DNA of 64,000 bases, taken from contig CAJFCJ010000003.1 in NCBI GenBank assembly GCA_904063045.1, positions 2,156,504 to 2,220,503 on the forward strand. The letters are read 5' to 3'. The stretch is from Dimorphilus gyrociliatus. Lineage: Eukaryota > Animalia > Annelida. Shown in pieces: positions 1 to 64,000 of the stretch. The position numbers were made by a program, and so were the translations under genes. The notes below the pieces were generated by a model. The model had not been told where the DNA came from. It saw only the letters and a list, made by a program, of their open reading frames with translations, and made no database searches. Positions within the stretch are counted from its first letter, which is position 1, and each line of letters opens with the position of its first letter.

Positions 1-3000
1 TGCGGTAGGGCTAATTTTCCAACGGTCAACTTACTTCTGGCTGTACATTGAAATGAAAGTACAATATATAGTAAACTTAAAGTCACGATCTAATCCTTAA
101 ATCGTAAACTTACCGTATGTACAGTTTCCAGTTGGTTTCAGCCAATGTGTTCCATTGCAATATCTCGTCCATGTGTAATCCGTATAATTACAGCCCATTT
201 TCATCTTTTGACCTTTTCTCTCCGCCCAACCATGCTCTGGAGGTGGTAGGTTTGGGCATCCCCGAGCTTTTGATATGTAGTAATTATTATATAATTGGCT
301 AAAAATGGAACTAAACAAATAAAATGTTACCAAAGCACCTCTTACTATCACATTTTAAAGAACTTTAAGTATTATAGAGATGATAGAAGAGGAGAGAAAA
401 ACGAAAGCCAAGTCATCCGAAAAAATATACAACGACTAATTTACCCTATAAGTGTCAAAAAAGACGACCCCCGAGGTCTTTTGAACTGAGGCCATATTAC
501 TTAGCGGTGGAACTTTTGGATTTGGTTCAAAGAAATATTTTTAAAAGTGGTATTAAAAGTTCTGCTTCCGATCAAGTAATTCCTAAATCTTTCAACTTAA
601 CGAACGTTAAAAGGCTATTTAAAATGTAATAGAGAATAATGATAAATATATGATGATTTAGTAAACTGCCTAAAGCGGAACAACTCCTCCTCAATCAGCG
701 CAAATGCCATTTCAATTATCTGCAACAAGCGCCATCTAGGTATCTTCCGTGCCGGAACGAATCAAGTGGAAGAGGTCGGTTCGGTGGGGTCACAACTCAG
801 TAGAAGGCCATTTGCGTGATATACTTCGCTTTACTTAACGTGGCTTTTCATCTTTAGTGTTCTAGGTCTATGTAGTAGGATATTTTTCACCGGAGCGCGG
901 TAATTATCGAGCCGCCAGGTACTAAAGCATACATAAAATACTCATATACAAAATAAACGAAAGCACATATGCACACATTGTATAGACGTCGACGAGGTGA
1001 CAGCTAACTGAGTGACTCACTGCCACATATTATTATACAAATGTAAATATAAAAGAATATAGAGTATACTGTATATATAGGCTATTAAGACGCACACACG
1101 TGTGTGTATAGTATTATAAATATATATTAGTATAGAAATGTACCCTCCATGCATTATACTGTATATTCTTCATATTATATATTTAAACATTCGACAAGAG
1201 TGAAACTGTGAGAAAGTACGATAGGAAAAATCAACATTTATGTACGCGAGTATAATGACGAACGTCGGCGGTTATTCGGTGCCTTGGCGTTTTATAATCT
1301 AAGCCTTTAAATCCTAAGGTGCTTACCTTCGTAACGTAATAGGAAGTCGGTTGGGGTAAGGATAATCACTTTGATCCTATCGCCTGACGACTCGTACGTC
1401 TGATTCTTTCGGCAGAGATTCCTAGGACGTTTACCCTCTTCTTCAACAACCGCTATTGGTGCACAATTTTCACGATGGTTAACATCTCTTCCCTTAAGTC
1501 TCTCGAAAGTTAATAGTATCTTACGCCCCTTTTCCGCTTTTAGTTTTATAGGACATTTAAAACTGTCTTTAAATTTTTTAATTGTTCTTGTTGACAAATA
1601 TCGACTGTTTGTAGTCGCGGCGAAATTGGCATCCTTTGGTCTCATTTTGTCACAGAAATATGGTGAATTGGGAACGCAGTTATAGGTTAACTGTAACTCG
1701 CAGAAGAGATCTTTACACGGATTCAAATCGCCAAAATCATCAACAACTGAAATCTTGCAGTTGTTCAGCCCCGTACAACTTTCGTGTAGTCTATCCAAAA
1801 CATCAACACTGCATTTCTCTTCTGTGCTCGACATTTTAATACAATTATTTGTTCTAGTTCTGCCGTATATTGCCGTTCGGAAGACGAATACCCTACTCCT
1901 AGGGCAAGTTCGATCAAACTTACCACGCCAGCATACGTCCGTATGATTTCTTTCTGTTATTCATCAGGAGATTATTCAGATTTAAGTCATGGAGGGAATT
2001 GGTAAAGGAACATATACATAACGATAATAATTTAGTATTTTTAGAAGGGAAGAACAATAGGAAGCGGGAAAAAGAAAACTCTCTTAAGCGCCACTGCCCT
2101 TACATAAATACGAATCGGCGAAGCGTACGCAAAATATATGTTTCGCTTCGTATCGGCTCATGAATATTGCAGTTGGCTATAGCACCGACCGCATTGATGT
2201 GCGTCTATCAAAGATTGTTCGATAGCTCGGCGATCGATTTCACCGCCCGTATACGTATACGTTTTTATTTATATAGCAATATCGATTACTTATTAATTCG
2301 TCCGCTTCTTTTTAAAGGATGCTATCTATAGGCGAGGACGATATTACATATTTACATTCATAAAACGAACAATCTCTAAAAAAAGGAAACGAGTTTATTA
2401 CTTTCTCATATAGATATACTGTATATATACTGCACGATATATCATACACTTATTCTCTCTATAATATGTGTATAATATATTTTTTTGGAGAGAGAAGGGG
2501 AATGTTTCGTATTTGTGTCGGTAAGTATTGTGTCACGTCTAATTGATTGAACGCCGCCTCGAACGGACATTACGGTCGAAAATGGGCTAGTAGCGTGCGC
2601 GTAATTACCGAAAGTAGATTGTTTAGGCTTCGACTAGATCAGAAGCAAAGACCACTTTTCGTTCTCAAGCCGGAAATACCCCTCTTATCCGCCCAGGTGA
2701 AAATATACCCTAATGAATAAACGATACCAGAAACAAATCCAAGGAAAGAGGAAAGGGCGTGTCCCAATAGTCTTATAAAGGACAAGGTCGGATGTGAGCA
2801 AGATGAACACGCGATGGTAACAGGTTTTCAAAGACAAGTTTTTTTTAAAACTAAAAAATAGTGAAATGGGATTTTATATAGAGGAAAAGAAGCATACATA
2901 TTATATGAAGAAAGATAGAGGAAAAGAAAGCGGAAAAACAGCTACAAAGCTACGGACTCGTCTAACGAAGTCGGCTTTCTAGAATCTCTTCCTGCTCTTC

Positions 3001-3576
3001 CTTTTCTTCATAAAAGGGACATCTATTTAAAAATTTCATTCGCCCACTCTCAAACCGCCATCAATCATCCGGCTCTCGTCGTCTTGTTTGCTGATCAGGT
3101 AAACTCATACAAAAGCATGTCCCCCTTGACAATTTCAGCCCCCCATTCACTATACATAGGACTATGCATATATGTTTAGCATCAACTAGGAAAATTAGTA
3201 CTACGTGTATTCAGTAGAACTTAATCTATTATTTTTCTCAACTTATATTAGAATCAGCAAAATTGTCTTCTAACAAAAAAACACGCGCCTATTTTTGGAA
3301 ATAATTCTATCCTGGATTTTAGTAAAGTGCAGTTTATATCTGACAAACAAGTACGTATCTGCACTGACATAGAGATTCTATAAAAAAAGAATAAACGGTA
3401 TCGAAAAAAGAATCCGAATTAAAACTATAACAAGTGAATAATATAGGGGGAATATGTTTTTTGACTTGAAATCAATCACGAGTTGACGATAATTGATTTT
3501 TTTCATACTCACCTGTACACCAAATATACGTCAAATATAGGCCTATAACTGGAATGAATTTCCAGCATTTAGACAT
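1..3576 (-). CDS. Secreted or membrane SUEL lectin + CUB + sushi-like domain protein; 3' end runs off the window
   Basis: Hand-spliced exons 3513-3576 (signal peptide MSKCWKFIPVIGLYLTYIWCT, donor GTGAGT), 1327-1953 (SUEL: DVCWRGKFDRTCP..AIYGRTR..CSVDVLDRLHESCTG..NPC; CUB-like: CPIKLKAEKGRKILLTF..LLRYEG), 114-266 (CPNLPPPEHGW..GC..TWTRYCNGTHW..GNC) and 1-40. All introns are phase 1 with GT-AG ends. Confidence 0.8.
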
Positions 3577-4092
3577 ATTGGCCTAGAAGAAACAAAAAAG
3601 AAAGATACATGTGTATTTCCATTGAAAGATATTTTGAATTAAATTTCTAAAGTGTAATTGAAAAATATCCCTACCTAGGAAATGACGCTTGATTGGAGAG
3701 AGAAGACGCAACGACGTTAATATTGTGCTATTCCATTAAATACAGTGCATTAGTAGAGAGAGACGTCGGCGTTAATATGCGAATAATCCATACCGATTAC
3801 TTCGATAGCCTTTATTCGACGCCCTCACCGCTAGGCGGCGTTCAAACGTTGAAAAAAGCGCCGAAAAAAAAACACGGGCGTCAGTGACGGTTTCTTTAAA
3901 ATACGCACGTATAGTTTGCCTTTGCAGTAGGGCGGTGCAGCGTTTTACGCGCCGCCGAGCATTTTGCAGGGCGAGGATTGATCAGCGACGCTAAGTACAC
4001 TCGACGCTCGTATCGAACAATTTTAAATCGCCCGCTTTCCTATTCAAGTTCTGATTAGATTCGCGCTCGTTTTCGTCCGTTTTAATAGATTT

Positions 4093-5942
4093 TTATAAAG
4101 TAGCTTTACTTAAGTTGGTAAAACCGACGCCTACACATGTTAATAACAGTTTATCGCCTCCAGTCTTCAGATCACAATCCTCATCCGTCTTCAGTTTATC
4201 GAATTTAAAAATTACTTGAAAAAAGTCCCGGATGTGACGTAGCATTCCAATACTGTTGAAGAAAAAAGGAATGGAAATGTAAAAAGATAAAAAAAAATGA
4301 CGGCAGAGATTAATGACTATATTAAGTGTAAAAAACTGAAAGGTGTTTAAAAACAGTATATGACTCACCTGTAGGGTGACAAAGGGCCAGTACAAACTTT
4401 AGAAACGTTTTGTTCCCCCAAAGCTAGTAGAACGCAAGTTAGAGCCTGTGAACTTGAATCCACACAGCCTCCCTGTTTTATTGAAAAAAAATAATAAGAC
4501 TTAAATGCATTTTTATTTGGTATTAGTAGGAGAGTAAACAAAGAGAATTATTAAGTTTATATCGAATTTAAGTAGTATTTCGATATATATGCGTCAGGTA
4601 TACAGATTACAAAGTATATCTGTATTCCGATCCAAAACCACTTCATATGATATAAACCATCAGCTTCCAGTAAAATTAATATTATTCACGAGTATTTAAT
4701 CTAAACTCTTCCTTTAATCTTTAACATTTAGAATTTCATAGTGTAAATATTGCTGACGGATAACGTTCGAAATGGTAACATATTTTCCATTTGTCTATTT
4801 ATACATTAGTCTTTAATGCGTCCGCACTTGATAGAAACCTTAGAAGATATGTATTTATACGTATAAACTCTACAAAATCACTTACTCTATATATTTCATC
4901 CACTAAACATTTTGCGCAATTTTCACCTAAATCTTCTGGAACTGTTGGGCCTTTATCACTTCCCTTTGGTTCTGAAATTAATTCAGCACCATAAAATATT
5001 TCATTGTTTGTTTCGGCAACTAAAGCCATTCCAAAACCAGGAGAACTTCCGCTTTTTCTTCCCTTTGCATGATCCGAGTAAATATAAACGTCTGGAATAA
5101 ATTTATTCAAGATTCCTCTGGCTGAATCTATCATTCGATTACATATATTCGGCGCTACTCGGCAACCCCAAGCGATTCCTCGAATACGTTTAACTTTGCC
5201 CACTTCGGTCAACTGTAACGGACGCAGCTTTTGCCTACAAGGACAATTCACAATGACTTCACCACCTCCATCGGGAGCAGGGCCGCGTCGCGTTACTCTA
5301 ATGGACAGTCCTTCATCGGTACCGACAAATCTTTTAAGCACTGGAAGCATTGTAGATTTCAATAAATCCGGCTGTTAACAAAAAAAGTCAATATTTGTTT
5401 ATGGTATGTTGAAAACAAATAGAAGCTAAATTACCGAGAAATCATACTGATCATTCGTCACACCTGTCAATTTTGCATTTAAGGGTTCTTTCATAAATGG
5501 AGATATTATTAACAAAGGTTCTAAATAATAGCCTATGGATCTCTCTGTAGAGCATTCATGGTTTATTGAGCCACCCATCAGCATGCCAGGTTGAAAATAA
5601 AGACTAGTTCCTGTTTTTAAAAAGTATACGTACTAATAATTTGGAAATATTTTAATTAGTTTTACCTGTGGTATTTATTTCAACTCTTGTACCATTGGTA
5701 ACTTTTTCAATTAGGTCTAGAAAGTTTCTTTCGAAATCTGAAATGTAAAGTTCCCTATTATCGTAGCTTGCGATATAATTTTACAGCTAGATAAGACCTT
5801 TAACTCCGGGATCATCCTCAGATTTTCTTATTTTTTTAATTTTGATTGATTTACCACTAAGAACTGATAAGATAATTCGCTGCCTTAAAAAATTACAGCC
5901 TTCATAATTGAATAGCACATTTTTCCCCGACGAGTCTGCCAT
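4093..5942 (-). CDS. RCL1: RNA 3'-terminal phosphate cyclase-like protein (18S rRNA processing), multi-exon
   Basis: Starts MADSSG..YEGCNF; RRGPAPDGGGEV; GKVKRIRGIAW; GSSPGFG; exon near 4377-4473 GGCVDSSSQAL..LALGEQNVSK..GPLSPY; C-terminus GGDKLLLTCVGVGFTNLSK. Confidence 0.93.
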
Positions 5943-6214
5943 GTTTCTAAGAAATATGTTTCCATAGATTGATTCAAGGCAGTGTCCAGTTATCGCGGCT
6001 TAGATTGTTTCGAACACCATATTTTAGCCTCAATCATCAGTGTTTATTACATCTTTTAAAGATAACTTTATAGTTTTCCTTTAATGTTCGATTTCCGCTG
6101 TCACAATCGATCACGTTTGATCGTGAGAAACACCAGATATAAATTCATTATATATATAAGGAATGCGTAATTGAACATCTGAAGTTTAAAAACACTTAAA
6201 GAAATAGAGATATA

Positions 6215-7506
6215 ATGACTTTTCGATTTGCGTTCTTCCTTACTCTGGTGTATTTATACGGGTATAAATAAACATGAATAGTTACCCTAGATAAAGAGTA
6301 ATCGAATTTATAAACAGATCGAATGCTTACACTGGGTCTTCATCGATCCCAGATGCGGACGGAAATTTCCATGTGTACCAGTTGCCTGTAGGACAGGGTG
6401 ATGCCTATTTGTTGCAGTGTCCTTCTGGTCAGTTGTCATTTTTCGATTTGGGTTCGTCAGAGGATGCATTATCTGGATTTTGGAGAGAAAGCGACATTAA
6501 AGTGTACCTTGGCTCTCAACTTTCAAACGTAAAAAATATTTTTATAACTCACAATCATTTCGACCATTACAGTCTTATACCCGGTACTTTTACGGATGCC
6601 AGAAATCTTGAGAACATTTACGTATCCTGTACCGTGAATAATGCTCCAGCTTTTCTGTATAATTGGTTTGTTAACAGTAATTCTCTTTCAAAAGTGAGAG
6701 AATTCAACAGCGGGGATCATTGTGGAGCAAATGGCGTGTCATGTAATGCAGTTGATTTATGTCCAGCTTTCGATGGGGTTGTTGGTGTTGTTATGAATGT
6801 AAATGCCGGACAAAATTGTGAGGATGGAAATAAGAACATTGATTCTATTGTAATGAAGGTAACCTTTAATGAGGTTTCGGTCCTTCTTACAGGAGATTTT
6901 GAAGATGAAACTACCAGTGCAAGCGAACAAGGCACATAGATAAATAGATATAAATCTTTTATTTCCCTTAATTACACATATTATGTAACAATAAATTTCA
7001 ATAGATGGCGCCTTAACAGTTAAGATAAAAATATCTATTTATCTATGTCAGGAGCTCAAAAGCAACTCGTCGATTATTACGGAGATGCTTTGCAGTCAAC
7101 CGTTTTCATTCCTTCCCATCACACAGCGTCTAGATTGGCGAACAAACGAGTTTTGAGAGATGCCATTAAACCAAAAGCCCTTCTGACATCAAACAACCCT
7201 TGGTATCGTTATGGGCATCCTAGATGTCTTGTTTTACACGCTTTCAGAGATTATGTACAAACTCTTTGCAAGCCTGGCGTAACTGACCCGAATGATATAT
7301 TTTATTGTGGAGAACCAGTGGACTCATTGTCCCTAGAAGAGAAATTACAAACAAGCTATACTTGCGGTCATTCATCCTCTGATCTGGAAGAAATAGAGAA
7401 TAATGAATATGCTATCTACTCATCTACTCCCAAACAATCTGAAGCAAAATTGATCGAGTTTAAGACCGATGGTGTAAAATGGAACTTTAAAATAAAATCT
7501 GCCTAG
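6215..7506 (+). CDS. Secreted ComEC/Rec2-Pce-type metallo-beta-lactamase-fold hydrolase, 3 exons
   Basis: Signal peptide MTFRFAFFLTLVYLYGSNA across a phase-2 intron. Motifs VGQGDA, FDLGS, ITHNHFDH, SIV..LLTGDFE, SHH, IKPKALLTS and YGHP occur in the order typical of the ComEC/Pce MBL domain. Confidence 0.8.
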
Positions 7507-10500
7507 ACATTTCGTAAAAAACTGAATTATATATTAAATTTTGAATATTCAAAGGTATCCAAACTGCTTATGTACACGGGTATATTTGTCGGTCAATGAT
7601 ATTTAGTCCTATAATGTTTGCATTAGAATGCGCTCATATGACAACGGAAGACAGAAATCGAAGTATCATAAATCTAAAGTGCAATGCTAAGCTAAATTCT
7701 ATTTTAAATTCAGCGATCTACTTAACAGCGGTTTAATTAAGATTAAGAGAGCGAGTATAGAGAAAGAGGGGGGAGGAAATGTAATGAAAGATGCTGATTC
7801 GCAACTATACGTGTTCGATATTTAAAGCCTTCTTCCCGCTATACTACACTTTAATTTCCCAACAATGAATACTGTTAAATCGCTTATAATTTCCAGTTAA
7901 ATTAAGTCAAGTGGACAAAGTTTCAAGTTCAAAAGAAAAATCTAACCTCCCTTCGATTTATAAACAAGTCAATAAGTTTTATGGAATTTCTTATACAATT
8001 ACACAGTGATGTATTTGTTTTTAAAGAGGATCCAATATTCAATAGTTTCTTCTTACTAACGCTAAAAAAAGGTTGTAGTATTTTTTTTACGATCTAGTGT
8101 TCTTACGACAAAGTTTATTTTATTGGAAGTAAGTCGATGGTGAAACTCTACACTTCATTCTATTCAGTTTTTTGTTTTCTATCCTGCGATAAATTATTTA
8201 TAAAAAACCTAAATGATCTTATGTATTTTGCTACTTGTAATCAATGCTCACTTTTTATTTATTTATTTTATTGATCTCTTCTTGAAAAAATAATTATAAG
8301 CATATTATTCAATATTCTTAAAGTGGCCCCCTTTTTTATATTCTTGTTAATCCTATACCTTGAGGGGAGATCCTTTCATGCTTATTTGATAAACATAAAT
8401 GAGTATTACTTGGACAGGAACCGCTCGCCCAAGCTTTTTAAGAATAAATGAACACTTCAACATGGTTATTAACCTTGCAATCTATGCTATTGTACGAATG
8501 AAAATAGTTGGACCTTTATTGAATTGGCCCTAGTGGAAAGCACAGCTCGCTAATAATACCCATCACATTTTAGGCAAAATAAATAACTACAGAATTGACT
8601 TGTCTGTTTTTCTTCATATTTAAGATATACGAATAAATATACAGTATATACAGTATATATATATTTATATATATATATATATCCTATGTAATTGATCATT
8701 TTAATTGCACTTATGCACTTTACACTAAAAAAGCACCAAAAAGAGAGATCTATTTAACTAAAAATATCTATTTAAATAAAAATTCCTCTTTCAACATATT
8801 TTTAAAGATAAGAGAATTGTAAGAAAATGTGAAAGATTCTTTCTAAAAGTGGGAGTAATATCTTGCTCAATTGACTGCTGTTAAATGTTGCAGTAACATA
8901 CAAGAGAAACGTCAGCTGCTGGGGAATTAAGAGTTTTCACCTTACGTATGCCATGGAGTATTGATTTCGGCGAAAAACCCTTTAAATTCTATGTCTCTGA
9001 TATTTTCTTCTCTTATTTACCTCAAATAAAGAATAAAAAAATAGTATGTTTATTATTCACTTTTTAGTCTTATTTCACTGTTTATTTCTAGTCCAAAGCA
9101 CAAAGCGATGAACGCTAAAGTGAATTTTTTCAATTTACAAAAAATAAGCTGAATTATTATGTTTCTTGAAAAAATTGCTTATCAGAAATGATAAGACAAG
9201 AATGTAATTTGTTTTGACAAGTGTTCATTTCAGATAAAACCACTTGGTTGTTCTCTAGCTCAATGACATTCTTTTCCAAGTACGTTTTTCAAAATGAAAA
9301 ACTACAGATGGCGCTCTTTAAAAATTCTGCAAAACGTTTTTGCAACTAAAAAAATTCATAACAATAAAAGGCTCCTAATAAATGCTAAAATATCGCAGCG
9401 TAATAACGTAGAATCTTAGAAGAAACAACGACTTAACGTTGCTAAACACGAAACCATTTGAAGAAGGCAAGACGTTCCGAACGGTCAGCTGTTTCTAGCC
9501 TGACCTCATTGAGTAAGTACTTTTTCTGGCCAACGAAAATTCTTGTTGTTGAAATCTTTTCGTTTGTTATCTTATTTTCGATGTTATTTACTTTCAAAGA
9601 ATGGAATAAAAGATGTAAATTAGATATTAAAATAGGGACGATGAGGAAAAAGTAAAAAAAATATAGATTTTTCTCAAAATTGCATGGATATTTAATGATA
9701 GAATTACACTGCTGGTTTATATATAAATATAAAAATATATATATACCAGTTGTCACTGATGGAGCCAACTCCCATTGAACAATATTTATATGATTATTAC
9801 ATATACACTGTATATATATATTTAATTCAAATAATTGCTTCGTATAACCTTTCTATGAATTGATTTTTAAAACAAATAATTTTATTAAGAGAATATAATG
9901 AATGAATAATGAGTACTAATGAAATGAAAAGCTAAATCTCAATTAATATTTTTAGATATTAATTCTTATCTTTCTTCTATTTCGTTTGCTTTTAATTTGA
10001 AGAAATAAGTTAAAATCTCCCGCTGAGAAAGAAAAATATTACTGACAGACAATATCTAGTTCTAGTAGATACAAAGGGTAACGACCTCTTCGCACTAAAC
10101 AGAACTGTTAGTTGTTTGTCCCACAAAAAATGATTCTATTAAATAGTTGATTTTCTTTGTACGATTAGTTTAACATAATTAGAAAACTATGTGTTTATAT
10201 TCTATATTAATGATTTTAAATAAAAAATCTCTATATTAAAATAAATATAAAAAAATTAATTGAATTTTAAAGAGATTATTATTTACAGAAGATTAAAAAC
10301 ACTGAATATATTTAGAATAAATCAAATCGGTGTCCTCCAAACGAGATATGTATATCTAATTAGCGAAAAAACTCACAAATAATTGCTTTATAAACAGTAT
10401 ATAGATTTTATATAGATATTATAGTACATACACCAAACCATTGCATATGCTATTCATCTATTAGATATACTTTAAAAGAGGATCAACTTCAAGACTGAAA

Positions 10501-11050
10501 TATTTGTAGTTGGTGTAGACTTGCCAATGTACATCACAATTCACTTAGATTTAATCCAATTTTATATATATTGTCGTTAACTAATCAATTAAATAGATGT
10601 AGATAAAATAAATAGAAATCGTTGAAGGTAATATAAGTTTAAAGATGCGGGACAAGCTACAATTTCAAAATTCACTTTTTAAAGGATTATCCCAACAGTA
10701 TTTTCAAGCTATATTTTATATAGTTTACATTGAAATAAGCAGTTTAATTAATGTCTTCTATTACTCATCATTATGCTCTTATACGAATTAAGCTATTAAA
10801 AGTGCATGTCTTAACCATAAGTGTTATGATATGTGTTTTTAGAATTCGTAACGAGTTTTATTCTTGTTTGTTTTTGTCAAATCACTTTTTCTATGAAATT
10901 CCAAATTTAACAAACCTTTGGTTATAATATTGAAAGCTTTCGAAAAAATATTATATAGCATTCCTTTGACGTAAATCAGTAGATTGTTAACTTTCGCTCT
11001 TTACGATTGATAAAACTTAAATTGATAACGAATTACAATCTGGCAAAAGA

Positions 11051-11060
<10 letters not shown>

Positions 11061-11101
<41 letters not shown>
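11061..11101. repeat. (TA)n microsatellite, about 20 units
   Basis: Uninterrupted atatat run. Shorter TA tracts lie near 8650-8680, 57345-57372 and 58099-58120. Confidence 0.95.
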
Positions 11102-11104
<3 letters not shown>

Positions 11105-11743
11105 TATATATAAGTATAATAGATCTAGATATTTACAGAATTCGCACTAATTCAATAAACTTTGCTCTTTAAACTAATGAATAAGAGTCATACAGCTTCG
11201 AAATCTAGAACAACTGTACGATATCAGGTCGAGCCTAATTCATATGAGGATTAACGGCTGGTTGGATCTCTGGTTGCTATTATTCAAAAATGTTTTGTAT
11301 ACAAGATACGATAAATAATGTAATGAAAATTAGATTCAATTTAGGAAATTCGAAAACTGTGAGTGAGATTAATATACCTGTAGAGGCGTTTATATGCCTT
11401 GTTTTCATAATCATGTAGGCAAAACATACCGTTATATTTTCGGAATAATTCGTTCACTAAATAATAATTATTTATTATTAATTCGTTTCCGCGATGTGAA
11501 CTTAGTTGCCTGATTTTGCAAAATAATTTGAAACCAAATCGCATAAATCTAAACATTAATGTCACATTTCATTTTGATAAGATTTTTTTCTAATTTAAAA
11601 TCATTAAGTTATTAATAGGAAAAAATGGTATAACCTGGTACACACAATTTTTTTTATTTCGGAAACTCGAAAAAAAATATCTAACACATGTTGCATAAAT
11701 TATTTGTGTCATTCTTTTTACAATTTTTTTTCTACAGGAAGCT

Positions 11744-12907
11744 ATGGCTAATTGCGTAGATTCTACTTCGACGCCATCTGAGGAAGAGTTAGGTCTTTTT
11801 TCGCAATCTGAGGCTGTAGAAGGTGATGATGAAAGAGAAGAGGATAGTTCAGATTCCAACGTATCTACTCCTAAATTTTTAAGGAAAAGAGTTGGATTTT
11901 CTGATGGAACTTCATCAATATTGGATCCTCCACCCTTCGATGTTTCGGATGATGAAGATGAAAACGGTCTAGATTTATTAGCTAATACCAAAAAAGCTGT
12001 TAATCAGGCAGAAGAACTTGTTAGAAGAGTTTGGCAAAGAGGATGGCAAGTTGTTCATCACTCACATTTACCGAAATGGCTACAGGATAATAATTTTTTA
12101 GTGGGTGGACATCGTCCTCCATTAAGGTCTTTTTTGGCTTGTTTCAAGTCGATTTTTCGTATTCATACTGAAACAGGAAATATTTGGACTCATCTCTTGG
12201 GATGCGTTGCCTTCATTGGAGTAACAGTTTCCTTTCTGAGTAGGCCAAGTTTGGAAATACAATGGCAAGAAAAAGCGGTCTTCTCAACTTTCTTCATAGG
12301 CGCTATACTGTGTATGCTTTTCTCATTCCTTTTTCACACAGTTTACTGTCATTCGGAGGCTGTTGGAAAATTCTTTAATAAGTTGGACTATTGTGGTATA
12401 GCACTCTTAACAATGGGATCTTTCGTTCCTTGGCTATATTACAGCTTCTACTGCACAACAGCACCAAAAATTTCATATATGGCTCTGATTTTTATTCTAG
12501 GGACAGCTTGTATTGTTGTGTCAATGTGGGATAAATTTGCAGAACCACAGTTTCGTCCAATACGAGCCGGAACATTCATCGCTTTGGGTTTGAGTGGTGT
12601 CATACCTGCTATGCATTATGTAATCACCGAGGGTATTGATCGAGCTATAAATGTAGCTGCAATGGGTTGGCTTGTCCTTATGGCTCTTCTATATATTGGT
12701 GGAGCCTTAATTTATGCTTTCCGCATACCAGAAAGACTGTGGCCCGGAAAGTTTGATATCTGGTTTCAGAGTCATCAAATATTTCACGTTTTTGTTGTGG
12801 CCGCTGCATTTGTTCACTATCACGGAATTTCACAAATTGCCAATCATCGATTAACGTTTGGTAATTGTCTTGAGGCAGATCAAAATGGCAACCTGATAGT
12901 CAAGTGA
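11744..12907 (+). CDS. ADIPOR: Adiponectin receptor (PAQR family), intronless CDS
   Basis: LPKWLQDNNFL..GHRPPL; SIFRIHTETGNIWTHL; LDYCGIA; PERLWPGKFDIWFQSHQIFHVFVV; seven hydrophobic helices. A splice acceptor just before the ATG implies a 5'UTR intron. Confidence 0.96.
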   Translation: MANCVDSTSTPSEEELGLFSQSEAVEGDDEREEDSSDSNVSTPKFLRKRVGFSDGTSSILDPPPFDVSDDEDENGLDLLANTKKAVNQAEELVRRVWQRGWQVVHHSHLPKWLQDNNFLVGGHRPPLRSFLACFKSIFRIHTETGNIWTHLLGCVAFIGVTVSFLSRPSLEIQWQEKAVFSTFFIGAILCMLFSFLFHTVYCHSEAVGKFFNKLDYCGIALLTMGSFVPWLYYSFYCTTAPKISYMALIFILGTACIVVSMWDKFAEPQFRPIRAGTFIALGLSGVIPAMHYVITEGIDRAINVAAMGWLVLMALLYIGGALIYAFRIPERLWPGKFDIWFQSHQIFHVFVVAAAFVHYHGISQIANHRLTFGNCLEADQNGNLIVK

Positions 12908-13430
12908 GATTAAGGAATTTTTTAAACCATCGAAATTTTCATATTTTGTAAACTAAATTTGAGTGTATGTTTTGTCTAAATATCTGAAAGTACCCGATAA
13001 ACAAGTATTAAACGAATAAAATCGATTTTTTAAGTGAATCAACCAAATTGTCAAAGGATGATCTTCAAAAGAAAACTTCACTTTTTCATTCAAAAATAGG
13101 AATTGCTATCTCAACCTGCCAATGGACTTAGAGACATCCCCGTACTGACTGATCAGAATCAAAGTGTTAATATCAAGGGCTTTTTTTAAATTTATAAGTG
13201 GTTTTTCAAATCAAAGTAAGAAAAAATGTGTTTCTGTATTAGAAACAGTCACTCCGCAGTTAATATTAAGATTTGAGAGTTTTTCACCGGATCCGGAATT
13301 CCTCTATTATTTAATCGCGTACGTGAGTGATATTACAGTTAACAACAAATTTCGTAAATAAGACAGTGAGGATTAATTAAGTGAAGGAACTTCGAAGTAC
13401 ACTGCTCCTTAATTTTAAAAAGAAATCAGA

Positions 13431-14858
13431 ATGTCACTGGTAGCTTATGATGGTAGCAGCGATAGCGATTTAAGTGATTCCGAACACACTACAACAGAAA
13501 AAGCTAATAAAACTTTAAGAACTCCTGCCAGTACATCCATCTTAGACGATGAGATCATTGATTCGGATGAAGAGGCTAATAGAGAGTCGACTATTGGCGT
13601 TAACAATGAAATTCAGAATAATATAATGAGCGTCCTCCCTAAACCATCATCTCAAAAGAACTATAATGAACAAGACGAACTTGAGGACATCGTAAAGCCA
13701 AAAACTGCACAAACATCTAATGCACCAAAACCGCCTTCTAAAAAAAGAAAAATAGTTGTAGACTTTTCCGCCCTCAATAAAGTTTGTGTATATTTTATTC
13801 GCAACTATTAAAACTTATATGTTGCTCGTTTTAGGACGATTCAGATGACGAAGATCAACCAAAAGGAAAGATTGAAGTAACGAAAAAAAGCACATTATTG
13901 TCAATGTTGCCATCAGCAAGAGGCTCTGGCTCAGGTCAACAAAAATTGATGGTTCCCCATAAAGTTTCTAATAAAAGTCAAAAACCTACTGCTAAAAATA
14001 TTTCAAAATTGTCAATGAAAAAGACAGCTGATAGTGACAATGAAGACGCAGACGATGGAGAAATTGGATCATCTTTCTTTTCATTTCATGATAAAACTAC
14101 AGAACTTCCCGCTACGACTAAGTTTGAATCGGCTTTTATGGGCCCCAGTTGGGCTCAAACAAAACTGGAGGAGCCTCCACTACGTGAGCCAACACCTGAA
14201 CTTGAAATAGGACCCTCAAAGCCGACACAGAACGAAACTGTAAACTTTGTAAGTTTAAACGAATAACTAGTTTACACAGATTGATAATTACTCGTAAATT
14301 TTCCAGGCTTACCCTGAGGTGGACGATCTAATACACACTGAGGAAGTAAGTTCTATTTTAATAAAGTAGAACAATTAAGATTAATACATCTATATTTTCT
14401 TAACAGATGAAAAAAATACAAGGGAAAAAATCTAGCATAAAGGACGAAATCAATTTCATAAAAGTTGATACTGATGCATTCATTGGAGATGCTAGAGCAA
14501 AGTAAACTATTTATATTTATATATATCATATTTATTTCCAAAACTAACACTGATAAAATCTTCCCTAGTGTCATGAAAAATTTGACGAGTGATGAAGATT
14601 TAGCGTTAATGGACGAAGTTTCAAAGATGAAAGCACCTTCCGGAAATGCAAAAAGAAAGCATCAAATAACATATTTAGCTCATCAGGTAAAATTTTTAGT
14701 ACCCTTTAGTTTTTCACTTGAAATTTAAAAAGATTTTCGTATAACTAAATATATATTTAACATTTTTTTAGGCTAAAGTTCGAGAATTAGAACTTAAAAA
14801 TCAATGGGCAGCAAGCAAGATGAACCGTCAGGCAAGCCGCAATAAATATGGATTTTAA
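13431..14858 (+). CDS. PRCC: Proline-rich protein PRCC-like (spliceosome-associated), multi-exon
   Basis: N-terminus MSLVAYDGSSDSD; C-terminal PSGNAKRKHQITYLAHQAKVRELELKNQWAASKMNRQASRNKYGF assembled across a GT-AG intron. Confidence 0.9.
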
Positions 14859-15046
14859 ATTTACTATTTTCGGGCAATTTGTAAATAATAAACTGGAAAC
14901 ATAGTTACTTACTGATATGATGAACTTTTTTTAATACTTTATAAAAGTATAGAAATAAAAAAAGAGATATTTATTAATAATATTAAATGTTGTTGTATAC
15001 TTGACAGAAAATAAGATATTTTCTTTGATCATCGTATTTCATAACA

Positions 15047-15064
15047 TGCTGCCACCAGATGGCG
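15047..15064 (+). promoter_or_regulatory. CTCF-like motif in the PPIL2 promoter
   Basis: TGCTGCCACCAGATGGCG matches the CTCF core CCASYAGRKGGC, about 70 nt upstream of the ATG. Confidence 0.55.
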
Positions 15065-15134
15065 TTTTTCGTCTAAATAACGATCTCTGCGTACCTTGAA
15101 GTTTTAGCAAATTTTATATTTTTCTCTTTTCAAG

Positions 15135-16858
15135 ATGGGCAAAAAGCAGCATCAAAAGGATAAGCTGTACGTATACTATTAACTTATATTTTAGAGATTT
15201 AACTTATGAAAGCTGTTTTTAAGATATGCCTTCCTTTACCCTATTTTCATACGGTTCATATTTTCGTTTCCTTAGTTATTTGACGGCTACTGAATGGGCA
15301 AATGAGTGGGGAGGAAAGAAAAAGCAGGCCATTTCTACCGAATTTAAAAGACTCCCATACTACTGCTGCAGTTTATCTATGCAACCATTTGAGAACCCAT
15401 ATTGTACAACTGATGGGGTAGTTTATGACCTGCTCAATATCATGCCGTTCCTAAAACAATATGGGATGAATCCTGTTTCTGGAGTTAAAATGACTGCGAA
15501 AGACCTTGTTAAATTAAATTTTCATAAGAATAAAGATGATAAATTTCACTGTCCCGTGACATTCAAAATTTTTAATGAAAACTCCCATATTGTTGCCGTA
15601 AAACCCACCGGAAATGTTTATCTAATGGAAGCTATTGATAAACTCAATATAAAGCCTTCAAATTGGAGGGATTTGCTTTCAGACGAACCTTTCACAAGAA
15701 AAGACGTTATTACCATACAAGATCCCTCTGATCTAACAAAATTTAACTATTCTATGTATTTTCATGTGAAAAAAGGTGAGTTTTTATACTTATTTTATTG
15801 CCTTTTCTTATTATTGAAGTCATTAATCAAATTCAGGAATAAAAGCAGAGGAAAAGAACGATTATAAGTCTAATCCTTTATACAATCTTAAGTCAATCAA
15901 TCCGGAAACAAGGGACTCCCTTAAAGAGCTGGGAGACGCTTATCAAGCTCCCGACTCTACAAAAATGTCAGAAGGAGATAAATTTGGTGATAGAAGTAAA
16001 AAGGCAGATAAAGTTAATGCTGCTTTATACTCAACCGGAAGAGTCGCGGCTTCTCTAACTTCCACCGTAATGGGAGTAGAAACGCAACAAGAGTTTGCAG
16101 TAGTCGATGAAGATATAATTCGGTATCAGAGAATTAAGAAGAAAGCTTACCTACGAATAACTACAAATTTAGGAAACTTAAATATAGAACTTCATTCAGA
16201 TCTTGTTCCTAAAACCTGTGAAAATTTTTTAAAGCATTGTAAATCAGGCTATTATGACAACACTATTTTTCACCGATCAATTAGAAACTTTATGATTCAA
16301 GGCGGTGATCCAACTGGAAAAGGAACTGGTGGTGATTCGATATGGAACAAGCCGTTTCCCGATGAGTTTCATCCCAAACTAAAACATTCTGGCAGAGGAA
16401 TTCTTAGCATGGCCAACTCAGGAGAAAATTCAAACAAATCTCAATTCTTTATAACGTTCAGGTCAGCCACTGGCTTAAACGGGAAACATACTGTTTTTGG
16501 AAGGGTTGTTGGAGGGCTTGATGTTATTGATAAGATGGAAAAGATTGAAACTGATAAAAGAGACAAACCAAAAGAAGAGATAAAATTTTTGAAAGCGGAA
16601 ATATTTGTTGATCCTTACGAAGATGCTGACGATGAAATAAGAAATGAACGAGAAAGTCTAAAGCCTAAGGAAGAAGAAAAGAAAACTGAAAAAAAATCAG
16701 AACCTAAAAGGAAAGTTTACAAATCTGGCGTTGGAAAATACATAAACCCAGCAGTTTTGAAACATAAAGTGGTAGGAGAAGAAGCAGAATCAAGTTCTGC
16801 AGCAAAAAAATCCAAAGTTGTTGGAAAATCTAGTTTTAATAATTTTAATAGTTGGTAA
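15135..16858 (+). CDS. PPIL2: U-box/RING-type E3 ligase and cyclophilin PPIL2 (Cyp60), 3 exons
   Basis: MGKKQHQKDKL|YLT; FKRLPYYCCSLSMQPF; FHCPVTFK; cyclophilin domain FHRSIRNFMIQGGDPTGKGTGG..SMANSG..QFFIT..HTVFGRVVGG. Confidence 0.96.
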
Positions 16859-17022
16859 TTTAATCGTTTCTATGTCAACTTTTGTTAATAAATAATGTTT
16901 TTTTTTTTCAAAAAAAAAAGGATGGATAAAATTATTCCGAGTTTTTAGTGATATAAATTAGTTTTCAAAATTCAAATACATATATATATATTAAATATAT
17001 ATGAAAAATCCCAATTGTTAGT

Positions 17023-17739
17023 ATGATATGGAGTGATATGACAAGTTCATCACCCGCCTTACTTAAAGCAAACGCCGTTGATCAGGGAGAAGCTAAATGG
17101 CCAACGAAAAAAATAGTTGTTGTTGGAGATAAAGGATCGGGCAAAACATCTTTAATCACTCAATTCTCAATGGGGCTATTCTGTCAGAACATAGAATGCG
17201 TCAATTCTTCTGAAAGTGAAACCTCATCCTACGGTATAATTGCCAGAGTTGGAGGTCATTTAGTGAGTGCAACTTTATGGGATACTGATAGTGGAGATCA
17301 AGCTGAATTTTTGAGGGCACAGTGTTATAAAGATGCCGATTGCGTCATACTTGTTTTTAGCGTTGTTTGTCTAAAGGTAACGGCTTGTGATCACAGATTT
17401 ATTGTAAAATAGTTTTCAACTTTTCTAAAGGCTTTGAAAAGAATAGAAGAAGAATGGATGAAAGAGATCCAAGAGTACTGTAAAAGAGATATACCTATAA
17501 TACTTGTTGGAAATAAAATAGATTTAAGAGACTTAGCAATATCAATTAACAGAAAAGGAGTTAAAGGCCCCAGATCGATTTTCCCCAATGATATTCAACG
17601 TTTAAATAAAAGATTTAAACAGTTGACTTATTTGGAATGTTCTGCTCAATATTTTAATAGAGTGAATGAAATATTTGAAACTGCACTATATCATTCATTA
17701 TTTAAGCAGAAAACCACATTTGTTTGTAATTTATTATAA
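17023..17739 (+). CDS. Divergent Rho-family small GTPase, 2 exons (intron 17377-17430)
   Basis: KKIVVVGDKGSGKTS; LWDT; LRAQCYKDAD; PIILVGNKIDLR; YLECSA; C-terminal CAAX box CNLL. Confidence 0.85.
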
Positions 17740-18072
17740 GAAAAAAACAATCAAACTTTCTCATTTCATTTGTATGTTTAAATTATTTACAAATATAGTT
17801 AAAATTTTATTCATCAATAAAAGAAATCAAATTTTTCCATTTTTGATTTCTTAGAATAGTTTTGTTAAGAAAATGATAAAAAAGAAGAAAAATGCACAAA
17901 AAAAAACAAAAATTAAAGATATATTCAGTAAAAAAAGTTGGATTTTGCAGTAATTTGGTGACATTTAGTAAAATAATTTCAACACTTCTTTTTTGTTTAT
18001 ATTAAATATAACTTTAGTTTTAGATTTAGTGAATAAAATTGCTATAATATATATAAATATTCCAAGCTGATT

Positions 18073-19153
18073 CTAATTGAGTACAGTTGATTCATATGTG
18101 GGAATCATGTACTTGATGTTTATGAAAGAATCCTCTCCGCCATGTTGTTCAAATGCTTCTAGTGTTTCTTGAATTAAATCGCCCAAATTTTCTCTCTTTT
18201 GCTGACTGTAGTCAATTTTATCTCCAACATTTACTATATAGAGAAGTGAATTAATTTTCGTACATTCATCAAAATTCGACTTCAAACAAACTTACTATTT
18301 TTACCCTTGAATAAATTAAGTATTGGCAAAAGTTGACGATAATAGGGTACAAGAGCTTCTCCAACCATATCTCCAGATACTATTAAATGTTGTAGGATTT
18401 TAAGAGTTGTACATATAACTTGATGATTTCTCGTATTTAAAGCATCTGCGAAAACGTAATATGTAATTTTAATTTCCAGCAACAATGGACTTAATTTTAA
18501 GGCTAACTTTTAATCGGGATAATTAATTGAGGAATAACAGGTAGAATTTTAGATCCCCCGTGCTCTAGCATATCATGTACTCCTTGTCTTGCAAAAAATT
18601 CATAAGGATGAGTTGTTTCACTCAATCCATCGTAGAAAAGTGGTAAATAGTGATGATAATCCAACTTTTCAATTTCCACTTTCCAAGCAATTTTGTTACC
18701 TTTTGTGTCATGTTCCAATGCTATTGGAAAATCTCCTCTTTCATAAAATTTACGAAAGTTTGTAGGATCAGCCGGTCGTACTTTGAAAGTTCCAGTAGGC
18801 GGCGGAGCTCCAGACTGTGGATATTATAGTTATATGTATAATATATTATCTTATTTACTAATATATTGTGTACTTTTTGAACTAAAAGATATTTACAAGT
18901 TTAACATACTGTGTTTTATCATAGAATTTACAGGCTAAATGGTTATTTTGTGTATTATTATCGCGATAATAATCGAACGTAGCTTTGAAAACAATATCAT
19001 ATAGATTTAAAGGATTTGATAAAACCCACAAATTTTAGGCTTGTGTTAAATTATATAATTATTAAAGAACAGAATACGTACACTGTTTTTTCCAGCCTTC
19101 ACAGTAAAAGCAGTTGTAGAAGAATTTTTGTTATTTTGCATTTTTGTTGTCAT
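18073..19153 (-). CDS. PACRG: Parkin co-regulated gene protein (axonemal inner junction)
   Basis: Exon 1 [16 protein letters not shown]; [40 protein letters not shown]; C-terminus [12 protein letters not shown]. Confidence 0.96.
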
Positions 19154-19210
19154 TTTTATTCGAAGTTTCAATGTTTCACGGACTTCACTTTAAAGACCTG
19201 CTTTGTTTAT

Positions 19211-19224
19211 GTTACTATGGCAAA
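19211..19224. promoter_or_regulatory. RFX X-box upstream of PACRG
   Basis: GTTACTATGGCAAA has one mismatch to the X-box RTHNYYWTRRNRAC and lies 57 nt upstream of a ciliary gene. Confidence 0.65.
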
Positions 19225-19659
19225 TCGAAACATTTTCGTAAAGCTTTTTATAAATGTAGAGATTAACGTTAAATATAATATATATTTTAAATAAATAAAT
19301 AAGTTAATTATTATATATAATCTTCGTAATACTAATTATATATTTAAATTATCGAGATAATGGGCGATAATTGATATTTAAAAATTAGCGCGCTACCTCA
19401 ATCAGTTTGAAAAATGTTCTAACTTTTTAAGTCGTTGGCTGTGCGGGTAAATATCATTTGGTTATCGGCTTCATATATAACTGGTTTATACAACTTTTTT
19501 CAAGTTATTTAATTATTCGTGTAAAATTTATTGAAAAATTATTAAAATTATTAACTGGTAAAAATTACATCATTGCCTAAGTTTTATAATTATACAAGGG
19601 GGAAACTTGAACACAAACCCAACAAGGAAAACCAAGGCAGCTAATTTATTCAACAACAA

Positions 19660-20955
19660 CTAATAATCGGAGAAATAGGATAAATAAAGTGTTCCTATGG
19701 CAGACGTTAAAAACCAAGAACCCATAGTCCACCAGGTGAGATAAGAGAGAATTGCTTTTGATAATTCACCCATTAGCTGAGGTGAAGGAAGAGCAGTTAA
19801 TGATCGAAGACCGATTCCACTGTGCAACAATAACAAAAGGGGAGCAAAATACTGAAGTGCGACTATTGCAAAATATGAGAAAACCCTGGAAACAACTCCT
19901 CTATATTCTGTTGCTGATATCTTGCCACTTTGCTTCCTCAATGAATCAACATGTTCAACTGGTAAATTCAAGTATGCCTGAAACATTGGTAGAGCCAGTA
20001 GAAATCTAAAGACACACGAAGCAATAACCGTATAAGCTTTAATTAACTCTCTATGTTCTTCACATAAATTTAGTTGTCCAGAAGTTATAGGTCTGGCCCA
20101 GGCAAGTAAACCAATACCAGGAATGATCATGTTCAAGTGTAAACCCAACGAGATGATAACACTTGAAGAAGAATATTTTAAGGCTGATTTATACATTCTT
20201 GCCAACCTCAATCCTGGAAAAGTTAAAGCTCCACCAATTAAAGCGCTAAATATGGTCAAAAATATTTGCAAAGTAAGGTAACTTCTTGGGGGAGAAGAAT
20301 CTAGGCCCTTTGTTTTTAAGAATTCAGCAACTTCACCAGAAAAATTTGCATAAGCCTTCTGTAATCCAAACTCCAACACTTTTCCATCGCCTAATAGTAC
20401 GGCCATAGATATGACTAAAGAAAAGAATGCATTCATGACACATGTTATTCTCTCTCCTCCATCGTGAACCTTAAAGTAGATTGCAGTTAATGAAAATAGA
20501 ACTTTATATGAAAAAGCAACTCCTAAACCTATCCAAACAAGGCTTAAATTGAATTCCGAAGCTACTCTGTTACCGAGTAGTTTATAATAAACTTCAATTA
20601 GAAAATATATAACAATAGAGCAAACACAATAATCTAGAATCCATTGAAGATCAGAAGAAAATTTTAAAGACATAATCGATTCATTTCTAACAGGTGCTGA
20701 ATCTAGGCTTATATTGACGTTTCGTGGTATGTTAAAGTCTTCGTTTTCATCCTTCTGATGGTTTTTACGATGACCTTTCGGCTTTGGTTCTCTGCGGATG
20801 TTTGCAGCGCTTTTAAGTTCATCCATTGTTGGTGGAAGATAGGTTATTAGCCTATTTCCAAAAAGAAGGCGACAAAAAGAAAATCTAGTGCTTATCTTTG
20901 ACAGTATAGATGCCATAACTATACTGGCAATTAGTTGTACGCCCAGCAAAGCCAT
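19660..20955 (-). CDS. TMEM161: Transmembrane protein 161, intronless
   Basis: MALLGVQLIASIVMASILSKI; YLPPTMDELK; GGERITC; GALTFPGLRLARM; YLNL..VFSYFAIVALQY; many TM helices. Confidence 0.92.
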   Translation of the reverse strand: MALLGVQLIASIVMASILSKISTRFSFCRLLFGNRLITYLPPTMDELKSAANIRREPKPKGHRKNHQKDENEDFNIPRNVNISLDSAPVRNESIMSLKFSSDLQWILDYCVCSIVIYFLIEVYYKLLGNRVASEFNLSLVWIGLGVAFSYKVLFSLTAIYFKVHDGGERITCVMNAFFSLVISMAVLLGDGKVLEFGLQKAYANFSGEVAEFLKTKGLDSSPPRSYLTLQIFLTIFSALIGGALTFPGLRLARMYKSALKYSSSSVIISLGLHLNMIIPGIGLLAWARPITSGQLNLCEEHRELIKAYTVIASCVFRFLLALPMFQAYLNLPVEHVDSLRKQSGKISATEYRGVVSRVFSYFAIVALQYFAPLLLLLHSGIGLRSLTALPSPQLMGELSKAILSYLTWWTMGSWFLTSAIGTLYLSYFSDY

Positions 20956-22173
20956 TGAGCGATATTATAAAATGTAACCTTTTTACTATTTTCCGAACGT
21001 AACCAACTGACTTAGATGGATGATCAGTGGAAAAATGTTTCTTGATGTCTGTAATAGATATTCGAGTGATAATCTTGAGTGAAATACAGATTAGTTGAGA
21101 AAGTTTCTTTATGGTTAAAAATAGATTTGCCGGCAACAAACACTGTATCACGTTTTTATTATAGCTTTTAGCTTCTGATAGACTGGTATCGAGGTATCCT
21201 GTAACTAAACGCAAGAAAATAGAAAGAGGAACCAAAACCAACAAGTATTCTCTAATGAGTGAATATCAGTTCTAAAATATCAATTTGTCTAATATAGAAA
21301 GTATTAATAAAATAAATTATATTCAATATGTATTTGAGCATTATAAGGGATTAATATTTATGATGAAAAAGTTTGCATCACTTTTTGGTAAAGATAAAAA
21401 TATGGGAAAGAGGGGGCGGCTTTTTTTTTAATATTAAATATTTCTCTATATATCTCGATATTTACATGACTTAAACTAGTAATATAAGTTTTAAAAACGA
21501 AATATATTCTAAAAACTCGTTTTTAAGGTCATGTTTAAGTAAATAAAAGAAAAGAAAAATTGACATTAGTCGTCGCTGGAAAAGTAGCTTCTTTTTATTC
21601 TTCTACTTCTCGCGGAAGAACGTTTAAAGAAAATAAACAGTAGTCTATATATAGATACGGATATATTTAAATAATATTGAAACATCTATATAAGAACTAC
21701 TGTTCTACCAAAATTCCATTACAATCATTTGAAACAATTTATTTTGTGTCAAAAGTAATAATAGTGATAAAACTGCTACAGGTAAAAGTTGATTTAATTT
21801 CTATATATTAAAAAAGGAAATCATTTAAATGATAGAATTAGCTAACTAGAAATAAAATGAAAATGAACAGGAAATCGGAACTTTTAAATAGTACTAAGCT
21901 AATAATGTAAAAAAAGGATTTTTGTATTCAGATCAGTTTTTATGGGTAGGTACGATCCCATTGTAAATATTTAAAAATTTACTTAAAAACTTGGGAGATC
22001 TTTTCACTTTAATTGAGTATTTTTAGAAGTAGTGAACAAAGAGCTTTTATTTTCGTAGTACTAAAAAATAAATTTATCTTAAGAGAAGTTAATAAGAAAA
22101 AAACACTGTCCAGATTAATATTATCTATATCTTTTTCTTGGCAACCTTCATTTTTAAAGAACATTTTTAAAGA

Positions 22174-23560
22174 ATGACTTCCATAATGGTAAATAGTAAC
22201 CCGGAAATAACTCAACAAGCATATGTCCTTCAACCAGTTGGAAAGTATACCACTAGCTATAATCAGGGAACTTTGGCAAGTTTCCCCTTACAGCAAACAA
22301 TCGCCACTGATCTGAGGGCAGAAGCTCTCGGTACTAAAGCTTGGAAAGAAAATGGTGAATATAAAGTTCAAGTACCATTTCAACTTTTTGCCAAGGAAAT
22401 AACTACTCAGGCTCCTAGGCAGCATGTTAAGTGGGAAAGAAATCATTTAAATTCCTCTTTTCATACCACAATGATTGATAATAATTTTAATAATCCGCCC
22501 ATTTATGGCTTAAATACTGTCTATCTTCAAAATACTAATCAAGTTGGAAATAATTATCTTCTTGAAAATGGAATTGAACCAATTATAGAAATGAATATTA
22601 ACCAAAAGCTCAGAGTTGATTATCCTAATAATAATTCAAACTTGAATGAACGAAACGTTCGAACAATGGAAATGATAAATTGGAGCACAAACATACACGA
22701 GAGTATGAATAAGCTAAAAAAGATTGAACTATCTAACAAATTACCTGATAAAAAGTCTACAAAAATTAACATCAAACGAAAATCTAGTATCACTAGTGAT
22801 CATTCCGAATATGACCTGACCGATTATTGGAAATCTTCTCTCCCTAAAACAACTCCTGTTAATCCTTCGGAAGAGGAGAGAAAGCATATTACGATGCTTA
22901 TGGAAGGAGCTCCCTTAGACAGTATACGTCAAACAATAAACGTAGAAAGAGAGGAAGAAGATATAGTTGGTGATGAAAAAAATCGTCCCGTGCCTCTGTT
23001 AAACTTCGATACGGTATCGGAAAAAGTCGACTTGTGCTTACAAAAAGGAACGGCTAAACTCCAGGTTATCAGTAATTTCATTTTAACTTATATGGTTTTT
23101 AAAAAAATGACTTTTTTCGTAACAGGTGAAGGTACGGTGTGAGAGGGTGGTTCCAATAGATGGAAAAAACAATCTCTATAAAAAGTCTTCCATTATCGTA
23201 ACTCGAGAGATAGACATTGATCTAGAAGTTACAGGACGTCGCAGAAACCTACTCGAGAGAATAAAACGAGCGTCTCATACTGATAAGGTCGGACGAGTTA
23301 AATTATCAACAACTGATACATTTAAACTCTATCGCATCTTCATGGGTATGGCTGAAGCTGGAGAAGAATTGAAAAATCAGAAAATAGCTGTAGAAGAAGA
23401 GGTAGATGAGAGAACTAAAAAGCCCAAAGGTTTAGACCACGACATAGACTTAGAATCTGTTTACAGTGAAGATTATGGAAGATATCATAGAAATGACGAC
23501 ACTTTGAGTTTTCAATCTGCCATTAGTTCTTCCAAATATAAAAAAGACATTTTATATTAG
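22174..23560 (+). CDS. Uncharacterised protein, at least 2 exons
   Basis: A 322-aa and a 144-aa ORF join in phase 0 through CAG|GTTATC...AACAG|GTG (intron about 23063-23125). No family recognised. Confidence 0.6.
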
Positions 23561-23837
23561 CAAAAAGTAAATTATAACAAAATATAAATTATTTTCCTAT
23601 CAATGATATTATAGATTTCTTTGCGTTAACAGTAGCTATAATCTGGAAACTGTGTCACTTCACACATTATTCTCATTAGACGGTTTTATTCTCAATACAA
23701 ATTTGAATACATTTTGAAAAAATCATAATTTGAAATCATAAAACAAAGAATCGAAATACAAACATTTCTTTATTTTAGTAGTAAATCAATTTCCTCAATT
23801 TAGAATACTCAAAAACAAAGACATAAACTTTGAAAAC

Positions 23838-26816
23838 TTAACAACAGTCTCCTGTCTCACAGCAAGTCTTGGCTTTGCAGCAACACTTTCCAGAACAACT
23901 GTTACTTGAACAACACGATGCTTCTACTGAGCAACAACATTTATTAGCTGGGCAAGAAGTACATTCACATTTTCCGGATTGACAGCAGTCTCCTGTTTCA
24001 CAGCAAGTCTTGGCTTTGCAGCAACACTTTCCAGAACAACTGTTACTTGAACAACACGATGCTTCTACTGAGCAACAACATTTATTAGCTGGGCAAGAAG
24101 TACATTCACATTTTCCGGATTGACAGCAGTCGCCTGTTTCACAGCAAGTCTTGGCTTTGCAGCAACACTTTCCAGAACAACTGTTACTTGAACAACACGA
24201 TGCTTCTACTGAGCAACAACATTTATTAGCTGGGCAAGAAGTACATTCACATTTTCCGGATTGACAGCAGTCTCCTGTTTCACAGCAAGTCTTGGCTTTG
24301 CAGCAACACTTTCCAGAACAACTGTTACTTGAACAACACGATGCTTCTACTGAGCAACAACATTTATTAGCTGGGCAAGAAGTACATTCACATTTTCCGG
24401 ATTGACAGCAGTCTCCTGTTTCACAGCAAGTCTTGGCTTTGCAGCAACACTTTCCAGAACAACTGTTACTTGAACAACACGATGCTTCTACTGAGCAACA
24501 ACATTTATTAGCTGGGCAAGAAGTACATTCACATTTTCCGGATTGACAGCAGTCGCCTGTTTCACAGCAAGTCTTGGCTTTGCAGCAACACTTTCCAGAA
24601 CAACTGTTACTTGAACAACACGATGCTTCTACTGAGCAACAACATTTATTAGCTGGGCAAGAAGTACATTCACATTTTCCGGATTGACAGCAGTCTCCTG
24701 TTTCACAGCAAGTCTTGGCTTTGCAGCAACACTTTCCAGAACAACTGTTACTTGAACAACACGATGCTTCTACTGAGCAACAACATTTATTAGCTGGGCA
24801 AGAAGTACATTCACATTTTCCGGATTGACAGCAGTCGCCTGTTTCACAGCAAGTCTTGGCTTTGCAGCAACACTTTCCAGAACAACTGTTACTTGAACAA
24901 CACGATGCTTCTACTGAGCAACAACATTTATTAGCTGGGCAAGAAGTACATTCACATTTTCCGGATTGACAGCAGTCTCCTGTTTCACAGCAAGTCTTGG
25001 CTTTGCAGCAACACTTTCCAGAACAACTGTTACTTGAACAACACGATGCTTCTACTGAGCAACAACATTTATTAGCTGGGCAAGAAGTACATTCACATTT
25101 TCCGGATTGACAGCAGTCTCCTGTTTCACAGCAAGTCTTGGCTTTGCAGCAACACTTTCCAGAACAACTGTTACTTGAACAACACGATGCTTCTACTGAG
25201 CAACAACATTTATTAGCTGGGCAAGAAGTACATTCACATTTTCCGGATTGACAGCAGTCGCCTGTTTCACAGCAAGTCTTGGCTTTGCAGCAACACTTTC
25301 CAGAACAACTGTTACTTGAACAACACGATGCTTCTACTGAGCAACAACATTTATTAGCTGGGCAAGAAGTACATTCACATTTTCCGGATTGACAGCAGTC
25401 TCCTGTTTCACAGCAAGTCTTGGCTTTGCAGCAACACTTTCCAGAACAACTGTTACTTGAACAACACGATGCTTCTACTGAGCAACAACATTTATTAGCT
25501 GGGCAAGAAGTACATTCACATTTTCCGGATTGACAGCAGTCTCCTGTTTCACAGCAAGTCTTGGCTTTGCAGCAACACTTTCCAGAACAACTGTTACTTG
25601 AACAACACGATGCTTCTACTGAGCAACAACATTTATTAGCTGGGCAAGAAGTACATTCACATTTTCCGGATTGACAGCAGTCGCCTGTTTCACAGCAAGT
25701 CTTGGCTTTGCAGCAACACTTTCCAGAACAACTGTTACTTGAACAACACGATGCTTCTACTGAGCAACAACATTTATTAGCTGGGCAAGAAGTACATTCA
25801 CATTTTCCGGATTGACAGCAGTCTCCTGTTTCACAGCAAGTCTTGGCTTTGCAGCAACACTTTCCAGAACAACTGTTACTTGAACAACACGATGCTTCTA
25901 CTGAGCAACAACATTTATTAGCTGGGCAAGAAGTACATTCACATTTTCCGGATTGACAGCAGTCTCCTGTTTCACAGCAAGTCTTGGCTTTGCAGCAACA
26001 CTTTCCAGAACAACTGTTACTTGAACAACACGATGCTTCTACTGAGCAACAACATTTATTAGCTGGGCAAGAAGTACATTCACATTTTCCGGATTGACAG
26101 CAGTCGCCTGTTTCACAGCAAGTCTTGGCTTTGCAGCAACACTTTCCAGAACAACTGTTACTTGAACAACACGATGCTTCTACTGAGCAACAACATTTAT
26201 TAGCTGGGCAAGAAGTACATTCACATTTTCCGGATTGACAGCAGTCGCCTGTTTCACAGCAAGTCTTGGCTTTGCAGCAACACTTTCCAGAACAACTGTT
26301 ACTTGAACAACACGATGCTTCTACTGAGCAACAACATTTATTAGCTGGGCAAGAAGTACATTCACATTTTCCGGATTGACAGCAGTCTCCTGTTTCACAG
26401 CAAGTCTTGGCTTTGCAGCAACACTTTCCAGAACAACTGTTACTTGAACAACACGATGCTTCTACTGAGCAACAACATTTATTAGCTGGGCAAGAAGTAC
26501 ATTCACATTTTCCGGATTGACAGCAGTCGCCTGTTTCACAGCAAGTCTTGGCTTTGCAGCAACATTTTCTAGTGTTACTGCTGTTTTTTTTGCAGCATTG
26601 CTTAATTTCACAGGAAAATTTTTGACAGCATGTTTTACCATAGCAGCCACACCTTTGGGAAGGACAAGATGGGCAATCAGACTGTCCTGATTTTTGTTGA
26701 CCAATAGCTGTACAACGGCATTTACTTGAAGAACAATTTTTGCAATTGCAGCTACAAGAATTGTTTTTTCCAGAGCTTTTTTTTTGTTGAAGTTTCGTTG
26801 GTTCTTTTTCGTCCAT
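23838..26816 (-). CDS. Giant Cys-rich, metallothionein-like tandem-repeat protein (992 aa, about 326 Cys)
   Basis: 83-aa head with CxCxC/CxxC motifs, then 19 copies of a 47-aa unit (16 Cys each) and a 16-aa partial unit. The other five frames are closed in every unit. AATAAA lies about 64 nt after the stop (23769-23774). Confidence 0.8.
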   Translation of the reverse strand: MDEKEPTKLQQKKSSGKNNSCSCNCKNCSSSKCRCTAIGQQKSGQSDCPSCPSQRCGCYGKTCCQKFSCEIKQCCKKNSSNTRKCCCKAKTCCETGDCCQSGKCECTSCPANKCCCSVEASCCSSNSCSGKCCCKAKTCCETGDCCQSGKCECTSCPANKCCCSVEASCCSSNSCSGKCCCKAKTCCETGDCCQSGKCECTSCPANKCCCSVEASCCSSNSCSGKCCCKAKTCCETGDCCQSGKCECTSCPANKCCCSVEASCCSSNSCSGKCCCKAKTCCETGDCCQSGKCECTSCPANKCCCSVEASCCSSNSCSGKCCCKAKTCCETGDCCQSGKCECTSCPANKCCCSVEASCCSSNSCSGKCCCKAKTCCETGDCCQSGKCECTSCPANKCCCSVEASCCSSNSCSGKCCCKAKTCCETGDCCQSGKCECTSCPANKCCCSVEASCCSSNSCSGKCCCKAKTCCETGDCCQSGKCECTSCPANKCCCSVEASCCSSNSCSGKCCCKAKTCCETGDCCQSGKCECTSCPANKCCCSVEASCCSSNSCSGKCCCKAKTCCETGDCCQSGKCECTSCPANKCCCSVEASCCSSNSCSGKCCCKAKTCCETGDCCQSGKCECTSCPANKCCCSVEASCCSSNSCSGKCCCKAKTCCETGDCCQSGKCECTSCPANKCCCSVEASCCSSNSCSGKCCCKAKTCCETGDCCQSGKCECTSCPANKCCCSVEASCCSSNSCSGKCCCKAKTCCETGDCCQSGKCECTSCPANKCCCSVEASCCSSNSCSGKCCCKAKTCCETGDCCQSGKCECTSCPANKCCCSVEASCCSSNSCSGKCCCKAKTCCETGDCCQSGKCECTSCPANKCCCSVEASCCSSNSCSGKCCCKAKTCCETGDCCQSGKCECTSCPANKCCCSVEASCCSSNSCSGKCCCKAKTCCETGDCCQSGKCECTSCPANKCCCSVEASCCSSNSCSGKCCCKAKTCCETGDCC
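23841..26567. repeat. Coding tandem array, 141-bp unit x about 19.3, nearly identical
   Basis: GACAGCAGTC recurs at 23981, 24122, ... 26519 (exact 141-nt spacing). The single internal variant is GGA/GGC (Gly). Confidence 0.97.
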
Positions 26817-27440
26817 AGTTTCTGGAGTAATGATTATGTTTTACTGAAGAGACTGTTCTTTTATTATTTTTTCACGTTTTCACATGGCAGCTGTTTTTTG
26901 TTCTTTTTCACACGTCCTGTGAAATTTGCAGTTCTTATCTCGTTTTTTAAAGCTTTTTTATGACTTTAAAATCAGATTTTATCAATGTGAATCATCCCAA
27001 TTTCACATTTTATGAATATTGCAGTCGGCACTTTTCATTAGATAAATTTTGGTGATAGGCAGTGATTAAGTTTCTAAGCATAAATTTTTTTTAAAAGTTT
27101 ATTTGTTGAAATTGTGATAGAGACCTGTAATCACTAATTTATCTGTATTGCCTCTGTAATGTGAAAATCTTTTTTCACAACTATATATGAACACTTTTAT
27201 GTGAATAACGATGTTCTCTGTAGCCAATGTTTCATATCCTTAATGCTATAATGCTTTTCTTTGCTTTTGATTAATATTTTAAAAAGATATTTTGTCATTT
27301 TTTTTAAATAACGATTTCTTTTTTTTTGTCAGAAACATAGTAAATACGTTTATTTGTAGAAGTCCAATAGACGCTAAATTTAAAGTATGAAAACAACGAA
27401 ATGGCGAACGCTGTAAAGCGAATCAAGTTTACTTAAATAA

Positions 27441-29390
27441 TCAACATCTAATCATTGACGTTTTAAAAGAGCATTTCTGTTTACTACAGAACGAATAATT
27501 TTCACCATATTTTGAGTAATCTGACTCCGCTCGTCTTCTGTTGCAGCACGTATTGCATATATTTTCAAAACTTTATCCCCATGATTAAAAGATCCAATGC
27601 ATCTGTGATTTCACAGGTGTACTAATTAAATATGTATTGTAAGAATTACCTTAACCACATTCCTCTATAAAATGGTGCATGCTCACTATCCTGTTTTGAA
27701 GAATTAATTAATTAACAAACAATTAATCGTATGTTTCTAGACAATAAATTGAATTATTAATATTTAATAAAAATGTAATTGTTGAAAATGAATATTGTAG
27801 TTATAGACCATATTCACTGATGATGTCAGATATATGTACTCACCAAAATGCCTTCTATACATTTAATAGAATAATGACCATCTTTCAATGAAAAGAGCTT
27901 CTGATTACCATCTTCAACAATAGCTGAATTTAGTTGGCCTTTAAAAGTAAGTTCACGAAATTAGTACAAATTAAATTATTTACTTTATTACCAAAAACTT
28001 CGTATAAAACATGAGGCTTTGTCTTCCGTAAGCTTACTGGAAGATCTCCCAGAACTAAATTGTGAATATTGGTAAGTATAATTCGCATACTTATGTCGGG
28101 TTGAGAAAGTTTCTTGGGTGAACTTGCAGATTTCCTCTAAATATTAATGAAATAAACTCAACGTTAGTTGATTAAAAAGAAATACTTTTTTTATTGGTTT
28201 TTTTTCATCTCGTACTGGATGATTTTCAGCTCTACTTTGGGGATCGTTTTGAGAAAAAATTTCTCTTTTCCCAGCAAAAGAATTAAAGGGAGTGTAAAAC
28301 AGTTGCCCATTTGGGGGCTGTCCAGGAAAACGTAATGCATCTCTCTGAAACAAGATAATTTCTTATCCAGTATTTTAGTTCCGTGTAAATTACCTTCTCA
28401 TCGTTTAGACTTCTTCTGGAGATCTAAATTTTACGATTCCATGAATTAACATAGATATAATCAAATTGTAGAATAATAGTATTTACTTGTCTAGTATAAT
28501 CATTCAAAGGCATTCCGTTCGATGACGAATGGGGAAAATTATTCGAAGGCGTTTGAAGCTGGGAGATTGCGGATATTTATAAGCAATAGGTGTTTTCAAG
28601 TCTTTGACTTACGACATGCATCTTTGTTTGATAAGGTTGATCATATGATACATCAGAATTTGCCGGAGAAACGTAGCCAACCATCTGAAATTTTAAATAG
28701 AAAAGAAAATATCGTAAACAATATATATGTAATAATATACGGGTTGAGAAATATAGTTTGAATTATAGCATCCTTTTCTTTCGTAGTCTTCATGTAGAGT
28801 CTGTTTCGTTTCAATAATGCATTAGATATTCATTAAATATATTCTAGAATAAGACCTGAGATTCCGGAAAATGTGACAGTTGTTTACGCACGACGTAACT
28901 CATCTAGACAAAGAAATTATAATTGCATAAAAAGTTTTATAAAATCTTACTGATGCATTTCTCTTGTCTTTTACGTTATTTGAAACGTGCTTATTTTCAA
29001 ATTTGAGACCATTACGTATATTCTGCTTTGGTTATTACTAAGTTAAATAAACAACTCTGAAGGTCACTAGAACTAACCATATTATTATCTTGATGAGATG
29101 TCTCAACAATCCCTGATGAGGAAAGTTTATTCTGATGAAATTTCGCAAATTGACGACTTTTAGTTTTCGAATTTTCACTGTTTCCGTTAGGTATTTCCAT
29201 TGGAGTTTTTATCATAGCTCCAGTTTGCTCTTTTTGGTTCAAGAGTTTCGTACAGACTAAAAACCTAATATTAATTAAATGCCTTACCATTTTCCTTCTT
29301 ACTAGAATTCTGCAAAACTGGATATCTCTGTGGATTTCTCCTTTGGAATGATAAATTTAGCACTCCTAATTTACCATTGGAACCATTATG
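27441..29390 (-). CDS. Uncharacterised multi-exon gene with a Cys-rich C-terminus; 5' end uncertain
   Basis: A chain of short open exons with GT-AG ends: MVGYVSPANSD..; LQTPSNNFPH..; ISRRSLNDEK; RDALRFPGQPP..; RKSASSPKKL..; GQLNSAIVED..; DSEHAPFYRGMWLR; CIGSF..KICNTCCNRRR..FCSKQKC..RC*. Confidence 0.6.
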
Positions 29391-29548
29391 AGCCCTTTTG
29401 AGTTCACTATGCCTTATGTAAAGGAAAGTCAATTACAATATCATTAGAAAGTGACGATTAATATACAAAAAATAACATACGATAGCATATCTTTCAAGAA
29501 CAATTTAAATTTGTTCCAGAGAGCAAATTCTTTTTGATTTAAATTTCA

Positions 29549-29565
29549 ACCACCAGATGGTAGCA
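29549..29565 (+). promoter_or_regulatory. CTCF-like motif in the divergent orphan/PISD promoter
   Basis: ACCACCAGATGGTAGCA. Confidence 0.45.
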
Positions 29566-29811
29566 GTAAAATGGGACATCGTAAAATGAGGCCTTAAATT
29601 GAATATATTTTGTAAAACAACGTGCAAACATCAACTTCGACTTTCTAAGTATAAATATTGAAAATCTTTGCAAGTTATATTATTATTTAATTTGGATATA
29701 GACATATTGTTATTTGGCTTACTGGAACTTTGTTATGAAATATTGTTCTTCAAAAATTACTTAACAAAGGAGCGACAATATCACGATATTTCCTGATTGA
29801 GTTCACAAAGT

Positions 29812-30897
29812 ATGATGTTTCGATTAGCACCTTATATTGTAAGGATAGGTAGGGGGAAACTTTCACCAGTTTCTCCTAATTTCCAATCAGCCATGAGGCA
29901 ATTATCTCAATCTCCTAAAGAAGAACGTTTAATTTTTAAATGGTTCAAACCAATGTCTTTTGGTATCCTGGGATGTATTTGTTATCTTCAATTCTTTCAT
30001 GTGGTTGAAAGGGAACAAAAGAAGTATGATATGGATTTACAATTTGAGGGAATTAGCGTTAAATTATATAAATTTTTACCACTATCTACATTATCCCGAG
30101 TCTGGGGTTTTTTAAATAATTTAACTTTGCCCGTCTTTCTTCGTGAGCCTATTTTGAAACTGTACATCAATACATTTTCCTGTAATCTCTCTGAAGCAGC
30201 TATAAGGGATTTGACCTATTATAAGAATCTTGCAGAGTTTTTTAGAAGGAAACTTCGTCCGGAAGTTCGTCCCATTGACAAAACAGCTGATCTTGTGTCA
30301 CCATCAGATGGAAGGATTTTACATTTCGGCTCATGTTCAAATGGTAATTTAGAGCAAGTCAAAGGCGTCAAATTCAGAATATTTGCCTTACTTGGCAAAA
30401 CAGAGTTGGATCAACGTTTAAAGGAGGAAAATGTTGATTTGTACTATTGCACAATATATTTAGCACCAGGAGATTATCACCGTTTTCATGCCCCTGCAGA
30501 CTGGCAGATTACATTTAGGCGACACTTTCCAGGAAAGTTACTGAGTGTAAGTGCTATTATAGCTCGAAAAGTTAGGGGATTATTTACCATTAACGAAAGA
30601 GTAGTCTACACTGGACATTGGAAGCATGGTTTTTTTGGAATGATTCCAATTGGAGCAACAAACGTTGGCAATATAAAAATCTACCACGATAAAGAGTTGC
30701 GAACAAATTTACCAAAACGTTTCTTGATGGATCAGAATCCTGAATCAACAACTTCTGTTGAGTTTAAGAAGGGGGACCACTTCGGTGAATTTAATTTAGG
30801 CTCTTCTATTATTTTGGTTTTTGAAGCTCCCAAAAATTTTAAATTTGCCGTTAATAGGGGTGAAAAAATAAAAATGGGTCAAAAATTGGGACAATAA
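29812..30897 (+). CDS. PISD: Mitochondrial phosphatidylserine decarboxylase proenzyme, intronless
   Basis: PLSTLSRVWG; FFRRKL; SPSDGRIL; IYLAPGDYHRFH; GATNVG; FNLGSSIILVFEAP autocleavage site. First ATG is at 29812 (the ORF track starts at a TTG). Confidence 0.95.
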   Translation: MMFRLAPYIVRIGRGKLSPVSPNFQSAMRQLSQSPKEERLIFKWFKPMSFGILGCICYLQFFHVVEREQKKYDMDLQFEGISVKLYKFLPLSTLSRVWGFLNNLTLPVFLREPILKLYINTFSCNLSEAAIRDLTYYKNLAEFFRRKLRPEVRPIDKTADLVSPSDGRILHFGSCSNGNLEQVKGVKFRIFALLGKTELDQRLKEENVDLYYCTIYLAPGDYHRFHAPADWQITFRRHFPGKLLSVSAIIARKVRGLFTINERVVYTGHWKHGFFGMIPIGATNVGNIKIYHDKELRTNLPKRFLMDQNPESTTSVEFKKGDHFGEFNLGSSIILVFEAPKNFKFAVNRGEKIKMGQKLGQ

Positions 30898-30922
30898 GCG
30901 TTTGAATGTATTTTCTGCTCTT

Positions 30923-32357
30923 CTAGTTATCACGTACACTGGACGTGGGATCAGTGATACGAACGAGTAACTTTCGGACACAGCCACTAAATTCAGATTT
31001 TATATCCTCAATTAATCGTTTTTCGTATATTTCGTCATATATGTCTTTGATAGAATCGAGATCAGTCTGAAATATTAAAGGAATACATATTAGATGATAA
31101 TATATTTTTTTCTAACCTCTGAGTGCTGAATCAATAGTCTGAAAAAAGACTCATCATCTTCATCCTTCCCACAGAGTGTGCTGTGCAGTCTCTCTGCCCA
31201 ATAAGTTAACGGATCTCTGGCATACGCCACAATTGTCTTGAATGCAGTGCAAATATCTCCCGAAAACTGATTATCCAAAGAACGCTCGATTGTCATTTCG
31301 GCAATGTGTTCGAATTGATTAAAAGTTGCCCGTAATTGACACCACGACTTTGAGACTAAAATATTTATGAAGACTTCTTCATTTTTATCAGAATTTGTCC
31401 CTTCTCCATTCTATTTGTAAAAAACATGAAATTTGAAAATATTTTAATGCTTCAGATATCCCGAGGAAAAAAGATATCTAAAGAATTTTATATGACGGTT
31501 ATTTTTTTACTAAAAGCTGTTTTGTTCAGTCTTTTTCAAAATCAAAAAAATAATTTGCCCTTGTTTAGATTTTAGTTAAGTTCACAAAATAAAACAATTT
31601 GTTATTAAATTAATAGTAAAGAATATCAATATACATCATATAAAGCTTTCGCATCCTCTTCCGCCTCTGCTTCATTCACTTCATTTGACTGGCTTCTTTT
31701 GCCTTCTAATAAGCCAAGCATAAGCTTTTGATTGGGACCACTGGTATCACTTTTTATCATATATTCCAAAGGTGTTTCATGAACTGTAATAAAGTATGTT
31801 TAGATAGAATCCAACGTACAAATTGTTCATAATCTTTGAAAGCAATAAATAAATCACAAGGCTATTATAACTAGAGAATTGAATGCTCACTTTCCGCATA
31901 AGCTGTTTTCAGGTCCTCCATTTCCTCAGCTGTTCGCGCACATATAATTTCAGTTAGCCAAACTTCGTTAGTTCCTATATTTTGCAGAGCTTTTTTTGTG
32001 TATTGAGCATCCCAGAGACGTCTGGGAGTCAAGAGGGACACACATAGATCCTCAAAACTACCCATTAATTCGTCCTTGAGGTCATCAGTAAGATCCTGTA
32101 AATTGTACAAGAATGCAAAACCATGATCTAAATAAAGAAAAACTTACATTATTATATTCTTCAGAATATTTTTTCGATATATCCTGGAGCTGAGAATTTG
32201 AATGTTCAGATAATAATTTAATAAGTCGGTACTCGTCAGTACCCAGACCTCGGAATGCTCTTTTAAAATCTTTGGCCTTCTCCAAAGTATAGCCATCATT
32301 TTCAAATTTTGAATTAGGCTTGATTGATGGCCTAAGTTTTTTGTTTTCTAGATCCAT
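30923..32357 (-). CDS. Annexin with four repeats, multi-exon
   Basis: RGLGTDE..DELMGSFE; NIGTNE..SDTSG; GEGT..FSGD; IKSEFSGC. Last exon ends ..RDN* at 30923. Confidence 0.9.
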
Positions 32358-32894
32358 TAGAGTTGTTTAAAACAATTGACCGTTGTTCGTTGGTAGCTAA
32401 GGGTGCACCTATCTAATATTGATAAGGAAAACTCCCGTTACCATAAACAACAGGCCGTCGAGAGGTTGTTGAAAACAAATGGATTTTTTGCTATCCTTTT
32501 ATGCTTTGTTAGCTGAAGCCCACTACTTTATTTAAACAGATATTAATTTAATCAATGTAGAGTCTTCATATTTTTCTGTTTATAAAAGTTCATTATATAC
32601 GCCAAAAACATTTATTAGTTGAGGATTAAATTAATTAGTTAATTAATTTCAACAAACAAAATTAACAATATTTATACGAGCACTCTCTGGCTCATAGTAT
32701 ATAAAAGCATCAATTGTATCCTTGCTGTTGACTATTTATTTCTAAATTCAAAGTCGGATCACAAAATTAGTTGAGATTAACGTCACAGAAGTGAAAACGG
32801 ATGACATTGTCCTAGCAAAGACAATAGTATGAGATAAAGACACCTAACTCTCACTTTCTTTTCACGGATTTGATAATTGTCTCTATACAACAAT

Positions 32895-34871
32895 CTAAGA
32901 ACTTCTCAATCTTAAAGGAGATGATGCTTGGTCTTTATAAGCTTTCGATAATAAATGTCTATCCCTCATCAATCTGAATAGTGGAATATAGTTGGATGCC
33001 AACATAAACGATAAACCTATTATCTGACTCCATTCAGATGATTGAATTAATTGTACAATCTGATAGAGTATGGCGCACCAAGTAAAGATGAGAAGCCAGT
33101 GTAGAACTCTTAACGGCTTTTCGAATAGAAACTAAAAAGAAATACAAAAATAAATATCTTTCCTATTGTTTTATAAAACATATACTAACATAAAACCTCT
33201 GATGTGTAGTATTAGCAGGTTCAGCAGAATTATTACAACCTTCCGCCTTAAACAATCCTCGGACATGTTTAACAAGGGATCCTTTTTGCCAAATTTGTAA
33301 TTCTGACCATGAAGAATAGGGCATGTGAGGATTTCGGTTTTCTACCTTAGTCCATTTTCCAAGATGTAATGCGCAGCGATGTAACGTATCAAGATACGAT
33401 GGTGATAAGGCATGAAGACAAAGAGGAAGGAAAGCTCCTACCCATGTCATTAAGACATGTTGAGCAACCCACCATGTGTCATAATACAAAGTGTTCTGGA
33501 AATTTGAACAAAATATAGTTATATCTTTAAACTTAATATAAAGTAGGAAATGATAAATTAAGCATATATTATGCGTACCTGAGTAAAGCAGATTGGTATT
33601 AAAGCAGTCATATAAGTAACTAAAATAGAATTAAACAAAACGTGCTTAATTCTATGATTAAAATCCGTCTTTAATATTTCAACTTCTTGCCTAATGGATT
33701 CTGGTGATGTTGAACACATGTGAACGGGGTCCTCCTTCTTACTCGGACCAGTGAAGAATGGCTTTAAATCCAACCCAAATAATAACATGTAAATAAAGAG
33801 TGGATAGATGAAAAAGAGAGCGTAGTATGGCGAATGTTCAACCTTTCATAGATATAATCCACACTATTACAAATTGTGTTCTATTTTTAAAAGACTCTAA
33901 TTCGTAAAACTTAAAGTGTAACTAAAGAAAAATTTTTTACTGATTAATTTGGATAGAGTTAAATGAAGAAAAAAGTAAAGTATTGCTAAGATACTTATTA
34001 CAAAACATCGTAAGTCTCTTCGTCATTAGCGATTGTCAAACACAGATATTAATTAATATCTTGCATGGATTATTCTTGTTAAAATAATTGTTTTTAATTA
34101 TTATTCTACTTTATATATCCAGATTATATCTATAAAAGCACCACGATACTATAGGCAGATAAAATCAATGTAGTTCCAACAACTAGAAGAACAACTCCTT
34201 TTAACAGAAATAAAGTTAATTTAGCAGCGCCTTTGAATGAGTTACCAAAACTCTGAAAAAGCACAAAAACAAATCTTCGTGACAATACTCCAATGATTAA
34301 AGTAGTTAAATGAGGATCAATGAGGTCGATATTTAAGGCATATTTGGCACTGGAGTGCGGTAACCACCAAACAGTCTTGTATAAGTTTATGTATTGGAGC
34401 ATGAGGCAAAGGAGAACATAGAATAAAAACAAAATCTCAAACAAGATATCACTTCCTGTCAATATTTCAGGGATGTGGATGTGCTTTGGACCTGTTGTCA
34501 ACGAGGCTCCTGCAATCTGCTCCTCTGTGCTTTAAAATCGCATAATCTTTCAGTCAGTTTCTCAAACAATAGATTTAAAGGTATTTTTTAGAACTAAGAG
34601 TACTTGAAAATAAAACATTGCTAGATCTCGTTAATATCACATTACGTTTATCGGTATAAATTATGTAATAGTCAAAGAGCTAAATATAATTTCCTTTAAT
34701 TGACATCATAGAGATTAAGATAAAATTCATTAAAATTTTCTGTTAAAATATTCAAGTCTAATATATGATATTAATTGATTTAACATACTTTCCAGGATCA
34801 CTTTTCTGCCTCGATACATTATTTGACGAAACGTAGCCAGTGTTTTTCGGTATTTTTTTCCAATTTGGCAT
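32895..34871 (-). CDS. TMEM39: Transmembrane protein 39, multi-exon
   Basis: YLCLMLQYINLYKTVWWLP; HMCSTSPESIRQEVEILKTDFNHRIKHVLFNS; LHRCALHLGKW; FKAEGCNNSAEP; last exon LFEKPLR..NYIPLFRLMRDR. The start exon is inferred. Confidence 0.92.
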
Positions 34872-35227
34872 GACTTGGGAAACATAAAATAACTGCTCTT
34901 CACGTTTAGATCAAAATAATCGCCCCCTAAAATTATTATAATAAAAAATTTTAATTATATTAAACCGATAATCTGCTTTAAAATTTGTTTATAAACTAAA
35001 AGTGACATAAAATAATAGAAAAATATGTTTTATATGACCTGCTTCATTTTCGTCCAAGCCGGAAATGATACATTCGATGTCATTTTCGTATTTAAAATTT
35101 TTTTTTTCTGAGATCGTCGTCATTTTTAAAATAATTAACTTACTAATAAAATATAAACTCAAAAATTAATCTGTAAACTAAAAATACGAATATTTCCATT
35201 AGTAACTTTTAAATCTTGTAGAAGGAA

Positions 35228-36259
35228 ATGAAAAGCGATTTTTGCTATAGATTAGTACTGCTTCTCATTTTTGTTGCTCAAATTAGAATGAATAAACCTA
35301 AGAAAAAATTACAAAAAATTCAGAGTTGGTTTAAAACTTCTTGGGACAAACAGAAAAGTAAATTAAAATCATTTAGAGAATCCTCATTTGGTTCAAGCCT
35401 TTCTATTGATGCTAACTCTCCTTCTTTGAGAGCACCAGCAAAGACTAAAATTTCCGATACAATAAGCGAAACGGAAGAAGTAGATTCAATACTTTACAAG
35501 ATTAAAAGTATTGGTGAAGATGGATTTCTCGAAATGTCACAATCAGAATTTAAAAAACTTAGGCGGATACTTAAATCTAAAAGAAAGAACTTAGAATCAA
35601 AATTGAAAGAAGTAGATGTAGATGTTGAGAAAAAGCAGACTTTAAACGCTCAAATACATGAAATACAAGGAATGGATAGATTCCTTCATGAGAAAACATT
35701 AGAAGGTTATGTTTGGTCATCAGTTTTACCGGGAATTGTTCAAATGTTAAGTTTAGGTATGGTAACTTGGCAAATATGTGAATCTGTCAGAATAGCTGAA
35801 GGTGGGTGCATGGGACTACCTAATCCAATAGAGAGAGTATCAGGTTTGGCCTTATTACCCGATGACCCCCTAAGTGCATGCCCAGACGTAATTTGCGGAG
35901 GGGTTTCTCAATATGATAATATTAGGTTTGGCAGCGAATACTTTGAAGGAAAAGACTTTGAGATTCTAACTGAGGATGAAGATCAGTTGGTCTTCGAAGG
36001 TAATGCAACTGACGAAAATAATAGATATCTTATTGCTGATGCTGATCCATTAGAGCTAGATATAGATTTATTAAAGTCCTATCATTTATCTTATACTTTC
36101 TATAATCTTTTACTGATATTAGTTTGTACTGGATTTGGATTAGTTTTTCTTAGTACATTATATGCTGTTTATACTAGAAGGAAGGGAATAAACATGAGCC
36201 AAACGACTTCGGCTGAATTCCGATCTTCTGACAGTTCCATTGATTTTCCAATATCTTAA
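35228..36259 (+). CDS. Uncharacterised membrane protein (coiled coil plus two predicted TM helices)
   Basis: 343-aa ORF with a Lys/Glu-rich coiled region and hydrophobic segments GIVQMLSLGMVTWQI and LLLILVCTGFGLVFLSTLYAV. The true start may be the later MNKPKK. Confidence 0.7.
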   Translation: MKSDFCYRLVLLLIFVAQIRMNKPKKKLQKIQSWFKTSWDKQKSKLKSFRESSFGSSLSIDANSPSLRAPAKTKISDTISETEEVDSILYKIKSIGEDGFLEMSQSEFKKLRRILKSKRKNLESKLKEVDVDVEKKQTLNAQIHEIQGMDRFLHEKTLEGYVWSSVLPGIVQMLSLGMVTWQICESVRIAEGGCMGLPNPIERVSGLALLPDDPLSACPDVICGGVSQYDNIRFGSEYFEGKDFEILTEDEDQLVFEGNATDENNRYLIADADPLELDIDLLKSYHLSYTFYNLLLILVCTGFGLVFLSTLYAVYTRRKGINMSQTTSAEFRSSDSSIDFPIS

Positions 36260-36401
36260 AGCTATCCGTCCCGAAATTGAACATTTTATAAATAACTCTG
36301 TAATCGGCATTACTTTAGTTCTTAATTAATTATATCATTTTTGCTAAGTTTCAAACAAAGACACTATCATCTTATCAAAAAAAAAATGGGAGGCAGGACT
36401 T

Positions 36402-36426
36402 GTCACATGACTCCAAATCACGTGAT
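36402..36426. promoter_or_regulatory. Tandem CLEAR/M-box elements upstream of fucosidase
   Basis: GTCACATGAC (36402-36411) and ATCACGTGAT (36417-36426), 50-75 nt before the ATG of a lysosomal hydrolase. Confidence 0.6.
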
Positions 36427-36475
36427 ACGCCTTTGTTATGTACTTTTTAGATAGTTGTTGAAGTGTCACAGAGAA

Positions 36476-38140
36476 ATGATTATTAAAATTTCGTGGCTTG
36501 CAAGCTTGCTTCTCGTTTTTGCTGAATGTCGTTATGAACCAAACTGGGACTCTCTAGACAGCCGACCCAATCCAGCTTGGTATGATGAGGCAAAGTTTGG
36601 GTAAATTCATGATATTTACATAAGTTTATTTTTTTATGAATAATAATATACCTTTTTTTATGAAAGAATATTCATACATTGGGGAGTTTTCTCCGTGCCA
36701 TCTTTCGGGAGCGAGTGGTAATTAAACATCCTACTTAAATCATACTTCTTATGCAGTATACATATTTGTCTATAAAGGTTCTGGAATTATTGGCATTCGG
36801 GTTCAAAGAGCTACGTTGACTTCGTAAAGTCTAATTATAGACCAGGATGGACATACGCAGATTTTGCAAAAGATTTTACTGCTGAATTTTATAATGCGAC
36901 TCAGTGGACAGAATTATTTAAAGATGCGGGAGCAAAATATATTGTACTTGTCACAAAGCATCACGAAGGATTTTGCAATTGGCCTACTAATGTATCTTTT
37001 AATTGGAATTCTAAAGCAGTTGGTCCAAATCGAGATCTTGTTGGTGAATTAGCCAATGCCATCAGAAAAAATTCCGATATTCATTTTGGTATTTACCATT
37101 CTCTCTTTGAATGGTTCAATCCTATCTATTTAGGTGACAAGGCCAGAAAATTTCAAACGCAAGAGTTTGTTAATGTAAGTTAGGTAATGCATTCGTTGTT
37201 GTGTTCCTACTCATTTCACTTTTGTCTTTTCAGGGGAAAACAATGCCTGAATTGTATGAACTGGTTAATAATTATAAACCTGATATTATTTGGTCTGATG
37301 GTGACGGTGGAGTCACCTATAAATACTGGAAAAGTGAAGAGTTCATTGCTTGGTTATTCAATGACAGCCCAGTCAAGGATACCGTTTTAACTAACGATAG
37401 ATGGGGAAGTGGTACTATGTGTAAACACGGTAGCTTTCTTACATGTGCTGATCGCTATGTTCCTGGTAAACCACTAAAGAAAAAATGGGAAAATGCTATG
37501 ACAATTGATAAACACAGCTGGGGTTATAGAAGAGAAGCCAAACTTGAAGATCTATTGAATATGGAAGATATTATTCAACTTTTTGTGAAAACCATAAGGT
37601 ATTATTGAGTAGTTTAATAATTAATAATATTTTAATATTTATGTTACTAGTTTGGGAGGTAACATGCTAATGAATGTTGGACCAACTCATGATGGAAGAA
37701 TTGCACCAATTTATGAAGAAAGATTGAGGGACTTTGGTCAATGGATGAAAGTAAATCAAGAAGGAATTTATGGCTCAAAAATTTGGACCAGTCAAAATGA
37801 TTCTCTAACTAGCGATGTCTGGTAAGTAATTAAATATTTTCTCACTTTTAAAAAATTTAACCGTCGCTCACAAAATAGGTATACGAAAAAAAATGACGCC
37901 GTTTATGCTTTCGTTTTAAAATGGCCGAATAATAATCAGCTTGCACTGGGAAGTGTTATCGGTAGGCAGGGTATGACCATTGAAATGATAGGGTATGGAT
38001 CCTTGTCGTGGAAATCAGCTTCAAGAGGTGTAATTGTAGATATGAATATTCCAGCCGTTAAGTTACCTTGCAGATGGGCTTGGGTTTTAAAAATTAAATA
38101 TCCTCGCAGAAAAATCATGAAAATGACTGTGATAAATTAA
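36476..38140 (+). CDS. FUCA: Alpha-L-fucosidase (GH29), multi-exon
   Basis: Signal peptide then [13 protein letters not shown]; WYDEAKFG|[12 protein letters not shown]; KHHEGF; WSDGD; VLTNDRWG; [17 protein letters not shown]. Confidence 0.96.
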
Positions 38141-38251
38141 AGTTTTTACCATATCAATTCAAATTTTCACTTTAGAAATAAATAGAAACAATTATAAATT
38201 AAATTTTATTTGTTAAATATCTTTTTGAAAAAGTTCAAGAGTCTCGTATAA

Positions 38252-39580
38252 TCATTGAAATCCATTTGCTTCAAAGACTAGGTTTACATTTTCTATCATT
38301 TTAACACTATACTTATCTTCTAGTATAGTGTCTTCAACATTTCTGTAGCAAATGTCTCCAAACATTCCTTTGCATTTCCTAAAATGAAATAACCTTCCAT
38401 CATTTTTGTGAACGTTGAGGACTAAGGATGTATTTTTAATGAACTTTGAAATATGATGAATTCCCATTTCAAAAATTCTGTCGGACTTTACTAAGCACTT
38501 TGACAGTTGTCTTGTTCCCTTTACAGTTCTTTGCTTAAAGGTCAGACTCCATAAAGTATCAGTCGTATATGCCGCCTTTTGCTGAAAATAAAAACATTCG
38601 AAACAGAAGCCATCTATATGATTATTGTCTAGTTTCTCCAACAAATGAGACCATTTATGTAATTGAGTAGGTATAATGAATTCATCCAAGTCTTGAAATA
38701 TCAAATATTCAACAGAGAACATAAATCTATATAAACAATCATGAATGGCTATGCTTTGACCATGATACCAGACTCTATTACTTATATCCTCCGGTAATTT
38801 CCAAGGAATAAGCTTGACAATATTTTCTCTTTTGTAGTATTTTAATATTTTCACCAGATTTTCTTCATAGGTTTCTGTAAAGTATATATAAAAAGTATTA
38901 GCGCCAAGGATTCTGTTTAATTCTATAAATTCAATAAATTTCACGTATTGAAAATCATTAAATAATGGTGGTATACAAATTCCAAATTTTCCTTTCCTGT
39001 TAGAGTTTTGACTAAATTGAACATTTAAACGTTCTCTATTCCCCTCTAAAGTAGTCAATTCAACTGTGCAAGGTATACCCAAATGATTTAACTCTCTGGG
39101 TATTGTACAAGAGAGAATATGACCTCCGAAAGTTCTTCTATGATTTTCGCACATTTCGTAATAGTCCGTTTTTGATTCATATGAATTATCATTATACCTA
39201 AACACACAATAAAGTTTAGGATGGACAGTTATTCGATTTAGAGATATTAATCGAATTAAAGGTTTTGTTCTATTGTCATAGAAGGCTGAGAAAATATAAA
39301 AATCTGAAAGAATTCTTGTAAATTTGTAGTTTTCTTCCTGTCTTTCACCCCAACAGTCACTTAATTGAGAATGATGCGAATAATCGTCTAGTGCTTCTCG
39401 TTTAGGAACATTTGGTTGTGATTCAGCTACATCTCGAAATATAACTTCATCTGGTGACTCAACATCGATCAGCGGCTTTCTAACTCTTCCCACAATATTT
39501 GAGAATATCCAAATAGCAATATAAAGACATATGATAACTATTATGTATAACTTTAGTGATAAACATTTCCACCTAAACAT
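38252..39580 (-). CDS. Glycosyltransferase family 92 (DUF23, GALT-1-like), type II membrane, intronless
   Basis: N-terminal TM anchor; FSAFYDNR; FGICIPPLF; EFIELNRILGA; YHGQSIAIHDCLYR; DLDEFIIP; SKCLV..MGIHH. Confidence 0.88.
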   Translation of the reverse strand: MFRWKCLSLKLYIIVIICLYIAIWIFSNIVGRVRKPLIDVESPDEVIFRDVAESQPNVPKREALDDYSHHSQLSDCWGERQEENYKFTRILSDFYIFSAFYDNRTKPLIRLISLNRITVHPKLYCVFRYNDNSYESKTDYYEMCENHRRTFGGHILSCTIPRELNHLGIPCTVELTTLEGNRERLNVQFSQNSNRKGKFGICIPPLFNDFQYVKFIEFIELNRILGANTFYIYFTETYEENLVKILKYYKRENIVKLIPWKLPEDISNRVWYHGQSIAIHDCLYRFMFSVEYLIFQDLDEFIIPTQLHKWSHLLEKLDNNHIDGFCFECFYFQQKAAYTTDTLWSLTFKQRTVKGTRQLSKCLVKSDRIFEMGIHHISKFIKNTSLVLNVHKNDGRLFHFRKCKGMFGDICYRNVEDTILEDKYSVKMIENVNLVFEANGFQ

Positions 39581-39760
39581 TTATCTTTAGATTACTTGTA
39601 AATTTTTTGTTCATTACTACCTGTTTCTTTTTTTATTATAGGTGGCGCTTATTTCCAGAAAGTTGAATTAGGCCTATGTCGCTTTTTTCAGTTAGTTATT
39701 AGAATTTAATATGGAAAATTATATTTAAATGATATAGCAATACATATTAGTATTTATAAA

Positions 39761-42700
39761 TTATTTCGGCTCATCGCTGATGAATTGTTTTTTTGCTTTT
39801 AAATTAGTTGGATTCTCTTCAGCTTTGTCTTTTCTTCGCTGTTTCCTCATTTTTCTTTTGTAGGTCTTCTGTTCAAGTTGGGCAATTTCGTCAGCAAAAA
39901 GCTCACCTAGAGCAGGATGGATCAAGGGTAATGTGTTTAAACTGGAGAATTTTACAGTCATGTTATCAAATGCTAGTCCCGCCTTTTCTTCTTCTGTTTG
40001 GTTACCTAACTTCGGAACTTTCGCATAACGCTGACTAAAATGAGTTAAGAGGGTAAATTTAGCACCCATTTTTCGTCCCATATTTAAAGCTTGGGTAGTC
40101 GTCGAATGACGCTTTGTTGCAGCCTCTTCTTCAAGTTCATCTTCCATAGTCGCCTCATGAATCAAAATGTCACAATCTTTCCCAGCATCCACTAAGCGAT
40201 CGCAGGGCATAGTATCTCCAGAATATACTAATTTCCATCCATCTATATGCTTAATTACTAAACCATGTGGATATTGTCGATGTACAACTGGCACTGTTTC
40301 AACCTTTAAAAACAAAGCCACAGTAAGGTACATACAAAATTAAAGATCATGCTGAACTAACGTCTTCTAAATCATGATTACGTAAAAATTCCTTATAGTA
40401 ATTTATATTTCGGTCTTCCAATCTATTCTTTCCTTTCAAAGATTCAGCGTAATGGAGTCTAATTGAAAGTTAAGAGTTTGATGAATTTCATGTTTACAAT
40501 AGTAACAACTTAAATTTAAAAAATTATTTATAAAGTCAATTGGAAACCTCAGTTTAACTTACTTAATAACTTCGGTCATTTTGTTATTCACGCATTCGCT
40601 GTCATAAACACTTAACCACTTTGAATATATTCCAGGAGCGACAATTGTCAGTTGAGGGCATATGGTTTCGTTGTTGCTAGTAAAAGCCTCACGTCTCTTA
40701 ATTACTAATTCAAAGACTCCCTATCAAAATAATTATTTTAGGAAGGATAATAAAAAATTATAACGAATTTTTTATTACCATGTGATGATCAGCATGCATG
40801 TGTGATATGAATACGAAACTTAAATTTCTCAGTATTTCGCCACATTTTTTCTCACCAAAGTGCCTATATAATTGACCGTATGTGCCTTCTCCGCAATCCA
40901 TAAGAATGTACTTAGATAGACTACTTTGCAGTAAAATAGAACTAACGTTTCTAACTTTATTTGGAAGTGAAGAGCCAGTTCCTAAAAAAGTTAAGCAGGG
41001 ATCGAAGCTTTCTTTAACTGGAGGAATTTTCAAAAATTAAAACTTTTAGAAATATCCTGTAATCTATATATATAGATATGTAATTATTTCTCGTTTTTAC
41101 TTTTTTTAGCTGATGTATAATTAAAGCACTGTTTCTTCACATCCGCCAATATTTTTAAACTCTCTGGAGTCTGAAACACTTCTTTTTTGTACTCTTCTGG
41201 CTTATATGTGATACATTTATCTCTAACAAAGCCTCTTTTTCCTTTTTTCCCACACCGAAAGACATATGTTAAATTAGATTCTGCCTCAATAAAATTATTA
41301 TTCTGATCTTGATAAACTCTGTCTCTCATCAGAGGCAGCGTAGGGAAAATATCCGAATTTATCATATTTAGCTGAGTTTGCAATTTACAAACTGCTTCAT
41401 AAGCAATATCACTATCAGTATTTTTCATGAGAAGGTGCTTAGTGTTTGGTCCAAAACTATTAAAAAAAAGTATTGAATACCTAATGATTTTAAGCTGTCA
41501 AATTTCACCTTTCCATCCATTCCCTATACTTGGCATTGTTGACGACATTTCTTGGTGTAAAATGAATTATCAGTTCGGAATGATTATCGCTATTATTGTC
41601 AGTGTAAGCTTTGAGTTGTTGATTATCAACAAGTGAATCCAGATAATTAGCACTAGGACATTCAATAACTGAAGAATAATGTATTTCTTATATACGGTAT
41701 AACTTATTTTAATTTTTATAAATATTTTATTTACCTATAAAAGTGCTGACAGGTTCCGGTGGCGACAAAACTTGTTCAGGATTAATCTATTATATCGTTG
41801 AAAGTTAATGACTTTTATTTCAAACACAAGCTAAAATACCAACTATATTGCCATTTTCAAGAGTAACACTTTCACCATTTTTTAACTTTGCAACAAGAGG
41901 TCCACTAAACAAAAATATTTTACTTCATGTAATGCTTACTGTACAAAAGTCTTTAACTTACAGCGTTAAGCCGACATCAACGCATTTCTCTAGATCGACA
42001 TTTCTAGGTTTTGGGTGAGGCTGAGCGAAATAATATGAAAGTTAAGCTTGTTTGAATTATGAATTAATTATATTAACTAACTTTGCAAACGTAAACAATA
42101 CTTGAGTTTAAAATTTTTGAGGACTGGACGTTTCCAAATTCAAGGGCATCTACAAACCAATATAAGATTGTATATCATGTAAAAGAGTGAATATTACCCA
42201 CATTGCACAGAGTTTTCTTGTTTATCAGAGCATATTTCTTTTGATTGTTTTAGAGTGCTAAGGTTAACTTCGGGCTCTGATGAAAATATTGGAATCTCAT
42301 ATATCCTCATAGCTTCATCCTCATAAAAATTATCTTCAGTCAGATTTACTTTTTCTGTTTAAATTAGTTCAACTATTAGTCAGATTTCAAGATTAAATGA
42401 GCCTAAATTTAGTAATTTAAAGAAATAGATCACCTATTTGTAATTGATGCAATTGAGCGAAACCTTTTGATTCAGAAAATAAGGTATCCTAAAGAGAAAT
42501 TAATTGACAAGATGTTATGAAAATCTTTTATTACCAAACTTACCACATTAGGAGGTCCGTGTAAATTTACTTTTGGAACTTTGCAACCTTCCAATGTTAA
42601 AGCCATACCAAGTAGCCCGCCTATATTTTTCCAACTCTTATGAGTGACAAGGACATTTTCTATTCGGGTAATTTTCGCCCTAAAATCCGTTTAATAATTA

Positions 42701-43081
42701 ATTAAACATAGGAATTACAACTGAGGCTTACTTATGTTCAATGCATAGTCTTTGAGTTCCTTCGCCACAGTTGAATAGATATCTGAAAATTAACATTTCA
42801 ACACTAATTCTCTTTGTCGAAAGACTTAAAATAACTTTTTAACAAGTTTTAGTATAGAATAGAACTGACTTAACATAATCTGTATCCACATATACAGAAG
42901 GAGACGTTCCGAAACTTCCTGATGCAACTACGTGTATGTCTATTTTAGATGGGGCATCTAACTTTCCTTGCCGTTGTTCCTTATACTTTAAATGTTTCAA
43001 TTGAAAAGAGCTGAGAGATTTGTCACCCTTATTCATCATCAAAATTGCTTGGTTCAATTTTCGTAGAGAATTTCGATACAT
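39761..43081 (-). CDS. ELAC2: Long-form RNase Z (tRNA 3' processing), multi-exon
   Basis: YLFNCGEGTQR across an intron; TFLGTGSSLP; ILMDCGEGTYGQL; ISHMHADHH; VYSGDTMPC; LIHEATMED; HST; LTHFSQRY. Confidence 0.94.
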
Positions 43082-43652
43082 ATAGAACGAAGTTTTAAAA
43101 TGAGCCTTCGGTCATTTCCAGTTACTTGATGCAATCTAAATCACGTGGTTTGTATTATCGCTCAGTTCGAAAAAACATTCACTCAACAAATGATATGACC
43201 GGTTCTGATGTACCGGTCAGATTACTTCAATAACTCTTTAATAAATGTTTCTGAAAACAATTTTGTTTTCTTTTATAAAGTACAAGACATTAATTTACAG
43301 TACTTTTTCTGGTTAATTAGACTTTATCAGATAATTTCAAAGAATTTAACTTCTCTAATATGGAACGAACCTAGTGATTTTCTACAAATTTCCAAAGATA
43401 AAATAAACTAATTTTCAAACAATTTTTCAGAAAATACAAAAGAATAACTATTTTGAAGATTTTAATTATGATTTGATATAAAATAAAGCTCCATTTATTG
43501 TGCTACTTTTGGATAGCGTATAAATATTCGAAAGCCTTTTTAATTTTTCGGCTGCTATATACGACATTTTGTACACTCAGCGAATCAGTAACGTCCCAGT
43601 CAGCGATCACCGGATTATAGTCAAATTTTCATCTTTCAATTGATGCCGTAGA

Positions 43653-44619
43653 ATGTTGATTACAAAGCTATGTCTAACTCTCATTCACTTTTGTATAACA
43701 GCTAATCGTTTTGTGGTGTCTTTCATAAAACGACTAGAAACAAGTTGGCCCGTTCATATATACAACTCTTTTTATATAAAGAATTATCCCTCAAAAATGA
43801 ACCATGCTCCAGAGCATTTAGCAATAGTTGTTCTCGAGGATAGCATTTCTTTTCAGAAACTCAGTCAAATCATTTCGTGGTCTGGGTTGGCTGGAATTCG
43901 TTATGTTACGCTATTTGATCCAAAAGGTATTTTTATCAGAATAGAACGTGTTAATGGACAATAAATTAAAAGCAATAGTATTCTTTAATTTTTAGGCATT
44001 ATTAAAAGAAGCAAAGACGAAATAGAATATCAATTAAGAAAGAGAAGTTTACTGAGTTCAAGTGAGAAGAAAGTAAATTTCGTTTTTCATACTACTACTG
44101 TTCAGAATAAAAATGGTAAAAAGTTTTCTATTATCTATTGAATAAATAATAAGGTTTTTAACTATAAAGGTTATGACACAAATACAACTAACGTTATCCT
44201 GTTATCAAGAGAAGACAATCAAAGAAAATTGGTTAACGTTTCTAGGCAGTTGTGCGATAATACACAACATTCGGAAGTAAATGTTGAATACATAGACGCC
44301 CTGCTCAAAAGTACTTAGGCTAATTTCTGTTAATATCAATTAACAAAATTAACACTTAAAAATTTTTTAGATGTCTTTCAATTTCCGGATCCAAATGTAA
44401 TTTTTAATTTTGGCAATGTTAGCTGCTTGGCAGGATTTCTCCCGTGGCATATAAGGCTATCAGAGATAATGTATAAGCCTTTATATAAAATAAAAGTCAG
44501 TTTTTTTCATCTCTTTTATTGTTTCCAGATCTTTTGATACAATGAAAAATTTGGATTACTCTTCATTTCAATCCAATCTAGAAAAGTTTCATAAGATAGA
44601 GAAGCGATTTGGCAAATAA
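43653..44619 (+). CDS. NUS1: cis-prenyltransferase subunit NUS1/NgBR, multi-exon
   Basis: PEHLAIVV; LAGIRYVTLFDPKG; PDPNVIF.FG..LAGFLPWHIRLSEI; C-terminal EKRFGK*. Confidence 0.9.
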
Positions 44620-44839
44620 CTTAAATCGAAAATTGTTTTGTTATGAGTAACTTTTGTTGAAATAATTGAATATTCCGTCTGTTCTTTTTCTCATTCTCAA
44701 TTATATATATGCCCTAATAAAAGCAAAAATAATTGAAACTAACTAATAGCAAACAAAAAAGGGAATTCATAATATAAAAATCTTTGAAATGTATTTTGAC
44801 CATTTGAAAAACATGTCATTTACTGTACACTTATCTTGT

Positions 44840-46347
44840 TTAGATATTAATGACTCTACTCAATTTTTGCATCCTGTTTAGTAGAATATCGCCTTGCTTT
44901 ATTGTAGCCTAACAGATAAAAATAAGAGCTATTACACCAGCATATGCAGTCAACGATAAATTTACCTGATATTGCCAATTCTTGCTGTCTGGTCTATTTG
45001 TCTCAACAATTCCATTTGCCTTATCAATCTTACAGTGCAAGCGTCCTTGAGAAATGAAGCGTGATAATTCCCTGAAAAATGTTATATTTTAAAATAGTAT
45101 AAAAAATCTGACTAAAGTACCTATCAATAAAGTCTTCACCAACACCAAAAGCGTCTGACATATACTTTAGAGTCAAAGACCGATAGCTTTCCAAGAGTTG
45201 GGAGTATGCTTTTATTCTCATTTCTCTTACGTAGTAATGTGCATGGGATGACAAGAGACGATCGTTCAGCATCATTTGCTGGGCGTATACTGTAAAACAG
45301 TTAAAAATTTAGTAATATATAGGTAGATTAATTTTTTTAATTTCTTACGAAGGCATTTGAAAAAATCATCATAACGACACTCATAAAGGGATGACAAAAA
45401 ATCCTTAACGTCTGGAAGAGAGTGTAGGACTTCTTGTATTTCAGAACCTGAATAAAATTTTGATATTAAAGCTCAAATTAAAAAAAGGTCCATTTACCTT
45501 TAATAACTTTTTCCCTTAGATCTGGCCTATCAAGCGCAATAACAGAGCATAGAATAGTGTATGTGACGAATTGCTTATAATCCATCAATTCGTATGATGT
45601 AAACGTCGCAACAGCATCAAGAAATAATTTAGCGGCATTGGGAAAGTCCCTAATGGACATTTTGTAGACAGCTTTATACACTTTTAATCTATTTCTTCTA
45701 TCCCAGTCACCACCCTCCTCAATGAGCGAAGTAGCTTTTTCAACCTGCTGGTTTATCAAATCATGATCCATATAGAATAGCCCAATACGGATCAGATGAA
45801 AACATAGATCCAACTTTAAGCCTAGAGTAACTGTTTTATCGCCAGCCTTTTGAAAAGCAGTCAGAGCCCCCTCCTGAAAAATGAAAATAAAAATTTAAAA
45901 TATATTACATCGTTTATTCATTATTAAAAATAGGATCTTACTTTATCTCCAATTTTACAAATGTATTCAGCCTTGGCAGTTAGTGCTTCTCTTACTTCTG
46001 ATTCTCCTAAATTTTGCTCTGCATCTTCAATATTACTCTCTAATTTTTTAATATCTTCTTCGTTTTTCGTTTTCATTTTTTGTAATAGAGTTGTATCAAT
46101 ATCCCAACCCAGATCGTTGCAAACCGATTCATAAAAAGGTGCCATATCTGTTTACAATATAGAGATGTAACATAGCATGACTAGTAAAAAAACGGAACTC
46201 ACTATCTTCAGTAATAGCGTCTAGTAATTGCTTTTTAATCGATCCATTGTCTTTAAATTCAGGCTTTGACAAGATAAACCTAAATTGTGCTAGTTCTAAT
46301 CGAGGGTTTTTTGATAAACCTTGTTCTTCTAAATTTTCGGCTGGCAT
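44840..46347 (-). CDS. PSMD6: 26S proteasome regulatory subunit Rpn7, multi-exon
   Basis: [15 protein letters not shown]; [13 protein letters not shown]; [13 protein letters not shown]; [22 protein letters not shown]; C-terminus [13 protein letters not shown]. Confidence 0.97.
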
Positions 46348-46464
46348 ATTTGTAATATCGCTCAAGAATGACGAAATATATCTGATCGGAAACTGGTATA
46401 TTATTGCAATCCTCCTCTATTAACACTCAAAGTGATTAGCTTTTCCAGATTAATAAAAAATATT

Positions 46465-48201
46465 ATGGTAACAACAACACTTTCTGCCCTGATACTTCTG
46501 ACCTTGATGCCTGTTATTCAATGCAGGCAAAAATTAATTGTCATATTGATTGACGGTATCAGATATAATTATGAAACTGATAGCCTTAAGGGATTTCGAA
46601 GTATTGTTGATTCGGGCGTAAAATCGGATTTTATGAGACCTGCCTTCCCGACCACATCTTCTACTAATTATTATTCCATAGCTACGGGTATATTTAACAC
46701 AATTAGCATCATCTAATATATCAATGGATAATATATAATTATTGTCTTGCCACAGGTCTGAATCCTGAATCACATGGTATCTTGGGTAATGAAGTTTGGG
46801 ATGAGGAACGCAAAGAAATCTTCAAGTATAATCAAATAGACGAATCTCATGACGCAAAATCAAAATCTTATTGGTTTAATGGTGGGGAACCAATTTGGAT
46901 TACAGCGGAAAAACAGGTTATTTATTAAGTTTCTTACACTTTGCTGAATTCTGAGGATATTTAATATCATCTATAGGGTTTGAAGAGTCGAATGTATTAT
47001 TGGATTGGGTGCGATATCGAAATCAGAGGTAAAAATACAACGTTTTGTGAGAAATATCCCATGAAGCCTTTAACCAGATCACAATTTAATTATGCTTGGA
47101 CGAATGGTATAGAGGCTATAGCTAATAGATCTGCTGATTTCATAGGTTAGAATTACTAAATGGTCAATTGAAGTGGTTTTTAAAAATATGATACGTATAT
47201 CATCATATCTCGATAGGTATTCATGAGGACCGTGTATATTCTATGGGCCTTAAGCATGGACCGGATAGTATAGAAAGGAAAAATGCTCTTCGAGATGTAT
47301 CAGAAGAATTAGACAGCCTAATGGTATTATTTGTCTTTTACAGCAATTTAAAAAATGTAAAACCAATGCTTTTTATATTTTCCGCAGAAAATCTTAAAAT
47401 ATAAAAATCTAACTGATGTTAATGTTATGATTGTTTCCGATCATGGAATGACGAAAGTGAATAATTCACGTGTAATCCGATTAAATACGTCTGAAGAGAA
47501 TTATAAATTAATCTTAAGAAACGGTGCTGTTGTAAATCTATGGCCAAAGAAAAATAAGACTGAAGAGTGCTACAAAGAATTGAAAGATTCTAGAATAGAT
47601 ATTTTTCTGAAAAGGGATATTCCAGACAGATGGCGATATAAAAATAATAAACGAGTTTCACCTTTGCTTGTTGTTGCACGTAAAGGCTATTCTATTATTT
47701 TGGTCGGTATTAAGGTAATTCAATTATAAAGTATATCTAATTTTAATATCTTTTTTTTAATTTAATTCTTAGAAAAAAGATACCTTGTCAAAAAATAGAG
47801 GAGCTGATAGTTATGATAACGATTTTGAAGATATGAGAACCTACTTCGCCGCGACAGGTCCTGCATTTCGAAAGAAGCAGATATTACCTCATTTTCCTAA
47901 TGTTGATTTATACAACGTAATGTGTTCTATTCTTGACATTAATCCGTCCCCAAATAATGGAACTGCTACGTTTGACGGCCTGGTATCCACAAATCAAGGA
48001 CATGCACTAGCAAACCTTCGAAGTATCTTGTACGTTATTTTAGGGTGCATATTAGGTGCATGTTTCTGTACCATGCTCGTTTGCTTTACAAATTACTTCA
48101 GGAATAGACTTCGAATTCGCAGATATAAATCAATACCAGAATATAATTTGGAAACAAATTTCGATGATGAAGATACTCTATTTTTTAATGATATCAAGTA
48201 A
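46465..48201 (+). CDS. ENPP6-like ectonucleotide pyrophosphatase/phosphodiesterase family protein, type I membrane, with a degenerate metal site
   Basis: Signal peptide; IDGIRY; FPTTSSTNYYSIATG; MYYWIGCDIEI; IVSDHGM; YDNDFEDMRTYF..GPAF; C-terminal TM helix. Confidence 0.85.
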
Positions 48202-48612
48202 TAAATGTTAAATTGGGCATTTCTGTTAACCTCACTCTAGACACTTTGCTAAGTATCAATCTGGTTTTTTTTTCTTGTTTACAAAATGTAATATGTCAAG
48301 AAAAAGGTGCTACTTAAATGATAATTAAAAGACTCTATTTCTTTTTTACTAAATGAAGATAACAAATTGGATATTTATCCTCTTTTCTAGATTTTTTTCT
48401 TCTCATTTTTTTTATACAAGATCCTATGCATGGTTTAAATTGTTTGAAATTTATTTTACAAGCTATAATTTGACTGCTATTTCTTTATTTTTGTTCACAA
48501 GTGTTCGCCTTGTAGTTTTGTATTATTGTTTGATTTTTATCAAATACACTTAAAATGGTATATTTTATTAGTTTAGAACGATTATAAAAAATAATTATAA
48601 TATAGCTAGTCT

Positions 48613-49770
48613 CTAAAGGTGATATAATTTTCCATTTTGGCAGGTCCACATTGTATCCTTGAAACGTTTCCATAAGATGTCTAAATCCTTTTTAGCAACT
48701 TTACCAGCTACAAATTGAGAAGATTTTTCTTTTAAGTCACAAATATGCACTATATCATAATGGAGGCCCGGATGATGTCCAATTTGAATTAGAGCTATCC
48801 TCGGTAAAATTCCTGTAAAGTAGACATTTTCCAAGGGCAGCCACCTGACATATCTAGAAGTCTCCAGTAATTGCTTTAATGCAGGAGCCGTAATTACATA
48901 GGTATATGCTGATAAATGAATTGGCAGAACGTGAAATGGAAAAGTTTGTACAGGAAGTCCCAAATCACCCTTTCGACTTACTAGTTCTCCTTTCCTGACA
49001 GATCCAATAATACCTTTACCAGTTTCTGCTGCCTGTGTTACTGTTTTTATTAGATTTGGAATATTTATTAAGATATTTTCTTCAACTTTCACAAAATGTG
49101 TCATTGGAGAGCATTTCCAGTATGTCCACTCCAATCCCATCAATGTTTTAATTGTGTCATTCAGCATATGATCTCTGAAGTTTCCGATTAACATATCTTT
49201 CCACAGATTAGCTTCATCCTACATTCATTGAAATAAATGAAATATTTGTGTTAAGGAATGAATAAAAAGACCCACTGTGAGTAAAGAATCTCTTTTGTGG
49301 TCATACGTCTTCCCGACAAGAAATAAAGTTTGAACCGTTGTAAAAATTTCTCCGGTTGGCCATGGTTTCCCAATAGATACCGAACCAAAGGTTTTCCTAA
49401 CCATTCTTCTCCAATCAGAATTATCTGGCCTACTATTAATAGCAATAATAATTTCTGTATTTCTTGAGCATACTGGACTTAAGGGCCAAGGTTTAAAATC
49501 GTAATAATTAACAACAAAGCTGTATTTTTTATAATACACCTTTTGTAACCTGGCAATCGTATTACAAATATCCATATATTCCTTTTTATTTTCCACTTTA
49601 TTTTGATTGCAGACATTTGTCGTTTCTGCTTGATATTCGATTGTTTTTAATCGTCTTTCGTGGATTTCTTTCCATTCTTTCATTAAATTTACAAGTAAAA
49701 AAATAGTAACAACAGTAATAGTAGCTATTAATAAAACAGTCTTCCTTATCAATTTTTTAGGTAAAAGCAT
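48613..49770 (-). CDS. GT31 beta-1,3-glycosyltransferase-like protein with degenerate catalytic motifs, 2 exons
   Basis: Type II TM anchor; IAINSRPDN..RRMVRKTFG; TLFLVG; EANLWKDMLIGNFRD..TIKTLMGLEW; LENVYFTG. Confidence 0.8.
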
Positions 49771-50235
49771 ATTATTTCTCCTCGGGCTTATTTAATAGAA
49801 AAGGATAAAACACGCTTTGAAATGGTCTTCTGGCATAGCATTCTACTTACCTGTACTTCTTAGACTATTTGTTTTATTTAAACTTTGCTCTTACCAAATA
49901 TTCACAATCTAATAATATTTTCCTTTTATTATTAATAAAACAGTAGAAATATAAATAAATTATTCAAAACTAGAGAAAAATATGAACGGTGAAGAAAGAG
50001 AGAAGAGAAAGATGAACTATGCGTTAAACCCTAACGCAAGAGGGCATCGTTAAAGCTTTACGTATTACAAGAGCTCTTTAAATTGGACGCCTGTGGAATG
50101 TGAGTAAACATATCCGGCTCCCTAATAACTTTAGCTGCGAAGGCCTGAGGGCTAGCTAATCTGAAAGATATGGTTACCAAAGGTAGTTTATTGATCAAAA
50201 TCAATAAATGACGAACAGAGAAAGACTCTTTTCAA

Positions 50236-52812
50236 TTACCTTGCATAAGTTAATCGACGCCTGATGTCATTTTCGTATACTTTTAATTTTCTTGCAACGA
50301 AAGCCTCTTTTCTACTTGGATGCTTTTGATAATAGGAATAGTAGAGGACCAATAGGAAGAGAATTATTAATAATGGGCCGCCAACGCAAAAGAAAATAAT
50401 TATAATATTTGTAAAATCTTTCTTCCTAATTTTGTTTTTCTCCTCTTTTAGGTCATTATGTGTTCTTTCTTCTTGCGCTCCTATTTCTCTTAAGTAATGG
50501 TCTTTTGTTGTTTTGTCAAATAATTTCTCTATCATCCATGCAACACTTTTTCCCATGCATTTTTGATCAATGCAAGGAGCCTGTTGTCGAGCTTTACCGC
50601 CGCAGGTACTACTGTTGCAAGACCGAACTCTAAAGCATTCTTTTTCATCTTCCAAACAGAATGACCAATCAAACCAGTTATCATGTTTCGGTTTCCCATT
50701 GCAGTCATTGCTCGCACAGGCCGAGATATCGTGAGCCGGACCGTCACATAGACCTAAGCCAGTTGAACATGTTCTTATTCGAATTTTTTCACCAATGCCA
50801 CACTCTGTGTCGCAAACAGAGAAATCTCCCCAGGAATTCCACGATCCTGTGTTCTCAATTATCAGGTCTGAAGGGCAGTCGTGTTGAGCACATATCTCAG
50901 TCTTTGAGGATAGACCTTGGCATTTTGTTACGGTGATCACTTCTCTATCTAAACTATTCCAGCACTTTCTAATTAGTTTAATGATTCCCCCATTGCATGA
51001 TTTTGAGCATTTACCACCGCTTATACTTTGCCATTCTTGCCACTCAGGCTTAATACATCTATTGGCTAATTGCTCGTGTTTAGATTTGAAGCATAGCTTA
51101 TATTCTATCGGTAAGCCTATACATCTTTGACCCTTTAGATTTCCGTTAATACATTTCCTTCTCCTCGAATGTACAACAGAAGTCTCTGAACTTTTATCAT
51201 AGCATTTTTCCTGACATTCGAAATTTCTCCAAGGTTCCCAATTATCGTAATAAGCCATCAGTGTACTACAATCGTTTCCAGTAAATCCAAATTTGCAGAT
51301 GCATTTAAAGTTAGTTCCGTCTCTTGATGGATAACAATTCTCTCTTTCACCACAAGAGTTTAACCGGTTGCAGATATCAGCCTTTAATAGACAGTTATCA
51401 AAATCTTTCAAGAGATTTAAGTCTCTTGTAAATCCCAGAGAGCAAGAGCAATGATAAGTATTAGCTCCTTCAAAACAAGTCCCTTGACCTTTCACTTCAC
51501 CACATAGGTATCGACCATTTCTCATTTGACCTCCTTCCTTATACTTATTTATATCGCAAAAAGGTATCTTTTGAGCGCAATCAACACCAAAATATCCTTC
51601 TTTACATCTACAATATTCCTTTAAACTTGGAAACAATGAAAAGCAATTCTACAATTTCACAATTAATGTAACAGAAGATATATAAAATCATTTTTTTTTA
51701 CCATTTCTATAATCTTTATGTAATTAATTTAGAATATTACTCACACTTTGTTATTTGTATAAACTAAAGTACAGTTTCCAATTGCATTTTCTTCATTACA
51801 CAGCAAACTGGGACAAAAAGGATAAGGTTTACACTGTCTTTTTTCTGGTACCCATATAGAATTGTTAATACAGTTGCAGTAATAATCACTAAGATATATT
51901 CCCAAGGCGTTTCTGTTTAATGTTAAATAAAAATTTCAATTATATTTTGCATCGATATGAATGCATTACTTGTTTTTTAAAAGCTAAGATAAACTACTTG
52001 AATATGTGACAACTAGAATTTTTAGTTAAATTCATCGTTCTACAAACATTGTTATCAACACTACAAACTTCAGGACAATACGATGACTTTCCTTAGAATT
52101 AAATAATTTATCGAATTGAGAATTTTTTTAAGGTTTATAACAAATGTTGCAAAAGGAAAGTGTTGTAATTTTACCTTGACTTAAAATACATTCAATTGTA
52201 TTTACTAAAGAATTCGTTAAATCCCAATCTAAAATTTTCCAACGCGTTTCCTCTTTATTATTATAAGGAGAAATGAAGGAGTGCTTGAGAATAATAGCTC
52301 TAGTTGCTGTCCAGAACTTGGAACTGATTGCCTGTATATACTTGTGGTTCTTTTTAAGGTCATTATAATTGATTTTAGACGACTCTTTGCATTTCTTTGC
52401 TAAGAGGAAACAAATGACGTAGGGATATTAATTAAAACAGCACGATGACAATAATATTACTTTTCTTGATAGTTTTTAGGAGCCAGCACTCAGCTTCGCT
52501 CCATTGATTCGTAAAAAATTCTTTTAATGATCTCTTATTGAATATCATAAGGTTGCTTGTGGAATCAGAACTAGGTCCTTTTAATAAGTCTACAAACCAG
52601 GATAGCATAATGTCGATATTATTGTCGAGATTAGATGAGAATTGCCGTTGAATGAGTGGAAATCCGTATTGCAAATGGGAGAGAATAGTTTCATTCATTT
52701 CCTTAAATTTTTTACGAGGTAGTTTCAAAGAATCTTCAATTCCTTGCGTCTGATTAAAAGAGGTTGCTAACATAATTATGACGTTTAAGACTACAAAACA
52801 AAATGTCCGCAT
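50236..52812 (-). CDS. Type I membrane protein with EGF-like and thrombospondin type-1 repeats
   Basis: A signal-peptide exon at 52812 (MRTFCFVVLNVIIMLATS) plausibly splices through small exons to the 466-aa exon carrying EGF motifs (CRCKEGYFGVDC, CSCSLGFT, CICKFGFTGNDC), four WxxW/TSP1 repeats and a TM helix. The join is inferred. Confidence 0.72.
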
Positions 52813-53157
52813 CTTGTATTTGTTTTCTTTTGTAGTAATTTTGATTTTAAATTTTAATTAGTAAATAAGTCAATGTTCGTGTTATGATTTTTATTATGTA
52901 CTTTAAGCGATAAACAATTGTAATTCAGAATTACACACACAAAACATACACGCATACACCCCGAGTACAAAGCATTTCCTTGATAGAGAAAGAAATATAG
53001 AAAAAATTTGTTTTAATGCATAAATTAATGGCCACAAAATATTTTGTTGAAGTTTCTTTCTCAAAAAAAAAAAAACCAATCAGGGACAGTTATTTTTTGA
53101 AAGTAAAGAAATTTACAAATCAATAACCTAAAAATGTTAGAGACATTACGTCAGTTG

Positions 53158-56100
53158 TTACTGCTGCGTTGCATAGATTTTCAAAGCCTTCTCTTTTCTC
53201 GTATACATATTTCGAGAACATGTTGATCTGAGGTAATAGCAAAATAGATTAATAATGTTAACTTTAATTAACTATATGCATACTTCGAATTTTCTTCTTT
53301 TTCGATCTCTTTTTTTCTTTCCGGAGATAGCGTTGCCGTTTCCTCGTCAGCATCTCTGGATAAAGAACACAATTAGTATTTCAACTAAAAAGTTGCCGCG
53401 ATATATCTTTTTACCTATAAAATATTACTGAACCGTCCTCAGATATATTATATGGGTAAGCTTTTAGAGATTCAATGTGCTCTTCCCAATTCAGTTGGTC
53501 TTCTGCATCCAAAACACTTGTATGATGAGGATACTGAGTTTTCGGCTTAGCGAATTTTATATTTTCTATTCCATATTTGTCCTTTATTTGTTGCACTAAA
53601 TCTAAGAAGGATGACTTGTTTACATAATCGGATCGATTGATATAAAATTCTTCAAATTTATCAAATTTTGGAATAGAAGAACGAAATCTGCGAAGATAAA
53701 CCGATAATTGATTGGATTCTCTTTCATGTGGTAACATAAGCTTTTCGCAAAATACTTCTCCATGATTATAAATTAACAAATCGTCCAAACTTTGATCATC
53801 AAAATATATCTTTTGCACAGTTTTCCATACTTTTTGTCGAATTCGAAACTTTACATCATCCGAATAATTAAATTCCTTTGCTATAAGCTTTTTAGTTTTT
53901 TCTATTGACCATTTTAGTTCAACAATAATTTCAATTGGTTCTTTGAAATATTCATCCTCCCTATTCATATCAAGTTCAAACACTTTAATTATACATTCGT
54001 TCTCTTTCAGAGCTCTTCCATGTTGTATAACTAAACAAGCCGAACCATTATCTGGTAAGTTTTGGAAAGTTTCATTCATGTTTGATATTTCTGAGAGTTG
54101 ATTACTAGAGAACTGCTTGAAAACTTTAAATCGATATAAGCCTCTTTTAACATAACGCTTCATAATAGTTTTCAAGCTCTTAACAGTCATTCTTCTATCC
54201 ATTTCTACCTTTATGATACACTGATCATTTTCTTCTTTTGTACTTAAGATCTTGAACTGCTGTATGAATTCTTCTTGATCAGAATCCTAAACAAAAAAAA
54301 TAAACGGTAAATTATTCACAGGTGTGAGAAAAATTCGTAATTGGAATTATTGAGGCGTTAGTGATTCTAAGTGAACTAGAGAGCAGTGAATTAACTAATA
54401 AAAGTTCTTTAAACTTTTTTTTAATAAATACGGCACATATTTTCCCGAGTAAAAAATTAGTGTATCTGTGGTTATCCATTGGCCTGGAAATTTACTTAAC
54501 ACCGTGTAAATGCATAATTTATATTTCTTTAATCTTCAGTAAATTTCATAAGATAACTGAAGATTTAATTTAATTTGAGACATAAAAAAAGGAATAAGGA
54601 TGGCAAAATTGAATTTTTCTTGAGGTTGATTGGAAACTTTGAATAATCTTTCTGCTGAAAATTGAATTGTTTATCGACAACTCAATTCAGGTTTAAGCAG
54701 TCATAACACACTTCAAACTAAACAGAAGCAGTCAGATGTTTACTAATTTTAAGGAATTGGCTAAAGTTTTGACTTTGTCGTGTAAATACTGATATACTTC
54801 TACAATACGATGTTGATAAACAATCGACATGTACATAATTATTTTAAATATTCGAAAAATTGCAATATATTACTTTTTGAGAATTTTCTTCATCGTCATT
54901 GTCATCTATGCCACCACAGTCATCCTTGGAGGGTTCAACTGACGGTTTAGGATAAGAGATAGTCACCTTTATAGCATCTTGATGTCTGTGAAAAAAAGGT
55001 AATCGTGAAAAGAAATCACGAAAGAAAGTGAACAAAGAGAAAGTTATATGTGGTTAATAAAAGTATTCGAAAATAACTATTCTAAAGACGAAAAGGAAAT
55101 TTTAACACTTCTTTACATTATTACCTTTTAATATGCTTCAAAAAGAGGGACTTCTCAAAATCTATATCTTCAGCTTCCTCTTCTAAATCGTGTTGTACGT
55201 AAATTAACTGTCCTTTATTATATATTGTGAGTTTCTTTGTTGAGCTCCCGTTTAGAAGTCCACTACTTCTTAGTCTCTCAGCCGGAACTAGTTGTAATTG
55301 TTCAGGAGTACAAGGTAATTTCAATTTCTATTGTATAATATAAACATTTTGACGTGAAATGTTCTGGCTAGGATAGAAATAATTACCTGAATAATTAATT
55401 GAGCAAGTTGTTGTACAGTTGATTTTGGATTTACAGCAAATCTAATAGGTTTTGATGAAGAAGAATTTTTAATGTTGATTACAACAATCCGAACGGAGAT
55501 ACCTTAAAAAATAAAGTATGTTAATATTGATGAAATACATTGAAAACAGCGGCTAAATAGAAATTATATTATCTGACTCTCTTTTCAGCTTCTGTTCTAT
55601 ATTTTAGTTATCTTACAATATTTGAAAAGCGCATCAGTTGTACTCAGAGATACGCTTAAAATACGAGCGTACACAAAGCATTTTTTCGTATTGAAGGTGT
55701 ATAAATAATATAAGTTTTATACATCACATATTACAATGAAGAAGTTGAATAAAGAAATGTGATTAATGAATAAAATATAATGTACATTTTTTAAATTTAA
55801 AGTAAACTTTTTTTAGGGGCTACAGACAACAGATGCTCTTGATACAAGCAAAAAATGTCTCTTCAAAGCTAAATTATAAAGTGAACTTGTTTCATATTTA
55901 AAGGAAATTCGTTGCCAAGGTATGCAGATTCTAGATTTTTGCGGAATACGTCACTTCAACACCAAGTATGCTATAAATCAAATTGTAATACTTGTAGCTT
56001 TTAACACTATTTTATTATTAATTCAGGATTTGCGAAAGTTAAGACGAAAAAATCTTTTAAAATAGTTAAAAAGCTATATCATTTTAATGTAAATTTTAAA

Positions 56101-59100
56101 TGACATAAAATCAAATTAGCTTCTGACGTATACATAATATAAAGATGGCGCATGCGCATCAGTTGGTTTGACAGAGCTAGTAGTTTATTCTGCAATGAGC
56201 AACAGGACGAACAGCACATCTCCCTCAGAAGTTTGTAACGAATTCAAAAAATTCTCAAATTTTCGGATTGTTATAGACCTAGGAATAGTACTACCAGTAT
56301 GTCTTATTGGCTTTATTGGCAACATGGTAGCTTATTATATTCTTAAAGTTCATAAAGCAAACTCAGTAGTGACAACTCTACTTCGCTGCTTGGCTGTTGT
56401 TGATAATTTCTATTTATTTGCTTCGGTTTGTGTTCCCGTTTTTAAAACAGCTTGCGATGTTACAAATATTGGAGATTCGCCGTATTGTTACTATTATGTA
56501 TTAAGTGAACCATACTTTTGGACATTTGCATCCTGTTCTCAAACTGCCGCTAACTGGTTAATTCTTTTAATAACAATAGATAGATACATAGCAATTTGTC
56601 ATCCCTTTCACCCATATAAACTAACAAATAGTTCAAGAGCAAGGCTCTGCGCTTTTGTCGTGATTTGTCTAGCAGTTCTGTATAATTCTCCTAGACTATT
56701 CGAATATGACGGAACAGCTACTAGCGTCATCGACTTATGCACAAACAAATCTAGATACATAAAGAATGCCACTAAAATGAGAAGAGATGGATCGTATTTT
56801 ATTTTCTACAAAGTCATTGCATATTTTCTTTTTCGAGCTGTTGGACCAATTTTTACATTATTTGTGCTTAACCTAAAACTTATCCAATGCGTTAAAGAAG
56901 CTCAACAACGAAGAGTCACTCTGACACGTACAATTCAACAAAAAGTTAAAAGTCAAAGGATATTAACTATTACTTTAATTGGTGTGGTGTCTGCCTCAAT
57001 ATTACTTCAACTCCCAAATGCAGCTGTCAGGGCCGCTCTGAGCGCAATGTTTCTCATGAAAGTTAAGTTAAATCAACTCAAATACGCTGCCACGTTCACC
57101 AACATGCTTTTAGTGCTGAACTCTGCAATTAACTGTGCAATCTATTGCTTAACTGGTAGGCAATTTCGAAAATTTCTCATAAAAAAGTGCTGTGGTTGTA
57201 CAATAAAAAACAAGACAACCGTAGTATATCGAGCTACATTTGGTCATAGGCGAAGTGGGAGAGCCTTAGCAACTGTGCCTTTAACTAGAGAAACCACCAA
57301 AGTTTAAACTCTCACGCTGTTAAATTTTAATATCATTTTCACCTATATATATATATATATCTATATATATATAAAAGAAAAGATCGACTTTATTAGTGGT
57401 GTAATGCAGTTTTTAAGGATACAGAGAAAGAAATATCAAATTAGACTTTTGTAACAGGTTCATTAGAAGAGTTACTTAAGTATGGAAATAAACTAGTCAC
57501 TCAAAATTATTTGTTATAATTTTGTTTGTGGTGTCAAATTTTGAAACTAAAATGAACATATCTAAAAATAAACTATTATTATTATTAAACTTAACGCCCA
57601 ATACCTAATACATCACTATGTGTCTTTTCACCGTTCTACGAAAGTTATCAGGTTACTGGTCAAAAGAGGCTTTTAGGTTTCTAAAGCAAAATATTATTAA
57701 CAAGTGTTTCGCGACAGCTGTAAACATGTCTTAATGAGAATCTATAATGTAAAATAGTTATTATTTAAAGTAAGGCGTATCTGGGTATGAAATAAAAATC
57801 TATTCGAAAATTTATAATCGTAAATGCATTATATGTTCGTTAATGCACTTTTTATGTTGAACAATATATCAGATAGAAAACAGATTGCTTGCAAATCAAG
57901 ATTTCCTGAAGTTTCCATTTTATAAGAGAGGCTGGTTCAATGAATAGTATGCAATTTTTCGTAATTGCTATCAACACAATAGCCGTGTATAATACAAGGA
58001 AAATATTCGTCACTTTTACATTGATCAGGTATATGCAATTTTTAGGCAATTAAAATATGAAATTGTAATATATACATTGATATATTGAATATTCCATTTA
58101 TATATATATATATATATATACTGTATATGCATACTAGATGTGCGCTGTCTTTAATACAAAGAGAAAATGATATTCTTTCAGATAATAATCAATGACAAAT
58201 TTATCTATCCATAATCTTAATTATAATATACATATTAGTATATGTAAATGTATACTATGTATTTCTAAACATTTATCAAATAAGATATTTTATCTATTCC
58301 CGTCAGTTTTATACAATTTTCTTATACACAATAACAATTTCATTTACATAGGCGATGAAACAACTTCAACATATGTTTGGATATATTTCATTATTAAACT
58401 TATAGCTGATGCATGTCACGATACTTACATACTAATTAATTTTAAGAAATAATTTCTATTTGTTAAATATAACGCTAATCAGCTCACTTATCAATAATCG
58501 TAACTAAAATAAAGCATGAATGATGCTGATGCGTTGTATATCATTTGAACATTTAAAGGAATTTGCTTTTATACAGCGAAGTGAGGAGAAGTGAGAAAAT
58601 AGGCTCTAAAATTCAAAATTAAAGAACAAGTTCACTTGTTTATGACTAATTTTGAATCATCATAAAAGTATTATATCTTGTTTATAAAAGCATCTAAAAC
58701 GCAAAAACGTTTTCTTTATAGTTCCCCAATATTAAGTAAAATGCTAGTGGAATTTCATCTCAAGGTTTTCACTTATAATTACATTATTGTACACCTCAAC
58801 ATTTGTACACATTTTTAAAAAAATAAAAATTACGCAAATTTTTTCATTTTCTAATTCTTTTTCACGTTTCTCAAGCTCTTGATCTTCTCGTATTTTACTT
58901 ATTTCCTATTTTAACAAGTTATGTGAATGACACATATGGCCTTATACAAAATATTTATCAAAATTTTTAACGTTTTTCAGTCTATCCTAGCGGATAACTA
59001 CTCTTTGACCAACTAACATATTTCACATGTTTTCGTTTAATTATTTTTAAAAGTTATTTAGAAATGAAAAAAATTCTTTCTTACCTTCTGAAGTAAAATT

Positions 59101-62100
59101 TTCAAACTGTTCGTTCTCTGCTCTACATTCCAAAAGAAGTTCACAAGGAGCAAATGATGAAGAGCAATTAAGTAATTCTCCTATTTTCCGTTTTTCATCC
59201 AAATCAAAGCTTTCGCAAATATTGTTGCAGTGCTCCTCGAATTTAACTAATCTAGTTCGATTCCTCGGCAAGTATTTCTCATTTAGGTTGAATTCATCAT
59301 AGACATAGTTTGTTGCCTCATCCCAAGGTTTATCTCTATGTATACGAATGCTACATTCCTGTAGCTCAGTTTCACCAGGTAAACAACAGTATGCTTTAAT
59401 CTAATATTGGTATTAACTTGTTTTAGTGAGGCAATAGTACACATTTTTAAGAAATAAAAATTACGCGAATTCTTTCATTTTCTAATTCCTTTTCACGTTT
59501 CTCAAGCTCTTCATCTTCTTGTATCTTACTTATTTCCTTTTTTATATGCTCCGGAAATTCTTGTTCCGACAAAAAATCTGAAAGATAAAAATATTACAGT
59601 TGTTTATATCCATATATTATTGATTTAGCGAAATTGTTACTAAAAAGTAATGATTTTTTACATTAAAACCACTAAACTATCGTTGTTCAGACACCAGAGA
59701 TACGAGGAATTATATTTTTAATTGTCTAAATTAGTTTTTAATAACGAAATTGCGTTTTTCTCGTATTGTCGGTTAAAAATTCATAAAAAATATTTCACAC
59801 CTTCGTTTGAGTTGACTTTACGATAAAACAGCATGTACGCATTAGCTGAAGAAGTTGTTGAGGAGTAGAGGGCCGAATATGAGCTTCCACCATATGTTCT
59901 CTCTATATCTTCGGGTGATATCTTTTTAAATAACGTAAATATCAGTCATAAAATACGATATTGCTTCTTTACAGGTACATATACACGTCTAACGAGTACA
60001 AATAACAGTCTAGGACATGAAATCATTCGTTGAATGATCTAAATTTCAGAGCAAATAAATGTACTTATACCATTTACCTTTTGGACGTTTTGATCGTTGA
60101 AGCAATACCATTCATTATCCCTGAAATTTTTTATATATGCGTAGTAATGCCCTCCTATAGCACTTCCAGAGTGTATCATTATAGAAAATAAATCATAAAC
60201 GTTTGTTTTTTCCAAATTGCTCTCTCCAGAGTCTGCAAATCTTTAATTAAATTTGGCTTAGATTATTTTTCAAACTACCTTTTCCGTTACTCGTTTCGTC
60301 AGACTTCTTTTGCGTTGACTTTTCAAGACTATTAAGATCACCATAAACATCGCCTTTGCATCTTCCGTTGCTTTTATCACTCTCTTCATGGATCAACTTA
60401 TTTAAAAAAAGTGTAGTTGGAAATTCCATGCGATTGTTTAGCTTAATGCGATGCATTGTTTGATAGTCAAAATCGAACCGTTTCAGTTGTAACGTAAGAA
60501 GGTGCGGTAATTTTTTAAATTTTAAACCTTTATGAGCATCTCGCTTTTCTTTGCATTTGCTACATTCATACTGATTCGGCTCTTCTAGTTTTTCAGGCGT
60601 GACGAATGCTTCTAGGGACTCCATCTGAAAATTAATAAAATCTGTATTTTTATGGTAAGGACATAAATTTATACAAATTATGAAATATCTTGTCGTATCA
60701 TTAGATCTTTGCACTTACTACAGATCGATGAGATATGTCGGATCCAAAGGGGCGAATTACTAGAGGAATATCTAAAAACGTGTCTTCTCTTGCACTCTCG
60801 TAACCACATTCGAGGCACTTGACATAATCTATGATGTATCCTTGATACAGCTTATTGATCAAATTAGCTTGATCCGTCTCAGCCCATTGGGTTTCTAGAG
60901 CATCAAACATGACTCTGCACAGTTCTTGGACATCATGTTGTTGCCAAGCTGAACAAAAAAAAAAGACATCTCTGTCACTTATTATCATTTAACATCGATT
61001 AAATTTGCTACCTTCAGAGCTTTCCCAGCCGAAGCTTTTCGTTAAGTTTGTTGTTTCAACGGCCCTTTTTTTACTCGTCTATTGGTATAATTGAAGATTT
61101 TTTTTTAAATTTATAATAAACATACGAGAAGTAAATAGTATACGCACTTGCATGTTTAGAAAGAGTCTCTGAAGTTGATATGGAATACTTTTATGACATG
61201 ATTTATCTTGGCCTCTTGAAATTTCTGACTGTTTAGGGATGTATTTCCATCTGTATAAAAAGCAGCAGTGAACTTGAATATCTCCCCATCACGAAATATT
61301 TGAAAAAAACCTGTATATGGCATTCCTGAACTCTGGAGTCATGTACAAAGTCTGCAACAAACTATTCAAGTAACAAGTCATAGCCTGATTAACTAAACCA
61401 GTAAATCCTGCAAAATAAATTAGGACAGTTAGATATCTTGTATCTCTCCATTATGTGGTTGATATATGATTTTTAAAAGATTAAGTTTTTTAAAGTAAAT
61501 CTTTACCCCCATCGTTCGAGGAATTCGAAGTGAAGACTGAATGGGGAAGAATTGTAGTCCGTTTAGAACCTTTGGAGAGAATAGTATTTTCACCGCTAAT
61601 TAATGAGGCTCCAGTTTCCAGATCATCGGAGGCATCAACCATTTCTTTTTCAACCTTGACTCCGTCTTTCTCCAATATTAGGAATTGATTACGTGTACCT
61701 CTGTCACAAATATCGCCTAGGGTTTTCGTTCGTTCTTCCTCTTCAACAGTTATCTGATATAACATGATTAGAATAAAATATGAGACGAAGATGAGTATAA
61801 ACGAAGCCTACATTTTCTTCCTGGTTGAGCTTTTCTAATGAAACTGAGAAAGTTCCGATGACGTAACCAAATTGTTTAGCTACTATTTTCAGAAACTCTT
61901 CTAACGTAGTGTTCTCATTCAGATTTATGTTTTTCTTCACCTGGGTATTTTTATCAACAAAATCCGCTAACATACAGACCACATTTCTATCATTAACACT
62001 GGTCGAATTCTGCAAAAAAAATTTAAGGTACATTAATGAGATAAGAAATTTTTGAAGTTTTCGTCGTAATATTTCACTAGTACCTCGTCTGATAGCATTA

Positions 62101-62176
62101 AAGGACCATCACACATTTTCATGTCCCTTATGGTATCTTTATTTGGCGAGTTCAGTACGTTGTTTTCAACAGTCAT
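53158..62176 (-). CDS. USP47: Ubiquitin carboxyl-terminal hydrolase 47, multi-exon
   Basis: Cys box [16 protein letters not shown]; [18 protein letters not shown]; [12 protein letters not shown]; His box [15 protein letters not shown]; last exon RKEKALKIY. Confidence 0.93.
56142..56157 (+). promoter_or_regulatory. Overlapping YY1-like (AAGATGGCG) and NRF1-like (GCGCATGCGC) motifs upstream of the nested GPCR
   Basis: Exact consensus matches about 40-55 nt before the ATG at 56195, in otherwise very AT-rich DNA. Confidence 0.45.
56195..57307 (+). CDS. Rhodopsin-type peptide GPCR (FMRFamide-receptor-like), intronless, nested in a USP47 intron
   Basis: N-glycosylation sequons NRT and NST; GFIGN; LAVVDN; [11 protein letters not shown]; LYNSPRLFE; [10 protein letters not shown]; seven TM helices. 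Confidence 0.92.
   Translation: MSNRTNSTSPSEVCNEFKKFSNFRIVIDLGIVLPVCLIGFIGNMVAYYILKVHKANSVVTTLLRCLAVVDNFYLFASVCVPVFKTACDVTNIGDSPYCYYYVLSEPYFWTFASCSQTAANWLILLITIDRYIAICHPFHPYKLTNSSRARLCAFVVICLAVLYNSPRLFEYDGTATSVIDLCTNKSRYIKNATKMRRDGSYFIFYKVIAYFLFRAVGPIFTLFVLNLKLIQCVKEAQQRRVTLTRTIQQKVKSQRILTITLIGVVSASILLQLPNAAVRAALSAMFLMKVKLNQLKYAATFTNMLLVLNSAINCAIYCLTGRQFRKFLIKKCCGCTIKNKTTVVYRATFGHRRSGRALATVPLTRETTKV
58805..58907 (-). repeat. Local duplicate of a USP47 exon 3' half plus donor (source 59437-59538)
   Basis: About 103 nt with about 8 differences relative to 59437-59538. Confidence 0.9.
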
Positions 62177-62372
62177 TGCACAACATCATGGGTATGAGCG
62201 ATAAAACATGAATATATCAAATCGATACGAAGGAGAGCGAGGCCAAAAGAAAAATAGCCAAATCAGGATTATTTTTCTATGATGCTATTATTCTAAAATT
62301 ATTTAATTTTCACAAAATAATTAAATAAATAATATTTAGTTTTACAAAATAAAAAATCACTGCTGGCCTGTT

Positions 62373-62386
62373 GTTTCCAAGACAGC
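62373..62386. promoter_or_regulatory. RFX X-box upstream of SPAG6
   Basis: Reverse complement GCTGTCTTGGAAAC has one mismatch to RTHNYYWTRRNRAC, about 72 nt before the ATG. Confidence 0.55.
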
Positions 62387-62458
62387 AGAATTTAAACGTA
62401 AACAGGCATATTAACAATTAGAAAGAGTTTGCCTTTTTTTAAAGTAAAATTTACCAAA

Positions 62459-64000
62459 ATGAGCCAAAGGCAGGTTTTACAAGGTAAAAATTGTTGTATG
62501 TTAATTTATAAAATATTTAATGTTATATTTTTTGTACAGTTTTTGAACAATATCAAAAATCAAGAACACAATTTGTCCAAACTGTAGCCGAATTAGCCAC
62601 CCGGCCTCAGAATATTGAGATTCTACAGAATGCTGGTGTTATGTCACTTCTTAGACCTCTCCTTCTTGATATTGTACCAACTATACAACAAACGGCTGCT
62701 CTAGCTTTGGGAAGATTGGCCAACTATAATGACGATCTGGCTGAGGCTGTTGTCAAAGGTGATATTTTACCTCAATTGGTTTATTCTTTAGCGGAGCAAA
62801 ATGTTAGTATTACTTTCGATTCCCTACTTTATAAAGTGTTAACTTATTAATGAAACTTTTAGAGATTCTATAAGAAAGCTGCCGCATTTGTACTAAGAGC
62901 GGTTGCTAAGCACTCACCGGCTCTCGCCCAATCTGTAGTTGATTGCGGAGCTTTGGACGCTCTTGTTATTTGTCTTGAAGAATTTGATCCCGGAGTTAAG
63001 GAGGCAGCTGCTTGGGCTCTAGGCTACATTGCGAGACATTCGGCTGAATTGGCTCAACATGTCGTTGACGCTGGTGCCGTTCCATTGCTTGTTCTTTGCG
63101 TGCAAGAGCCAGAGATTTCCTTAAAAAGAATAGCAGCTTCTGCCCTCAGTGATATATGCAAACACTCTCCAGAATTAGCCCAAACAGTCGTTGATGCTGG
63201 GGCTATAGCACACTTAGCTCAAATGATTCTTAATCCAGATGCAAAGTTGAAAAGACAAGTATTCTCTGCTCTTAGTCAAATCGCTAAGCACTCTGTAGAC
63301 TTGGCTGAGATGGTAGTTGAGGCAGAAATTTTTCCCGCCGTTCTTACTTGTCTAAGGGATCAAGATGAATATGTAAAAAAAAATGTGGCAACTCTCATAA
63401 GAGAAATCGCAAAGCATACTCCAGAGTTGAGTCAATTGATTGTCAATGCCGGTGGAGTAGCAGCGGTTGTGGACTACGTTGGAGAAACAAGAGGAAATGT
63501 TCGTTTGCCAGGTGTAATGATGCTTGGATATGTTGCGGCGCATAGCGAAAACTTAGCAATGGCTGTAATAGTTTCAAAAGGAGTCGTGCAGTTATCCGTC
63601 TGTTTATCAGAAGAAAGTGAGGATCATGTCCAGGCGGCTTGTGCATGGGCTTTAGGGCAAATTGGAAGACACACTCCCGAACACGCAAAAGCAGTTGCCG
63701 TTGCCAACGTCCTTCCTCGTTTGTTGCGTTGCTATTTAAGACCTGATGCCTCAGAAGACCTTCAAACAAAATCTAAGAAAGCTCTTAAAAACATACTACA
63801 GAAGTGTGTCCATCTTCCTGCCCTAGAGCCACTCTTACATGACGCTCCTCCGAATATTCTTAAACACGTTGTAGGCCAATTTAGTAAAGTTTTACCTCAC
63901 GATACTAAAGCAAGAAAATTATTTGTCACATCTTGTGGTTTGAAGAAAGTTCAGGAGATAAAGGCAGAACCCGGCTCTGCTTTAGCTGAATACATTAACG
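62459..64000 (+). CDS. SPAG6: Sperm-associated antigen 6 / PF16 (axonemal armadillo-repeat protein); runs off the window
   Basis: MSQRQVLQ|VFEQYQKSRTQFVQTVAELATRPQNIE; LLRPLLLDIVPTIQQTAALALGRLANYNDDLAEAVV. A long open exon from about 62863 to the end is missed by the ORF track because it has no stop. Confidence 0.97.

Follow-up and report, generated by a model that had tools for sequence, protein, structure and literature searches.

The annelid Dimorphilus gyrociliatus carries a gene whose product displays the motif series of the bacterial competence protein ComEC. This locus raises the question of whether a bacterial gene has been domesticated by this animal lineage, as the preliminary description of this DNA had proposed, or whether the gene is an older eukaryotic inheritance, and which function its product may have. 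Here, we analyzed the gene at positions 6215-7506 (forward strand) of the window, i.e. the whole stretch of 64,000 nucleotides under study (C3:2156504-2220503).

Gene structure, transcripts and genomic setting

The gene consists of three exons with a joint coding sequence of 1116 nt, which encodes 371 amino acids, among them 10 cysteines, plus stop. Exon 1 (6215-6261, 47 nt) provides the ATG and a signal peptide predicted from its n/h/c-region pattern, MTFRFAFFLTLVYLYG, in which a single Arg is followed by a hydrophobic core; the residues SNA, which come next at the start of exon 2, are a plausible signal-peptidase site. The predicted signal peptide is in keeping with the secretion that had been claimed. 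Intron 1 (6262-6317, 56 nt, phase 2) has GT..AG borders and intron 2 (6932-7051, 120 nt, phase 1) GC..AG borders, its donor being GC and not GT. Exon 2 (6318-6931) carries the first part of the MBL domain and a Cys-rich insert, as judged from profile and motif matches. Exon 3 (7052-7506), which ends with the stop codon TAG (7504-7506), completes the MBL domain and adds a beta-rich subdomain at the C-terminus, according to BLASTP and the secondary structure of a homologue model. A possible ATTAAA polyadenylation signal, recognized by sequence only, is located 27 nt past the stop (7533-7538).

Every motif of the ComEC/Pce series described previously was found, in order and in frame, across exons 2 and 3. 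Exon 2 successively contains the segments PDADGNFHVYQLPVGQGD, FFDLGSS, ITHNHFDHY, the Cys-rich HCGANGVSCNAVDLCP, NKNIDSIVMKV and LLTGDFEDE, with VGQGD at residues 24-28, DLG at 43-45, THNHFDH (the intact HxHxDH of the earlier account) at 77-83, NIDSIV at 173-178 and LLTGD at 189-193 in exon 2 numbering. The corresponding residues are D43, H78-x-H80-x-D82-H83, C135/C142/C148 in the Cys-rich insert, N173-x-x-S176 and D193. Exon 3 adds the motifs PSHHTAS, PKALLTS and YGHPRC, followed by the C-terminal tail.

The presence and splicing of transcripts were assessed from the contigs of four public runs aligned to positions 5400-7900. A single contig of run X2, 100% identical to the window, lacks both introns of the gene along with two introns of the neighbouring RCL1 gene; its joints are found at 6260/6317 (GT..AG) and at 6929/7050, the latter with three ambiguous letters and compatible with GC..AG. 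The intron 2 joint was likewise present in a marine metatranscriptome (X7), and run X13 provided a 1131-nt contig of an orthologue of approximately 91% identity in which intron 2 is spliced at the same site. Accordingly, the two spliceosomal introns proposed initially are real.

Head-to-head with this gene, and at the distance reported before, the first coding exon of RCL1 (RNA 3'-terminal phosphate cyclase-like) lies on the reverse strand at 5787-5942 (Pfam RTC, 6e-10; spliced in X2 and X13) and starts 272 nt from the ATG; an RTC_insert match (Pfam, 3e-30) covers 4799-5362. The 272-nt divergent intergenic region (5943-6214), with a TATA-like run at 6150-6159, is presumably a bidirectional promoter. 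The orthologous locus on a genomic contig of a relative (L005; protein P0151, 73% identical) keeps the head-to-head RCL1, the signal-peptide exon and both intron positions, and its intron 2 is GT..AG at the same site as the GC..AG intron here. Comparing the window gene with the L005 orthologue, exon 2 has a dN/dS (Nei-Gojobori) of 0.13 and exon 3 one of 0.22, and these values between two species indicate that the ComEC-type MBL gene is under purifying selection. It is single-copy in the 77.9-Mb genome of 349 contigs; the published D. gyrociliatus assembly comprises ~350 scaffolds, with an N50 of 2.24 Mb and a median intron of 66 bp (PMC7854359).

Overall, these results establish a real, spliced and expressed animal gene. 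That the locus might stem from bacterial contamination or from misassembly is a negligible prospect, to which the bacterial-type fold and nothing beyond lends itself, and which is contradicted by a position ~2.16 Mb inside an animal assembly contig, by spliceosomal introns excised in RNA contigs, by an AT-rich composition matching the surroundings and by the RCL1 synteny retained in L005.

Placement within the MBL superfamily

Searches were run with each of exons 2 and 3 on its own, and a structure was predicted for the homologue P0002, a 354-aa one-ORF protein that is 46% identical to the product of exon 2 and, for exon 3, 44% (BLASTP 4e-43). Exon 2 matched Pfam PF00753 Lactamase_B above the cutoff (2e-6; 28.3 bits vs 22.7), and its top NCBIfam match was ComEC_Rec2 (TIGR00361; 9e-6), at 24 bits below the cutoff of 190. 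Used alone against the PDB, exon 2 gave a marginal match to 9IC4 (E 0.054), and exon 3 was collinear with the relatives by BLASTP.

The AF2 model of P0002, based on an 85-row alignment including both window exons, adopts the MBL fold (pLDDT 97.2, pTM 0.94). In Foldseek searches of the PDB, this model retrieved 9IC4 first (best E 6e-15, ComEC), Pce/CbpE 1WRA and 2BIB second (~1e-10), and PNGM-1, RNase J and CPSF73 as a third tier (~1e-7), with TM scores of 0.80 for ComEC vs 0.56 for Pce. A similar ranking was obtained with the family profile, for which the PDB matches were ComEC chains at 4e-32 to 1e-18, with 7e-32 for the best structural match, CbpE at ~1e-12 and other MBLs at 7e-5 or worse (CPSF, ELAC and RNase J at ~1e-3 to 1e-4). 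In the profile alignment, the family motifs THxDxDH/NxDS(I)V/GD/HHG/(Y)xHP correspond to THPDADH/NNNSLV/AD/HHGS/FGHP of ComEC. Hence, the protein is a member of the MBL superfamily and belongs to its ComEC/Pce (COG2333-type) branch, as assigned before, and not to the ELAC, CPSF or SNM1 families.

With ComEC, the protein has the motifs GQGD, HxDxDH/HxHxDH, NxxS, GD, HHG and GHP in common, and both face the extracellular side. Whereas the ComEC domain is the C-terminal part of a membrane channel of ~800 aa with an OB fold, the window protein is a free, predicted secreted polypeptide and, unlike ComEC, possesses the Cys-rich insert as well as an additional beta subdomain at the C-terminus. Assignment as a ComEC/Rec2 competence protein proper was rejected on the score of 24 bits vs 190, the missing channel domain and OB fold and the length of 371 aa; Pfam gave no match to PF03772 (Competence channel) or DUF4131 in the window protein, and a TIGR00361 search of the animal's own genome gave none either. 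Pce/CbpE, the teichoic-acid phosphorylcholine esterase of Streptococcus pneumoniae (PDB 2BIB, 1WRA), is a secreted binuclear phosphoesterase of the same MBL sub-branch and the second-best structural match, but the likeness is much weaker than to ComEC. Pce proper, defined by attached choline-binding repeats, was rejected as well: Pfam and NCBIfam found no such repeats on exon 3, and the C-terminal part aligns with family-specific sequence.

A hexaxilin-like gene and its origin

A phmmer search with exon 2 against 1.84 billion cluster representatives retrieved 411 proteins at E <= 1e-3, 91 of them at E <= 1e-10. The closest relatives are eukaryote-type secreted proteins of 40-48% identity. The top matches are 330-440 aa long, contain 7-13 cysteines, also align to exon 3 and have a domain start of the form PxPDGxLHVYALPVGQGD, and most full-length ones begin with a eukaryote-style signal peptide. 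Some derive from marine metatranscriptomes (JGI, Logan, Tara MERC), on contigs about as long as a transcript, and others are found on long gene-poor contigs, one with Ig, fn3 and reverse-transcriptase neighbours. Most relatives lack taxonomy, and names were obtained for four of the 30 proteins listed: Oopsacas minuta KAI6660562.1 (glass sponge; P0036, 4e-16 against the library), the foraminifer Bolivina argentea (EukProt; P0062, 7e-13), Lingula anatina XP_013422193.1 (P0074, 1e-11) and one with a JGI generic label. In a pairwise comparison, exon 2 and the Oopsacas protein share 33% identity (5e-24).

These names lead to a published family. Shimizu et al. (2024, Nat Commun 15:181; PMC10772126) isolated hexaxilin from hexactinellid sponges, in whose spicules it forms the axial filament, recognized its relationship to COG2333/ComEC-type proteins with an MBL fold, and named its non-hexactinellid relatives "hexaxilin-like". 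The latter were reported from Demospongiae, Calcarea, three scyphozoans, Oikopleura, three annelids (Capitella teleta ELT89866.1, Hormogaster and Sipunculus), Lingula anatina (XP_013422193) and five marine protists including Bolivina argentea, with further relatives in a range of bacteria, among which a Planctomycetia protein at 29% ranked first (PMC10772126). The supplement records no match in three molluscs (Octopus, Lottia, Chiton) or two nemerteans (PMC10772126). Our Lingula match is the same accession as in that list, Bolivina argentea is a listed species, and in Oopsacas KAI6660562.1 the two hexaxilin antibody epitopes that have been published recur almost unchanged (NSLSWLQEIQPQYAFSSN and EMKAIPN vs CNSLEWLQEIKPQYAFSSNS and CENDEVKHEMKAIPN). 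Since these ties, together with the 33% identity, connect our matches to the published list, the window gene is, judged by sequence, identified as a new annelid member of the already described hexaxilin-like family.

Beyond its homology to named members, the window protein has the signal peptide, a length within ~350-400 aa and the six conserved cysteines of this family (C34, C135, C142, C148 and those of HPRC and YTCG), each of which is present in 108-121 of 122 rows; its four further cysteines are shared within its own subclade only. The signal peptide, a ComEC-related MBL domain of ~350-400 aa and the six core cysteines are common to the Capitella and Lingula proteins, and the first exon of the Capitella gene (44 nt, phase 2) resembles that of the window gene (47 nt, phase 2). 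In contrast to the members reported in PMC10772126, the present copy stems from a dinophilid-type annelid absent from the list, has a GC-AG second intron and carries the four extra cysteines; catalytic competence was not analyzed in that paper.

Bacterial proteins are considerably more distant. Bacteria-like matches start near E 1e-7 and are 23-30% identical; their signal peptides are of the lipobox or Gram-negative type, and they contain few cysteines. For unnamed rows, the labels eukaryote-like and bacteria-like were inferred from the signal peptides, the arrangement of cysteines and the surroundings on the contig. With exon 2, a pattern scan covering the genomes of 185,579 species of bacteria and archaea detected two weak loci, one in an Alphaproteobacteria MAG (35% over 76 aa) and one in a Chlamydiota MAG (24% over 185 aa). 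Feature and shape searches of the ESM Atlas returned bacterial MBL/ComEC clusters only, a result which reflects the make-up of the Atlas and is uninformative on transfer. Among bacteria, stand-alone 'ComEC/Rec2 family' MBLs that are secreted or lipoproteins (P0113, P0129, P0137; Planctomycetia MBE7455146, cited in PMC10772126) have the same architecture and length. P0113, P0129 and P0137 lie closest to the eukaryote clade among the bacteria-like rows and have HPRC and the C-terminal part in common with the window protein, but identity amounts to 23-30%, the signal peptides are of lipobox type and the eukaryotic Cys-rich insert is absent in most. Literature searches on ComEC with horizontal transfer or Metazoa, and on PTHR30619, found nothing relevant.

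We next turn to the trees, all of them unrooted, from which the giant Cys-free repeat proteins P0085, P0112 and P0135 were excluded as motif look-alikes. FastTree separated 128 rows into eukaryote-like and bacteria-like groups with 98% support. In a more careful, unrooted IQ-TREE analysis (LG+C20+F+G4 PMSF, quick search), from which fragments under 250 aa and near-duplicates had been removed and in which exon 2 served as query row, 54 eukaryote-like rows plus the query were set apart from 13 bacteria-like rows (68 rows in total) by a single branch with 97% SH-aLRT. The query falls into a 97% clade of 35 rows including Lingula, and Oopsacas and Bolivina into the other major clade. When the query was constrained to join the bacteria-like rows, the log-likelihood fell by 47 units, and the AU test rejected this placement (p-AU 0.0012). 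A broad eukaryotic clade outside bacteria, which according to the preliminary description would speak against its proposal, was to a large extent recovered by homology search and trees.

As to the origin of the whole eukaryotic hexaxilin-like family, a serious candidate, if somewhat short of an even chance, is that an early eukaryote or early animal long ago received a secreted, stand-alone ComEC-type MBL from bacteria, with Planctomycetota or Xanthomonadales-type lipoproteins as candidate donors; the gene would then have been passed on vertically, lost many times and perhaps also transferred between eukaryotes. The fold branch is overwhelmingly bacterial, the lipoproteins P0113, P0129 and P0137 share the whole architecture and adjoin the eukaryote clade, and eukaryotic members are scattered unevenly over sponges, scyphozoans, annelids, a brachiopod, Oikopleura and a few Rhizaria. 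However, the branch joining this bacterial group to the eukaryotes has 71% support (IQ-TREE) in an unrooted tree, direction and date are not readable from the present data, and the authors of the family description favour inheritance from protist ancestors while calling the patchy distribution puzzling (PMC10772126). An ancient transfer would concern the origin only and is compatible with the functional reading given below.

A capture by the annelid or dinophilid lineage itself, with introns and signal peptide gained afterwards, is a different matter and highly improbable. The bacterial-type fold, the lack of a match among standard animal MBL families and the presence of two short introns only may seem to argue for it, but the nearest relatives are of eukaryote type at 40-48% identity as compared to 24-35% for bacterial ones, the query is nested on the eukaryote side with Lingula, the alternative placement is rejected by the AU test, and family members exist in Capitella, Hormogaster and Sipunculus. 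The proposed domestication of a bacterial gene by this animal lineage is at odds with homologues in sponges, Lingula, a foraminifer and marine eukaryote-type transcripts, with the 97% split, and with the fact that the family, annelids included, was published in 2024. The gene is an old eukaryotic one, inherited within annelids, and not a recent bacterial import.

Metal site and probable function

Ligand columns were scored across 122 eukaryote-like rows. D43 is conserved in 120, H78 in 116, D82 in 116, H83 in 118, N173 in 117 and D193 in 121 of them, as is the neighbouring S176 in 118; the HH pair is present in 110 and 115, and the GHP histidine in 104 rows. Position 80 is occupied by Asp in 72 and His in 40 of the 122 rows. 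The window protein possesses the complete ligand set, and in the sponge hexaxilin P0036 four of the His positions read N, T, N and N (SNPTEDH, SNHG, INP). For the ComEC domain, experiments have established a two-metal, Mn2+-dependent activity as endonuclease and as 5'-to-3' exonuclease; its nearest structure is Pce, and the isolated ComEC MBL domain binds DNA very weakly and requires its OB fold (PMC12455585).

Based on the two-metal Mn2+ nuclease activity of the ComEC domain and its structural proximity to Pce, we propose that the window protein, once its signal peptide is cleaved, would hold two metal ions, with H78, H80, D82, H83, N173, D193, the HH pair and the GHP histidine as putative ligands, and that it would hydrolyze phosphodiesters outside the cell as a binuclear metallo-phosphodiesterase. 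Extracellular nucleic acid would be the most likely substrate, as for the Mn-dependent ComEC nuclease domain, with a phosphocholine-type ester, as for Pce, as second choice; since the window protein lacks an OB fold, in place of which it has a different C-terminal beta subdomain, nucleic acid may not be the substrate. A role as extracellular phosphodiesterase or nuclease represents the most reasonable guess, in which secretion, metal binding, substrate and a biological role in digestion or surface defence are all predicted features. On balance, we consider it probable that the gene encodes a secreted, disulfide-rich, single-domain hydrolase of the ComEC/Pce branch, i.e. an annelid hexaxilin-like orthologue of old eukaryotic descent acting as a predicted extracellular phosphodiesterase.

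Among the alternatives, a Pce-like phosphorylcholine esterase or another small phosphoester hydrolase, and not a nuclease, for example one stripping phosphocholine from microbial surface polymers or lipids, is unlikely but deserves attention. Pce/CbpE is second-best in structure and sequence, the DNA-binding OB fold is missing, and the second motif position is His, the aligned ComEC structures and nine of 11 bacteria-like relatives having Asp (HxDxDH). Nevertheless, ComEC is by far the better match on the profile (4e-32 vs 1e-12) and model (TM 0.80 vs 0.56) comparisons, choline-binding repeats are absent, and within the family the second motif position switches freely between His and Asp (40 vs 72 of 122).

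A non-enzymatic structural or silica-templating protein, as in the case of sponge hexaxilin, is less plausible still and in our view very unlikely. Homology to hexaxilin favours it, and silicon handling has been speculated for the Capitella and Lingula homologues (PMC10772126). According to the same authors, however, hexaxilin no longer binds metal, and other MBL functions are expected for members outside sponges (PMC10772126). Hexaxilin sensu stricto (Oopsacas) and the window protein have a homologous MBL core, secretion and six cysteines in common, but in the former four His ligands are lost and a silica-templating role without catalysis is assumed, whereas the latter keeps all ligands; membership in hexaxilin sensu stricto was rejected on the intact metal site and the position of the query in the other major clade. 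To our knowledge, dinophilid worms have neither chaetae nor mineral parts. A silica-related role is unlikely because the metal site is intact and the animal is without hard parts.

Taken together, our analysis removes a false lead, as no lineage-specific bacterial gene capture is encountered here, and gives a worm gene that had no annotation its place in a named family. Sponge hexaxilin, the sole studied member of this family, is structural with a degraded site, whereas the annelid copy and nearly all of the 122 relatives have an intact one. Tentatively, and with more doubt than confidence, the window gene and its numerous relatives in marine eukaryotes could encode active extracellular ComEC-type nucleases or phosphodiesterases descending from a single ancient capture of a secreted stand-alone MBL of bacteria, and could represent the ancestral enzymatic state out of which hexactinellid sponges later derived hexaxilin as a catalytically dead, silica-templating scaffold. 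The small, culturable worm with its compact genome would offer a practical system for studying the enzymatic function of hexaxilin-like proteins. Because the ComEC-type binuclear site is complete and the annelid copy is under purifying selection, the main and probably ancestral job of this family in marine eukaryotes is likely to be an as yet undescribed extracellular hydrolase activity.

Related and look-alike sequences of the metallo-hydrolase gene

Proteins matching the hexaxilin-like metallo-hydrolase gene of the window (6215–7506, forward strand) included both homologues and look-alikes. Residues 4–57 of the query were matched by three giant repeat proteins devoid of cysteine (P0085, P0112 and P0135; 1260–3084 aa), with 11–12 matching stretches per protein. 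Rather than homologues, these look like proteins whose repeat motif resembles the PDADGxxHVY segment, and all three were excluded from the trees of the family. P0152, on the other hand, is a homologue with 44% identity, and the end of its open reading frame coincides with the end of exon 2 of the window gene. In sample ERZ25072999, three contigs (a 1.89-Mb, a 1.70-Mb and a 219-kb one) carry it, each time flanked by the same neighbours, and these contigs could represent haplotigs or a segmental duplication in a eukaryote.

Within the genome of D. gyrociliatus itself, a weak match to the family profile (23.8 bits) was observed at G000:C5:3970940-3971107, covering profile positions 57–115 around the HxHxDH region; this match is probably an exon of another MBL family.

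A hexaxilin-like sequence attributed to a gregarine

Among the five protists for which Shimizu et al. 2024 report a hexaxilin-like hit (PMC10772126, Supplementary Text 5) is Siedleckia nematoides, a gregarine parasitizing polychaetes. Since annelids possess members of this family, as exemplified by the window gene, host carry-over in the S. nematoides transcriptome seems worth considering as a possible source of this sequence.

Transcript structure and intron 2 splice donor

In the public run X2, a single 4122-nt contig spans both RCL1, the head-to-head neighbour, and the metallo-hydrolase gene (window 5435–7900); the introns of both genes are spliced out, and the 272-nt intergenic stretch is retained. 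This contig could reflect divergent transcripts overlapping from a common promoter or, alternatively, an assembly join. Elsewhere in the window, the composition profile displays a GC peak of 0.43 at 24–26 kb.

The donor of intron 2 is GC in D. gyrociliatus (6932–6933), whereas the 73%-identical orthologue on a relative's genomic contig (L005, about position 2140) carries a canonical GT donor at the identical phase-1 site. The donor has thus changed from GT to GC between close relatives, with splicing retained.

Follow-up and report, generated by a model that had tools for sequence, protein, structure and literature searches.

A transcribed single-exon gene of Dimorphilus gyrociliatus predicted to encode a 992-residue multimodular metallothionein-like protein

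Does an open reading frame built largely of tandem repeats represent a real gene, and what might a protein be for in which about every third residue is a cysteine? These questions are raised by a single-exon ORF on the minus strand of Dimorphilus gyrociliatus DNA (23838-26816 of the window, which denotes the whole analyzed stretch of 64,000 nucleotides). ORF and translation analysis gave 992 codons, 326 of them for cysteine, followed by a TAA stop, and a predicted product of 992 aa and 100.6 kDa. An earlier sequence-only reading had described a 992-aa ORF with about 326 Cys, and its coordinates and counts were reproduced exactly. The layout that it had given was the same after recomputation, namely a unique head of 83 aa with 15 Cys (26568-26816), 19 full units of 141 bp or 47 aa with 16 Cys each (23889-26567) and a partial 20th unit of 16 aa (23841-23888), all on the minus strand.

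Using TRF, the array was found to have a period of 141 with 19.4 copies and 99% matches. The cysteine pattern of the unit is x1 CCC x4 CC x4 CC x4 C x C x2 C x4 CCC x5 CC x4 C x2, and all 19 full units are identical at the protein level. At the DNA level they differ at two sites only, both synonymous, with a partial higher-order arrangement of three units. The partial unit has two further synonymous changes and a CAA to TAA change at the position of the unit's Gln codon, which is the stop of the ORF (23838-23840). An AATAAA poly(A) signal lies 63 nt past the stop on the same strand (23769-23774), as had been claimed, and the other five reading frames are indeed closed, with 19-104 stops each. 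The ATG of the head is in an A(-3)/G(+4) context. Within the head, residues 42-58 are similar to the unit core (17 aa compared, 47% identity). The head thus retains a diverged unit core, which indicates that Cys-rich coding sequence predates the array.

For the analysis of transcription, three public RNA runs (X1, X3 and X4) and one DNA run (X2) were used; X1, X3 and X4 were taken as RNA since the upstream gene appears spliced in them. Head and units were present in all three RNA data sets, so that the transcription on which the sequence-only reading depended was found. The head was recovered from X1 as a contig (26584-26783) with a depth of 147, compared to 49.5 and 244 for the neighboring genes. 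The array was detected in independent DNA and RNA runs, in both of which the unit assembled into a circular contig. At position 26529 the variant ratio in RNA was 61%, which matches the 12 of 20 copies in the assembled array. The RNA contigs carry no strand information, a full-length mRNA of 3 kb is beyond their reach, and the 3′ end of the transcript was judged from word share alone. The unit depth normalized to the upstream gene was about 129 (X1), 2.1 (X4) and 0.8 (X3), and expression relative to neighboring genes spread more than 100-fold between the RNA samples. These values point to a strongly regulated gene, although the differences between samples could be due to stage, sex or tissue rather than to metal.

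The 5′ end of the transcript was examined using an X4 contig (26731-26944), which is colinear with the genome across the ATG and at least 128 nt of 5′-UTR (26817-26944, minus strand). The 5′-UTR is unspliced, and the putative acceptor TTACTCCAG that it contains (26822-26830), suspected earlier just upstream of the ATG, is unused in this contig. Since the contig is unspliced over the ATG, no upstream signal-peptide exon was seen within the 128 nt upstream of it. The reading frame of the ATG is closed by a stop 8 codons further upstream, and the N-terminus of the head is hydrophilic. The claimed lack of a signal peptide therefore holds for the transcript as seen. An apparent RNA joint between 26874 and 28715, carrying 9 extra letters, was discarded because an unrelated abundant contig matched there over 19-21 nt by chance.

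On the minus strand, the promoter interval (26945-27320) separates the transcript start from the upstream gene of the same strand, whose 3′ end lies at about 27321, and no RNA depth was seen over it in X1 or X3. A scan of 26817-27450 for MREs (TGCRCNC) found none, a point against an MT, and the total for the window was below chance. MREs are not universal, since the MT genes of C. elegans also lack them (PMC4101491). Three copies of TGTGAAA/TTTCACA were located in the promoter (27001-27007, 27160-27166 and 27173-27179) and three further copies in the 5′-UTR (26878-26924). A scan for bacterial-type promoters and terminators, irrelevant in a eukaryote, gave nothing above chance.

An open frame across the array is in itself weak evidence for coding because the period is a multiple of three, and its intactness says little about selection because the units are near-identical. 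The coding status is instead derived from the unique Cys-rich head, the good ATG context, the RNA, the excess of Cys codons (about 33% vs. about 3% expected by chance in a hand estimate from base composition) and the variation, which is synonymous at four of four variable sites of the array (P about 0.0013). The locus is a real transcribed, intron-free gene, beyond a mere open satellite.

The number of units in this gene is less certain than its existence. In X2 the k-mer depth was 7668-8500 for the unit and 260 for the single-copy flank; the DNA-read depth suggests about 30 unit-equivalents compared to the 19.4 assembled, which leaves the unit number uncertain. The uniformity of the array may reflect a very recent origin or continued upkeep, in either case by unequal crossing-over.

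Homology searches gave no relative of the protein. No Pfam family was found at E ≤ 1 for the whole protein or for its first 130 residues (head and one unit), and the Pfam Metallothio_* models and annelid wMT gave no significant match. A word-indexed homology search returned one unrelated bacterial match for the full protein and no match for a 318-aa piece. When residues 1-224 were searched exhaustively with phmmer against 1.84 billion representatives, the one match was an unrelated secreted repeat protein (E 7e-5), and a PDB sequence search at E ≤ 10 gave nothing. The protein is therefore an orphan by protein, Pfam and PDB sequence searches, in line with the novelty that had been claimed for the 16-Cys module. 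Furthermore, a look-up of the exact product in public assemblies found no gene with this product on record. As the gene is apparently missing from public protein sets, similar repeat-rich Cys genes may be overlooked in other genomes.

The orphan status, the missing record, the 99-100% identity of the units and the disagreement between DNA depth and assembled copy number would also fit a very young, expanding coding minisatellite that is transcribed with little or no function and owes part of its length to an artefact of assembly or population. This explanation is highly unlikely, as the variable sites are exclusively synonymous and the diverged head still has 15 Cys and a unit-like core. In addition, the locus has its own promoter interval, a poly(A) signal and a regulated, sometimes high RNA level, and the array recurs in independent DNA and RNA runs.

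The composition of the protein was analyzed next. Cysteine accounts for 326 of 992 residues (32.9%), and there are 166 Ser, 111 Lys, 22 Pro (about 2%) and 3 Arg. The ratio of K to N is 111/44 and about 20% of the residues are charged. His and Trp are absent and the only Tyr and the only Phe are both located in the head, so the repeats are free of aromatics and His, as had been noted before. Counted with overlaps (each CCC also contains two CC), the protein has 39 CCC, 139 CC, 62 CxC and 21 CxxC motifs, and Lys adjoins Cys within them. Using AlphaFold2 without an alignment, the head and two units reached a pLDDT of 47.8, with no confident apo or disulfide-knot fold. The absence of a confident apo fold is usual for thioneins. 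Features of granulin or of other secreted disulfide-rich modules are not found, given the lack of a signal peptide, the lack of a Pfam match and the pLDDT of 47.8.

Metallothioneins (MTs) have been defined by a Cys content of about 15-30% and characteristic Cys motifs (PMC8476144). The content of the D. gyrociliatus protein lies just over this range and its CC, CCC and CxC motifs agree with the definition. High Cys content, scarcity of aromatics and His and, on the transcript as seen, an intracellular product without a signal peptide are all MT features. With 992 aa the protein departs from the low molecular weight of MTs, which in most cases have fewer than 100 aa; accepted multimodular MTs likewise exceed this rule with up to 399 aa. 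In its composition and Cys motifs, and in having no signal peptide, the predicted protein agrees with how a multimodular MT is operationally defined. Because no homology to any MT family was found, this assignment is made on composition and motifs only.

A Cys-rich intracellular protein could also be a structural one. It might be hardened by disulfides like the ultra-high-sulfur keratin-associated proteins (KAPs) or the Cys-rich proteins of sperm tails and mitochondrial capsules, and be confined to one cell type, sex or stage. In an ESM Atlas feature search, keratin-associated and other low-complexity clusters were nearest, and the strongly sample-dependent expression and the size of 100 kDa, unlike that of MTs, would suit such a role. 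The Atlas scores were 0.75 or less and the likeness is taken as compositional only, since shuffled proteins reach such scores (<0.8). Ultra-high-sulfur KAPs are vertebrate proteins rich in Pro, Arg and Gln with CCxP pentapeptides. They share with the present protein a Cys content above 30%, repetitiveness and the lack of a signal peptide, but have the Keratin_B2 profile. Neither PF01500/PF13885 (Keratin_B2/B2_2), nor any other Pfam match, nor CCxP pentapeptides were found in the Lys-rich D. gyrociliatus protein, in which Pro and Arg are scarce. To our knowledge, the animal also has no keratinised or chaetal structures. Both the absent signal peptide and a composition unlike that of KAPs weaken the case for a disulfide-linked structural protein, which we consider unlikely.

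With 326 thiols per chain in the cytosol and high expression in one RNA sample, the protein might instead be a thiol reservoir, i.e., a store of cysteine or sulfur that could, for example, serve embryos, or a bulk redox buffer that binds metal only incidentally. No dedicated Cys-storage protein of this type is known to us, and thiolate clusters typically show such an ordered CCC/CC/CxC spacing flanked by Lys. A reservoir therefore appears distinctly unlikely.

The best explanation, to which we give somewhat more than an even chance, is that the gene encodes an orphan, intronless, cytosolic multimodular MT-like protein serving as a metal buffer or sink of high capacity; its metal binding, stoichiometry and physiological role are what we infer from these features. 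The protein would resemble beads on a string, in which a Cys-rich head, older and diverged, precedes some 19 or more 16-Cys modules of identical sequence. Each module may wrap one or two metal-thiolate clusters and, at usual MT ratios, would hold roughly 5-6 Zn/Cd or more Cu(I), so that one chain could bind about 100 divalent ions. Thiol-based redox buffering would be a side property.

The longest MT found reported has 399 aa, which agrees with the statement that known multimodular MTs have several hundred residues at most. The D. gyrociliatus protein is about 2.5 times as long, so that the proposed record size holds for length among the MTs found reported (992 aa vs. 399 aa for OdiMT2). A bolder version of the metal-sink reading, which we rate a little short of even, is a chain of at least 100 kDa (about 150 kDa if there are about 30 units) made of a previously unseen 16-Cys CC/CCC module and binding at least about 100 metal ions. 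Its array length would change fast by unequal crossing-over and make it a tunable metal sink of a harbor-dwelling worm, by far the largest MT and part of a lineage-specific family.

Multimodular MTs serve research on the gain of capacity through added domains. The reported records end near 400 residues and about 120 Cys, and a transcribed gene with 326 Cys extends this range 2.5-fold. D. gyrociliatus is a tiny marine annelid that is easily cultured; its sequenced genome is compact, and metal toxicity tests have long made use of the species. The gene makes the number of metal ions per chain, the folding of the chain and the variation of repeat number with metal exposure testable. Being free of homologues, it is also a case for how MT-like genes may arise de novo.

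Among annelid proteins, the CRP of Enchytraeus buchholzi is reportedly Cd-induced and is said to have about 251 aa with eight 31-aa repeats of 9 Cys each. By this description it is likewise a non-canonical, Cys-rich cytosolic tandem-repeat protein, linked to Cd, but much shorter and with a different unit. The earthworm MTs wMT-1/2/3 are annelid MTs, as the present candidate would be, but have 49-109 aa in two domains, four-exon genes and no detectable similarity (PMC12783039).

The 7a Cd-MTs of Tetrahymena are similar in that most Cys are in CC/CCC and the organization is hierarchical and modular (PMC1808422). They are Cd-induced, the CC/CCC clusters are their hallmark, and their growth is thought to have occurred by repeat accretion (PMC1808422); CCC was also noted in an Eisenia CdMT. 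They differ from the protein described here in being ciliate proteins, at most about 162-191 aa long, with modules that end in CXCCK (PMC1808422), and since there is no sequence relationship, any likeness is convergent.

Two other tandem-repeat MTs are OdiMT2 of Oikopleura dioica (399 aa/123 Cys) and BscMT1 of Botryllus schlosseri (365 aa/105 Cys), whose recombinant repeats bind Cd/Zn (PMC8283569; PMC8476144). The repeat number of OdiMT2 differs among O. dioica populations. Both have 12-Cys domains of CxC type, and OdiMT2 has introns (PMC8283569; PMC8476144), whereas the D. gyrociliatus protein, about 2.5 times longer, has units that are all identical and follows another motif grammar.

Further long multimodular MTs are the 9md- and 10md-MTs of the door snail Alinda biplicata (10md-MT, 319 aa), which are Cd-responsive by experiment (PMC7084494), whereas the D. 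gyrociliatus protein is known from sequence and RNA. The Alinda proteins are 287-319 aa long, with 81-90 Cys arranged in 9-Cys gastropod MT domains, compared to 992 aa with 326 Cys here, in an unrelated module of 16 Cys that is rich in CC/CCC and has no homology. In both systems, the genes are intronless and near-identical tandem Cys-rich domains follow a divergent first domain (PMC7084494). In the Cd-type md-MTs, K is also far more frequent than N, His is absent and about 20-23% of the residues are charged, similar to the values found here. They are taken as a gain in capacity via domain multiplication (PMC7084494), and the array of D. gyrociliatus may be read in the same way.

The giant open reading frame (ORF) was re-found exactly at 23838..26816 on the minus strand, a single frame of 992 codons and a TAA stop, as described in the sequence-only reading. 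The earlier estimate of about 326 Cys (about 33%) agrees with the recount of 326 Cys (32.9%), which further gave 166 Ser and 111 Lys and neither His nor Trp. The repeats had been described as free of aromatic residues and His, and the lone Tyr and the lone Phe are indeed both located in the head. This non-repeated head (26568-26816, minus strand) comprises 83 residues with 15 Cys and is followed by 19 units of 47 aa, identical at the protein level, and a 16-aa partial unit, in line with the modular plan proposed before. For the array at 23889-26567, Tandem Repeats Finder reported a period of 141, 19.4 copies and 99% matches. The Cys pattern of the unit is x1 CCC x4 CC x4 CC x4 C x C x2 C x4 CCC x5 CC x4 C x2, with 12 of the 16 Cys in CC/CCC clusters. 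The remaining five frames, reported as closed, contain 19 to 104 stops, and the AATAAA noted after the stop was located 63 nt downstream of it (23769-23774, minus strand).

Since the period of the array is a multiple of three, one open unit keeps all units open, and the length of 992 codons alone is therefore weak evidence for a coding function; a young, near-neutral coding minisatellite is a rival explanation. The coding argument is instead based on the Cys-rich head with its ATG, the excess of Cys codons, the synonymous-only variation and the transcription. The frame runs on into the non-repeated, likewise Cys-rich head, and its ATG has an A at −3 and a G at +4. TGT and TGC make up a third of the codons, compared to about 3% expected from base composition (a hand estimate with no tool behind the figure). 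Apart from the stop, only four sites vary in the array, all of them synonymous third positions. As only 19% of all single-base changes open to the unit would be synonymous, the probability of finding four out of four is about 0.0013. The head also contains a diverged unit core (KSGQSDCPSCPSQRCGC vs. QSGKCECTSCPANKCCC, 47% identity), which argues that Cys-rich coding sequence existed before the present array. The stop at 23838-23840 occupies the position of the Gln codon of the unit (CAA>TAA) and the array terminates there, so a nonsense mutation within a unit set the C-terminus. Two synonymous variants in 23889-26567 show a partial three-unit (423-bp) higher-order arrangement, GA GA GC, which points to expansion or homogenisation via block-wise unequal crossing-over.

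For the analysis of transcription, four coded public sequencing runs (X1 to X4) were compared with the region 26430-30930, omitting the long array. X2 is a DNA run with a single colinear 30.8-kb contig at a depth of 260. X1, X3 and X4 are RNA, in which the same-strand upstream gene is present with every GT..AG intron removed. In all three RNA runs, the repeat unit formed a circular contig ("goes back 140"), and in X1 the head (26584-26783) reached a depth of 147, compared to 49.5 for the upstream gene and 244 for the phosphatidylserine decarboxylase gene. Both head and unit are thus transcribed. In addition, 95% of the words sampled from 23560-24000, a stretch spanning the stop and the 3′ flank, are present in X1; short-read contigs are insufficient to prove one full-length mRNA.

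The RNA depth from 26945 to about 27320 was zero in X1 and X3, so that the Cys-rich gene has its own transcript rather than being covered by read-through. An upstream exon had been suspected from a putative acceptor immediately upstream of the ATG. The acceptor sequence TTACTCCAG is present (26822-26830, minus strand) and is left unspliced in an X4 contig (26731-26944) that is colinear across the ATG, the acceptor and 128 nt of 5′-UTR. None of the runs showed a joint at the head, and an in-frame stop lies eight codons upstream of the ATG; hence these data give no sign of an upstream exon that could encode a signal peptide. One RNA contig, abundant in three runs (depth 124-640), touches 26856-26874 and 28715-28735. 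With only 19-21 AT-rich letters matching at each site, it was rejected as a splice and ascribed to an unrelated transcript that matches by chance.

At position 26529, the variant base accounts for 61% of the depth in X1 RNA and is found in 12 of 20 assembled units, which indicates that the RNA derives from an array of such make-up. The ratio of unit depth to upstream-gene depth was about 129 in X1, 2.1 in X4 and 0.8 in X3, where contig depth is a rough expression measure and contigs are strandless. The Cys-rich gene is therefore strongly regulated between the coded RNA samples. In X2, the unit contigs (26430-26569) had a depth of 7668-8500 vs. 260 for the flank (26570-30930), corresponding to about 30 unit-equivalents compared to the 19.4 assembled. 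Possible reasons for this excess are assembly collapse, a second array with the 47-aa unit elsewhere, length polymorphism in the worm pool or a GC bias, the array having about 43% GC vs. about 32% in the flanks. The Cys-rich protein may thus be larger than 992 aa.

The upstream gene (about 27321-29611, minus strand, from RNA contigs in three runs) has 13 short GT..AG introns of 47-68 nt, save one of 153 nt. Its RNA contigs stop at about 27321, leaving a promoter of about 375 bp before the Cys-rich transcript. The motif TGTGAAA/TTTCACA occurs six times in about 300 bp (26878-27179) upstream of the ATG and about 20 times in the other 61 kb of the window. Four of these copies are arranged as two inverted pairs, one at 26906-26924 and the other at 27160-27179; a third, shorter pair, AATGTGAA/TTCACATT, is located at 26984-27009. 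At about 26880-26915 there are also two ACGTG cores. The TGTGAAA/TTTCACA cluster is a candidate cis-regulatory element. No metal-response element (MRE, TGCRCNC) was identified at 26817-27450; MREs are not universal among metallothionein (MT) genes, and the MT genes of C. elegans lack them (PMC4101491).

With a GC content of about 31%, the window is rich in introns of about 50 nt. The genes in it are ordinary animal genes, for TMEM161, phosphatidylserine decarboxylase, a cyclophilin, an AdipoR-like HlyIII protein, GT92 and a GPCR, and no further Cys-rich ORFs are present. Two overlapping plus-strand ORFs of 322 and 144 aa (22174-23560) run towards the Cys-rich gene and converge with its 3′-end. 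They contain no Pfam families and probably belong to a single gene interrupted by an intron or a frame change.

Searches for relatives of the giant protein identified none, among MTs or elsewhere. Pfam gave no family at E ≤ 1 and the PDB sequences no match at E ≤ 10. In a word-indexed search of 5.8 billion clusters, the whole query returned one unrelated bacterial protein and a 318-aa query nothing, and an exhaustive phmmer search with residues 1-224, covering 1.84 billion representatives, returned one match, an unrelated secreted repeat protein. The giant protein itself was not returned by any of these protein searches, and no gene with it as product is on record; public protein sets appear to lack it. 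A likeness to keratin-associated proteins (Atlas feature searches) was taken as one of composition, as its scores of 0.75 or less were reached by shuffled sequences too. AlphaFold2 without an alignment gave a model of low confidence (pLDDT 47.8).

By every criterion that can be tested on the sequence, the giant protein is most likely metallothionein-like. Its Cys content is slightly above the usual 15-30% or so of MTs, and its motifs are of the kinds described for them, both features belonging to the MT definition (PMC8476144). The residues between the Cys are Lys and Ser, virtually without aromatics or His, the K/N ratio is 2.5 and about 20% of the residues are charged. The N-terminus appears to be of the cytosolic type. 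Together with the likenesses to MTs described below, these features argue for the metallothionein-like reading as a string of metal-thiolate modules, which would multiply the binding capacity. At usual ratios, each 16-Cys unit could bind about 5-6 divalent ions, which would amount to about 100 or more per chain. The lack of an MT homologue in the searches and of an MRE near the gene counts against the metallothionein-like reading. An intracellular structural protein hardened by disulfides and a thiol or cysteine reservoir are rival interpretations.

None of the papers searched connects Dinophilus or Dimorphilus with metallothionein. The K/N ratio and the share of charged residues are similar to those of the Cd-type multi-domain MTs of Alinda biplicata, and the genes are intronless in both (PMC7084494). 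The CC/CCC clusters recall the dominance of such motifs in the Cd-induced 7a MTs of Tetrahymena, and CCC is present in an Eisenia CdMT too (PMC1808422). Earthworm MTs comprise 49-109 aa (PMC12783039), the Alinda 10md-MT 319 aa with 90 Cys (PMC7084494), BscMT1 365 aa with 105 Cys (PMC8476144) and OdiMT2 399 aa with 123 Cys, its seven-repeat allele being somewhat longer (PMC8283569); Tremella TmMT is also counted among the longest MTs compared. The giant protein would extend the known multimodular MT-like proteins. The sequence-only reading had put such proteins at several hundred residues at most, which fits these values: with 992 aa and 326 Cys, the giant protein is about 2.5 times as long as the longest MT compared (OdiMT2, 399 aa) and is built from an unrelated module.
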